From Octopus sinensis (taxonomy: Eukaryota), in assembly GCF_006345805.1 (NCBI RefSeq), contig NW_021824886.1:1-17405 (forward strand): a stretch of DNA of 17,405 bases, read 5' to 3'. A program made the position numbers and the translations under genes. The notes beneath the pieces are model-generated. The model was not told where the DNA came from. It was given only the letters and a program-made list of their open reading frames with translations, and did not search any database. This document shows positions 1 to 17,405 of this stretch, in pieces. Numbering within the stretch: position 1 is the first letter of the stretch; the number at the start of each line of letters is the position of its first letter.

Positions 1-97
1 CAAACATCTTGTTTTAATTTTTCGCCTACTAAACCTCATGATATTACTTATAATAAATCTTGATTTTTATCACTTCTGACATTGAGAATTTTTGGAA

Positions 98-325
98 GGC
101 GGCGAGCTGGCAGAAACGTTAGCACACGCCGAGCGAAATGCGTAGCCGTATTTCGTCTGGCCGTTACGTTTCTGAGTTCAAATTCCGCCGAGGTCGACTT
201 TACCTTTCATTCTTTCGGTCGATTAAATAAGTACCAGTTACGCACTAGGGTCGATATTCGACTTAATCTGTGTTTCTGTCCTTATTTGTCCTCTCTGTTT
301 TAGCCCCTGTGGGCATAAAGAAATA
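98..325 (+). mobile_element. tRNA-derived SINE, family A (full length)
   Basis: GGCGGCGAGCTGGCAGAA head, B box GAGTTCAAATTCC (174-186), central gactttacctttcattctttcggtcgattaaataagtaccag resembling a Deu/Nin-type SINE domain. Second copy at 8473-8649. Flanking direct repeat at 53-74 and 327-348. Confidence 0.85.
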
Positions 326-809
326 TATAAATCTTGATTTTTATGACTATACCAACTATGATGTCTGTCTTCTTTCTCTCCCTCAGCCCTCCCCTAACAG
401 ATACTGCCCTCTGTTCTTTCCTCCTTAGATATAAAGGGATCGATAAACTAGTCTATAAATTAAAACTGACCCCATAAAGACAAAAATCCGTGGCATGCAG
501 ATTCTTCTTTATAATTTTAGTACCTCTATGCTAATTAGAAACATGTTCTTTGTCTATCTCCTTGACTTCTTGGATATTTTAGGTATAATTATACTAATGT
601 GTCCATCTGTTCTTATTCATACGAAAACCGCCTGGAAACTAAGAATATCACTTGGATGTATTGAAACATTTAATCTAGTATTTAGCAGATGTGCCTTGTG
701 CAATTTGTTAATTATTTAACCTGTTTGAGCATCCTATTAATGAATAGCGCCCACACAAAGGAAACGGTTTTAAGGGAAGCGGGGACGTCCAAATAGACTT
801 TTCAGATAT

Positions 810-852
810 CTGTTTGTGTTTGTGATTGTGTGTGTGTGTTTATGTGTGTGTG

Positions 853-893
<41 letters not shown>

Positions 894-900
894 TGCGTGC
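810..900. repeat. (TG)n microsatellite
   Basis: Direct reading. Confidence 0.95.
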
Positions 901-970
901 GTATATTATAACTTGCTTTTGATTCCAATAAACATTGTATATTGACTGATTTATTTATTTTTATTTTCAG

Positions 971-1024
971 AGTGAAGATACGAAAGTGCATAAAAGGAAG
1001 TTCCATTTCTTGCTCGTTGAACCG
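971..1024 (+). CDS. Internal 54-bp coding exon of an AMPA-type ionotropic glutamate receptor (GluA/GRIA-like), amino-terminal domain; SEDTKVHKRKFHFLLVEP
   Basis: Acceptor tttattttcAG (969-970), donor GTaaat (1025), phase 0-0, no stops. Aligns to the 18-aa vertebrate GluA2 exon VITIGKHVKGYHYIIANL (H..xFHFLL vs H..xYHYII) and joins the next exon in frame. Confidence 0.85.
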
Positions 1025-1045
1025 GTAAATATAGATTTATATTAG

Positions 1046-1046
<1 letters not shown>

Positions 1047-1089
<43 letters not shown>

Positions 1090-1630
1090 TACACACACAT
1101 ACACACACACATGCATGCATACATACTTACATACATACATACATATATACATACATATATACATGCATACATACATGCATACATGCATACATATACATAT
1201 ATACATACATACATGCATGCATACATACATCATACATACATACATACATACACACATACACACATAACATACATACATACATGCATCATACATACATACA
1301 TACATACATACTACATGCATACATACTACATACACACATACATACATACCTACATACATACATCATCCTACATACATACATACATGCATACATACATACA
1401 TACACACACACATACATACATACATGCATGCATACATACATACATACATACATACACACATACACACATACACACATACATACATACATACATGCATGCA
1501 TACATACATACATACATGCATACATACATACATACACACATACATACATACATACATGCATGCATACATGCATGTATATATGCATAAAGACATGTATGTA
1601 CTTATATACATACAAATTTACACACATACA
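1047..1630. repeat. (CA)n/(CATA)n compound microsatellite
   Basis: Direct reading. Confidence 0.95.
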
Positions 1631-1912
1631 CGTATATATTGTATGTTTGCATGCGTATGTATGCGTTCAAGTATAATATGCCACATGCGTGCGCATGCCC
1701 ATATACACTTACGCGCGCGCGCGCACGCACATATAAACATATGACCCCTATTAACTCGCTGACTGAGCCCATAAACCATTCGTTGCTTAAGGGAATTTCA
1801 TATATTGTCTTTCGCGTGTTTCAGCCTTGTGGAGACAATTTCGTCTCCGAACTATAATTCAAATACATTTGCCGTCTTAAGCATAATGAACAGTGCATGA
1901 AAAAAAAATTAT

Positions 1913-1920
1913 ATTATACA

Positions 1921-1955
<35 letters not shown>

Positions 1956-2284
1956 AGTATAATAATAATAATAATAATAATAATACATAATAATAATAAT
2001 AAAATGATAATGATAATGAATATGATAATAATACTAAATAATAATAATAATAATAAGAATATAAATAATAATGATAATAATAATAATAATAATAATAAAT
2101 AATAATAATGATAATGATAATAGTAATAATAATAATAATAATAATAAATAATAATATAATATATGATATGATAATGATAATAATACTAAATAATAATAAT
2201 TAATAATAATATAATAATATGAGATGATAATAAATAATAATAAAATAATAATAATAATAATATAATGATAATGATAATAGTAAC

Positions 2285-2322
<38 letters not shown>

Positions 2323-2484
2323 TAATGATAATTATAATGATAATATACTAAATAATATAATAATAATAATAATGAGATAATATAATAATAATAATATAAT
2401 AATGATAATAATAGTAATAATAATATGATAAGAATAATAATAATAATAATATAATAAAATAATAATAATAATAATAATAAAATA

Positions 2485-2517
<33 letters not shown>

Positions 2518-2580
2518 GAATAATAATAATGATGATGATGATGATGATGATGGATGATGATGATATGATGATGATAATTA
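1913..2580. repeat. (AAT)n/(GAT)n array with about 160-bp higher-order periodicity
   Basis: tgataatagt recurs near 1949, 2115 and 2272; actaaata recurs near 2033, 2185 and 2347. Confidence 0.9.
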
Positions 2581-2581
2581 A

Positions 2582-3508
2582 TTCTGGTTTATTGGCCACA
2601 AGGGCTAACAAAAATCAAAGAAACATGTAAGGACAAATACAGGACGAAAAGTAAAAAGGATTTTGTCCGAAAAGAAAGGTCCGTGTAAACATTTAAATAA
2701 CAACGAAATTATATATATAACAAGTAAAACTCCCAATAGTGGGAGGCGCTTCGAAAGGTTACTCGTGGAAAAACCCATAAAAACCACGGGAGCTTGGTCA
2801 AAAAGGGGTAGAGAGCCCCTTTGTCCGTTTATATTACCCTTTTTTTTTTACAGGTGTAACCTCAGAATTGGTCCGTTCATACTGGCCTATTTACCGACAT
2901 TCACCCACCTTTCAATAAATTTGCTACGAGACAGCACTTCCCTCTCTACGCTCATCTTCTCTTCAAGTGGAACTTGAAAAAGTTGATTAGGCCTTGGCCA
3001 AAGAGGGAAAAGTCTGACTGTAGCTCTTTCCAACGGGTCCACCATACCACCTCTTTCGCTATAGCCACTAGACAAGGGAAAATTGCCTTGCCCTCCCGGT
3101 TAAAGGAGGTCGACGGGGCAATCTTCACTATGGATTCAGCTGATAGCCGGATCCGTCCTATACGCGACAGTAGCTCTTCGACATAAACCCACAGGTCAGC
3201 AATACTCGGGCACTGGACGAGTGCGTGCAGAACGGTTTCGTCGTCCTGGGCGCACCTCGGGCAGGACCGGCTGACGGCACTTCCGTATCGGTAGAGTTTA
3301 TTTCGAACAGGCAGCGCCCCTCGGTAGCACTGCCAGGCGAGGGACCTTCGGAAATTATCCATGGGCCCCGGCCCGAAAGTTCTTCCGAGCAGACTGTTTA
3401 ACTCATTATCGTCGACGCCTAGAGTTTCCCCGAGAACGTCGTCGCACTTTTTCACTAACCCTCTGTAGAACGCTAGAGTGGAACTACGACCGATCGCATT
3501 GCCCGCTT
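2582..3508 (-). mobile_element. 3' fragment of a Tx1/L1-clade LINE (ORF2 C-terminal zinc knuckle, 3' UTR, simple-repeat tail)
   Basis: LAWQCYRGALPVRNKL...CPRCAQDDETVLHALVQC (Cx2C..H..C, zf-RVT-like). A frameshift near 2955 continues as KMSVEREVLSRSKFIERWVNV. The T-rich 3' UTR ends in AATAAA followed by (ATC)/(ATT)n. Confidence 0.85.
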
Positions 3509-3658
3509 GTGCGTGGCATGATGATCTATCAAGATTAACAGCGGTGGGGCCCAATTTGAATTTTCTTCAGGTTGAGTAGCCCATCCCGCTCAAAAGGTCC
3601 TTAAATAAGGGTTGTTTGAGGATGTTGAACGAAACACCCATGTTTCCAAAGGGGAATT
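3509..3658 (-). repeat. Unclassified interspersed repeat fragment (inverted copy of about 6335-6500)
   Basis: Reverse complement shares cctttggaaacatgggt, aaacaacccttatt, ccttttgagcg, tgggccc and atcttgata with the 6335-6500 region. Confidence 0.8.
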
Positions 3659-3705
3659 ATCTACTCCCCTCCCACCAAATTTCACGCCGTGTGCCTATAG
3701 CAGAA

Positions 3706-3847
3706 ATTATTATTATTATTATTATTATTAGTAGTAGTAGTAGTAGTAGTATAGTAGTAGTAGTAGTAGTATTTGTTGTAGTAGTAGTAGTAGTAGTAGT
3801 AGTAGTTAGTGGTGGTGGTGATGGTGGTAGTGGTGTGTTGTGGTGGG

Positions 3848-3892
<45 letters not shown>
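3706..3892. repeat. (ATT)n/(AGT)n/(GGT)n compound microsatellite
   Basis: Direct reading. Confidence 0.95.
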
Positions 3893-4158
3893 AAGTGTTT
3901 CGCTTACGGCCGCTTACAGCATAACAAAGCGGACTGTTATGTGGTCGAATGATTAATGTTGTTGCGTTTGTCTGTGTCTTGTGTTGGATTCATGACAGGC
4001 GGATATTTCTTAATTTGATCGAAAATGTTGAGTTTCTGGAAACGCTGAAGAAGACAAATGAGTTTCGTGGAAATTTACAAATGCGAACAACGAATATATT
4101 ATTTAAACATTGTGGCACTTATGTTCGGTTAAATTCGGATGGATACAATGCAGGCCGC

Positions 4159-4520
<362 letters not shown>

Positions 4521-4952
4521 ACTCTATTTACTTTACTTGTTTCAGTCATTTGACTGCGGCCATGCTGGAGCACCGCCTTTAAGTCAGTCCAGCAAATCGA
4601 CCCCAGGACTTATTCTTTGTAAGCTAGTACTTATTCTATCGGTCACTTTTGCCGACCGCTAAGTTACTGGGACGTAAACACACCAGTATCGGTTGTCAGC
4701 GATTTTGAGGGGACAAACACAGACACACAACATATACACACACATACACACACACAACATATATATATATATATATATATTATATATACATATATACGAC
4801 GGGCTTCTTTCAGTTTCCGTCTACTAAATCCACTCACAAGGCTTTGGTCGGCCCGAGGCTATAGTAGAAGACATTGCCCAAAGTGCCACGCAGTGGGACT
4901 GAACCCGGAACCATGTGGCTGGTAAGCAAGCTACTTACCACACAGCCACTCC
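4521..4952 (-). mobile_element. tRNA-derived CORE-type SINE, family B, copy 1
   Basis: Reverse complement of 9768-10189 along its whole length; internal (CA)/(TA) tract at about 4716-4795. Confidence 0.9.
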
Positions 4953-5013
4953 ACACTAACACAAAGAAATAATCAAAAGGTTTCTGTGTGTATTTGTGTG
5001 TGTGTTGTGTGTG

Positions 5014-5055
<42 letters not shown>

Positions 5056-5186
5056 CACACATGTCAATGCGTGTATACTGTGAGCGCATATATATAGGCA
5101 ATTATGCGGATAAACAAATTAAACATATCAAATAAAACAGCTTGGGTATGAAATACAAAATATGTATATATTTATACATGTATGAT

Positions 5187-5287
5187 TTATGTATGTATGT
5201 ATGTATGTATGTATGTATGATTGTATGTAAGTATGATTGTATGTATGTATGAGTGTATGTATGATTGTATGTATGTATGATTGTATG

Positions 5288-5319
<32 letters not shown>

Positions 5320-5455
5320 ATTGTATGTAAGTATGATTGTATGTATGTATGTATGTGTGTATGTATGATTGTATGTATGTATGTATGTATGTATGATTGT
5401 ATGTATATATGTATGTATGTATGTATGATTGTATGTATGTATGTATGTATGTATA
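5187..5455. repeat. (TATG)n microsatellite punctuated by GATT
   Basis: Direct reading. Confidence 0.95.
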
Positions 5456-5831
5456 TGTGCAGATTTGTATGTTTTATTTTATGTATCCTCATGCATATAG
5501 TTGCATATCTAGACACGCTCATATATATTTAAATGATAAACTTCTGGAAAGTTTTACAGATTTTTACAGTTCCAGTGATGGATTGGATCTGTAGTCTTCG
5601 AATTAGCTTTCTCCTTTCTGGTTTTGAGAAGCCTAATTTCTCTTAGGCAGTGTGTTACATATCCCAGGGCCTCGATAATTACAGGTGTAAACCTGAACCT
5701 GTTATCTGGATCGAGTAACAGCTGATTTCTCATTAGTTCAGCATAGGTATTCTCTTTTTCACTGATCTTCAGCTTCATGATAACATCCGCTGGGCAGCTA
5801 ATTTCCACAACCGTACAGTTTCTCTTCTCTG
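5455..5831 (-). mobile_element. 3' fragment of a restriction-like-endonuclease LINE (R4/Dong-like)
   Basis: CTVVEISCPAD...KISEKENTYAEL...PVIIEALG, then after a frameshift EKLGFSKPERRKLIRRLQIQSITGTVKICKTFQKFII* (stop 5529-5531). A short 3' UTR runs into (CATA)n. Confidence 0.8.
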
Positions 5832-6159
5832 GCGAGGTAGTTTAATAGTTAGCACACTGGAAAAATTCTTTACTGCATTTCTTTTGGCTTTACATTTTGA
5901 GGTCATATGCCGCTAACATATGAGCACATTGCCCAACTGGGGCGCTAAGCGTCTGACGAACTTCTACGTGCCAGATGCAGTTCTTAACTCTGCAGTTCTG
6001 TCGCAGAGTTAAGCTGCTGATAAAATATCTTACAACCAGGGCCCATGCCTGCGTAACGTCCAGAATAATCTTCAGATAGTGCATCTCAGCGTGTTTCCGC
6101 ATCAACAGCCACGGCATACCGGACCCCTCTTTCAGAGGATGCTGATAAGATACGGAGTA

Positions 6160-6795
6160 ATAATATATATAAAAGATGGGCTACAGAAAATATTCTGTTC
6201 GTTACTGAAGATTTGCTTGTCAGTTGCTTGAACTTTACCACTCAATGACTGATAATATGTGCATCTCTGGTCACAAGCAGGAATAGTGGAGGAGTATCAT
6301 AGACATGTGTTGAGAGGAATTCTTTGGGGTTTGAATAATTAACCTTTGGAAACATGGGTATTTCGTTCATTATCCCTAAACAACCCTTATTCAGGGTCCT
6401 TTTGAGCGAGATGGGCACTCGACTCGCAAAAACTTCTAACTGGGCCCAACTTGCAAAGTCATGCACTGTCTATCTTGATATGAGATCACCGTGTTGCACA
6501 CATTGTGGTGATGCGTGTGTATGCAGCATCCTCATCAAACTGGTGGTTATGATGTAAATCTATATGTGTGCATGTGAATCTACTTGTACAAGTGTATATA
6601 TATATATATGCATGTATAGGTGTAAATGTTTATGCGTATCTATGTATAGGTGTGTGAATGTGTGTGTATGCTAGTGTGTGTTTTCCGCGCATTTTTCAAT
6701 CAATTTGTATAATACGATGCCTTTCGCACACAGGGGCTTCGTTTATTTGTACCTTAATGTCATTCGTTTTGATTGCATACACTGCTGTCTCACTC

Positions 6796-6849
<54 letters not shown>

Positions 6850-6850
6850 T
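6160..6850 (+). repeat. Unclassified interspersed repeat, probably a retroposon 3' end with an (AAT)n tail, interrupted by the 6553-6735 insertion
   Basis: The homologous copy at 3509-3658 shows it is repetitive; it ends ctcactc(aat)n. Outer boundaries are approximate. Confidence 0.5.
6553..6735 (+). repeat. Direct duplicate of 7654-7833 (intron 3' end including the splice acceptor)
   Basis: Both copies run tgtaaatctatatgtgt...ctacttgta...gtgaatgtgtgtgtatgctagt...caatcaatttgtataatac.atgcctttc.cacacaggg. Confidence 0.9.
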
Positions 6851-6948
6851 AACAACAACAACAACAACAACAACACAACGACGACGACGACGATGATGAT
6901 GATGATGGTATTTTAAAAAGGATTGACGTAATTCTTCACAAAGATAAT

Positions 6949-7134
6949 CAGTCAAGACGAAGCGCGCGATTCGTTTGTAAGATATTTTATTCGTTGAACG
7001 ATATTACTTGACAAAGACAGTAAGTCTGTCTTTTGTCAAGTTCTGAACTTGACAAAGACACAGACTTACTGTTGAAATATCGTTCAACCAATAAAATATC
7101 TATTACAATCGAATCACGCTCTTCGTCTTGACTG
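6949..7134. repeat. 186-bp near-perfect palindrome (foldback, MITE-like)
   Basis: cagtcaagacgaag...ttgtcaagttc-T(7044)-gaacttgacaa...cttcgtcttgactg; the arms pair over almost their full length. Confidence 0.9.
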
Positions 7135-7135
7135 C

Positions 7136-7196
<61 letters not shown>

Positions 7197-7248
7197 GAAA
7201 CGGAAGAAAATTTGAAGAAAGAAGGAAAAATAAATAATAATAATAATA

Positions 7249-7280
<32 letters not shown>

Positions 7281-7369
7281 TAATAATAATAATAATAAAA
7301 AGAAACGGAAGAAAATTTGAAGAAAGAAGGGAAAAAAATAATAATAATAATTATAATAATAATAATAAT

Positions 7370-7425
<56 letters not shown>
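7136..7425. repeat. (AAT)n array containing a duplicated purine-rich unit of about 37 bp
   Basis: aaagaaacggaagaaaatttgaagaaagaagg occurs at about 7194 and 7299. Confidence 0.9.
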
Positions 7426-7426
<1 letters not shown>

Positions 7427-7831
7427 CCACCTTCAAAACTGACCAAGACTGCACACCTTGACGCTGGGTACTGTGAACTAGGAGCTAGGTAAAGATAGCG
7501 CACGCAAAAGCCCAGGACTGAATGAAGCAGGTTTCAAACACATTTCAGCCATGGAAGAGACGATCCAGAAAGCGTCTTAACGAAAGAAACGCTTCTGTGA
7601 GAATCAGAGAGAAATAAACCCGCGCTCACGCATTTATATAGTCTGTACTCTCTTGTAAATCTATATGTGTACGAGTCTACTTGTATAAGTGTATGTGTAT
7701 GCATGTATAGATATAAATGTATATGTGTACCTATGTATAGGTATGCGTTTGTGAATGTGTGTGTATGCTAGTATGTGTTTTTCCGCACATTTTCCAATCA
7801 ATTTGTATAATACTATGCCTTTCTCACACAG

Positions 7832-7993
7832 GGTATCCAAGAGTTAAATTTAAAAGAAATGCCAAACTACGGCTGTAATGTGAGCGGCTTTCAATTAGTC
7901 GACTTCAATAATATGACAGTCAAAGTTTTTCTATCATCTTGGTTAACAATAGACCCAACAGAATGGCCAGGGGCCGGTGTTAACACCATAACG
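7832..7993 (+). CDS. Internal 162-bp coding exon of the AMPA-type glutamate receptor; GIQELNLKEMPNYGCNVSGFQLVDFNNMTVKVFLSSWLTIDPTEWPGAGVNTIT
   Basis: Acceptor tttctcacacAG (7830-7831), donor GTgagt (7994), phase 0-0. NVSGFQLVD...F...W.T....EWPGA...I matches GluA2 NVSGFQIVD...[22 protein letters not shown]. Confidence 0.95.
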
Positions 7994-8199
7994 GTGAGTT
8001 TCAATTTCTTTCTTTGAATACTTATAATTTCTTTACGTATTGTGTTTGTTTTCGATATCGTACATATTTATTTTTTAATACGCCTCAACAGATTTCAATG
8101 TGAATATATTAATCGGTGTTGTATTTCGCCTTCGGGTAATATCTTCCTCTCTCAGACGATGTATGTCGACAACACACTCGATTCATGAACGAAGGGAAA

Positions 8200-8246
8200 C
8201 TTTGAGACACTGGTGTTTCGACGTAGTTGTATCACTTCAGTCAAAG
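8200..8246 (-). ncRNA. Type-I hammerhead ribozyme motif (A9>U variant)
   Basis: Minus strand: CUUUGA-CUGAAGU-GAU(acaacuac)GUC-GAAA-CAC(ca)GUG-UC-UCAAAG; 6-bp stem I, GUC cleavage triplet. Confidence 0.65.
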
Positions 8247-8301
8247 CACTCTCTCCGATTAATGGACCTAAACAGGAGCTGTGGCTCTTGTAATATCTTC
8301 T

Positions 8302-8472
8302 TTAAAAGCCATATCCAGAATGTAGGACATATGGCATGTTCTGCCACAATTCTCTGTTTTTTGTTTCCTGTAACAGCTCCACATCCTGATGATGTTTAAT
8401 GCTTCTTTCTTCGAACCAATTCGTCGAGCTTGACATCCACATCATCCTTCGCTTTCCTTTGCTTCTTTTCCC
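8302..8472 (-). mobile_element. 3' terminal fragment of an RTE-clade LINE ORF
   Basis: Open frame GKRSKGKRRMMWMSSSTNWF...ELLQETKNRELWQNMPYVLHSGYGF*, resembling the RTE C-terminal GKR.RGR.R..W...DR..W pattern. Confidence 0.7.
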
Positions 8473-8649
8473 TCATCTGCAGCTTCGTTCTGAGTTCAAA
8501 TTCCACCAAGGTCGACTTTGCCTTTCATCCTATCGGGTTCGATTAAATAAGTACCAGTTACGCACTGGGGTCGATATAATCGACTTTATACCTTTGTCTT
8601 TCCTTGTTTGTTCCCTCTATGTTTAGCCCCCTGTGGGCAATAAAGAAAT
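8473..8649 (+). mobile_element. tRNA-derived SINE, family A (5'-truncated)
   Basis: Colinear with about 153-325 (gagttcaaattcc...gtcgacttt...gattaaataagtaccagttacgcact...tttagcccc...taaagaaat). Confidence 0.85.
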
Positions 8650-8684
8650 GTATATTTATTCCCTGATTGATATATATGTATATG

Positions 8685-8737
<53 letters not shown>

Positions 8738-8738
<1 letters not shown>

Positions 8739-8973
8739 TTAGGGAATAAATCCAAATTTACAGGGAAAAAATCAGATTTAGGATTAAATCCAATTTTATA
8801 GTAAAATATTATAAAATATTATTAGAGACAAAACCACTATTTTGCAAAACAAACAAGGAAAGACTTAATCAATACATAAAATTTTAATAAATAGTCAAAA
8901 AAACCGCCACTACAATTATTTCTTGTCTTGATCGACAATCTTCAGGTGGACTTCCAATAAGTCAGTTTCAAAT
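8738..8973 (-). mobile_element. Short non-coding hammerhead-bearing element between (TA)n tracts (Penelope-like pLTR remnant or retrozyme-like)
   Basis: Sharp boundaries with (TA)n on both sides; contains the 8907-8949 hammerhead; no ORF. Confidence 0.6.
8907..8949 (-). ncRNA. Minimal type-I hammerhead ribozyme motif
   Basis: Minus strand: CCAC-CUGAAGA-UUGUC(gaucaa)GACAA-GAAA-UAAUUG-UA-GUGG; complete core, 5-bp stem II, near-palindromic stem III. Confidence 0.8.
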
Positions 8974-9005
<32 letters not shown>

Positions 9006-9198
9006 CATACATATATTCTCGTTCAAATCTATTGAAATGTATTAAGAATGCCCATGTACATTATCATTCCGATTCTCGCTGTTCTTCTACACGCTAATTA
9101 TTATCAATTATTATTTTCTTTTATTCAAAGCTTGATTCATGCGTAGAATATAAGTTGGTCACAACCACAGCTTTAGTATCTGTGCCTTCATGTCCAGT

Positions 9199-9623
9199 TA
9201 CTCTTTAATCTTTTACTTGTTTCATGCCATTTGACTGTGGCCATGCTGGAGCACCGCCTTTAGTCGAGCAAATCGACCCCAGGACTTATTCTTTGTAAGC
9301 CTAGTACTTATTCTATCGGTCTCTTTTGCCGAACTACTAAGTTACAGGGACGTAAACACACCTGCATCGGTTGTCAAGCGATGTTGGGGGGACAAGCACA
9401 GGCACACAAACATACACACACACACATACATATACATACATACATACATACATACATACATACATACATACATACGACGGGCTTTTTTCAGTTTCCGTCT
9501 ACCAAATCTACTCACAAGGCTTTGGTCGGCCCGAGGCTATAATAAAAGACACTAGCCCAAAGTGCCACGCAGTGGGGCTGAAAACAAAACTGTGTGGTTG
9601 GTAAGCAAGCTACTCACCACACA
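9199..9623 (-). mobile_element. tRNA-derived CORE-type SINE, family B, copy 2
   Basis: Colinear with 4521-4952; internal (CATA)n tract; lacks the extreme 5' end of the head. Confidence 0.9.
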
Positions 9624-9767
9624 TATTTTTTTTTCCTTCACAAACGTTGCTAATTGTCTAAAATCAACAGATTTAGTTATTCGTTTACATTAATTAAAGC
9701 TGATCAGTTAACAGTAATTTCTGATCAAAGATTAAGCAATAAACTCTATCAACCTTAATTATGTATA

Positions 9768-10189
9768 GGCGCAGGCGTGGCTGTGTGGTAAGTAGCTTGT
9801 TTACCAACCACATGGTTCCGGGTTCAGTCCCACTGTGTGGCACCTTGGGCAAGTGTTTTCTACTATAGCCTCGTGCCGACCAAAGCCTTGTGAGTGGATT
9901 TCGTTGACGGAAACTGAAAGAAGCCCGTCGTATATATGTATATATATGTATGCGTGTGTGTGTTTGTGTGTGTCTGTGTTTGTCCCCGTAGCATTGCTTG
10001 ACAGCCGATGCTGGTGTGTTTATGTCCCCGTAACTTAGCGGTTCGGCAAAAGAGACCGATAGAATAAGTACTGGGCTTACAAAAGAATAAGTCCCGGGGT
10101 CGAGTTGCTCGATTAAAGGCGGTTCTCCAGCATGGCCGCAGTCAAATGACTGAAACAAATAAAAGAGTAAAAGAGTAAAAAGAGAGTAA
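9768..10189 (+). mobile_element. tRNA-derived CORE-type SINE, family B, copy 3 (full length)
   Basis: A box TGGCTGTGTGG (9778-9788), B box GGTTCAGTCCC (9821-9831), MIR/CORE-like accttgggcaagtg...agcctc, internal TA/TG tract, 3' hairpin cagtc-aaat-gactg and (AAAGAGT)n tail. Resembles the octopus OR-type SINEs. Confidence 0.9.
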
Positions 10190-10244
10190 GCAAATCGACT
10201 GAATCGATACGAGTATGGAATATCAGACTAACCATTAACCACTA

Positions 10245-10505
10245 GGCGCGTGGCCGAATGATGCGCGGTTTGAACTCACGGTCGGAAGTTCGTGGTTGCG
10301 ATTGTCGAACCGTGAGGCGCGTTGTGTTCTTGAGCAAGACACTCCATTTCTCGTTGCTCCAGTTCACTCAGCTGTAGAAATGAGTAACTCCTGTGAATAG
10401 CTGAGGAAGGAGACCTCGTTCAGAGGAATGTTGTGAGATCTCAGACACTTATAGGCCATGGAAAGCGTGTAACCGGTCCTATGAGTCCTCAGACTCGGAA
10501 CAGTT
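10245..10505 (+). mobile_element. tRNA-derived SINE, family C (degenerate)
   Basis: ggcgcgtggccgaatg head, degenerate B box, gtgttcttgagcaagacact...tgctccagttcactcagctgt central block typical of tRNA SINEs; runs into a (GAT)n tract. Single copy in the window. Confidence 0.6.
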
Positions 10506-10522
10506 ATGACCGGTGGGGTGGG

Positions 10523-10990
10523 GGATGATGACGACAACGACAATGACGCCAACAATGATGATGATGACGACAATGGTGACTACGGTGACGATGATGATGA
10601 TGATGAGGAGGAGGAGGAGGAGGACTATGAGACGACGACGACGACGATGGTGATGATGATTATGATGATGATGACGATGGTGATGATGATGATGATGACG
10701 ACAACGACAACAACGACGATGACGATGATGATGATTAGAAGGAGGAAGAGGAGGAGGAAAACGACGACGATGATGGTGATGATGATGGTGATGATGATGA
10801 GGATGAGGAAGAGGATGATGATGATGATGATGACAACGATGGTGACTACGATGACGATGAAGATGAGAAGCAGGAGGAGAAAGAGGAGGACGAGAAGGAG
10901 GAGGAGTAGGGAGAAGAGGAGGAGGACGACGGTGATGGTGGTGATGATGATTATGATGACGACGACGACCACCACCACCACCACCACGAT
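10523..10990. repeat. (GAT)/(GAC)/(GAG)n trinucleotide low-complexity tract
   Basis: Direct reading. Confidence 0.9.
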
Positions 10991-11376
10991 GGTCTTCAGG
11001 GTCACCGGTTCAAATCCGCCTTCGGTCATCCTTTCTGCGTTTGCAAAGAAAACGATTCTTTATTCCTTAAATATGCAATTATTCAAATTCTGCTCTCATA
11101 GAAAACGAGAGGTCGCCAACGAGCGTACAACTCTTATTCATTTACATAGAAATCCTTTCCTCACTTCTTAGGCAAAAACGACAAAAGCTCAGCTTTGTTA
11201 ATCTGGGAACTGATGGCATTTGGCAAGTTACCTAAAATATATTTTTTATCTTTATTTCCTCCAATAACTCGATTTTATATCAGCGAATGCCGTAACTTTA
11301 CTGCAAAATGTGTAAAAGCGAAAACAAATACTAACAATGAGATGAAAGAATAGTTGTTGGAAAAACACAGGAAATA

Positions 11377-11545
11377 TTACAAAAACCTCCGTTTGATGGA
11401 CATCAAATCCGCCATTTTTGTTGGCTTAGAAAGCCACCATTTTAACGTATTACAAAATCACTATTTCGATGGCGTACAAACCCTCCGTTTTAACCGATTA
11501 CAAAACCACCGTTTTGCAAGATTATAAAACAGTCATTCTTCATAC
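11377..11545 (+). repeat. Degenerate 24-bp minisatellite, about 7 units
   Basis: Units start at 11377, 11401, 11426, 11450, 11474, 11498 and 11522; consensus approximately TTACAAAACCACCGTTTTNANNGA. Confidence 0.75.
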
Positions 11546-11625
11546 ATTTTACTAAACCAACCACCACTTCTTATTTTTATGTATTTATTTATTTATTTAT
11601 TTATTCATTTATTTGCTTATTGCAG

Positions 11626-11817
11626 TACGAAGCAGCCCTGGCAGTTGACGCAGTCAGTCTGTTTACACGTGCTATGAAAAACCTTTCAAATAATGGCTTG
11701 TTTGAGTCGTTGTTCATCCGGTCTAAAAGTGGAACAAACAGCAGTAAGAGCTGTGCTACAGTCCAAAAACTGAATGTTTGGAATAAAGGCAAAATAGTTT
11801 TAAAAGCAATGAAAGAG
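11626..11817 (+). CDS. Internal 192-bp coding exon of the AMPA-type glutamate receptor; YEAALAVDAVSLFTRAMKNL...KSCATVQKLNVWNKGKIVLKAMKE
   Basis: Acceptor ttattgcAG (11624-11625), donor GTaatt (11818), phase 0-0. Matches GluA2 [20 protein letters not shown]...[22 protein letters not shown], including the conserved Cys and W.xG. Confidence 0.93.
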
Positions 11818-11939
11818 GTAATTATAGCATTTGTTGTCATCTTTTTTTTCTTTCTTACTTGATGGTTTCTGCATCAATTTAAATCTTCCTTTTAATACAC
11901 AACACACACGAGTGTGTTGTGTGTGTGTGTGTACATTCG

Positions 11940-12124
11940 GCATGCATAACTGCTAAATCTACGGGTTCTTTCCATTTTCTGTTTATTTTCTCTTATTCCT
12001 TTCTGTTGAAGAGCGTAGGCTCGAAACGTAAAAAGTCTTTTTCATTTTCCTGAGCGTCAAATTAATACACCTGCTTGTTGTTCATACCCCTGTCTTCCGC
12101 TTTTGTTTTTCTATAAATTTCAAC
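11940..12124 (+). mobile_element. Short element with a hammerhead-like motif ending in (TA)n (Penelope-like remnant)
   Basis: Hammerhead-like motif, T-rich 3' part, abuts (TA)n at 12125; 5' boundary approximate. Confidence 0.45.
11999..12035 (+). ncRNA. Degenerate hammerhead-like motif
   Basis: CUUU-CUGUUGA-A-GAGC(guag)GCUC-GAAA-CG-UA-AAAAG; non-canonical core. Confidence 0.45.
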
Positions 12125-12181
<57 letters not shown>

Positions 12182-12200
12182 AGGTACATATATATATATA

Positions 12201-12790
12201 GGGTGGCGAATACTCGTTATAAATACAACCACCAATGGCCTAGCGTGTATAAAAAGTCAAAAGACAACATATTCGTATTTCAAAATAGAAAATTACCCTT
12301 TAACAGGTAATTTTTATATGCTAGAAATAGCAGCCAACACGGCCAAAAACCACAATTTTATAGCAAATTTCGAAGTGCATGAAAAATAAAAACCTTTACC
12401 TTGTTATATAACGGTTATACCAATGGTTTCGAATCTCTTTAGCAAATAATATTGCTTGCCATCTTTTAATAGATAATTTAGCAAGACCGTATTATCTACC
12501 AGACGAATTCTCGTCAGTAACCGGCCAAAACAACTAACTTAACTGTTTCTTATCAAAAAATAACTTTTTCCTATGTATGGTGACATATATACGGGGATAG
12601 GAAAGCCTTCTTTTTTTCTGTCGATGGCTTATATGCCCTGTTATTAGACTATTTTCTTTAATCATTGCACCGTGATCGCCATAAATAAACTTTAAGCTTA
12701 TATAAAAAATTTTTAAAAACCATTATTATTATTTACAGGATTGTAAAATACGGCACCGTATAACAAAACCATTCGCACTGAAAGCATATA
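12201..12790 (-). mobile_element. About 590-bp non-coding hammerhead-bearing element between (TA)n tracts
   Basis: (TA)n on both sides; contains the 12412-12523 hammerhead. Confidence 0.55.
12412..12523 (-). ncRNA. Type-I hammerhead ribozyme motif with a large branched stem II insertion
   Basis: Minus strand: CGGUUA-CUGACGA-GAAU(72 nt)AUUC-GAAA-CC(auu)GG-UA-UAACCG. Confidence 0.75.
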
Positions 12791-12842
12791 ATACATACAT
12801 ACATATATATATATATTATATTATATATATATATATATATAT

Positions 12843-12900
<58 letters not shown>

Positions 12901-12903
<3 letters not shown>

Positions 12904-13297
12904 TAAAGTAAATAAATGGCACAACGAAGCACCGATATTTACTGGAAAATAGCGAACGTAATAAATACGATGCTAATGTATAGCTTCACTGCGTATGTAC
13001 TAGTAAAGATGCGTGTGTGCAACAAACATGAAAAAAATTGTCTTACCTCAAGGAAGAACATCTGAAAAATGAAAAACCTAGAAACGGATAATGCAGTACC
13101 GGTTTCAGACTCTCCAAAATACGTCTGCCAACGTATATTTGATTTGTCATCATCAGCTGCATAAACCTCAACAACATTTCAAATGTTGCCACATCTATGC
13201 CAGTACACTCGTCTGAACGCCAAAGCGTTAACAGAACGAGAACAGTGAAGAAGTTTCAATGAAAATAGTAATGCAATACGAGAGTATTGCTTTCCAG
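12901..13297 (-). mobile_element. About 400-bp non-coding hammerhead-bearing element between (TA)n tracts
   Basis: (TA)n on both sides; contains the 13091-13162 hammerhead. Confidence 0.55.
13091..13162 (-). ncRNA. Type-I hammerhead ribozyme motif with extended stem II
   Basis: Minus strand: AUGCAG-CUGAUGA-UGAC(35 nt with hairpin)GUCU-GAAA-CCGG-UA-CUGCAU; palindromic ACCGGU stem III; first stem II pair is a U-U mismatch. Confidence 0.8.
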
Positions 13298-13389
<92 letters not shown>

Positions 13390-13445
13390 CATACATATAT
13401 ATATATATAGATACATATATATATACATATATATTATATATATAT

Positions 13446-13493
<48 letters not shown>

Positions 13494-13586
13494 TACATAT
13501 ATATATATATTTACATATATATATATATATGTATAGAGAGAGAGAGAAGGAGAGAGAGGTAACAGACAGAGACGTAAAGTTGGATC

Positions 13587-13644
<58 letters not shown>

Positions 13645-13657
13645 CAGATAGATAGAT
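13298..13657. repeat. (TA)n, (GA)n and (GATA)n microsatellites
   Basis: Direct reading. Confidence 0.95.
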
Positions 13658-14330
13658 ATTCACACACACCTGCACACTTCCTTTCTTCCTCTTAATTAAA
13701 TAACTAACCCTAGCTTAAATAAACCATCGCTTAACCCTACGTACAGATCACGTGCTGGAGTTTATTAATTAGCCATACATTTCCACAATGCACACCAGAA
13801 CACGAGTCTATCTTCGAATTAGCAAACCCAGAACTAGTTTTTTCTTTTTCTTTTTTTTTCTTTTTGTAAGAAGAATTTTTCATTCCTTTTGAAGCCGGCA
13901 AAGCTTTCATCTATTCCTGCTCCCTAACGAGATAGTTTCATTATATTTTGTTCTTTTAATGAACTCCCCACCACGACCACCACCGCCGCTGTTCCCGAAT
14001 TTATACTTTTCGCTTATCTTTTTGGGGTTATTCTCACAGCTAGAAATTTTTTTTTTAAATCATTTGGTGATGGACCTACCTGACACTCTAAACCCACGCA
14101 CCCCTCGCATTTTTGTAGACTAACCCTACAAGTCGAACGAATATTAAGACTTGGTCTCAACCCCTCCGCTCCCCTAATCCCTCGCTCGATCCGCTCCAAA
14201 TGCAGTTTTACCTCATATCATTACAACCACCGCCGCCGACGCCACTACCACCATCGCTATCGCTACAACCACTTCCTCTTCTTTCTTTCGTCCCCCACCC
14301 TTCTCTTCCTTCTCCTCATTCCCGTTCTCA

Positions 14331-14373
<43 letters not shown>

Positions 14374-14872
14374 TATCTCTTTCTCTCCTCCTTTTTCCGC
14401 TAAAGAATTTATTGCCTCTTCTACGATGCTCCCTTCAAAGTTACATTCCGATTTTCCCCTTTATTTTATTATATTTTATATTTTATTAACTATTTTCTTT
14501 CTCTCCTTTAATTTCTCCTTGTTTTTTATCAGCCACGCCCTCCCTCCATCTCTCTCTCGCCCTCTATCTCCCTCCCCTCTCTTCCCCCTCTCTCTTTCTC
14601 AGTGTTTATCCTTCTATCCTTCTGTTAACTAAGCAATTCCCTAAATAAAACGAAGGCCATTTCCATTTGTCTTTTTACAAGTCAAGAATATCTCAAACAT
14701 ATTTGAATTAATCTAAAAGTTGGTTTATATCTCAACACTGCTTTGCGCACCAACCATTTATTTTGTTTCAGCCTGGCCGCCATAGCGTTCTGTCAGTGGA
14801 TATTTTCTACAGATTTTCTATAAGAGAGCCAAGGTTTCCATTCATTTCAGGGTTGTCCCCCCTTGTTATTTA

Positions 14873-14910
14873 ATACTGATGAGAGCATAAAGAGCTCGAA
14901 AACCATATAT
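14873..14910 (+). ncRNA. Degenerate hammerhead-like motif
   Basis: AUA-CUGAUGA-GAGC(auaaaga)GCUC-GAAA-ACCA-UA-UAU; core and stem II intact, stems I and III weak. Confidence 0.5.
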
Positions 14911-14980
14911 CAATCCATATGTGGCGCTCCGAAATGACTTTGATGTTGTACACCGTTTTTTCTTTTTTTTTGTTTTTTGC

Positions 14981-15398
14981 TTTTATCTTTTACTTCATTC
15001 AGTCCATTAGACTGCGCCCATGCTAGGGCACTACCTTCGAGAATTTTAGTCGAACGAATCGACCCCAGTACTTCTTTAAGGTGTGATACTTATTTTATCA
15101 GGCTCCTTTTGCCGAACTGTTAAGTTAAAGTTACAGACACGTAAACAAACCAACACCAGTTGTCAAACAGTGGAAGGATACACACACACACACACACACA
15201 TATATATATGGGTATGTATGCATTATGTAAGTATGTATATATACAATGAGTGCCTTTCAGTTTCCGTTCTAATCCACTTTTGAGGAGTGGGTCGACCCGA
15301 GACTATAGTGAAGACACTCAATGTGCAACGCCGTGGGACAGAACCCCAAACCATCTGGTTGGGAAGCAAACTTCTTACCACACAGCCACGGCCGCGCC
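14981..15398 (-). mobile_element. tRNA-derived CORE-type SINE, family B, copy 4 (diverged)
   Basis: Same blocks as copies 1-2 (gactgcg..catgct, tcgacccca, gccgaact, ttcagtttccgt, cttaccacacagccac) with more substitutions. Confidence 0.8.
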
Positions 15399-16290
15399 TA
15401 TACCGAGACTATATCTCCAACCACCGTGAAAATGGCTAGCTACAATGAAAGTGTTCTCTACACAATCTAATATCAGAGAATCATATCAAGGTTCACATGA
15501 AGGGCAGCTCGTCTACAACATCAGGTCACTTCTAATTGTCAACCCCCAGTACAGGACACACAGTGGTTCTGAGTTCAGTAAGCAAATCTCTTTAAATGTT
15601 GGGACCATAATAAAACACAATGGATTATTTCTATTTGTGGTAGGTCCAACTCAACACGACCCGAGCGAAGTTCTTTATGCTTAAAAAAAAAAATTCGGAT
15701 CAGAGCTCTAATTTTGGGATTATGTGGCAGGTGTGCTGCTTCTCTCCGTATTTTCTCTTACCTAGTTTTCTCTTACCTAGTTCTGCTCCTTAGTTGTTAC
15801 ATGAGAGAAATGTTCCAAATAAGACTGCAGCCCGAACTTGTGGGTAACGCTGCGGGAAGTACCTAAGTTACACCTTATCAATTCAAGGTCATTGTTCGAT
15901 TTCCGGCTGGCTGAAGGCTCATATAGTTCGACTATAAATTTATTTCATTCATTTCTGTGATGTGCATTCCCCAAATAATTTTTGTTTTGTGTTTTGGTCT
16001 CATCTCAACAACATACCACCACCACTACCACCACCATTGCCGCCGCTATATATGTTTTTTGAGAACATGGGGAATGGAAAATTGTAATATTCATGCGTTT
16101 TCCGATTTCCCAAGACTGATAACGACACAAGTGACCTTTTCTTGCTTTCAGCGAGAATTGAAACCCGTTCCAACTACTCGGACAAGGTTGTTCTATAGCT
16201 TTTGATTTCACTCTGTGAATGGAGTTCTACTAAAGCACATCACAAGCTTTATATTAACTCTGCTTTCAACATAATAATCCTTTAGTTTCC

Positions 16291-16350
16291 TATATACGCA
16301 TGTATGTATGTGTGTGTGTATGTATGTATGTGTGTGTGTATGTATGTATG

Positions 16351-16384
<34 letters not shown>

Positions 16385-17074
16385 TGTGTGTATGTATGTG
16401 TGTATGTATGTATATATGTATGTGCGTGTATGTATGTATATATGTATGTGCGTATGTATGTATATATGTATGTGTGTGTATGTATATATGTATGTGTGTG
16501 TGTATGTATATATGTATGTGCGTGTATGTATGTATATATGTTTGTATGTGTGTATGTATGTATGTATGTGTGTACTTATGTATATATATGTATGTGTGTA
16601 TGTATGTATGTATGTATATATGTATGTGTGTATGCATGTATTTATATGGGTAAGTGTATATATATGTATCTATGTGTTATTGTATGTATGTATGTTTGTG
16701 TGTGTTTGTGCACGCATATATATGTATGTCTGTATGTATGTGCGTATATGTGTATAAATATATATATATATATATATGCATATGTATATGTGTATGTATA
16801 TATATAATATCAGCCTTTTAGATAGGATCAAAGTGTTCTTTATTGATATATATATATATATATATACACATATGTATATATGTGTGTGTTTGTGTGTATG
16901 TGTGTCTATGCGCACGTGTGTGTATGTGTGCGTACGTGTGTGTGTATATATATATATATATATACATACATACATATGTATGATGTGTGTGTGTGTGTGT
17001 GTGTGTGAATATGCACGATTCTTTTTCTCTGTCTTTGCGTGTGCGCGTGTGAAGAGAGAGAGAGAGAGAGAGAC

Positions 17075-17115
<41 letters not shown>
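16291..17115. repeat. (TATG)n/(TG)n/(TA)n/(GA)n/(CA)n compound microsatellite region
   Basis: Direct reading. Confidence 0.95.
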
Positions 17116-17117
<2 letters not shown>

Positions 17118-17405
17118 AGAGAGCGAGTTAATATTAATGACAAGGCTCTCCTGACGGCGGATACGGAGCTAATCCCTGATACCAGCGCTATTCCTACCAA
17201 CTACTGCAACGACATTCTGCTACACAATGCTTTTTCTAGCAACGGAACAATCAATTTGGCGAACAGCAGTCAAAAGAAGATTAACATTTTCTGCCATAAT
17301 TTGCAGACGACAACTGTATCTAAAGGTTTTGCATATGATGAGGACGAGAAGGAGGAGGAGGAGGAGGAGGAATTAGTGATTTCGTGGTTATGGAGGGGGA
17401 CGGTG

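Follow-up and report, generated by a model that had tools for sequence, protein, structure and literature searches.

The six hammerhead-type motifs (M1-M6) that a sequence-only reading had placed in a 17,405-nt stretch of the Octopus sinensis genome (contig NW_021824886.1; the whole stretch is called the window here) are all present at those places. We consider it highly likely that they are minimal type I hammerheads brought in by independent insertions of six families, M2 and M3 being ends of Penelope-like elements (PLEs), and M1, M4, M5 and M6 being non-LTR retrozymes that were probably copied in trans by PLE enzymes. What the sequences show is how the families are built, which elements gave rise to M2 and M3, and that units read through in tandem; 3' ends at two fixed sites, arms in inverted orientation, junctions with (TA)n and covarying stems are shown as well. 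The motifs are unrelated, as had been claimed: no module matches another by BLAST, and each has a dispersed family of its own. The broader idea of independent, multi-copy families of hammerhead retroelements from the PLE and non-LTR retrozyme world was likewise borne out, with 27 to 3118 candidates per family.

Features of the window, in order of position
Feature	Position	Strand	Remarks
M7, inverted pair of PLE 3' ends	6949..7134	+	in (AAT)n
M7 hammerhead	7044-7086	+	U3-A8 core; seventh motif, absent from the sequence-only reading
Exon, AMPA-type glutamate receptor (amino-terminal domain)	7831..7992	+	similar to GluA2 by phmmer, E=5.9e-7
M1, old ORF-less unit of ~320 bp	8037..8295	-	from alignment; boundaries approximate
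M1 hammerhead	8199-8247	-	A9U in window copy
M2 element, spliced terminal repeat (pLTR) and tail	8735..8974	-	(TA)n on both sides
M2 hammerhead	8907-8949	-	
Next exon, same glutamate receptor gene	11625..11817	+	spliced contigs; Pfam ANF_receptor E=0.019 (below cut-off)
M3, 5'-truncated PLE 3' end	11940..12126	+	followed by (TA)n
M3 hammerhead	11999-12034	+	A6U core
M4, ORF-less unit of ~460-490 bp	12200..12541	-	(TA)n at 3' end
M4 hammerhead	12412-12523	-	stem II region ~80 nt
M5, ORF-less, 394 bp of a circularly permuted 429-bp unit	12905..13298	-	(TA)n on both sides
M5 hammerhead	13091-13162	-	predicted cut 13097/13096
M6, old ORF-less unit of ~330 bp	14670..14950	+	from alignment; boundaries approximate
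M6 hammerhead	14870-14913	+	window copy with helix III and a stem I pair broken

The motifs clearly exceed what shuffled sequence yields. A strict hammerhead pattern gave three matches in the window against a shuffle mean of 0.01, with none of 100 shuffles reaching three; when one core mismatch was allowed there were six matches against a mean of 0.46, again equalled by no shuffle (0/100). Five of the six motifs are among these relaxed matches, together with a probable chance match at 11543; M6 escapes the pattern because its helix III no longer pairs. The CUGAnGA core ascribed to all six was seen in four (M2, M4, M5 and M6). The conserved core CUGANGA / GAAA / UH is found in those four and in the M1 family, where A9U is a minor variant (3/10 copies), whereas the M3 family departs from the canonical A6 as a whole: 48 of 51 copies have U at position 6. 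No hammerhead was among the 150 of 171 Rfam matches listed for the window, only microsatellite-driven miRNA-like matches, and ARAGORN detected no tRNA, either in the window or in locus L253. As monomers, six of the seven motifs (M1-M7) fold no better than shuffles (z -0.15 to -1.8); M4 does (z -3.1), though the core is sequestered in that fold. The hammerhead stems are kept by covariation across homologues, found in M2, M4 and M5, and helix III is self-complementary, being broken in the window copy of M6. Each covarying pair may represent one ancestral event. Helix III was also self-complementary, by a lenient rule, in 14 of 14 canonical matches in random genome DNA, against 0 in 5 shuffles, in keeping with the suggestion that it would suit dimer cleavage.

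M2 is the terminal repeat of a young Hydra-clade PLE, a 5'-truncated remnant of an ORF-bearing element. Its hammerhead (8949-8907) lies just past an exon junction at 8959/8958, and other copies have a second 3' end at 8806. The family has 668 candidates, the top 40 at 99-100% identity, and an inverted copy was seen at 18 of 30 loci. Among 56 genomic copies, 47 are spliced, 7 carry the acceptor and 2 are of other form; the intron of the parent measures 1767-1820 nt in all three loci where it was seen. One locus, L442, has the full order of donor, 1.8-kb intron, acceptor, M2 hammerhead, tail and then the ORF, in a tandem of ~6.3 kb. The copy is frameshifted, and its motifs IKWK, DKT and CxCX5C were read by eye; together with the hammerhead and the (TA)n target they fit the Hydra definition, IKWK replacing RWK. 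The protein also agrees by eye with the published Hydra alignment; the clade label comes from this definition and alignment rather than from an RT tree. Helix III in 51 copies, duplicates included, reads CAAUUG in 41, CGAUUG in 5 and CGAUCG in 4.

M3 is likewise a truncated remnant of an ORF-bearing PLE, one with an A6U core, and not a non-autonomous family. It has 1675 candidates, and nine sites per 600 kb of random genome DNA correspond to ~40,000 copies. A GIY-YIG ORF lies 170-760 nt upstream of M3 in four loci (L076, L262, L331/L409 and L408). The parent has a Cys-rich linker, seen in L409, along with a GIY-YIG domain at its C terminus, both read by eye from frameshifted copies. The Cys-rich linker may correspond to the CX2-5CxxC linker that precedes GIY-YIG in the Neptune clade, a label that we give to this parent only tentatively, by motif and not by tree. 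An inverted hammerhead was seen at 0 of 30 M3 loci, and a literature search for an A6U hammerhead core found no paper with that term. Longer copies joined to a Penelope RT and GIY-YIG ORF, which the sequence-only reading had proposed to look for, were thus found for M2 (L442) and M3 (L262, L409 and L408), at a rate of one in 30 sampled loci for each. M7 is a plain PLE end, with 1120 candidates and PLE ORF sequence at 18 of 30 loci; in L385, RT and GIY-YIG motifs, read by eye in a frameshifted copy, stand upstream of it. Two other sources were considered for the modules and set aside: intact Neptune-like families found through Pfam GIY-YIG, whose nearby matches are separate insertions in shared TA runs, and Naiads, which are without canonical hammerheads and present only as remnants in cephalopods.

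M4 and M5 are ORF-less units, younger than M1 and M6. M4, with 3118 candidates, has two 3' ends, near 12200 and 12270, at which 73 of 84 arms end. Its family stops at 12541, and 12542-12785 is another element, so that the 590-bp module described earlier is a composite. Read-through into another M4 unit occurs at 11 of 30 loci, two of these being matches of only 26 nt. In M5 (1228 and 1825 candidates), 57 of 63 arms stop at one of two sites spaced by ~66 nt, and the longest arms exceed one unit at 26 of 29 loci, or 24 of 27 without one duplicated locus, in a sample chosen for near-full length. A stem II pair is kept in 21 of 21 M4 copies (15 A-U, 6 G-C) and in 35 of 36 M5 copies (18 U-A, 17 C-G).

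A rival account would make all six motifs terminal repeats of autonomous PLEs, either truncated or duplicated locally, with the M4 and M5 tandems arising by template jumping or local duplication. M2, M3 and M7 are exactly such ends, the M2 parent surfaced through one long copy only, and it has been proposed in print that retrozymes derive from pLTRs. Yet M5 passes its far 3' end and re-enters its own unit with a constant 429-bp period at 25 of 30 dispersed loci, where the M2 tail instead runs into the ORF. Moreover, of the five PLE-protein matches in 120 M4/M5 loci none is contiguous with the module; these were rejected as parents, being non-contiguous or wrongly oriented. We regard this account as quite unlikely for the set as a whole. 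Since ORF-linked copies are rare even for M2 and M3, an ORF-bearing parent of M4 or M5 may nevertheless lie among unsampled loci.

M1 and M6 are older. The M1 family (43 candidates, 71-85% identity) reads through into a next unit at 6 of 29 loci, and that of M6 (27 candidates, 68-81% identity) at 9 of 24. On its 5' side M1 adjoins the 3' end of a LINE, which we take to be RTE-like; the repeat at 8295-8420 that dominated a first M1 search is this LINE end and lies outside M1. Neither family is tied to (TA)n, and both TA and two-end evidence are missing for the pair. The (TA)n targeting proposed earlier holds for M2-M5 and not for M1 and M6. Non-autonomy, which had been proposed for the modules generally, probably applies to M1, M4, M5 and M6, which consist of head-to-tail ORF-less units, mostly in partial tandems with a type I hammerhead; it fails for M2 and M3.

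M2, M4 and M5 bear the signature of PLE insertion: 3' ends fixed at two sites ~65-75 nt from each other, arms in inverted orientation and insertion at (TA)n. Partial tandems, an inverted truncated arm and a one-sided tail are seen for these three and for M7, and the two fixed 3' ends of M4 and M5 are as in the PLE tail model. We suggest that the GIY-YIG enzyme of a PLE would nick both strands of a (TA)n run. RT would start within the RNA at two sites ~65-75 nt apart, where UA-rich stretches of 2-10 nt that pair with the nicked target would help it, and would copy multimeric RNA for up to two units. Joining of the two cDNAs would then leave an inverted insertion whose tail is on one side only. 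Because helix III is self-complementary, two hammerheads in a tandem transcript can probably pair up as a double hammerhead and cut, and we propose that some templates consequently begin at the cut site. Intact RT+GIY-YIG frames of 775-883 aa are present in the genome, so mobilising enzymes are likely available. M1, M4, M5 and M6 had no DNA similarity to the 62 PLE-bearing loci compared, a small sample, and a partner PLE was not found among them. Contigs from presumed RNA runs cover the M2-M5 families; these contigs carry no strand, end or circle information.

The insertion ends themselves hint at cleavage. In M4, 8 of 18 5' ends fall within 20 nt after the predicted cut, against 18 of 155 (p=0.0014), and at the second crossing of M5 the figures are 4 of 8 against 17 of 174 (p=0.007), the bin having been picked after looking in both cases. 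An M5 sample selected on its 3' part had no such pile-up (2/20 in the bin, two more at 0/+1). Both families have TA-like microhomology 6-7 nt past the cut. This accumulation, in two of three samples, suggests that cleavage occurs in vivo. Cleavage would be incidental if hammerheads were retained because, once folded, they serve the PLE protein as signals for binding or packaging, an alternative that we judge unlikely. A6U is fixed in the ~40,000-copy M3 family though changes at A6 lower activity, minimal hammerheads are poor cleavers in vitro, and insertion in vitro was unimpaired by hammerhead mutants, all of which would fit a binding role. On the other hand, C3-G8 / U3-A8 covariation, a free position 7 and a palindromic helix III are what dimer catalysis needs, and the 5' ends following the cut also argue against a purely structural signal.

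We offer, as a tentative proposal to which we give somewhat less than an even chance, that this genome is a record of hammerhead action in vivo, in which double hammerheads cut ORF-less retrozyme RNAs and Penelope enzymes inserted them, priming internally at twin UA-rich sites that pair with nicked (TA)n. Two published results speak against the mechanism suggested above: in the single PLE examined in vitro, RT began without homology to the target and the element's own hammerhead was dispensable, and 8 of 9 dimers of frog retrozymes failed to cleave. If the proposal is true, the cut site and both RT starts could be read from insertion ends in tens of thousands of copies of many families, and animal retrozymes would be tied mechanistically to PLEs, which bears on the purpose of PLE ribozymes. 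What PLE hammerheads do, and which enzyme moves animal retrozymes, are standing questions; because this one genome has young high-copy families with fixed insertion ends, copies both spliced and unspliced, and intact enzymes that are candidates for the task, both can be addressed by mapping and in vitro work.

The octopus elements are of a known kind. With the minimal hammerheads of PLE pLTRs, as described by Cervera & De la Pena 2014 (PMC4209133), they share type I topology, a short palindromic helix III, an extra nucleotide after A9, the U3-A8 variant, many families per genome, mostly as single truncated copies, and an intron ending just before the ribozyme. Relative to that description, the octopus differs in an A6U fixed in a very abundant family, in stem II regions of up to ~80 nt and in a 1.8-kb intron with both spliced and unspliced genomic copies. 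Non-LTR retrozymes, as described by Cervera & De la Pena 2020 (PMC7229834) and Li, Clavereau & Pollet 2026 (10.64898/2026.07.22.740005), share the lack of ORFs, a low GC content, a unit length of 320-490 bp, a single type I hammerhead per unit and the co-occurrence with PLEs; the octopus units, known here from genomic sequence, are dispersed one- to two-unit insertions and not long arrays, with arms inverted as in PLEs, RT starts at two sites and (TA)n as target. Poseidon of Anolis, as described by Frangieh et al. 2024 (PMC11167929), likewise has two internal RT starts defining a one-sided tail, use of both target strands and AT-rich targets. Its tail is 30-40 nt and that of the octopus elements ~65-75 nt, and the octopus starts carry UA-rich target microhomology, with a hint of 5' ends that follow the ribozyme cut.

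The suggestion that such elements are uncharacterised in cephalopods stands in part. The supplement of Craig et al. 2021 (PMC8557442) lists an octopus Hydra-clade PLE with a hammerhead, Hydra-1_Obim. The M2 parent shares the RWK-like, DKT and CxCX5C motifs, the hammerhead and the (TA)n insertion of that clade, as given in this source, but differs from Hydra-1_Obim in its hammerhead and in a diverged protein, a comparison made by eye and not by tree; that entry states 'no pLTR', whereas the M2 parent has a pLTR with an intron and tandem copies. Our literature search found no paper on octopus retrozymes, and the words ribozyme and hammerhead never occur in the main texts of two cephalopod repeat papers. 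Hammerheads estimated at 45,000-122,000 by the strict pattern, from random genome stretches (~80,000), would be a large unannotated fraction.

The clustering and the host gene remain to be placed against this background. Three strict matches in the window compare with 0.55 expected from 60 random 10-kb genome stretches (Poisson P=0.018), a modest excess of about five-fold over the genome mean. The apparent cluster thus reflects a high genome-wide density, and because each motif also belongs to a separate dispersed family, the six are not a functional cluster. As to their position in receptor introns, M1 and M2 lie in the intron 7993-11624, the only one shown by spliced contigs, which join its flanking exons in three of four runs; M3-M6, downstream of a GT donor at 11818, are presumed intronic. 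That the cluster was retained to regulate the receptor pre-mRNA by self-cleavage seems to us scarcely credible. The raised local density speaks for it, but four of the six motifs are antisense, and of the two in sense M3 carries A6U and M6 a broken helix III (self-duplex +3.4 kcal/mol); moreover, each is a monomer from an ordinary family, some of these families being very young, and contigs show the intron removed by splicing. As lone monomers, antisense or damaged, the window copies are therefore predicted to be inert passengers. The motifs likely do not cut the receptor message, and the finding is probably irrelevant to the receptor itself. A PDB search with exon 11625..11817 gave no informative match. 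The window itself is TA-rich.

All six hammerhead motifs claimed by the sequence-only reading (M1 to M6) exist, although three are imperfect: M1 carries A9U, M3 carries A6U and helix III of M6 is broken. No hammerhead was among the Rfam matches listed for the window (150 of 171). A first scan, with a short stem II, found four motifs where shuffles averaged 0.24, and when a long stem II was allowed there were three strict matches (shuffle mean 0.01) or six relaxed ones (0.46); in each case 0 of 100 shuffles reached the observed number. A seventh hammerhead, M7, was also found. First-look genome candidates, all lower bounds, number at least 43 for M1, 668 for M2, 1675 for M3, 3118 for M4, 1228 for M5, 27 for M6 and 1120 for M7.

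That the motifs form a cluster holds only in part. The window's three strict matches exceed the 0.55 expected (P=0.018), but 60 stretches of 10 kb each, picked at round coordinates (600 kb in all), held 19 strict hammerheads, versus 1 and 1 in two shuffles, nearly every one from a different family, and extrapolation gives about 82,000 (45,000-122,000) genome-wide. The cluster is the upper end of a scatter found across the genome. TA runs number 31 in its 17.4 kb versus 611 in the 600 kb. Helix III was self-complementary, by a lenient rule, in all 14 background hammerheads with a stem I of at least 4 bp. A 497-bp tandem repeat (L316:7998-8607), whose canonical hammerhead has a 10-nt palindrome as helix III, is a further retrozyme-like family. 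A U4C variant of the core (CCGANGA) occurs both in a short family that is frequent and in one family of autonomous Penelope-like elements (PLEs) (L262, L299, L312; L240, L257).

The modules belong to kinds of element already known. Minimal hammerheads within PLE repeats (PMC4209133), mollusc non-LTR retrozymes (PMC7229834) and a PLE origin of retrozymes (10.64898/2026.07.22.740005) have been described before, and octopus repeat annotations count PLEs but leave ribozymes unmentioned in the main texts of two cephalopod repeat papers. Our literature searches, with subscription papers and Repbase mostly outside reach, found neither octopus retrozymes nor an A6U family. We suggest that the octopus modules provide a useful mechanistic footprint.

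M3 is a truncated PLE end, since a GIY-YIG endonuclease ORF terminates 170-760 nt upstream of it in four loci; RT (reverse transcriptase) motifs and a Cys-rich linker are present in L409. There are about 40,000 copies (9 sites per 600 kb sampled); U occupies core position 6 in 48 of 51 copies, and position 7 varies freely. Hammerhead activity is reported to be lower when A6 is changed. M7, used as a control, had PLE ORF sequence in 18/30 loci, with its parent ORF in L385; its element targets (AAT)n and has two 3' ends separated by about 40 nt.

For M2, the 3' end at 8735, adjoining (TA)n, is common to all of the best 30 of at least 668 loci, 18 of which carry a second arm in inverted orientation that in most cases ends at 8806. 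Its young parent was reached via one long copy. The second exon was compared in 56 distinct copies: 47 show the same splicing as the window's copy, 7 are preceded by an AG acceptor and 2 mark inversion junctions. The parent intron measures 1767-1820 nt in all three loci fetched. In L442 the M2 tail leads through AT-rich sequence to a frameshifted ORF carrying IKWK, DKT and RT motifs, a CxCX5C linker and an endonuclease-like end, a set diagnostic of Hydra clade PLEs according to PMC8557442. Judged by eye, the parent resembles the Hydra alignment shown there, in which another octopus family, bearing a hammerhead of its own, appears. Pfam did not recognize the tested piece of the parent protein. 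The 1.8-kb intron (L414-L444) is made of internal repeats resembling the element's own upstream region. M2 copies cut short near the predicted cleavage site (L371, L244, L304) have 5' ends with short slipped A/T-rich repeats, as if RT had stuttered at the template end.

M1, M4, M5 and M6 are ORF-less, retrozyme-like units. PLE protein pieces matched 0/30 M1, 0/27 M6, 2/60 M4 and 3/60 M5 loci, none of the M4 or M5 matches being contiguous with the module. Because M2 and M3 too scored only 1/30, the positive evidence is read-through into the next unit, not missing PLE matches. M5 is a permuted unit of 429 bp, and at 25/30 loci its longer copies continue into a further unit; M4 behaves similarly, with a period of 461-495. 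In the old M1 and M6 copies (68-85% identity), read-through occurs at about 320-330 bp in 6/29 and 9/24 loci, respectively, and the distance to TA is not fixed. Compensatory base changes are seen in stem II, for both M4 and M5, and among the relatives of M2 in helix III, each possibly a single ancestral event. The 3' end of a LINE, which we take to be RTE-like, adjoins M1 at 8295-8420(-), with at least 235 candidates. A separate element (12542-12785) lies between M4 and a TA run; upstream of its relative at L253:3740-3992 is a stretch that looks tRNA-like by eye, in which ARAGORN found no tRNA.

PLE insertions are marked by a pair of fixed ends, a tail on one side only and inverted arms, a signature that the in vitro work in PMC11167929 explains by RT starting at two internal positions, with both strands of the target used. 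The octopus tails are about 65-75 nt long. M5 arms end at one site in 44/63 cases and at another, about 66 nt beyond it, in 13/63, inverted pairs often having one arm at each; similarly, 73/84 M4 arms end at two sites. Where read-through is known, the RNA letters at the junction are UA-rich, strongly so at the M5 near, M4 far and both M2 sites and for only 2 nt at the M5 far site. It is therefore likely that pairing of this RNA with the target would assist RT priming, by which the octopus modules would differ from the Anolis element studied there. The genome has intact RT+GIY-YIG frames of 775-883 aa, and the families concerned have hammerheads of their own, located upstream of TA junctions. 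One very young PLE family (L242, L246; G000:C1:207472800-207482700, C19:35622700-35632600) encodes RT+GIY-YIG in a frame of 781 aa. A 479-aa frame that begins upstream overlaps it and matches no Pfam family convincingly, and close to the 3' end of the family's element is a hammerhead-like motif of the U3-A8 type.

Of the M4 arms, 8/18 have their 5' end no more than 20 nt past the predicted cut (p=0.0014); of the M5 arms, 4/8 do so at the second crossing (p=0.007) but only 2/20 at the first. Since these bins were set post hoc and TA-like microhomology sits at the same place, the pile-up is a hint that partly cleaved multimers serve as templates.

Hammerhead M7 and host gene features in the window
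Feature	Position	Description
M7 element	6949-7134	Inverted pair of PLE 3' ends, hammerhead with U3-A8 core
M7	7044-7086	Seventh hammerhead, known U3-A8 core
Exon A	7831-7992	AMPA receptor GluA2 match, E=5.9e-7
Exon B	11625-11817	Weak Pfam ANF_receptor match

In the window, which is a whole 17.4-kb contig of a 2.72-Gb genome, the two receptor exons are spliced together in contigs from 3 of 4 runs, and the intron thus shown contains M1 and M2; M3 to M6 lie downstream of the donor that follows exon B, for which a PDB search gave no informative match. The window's copies of M1 to M6 are monomers. Four of them (M1, M2, M4 and M5) run antisense to the receptor, and of the two in sense orientation M3 is A6U and M6 has the broken helix III, so cutting of the receptor pre-mRNA is unlikely. 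Very abundant repeats, presumably SINE-like, lie at 4530-4960, 9200-9620, 9770-10160, 14970-15400, 110-330 and 8486-8650, with heavy contig coverage.
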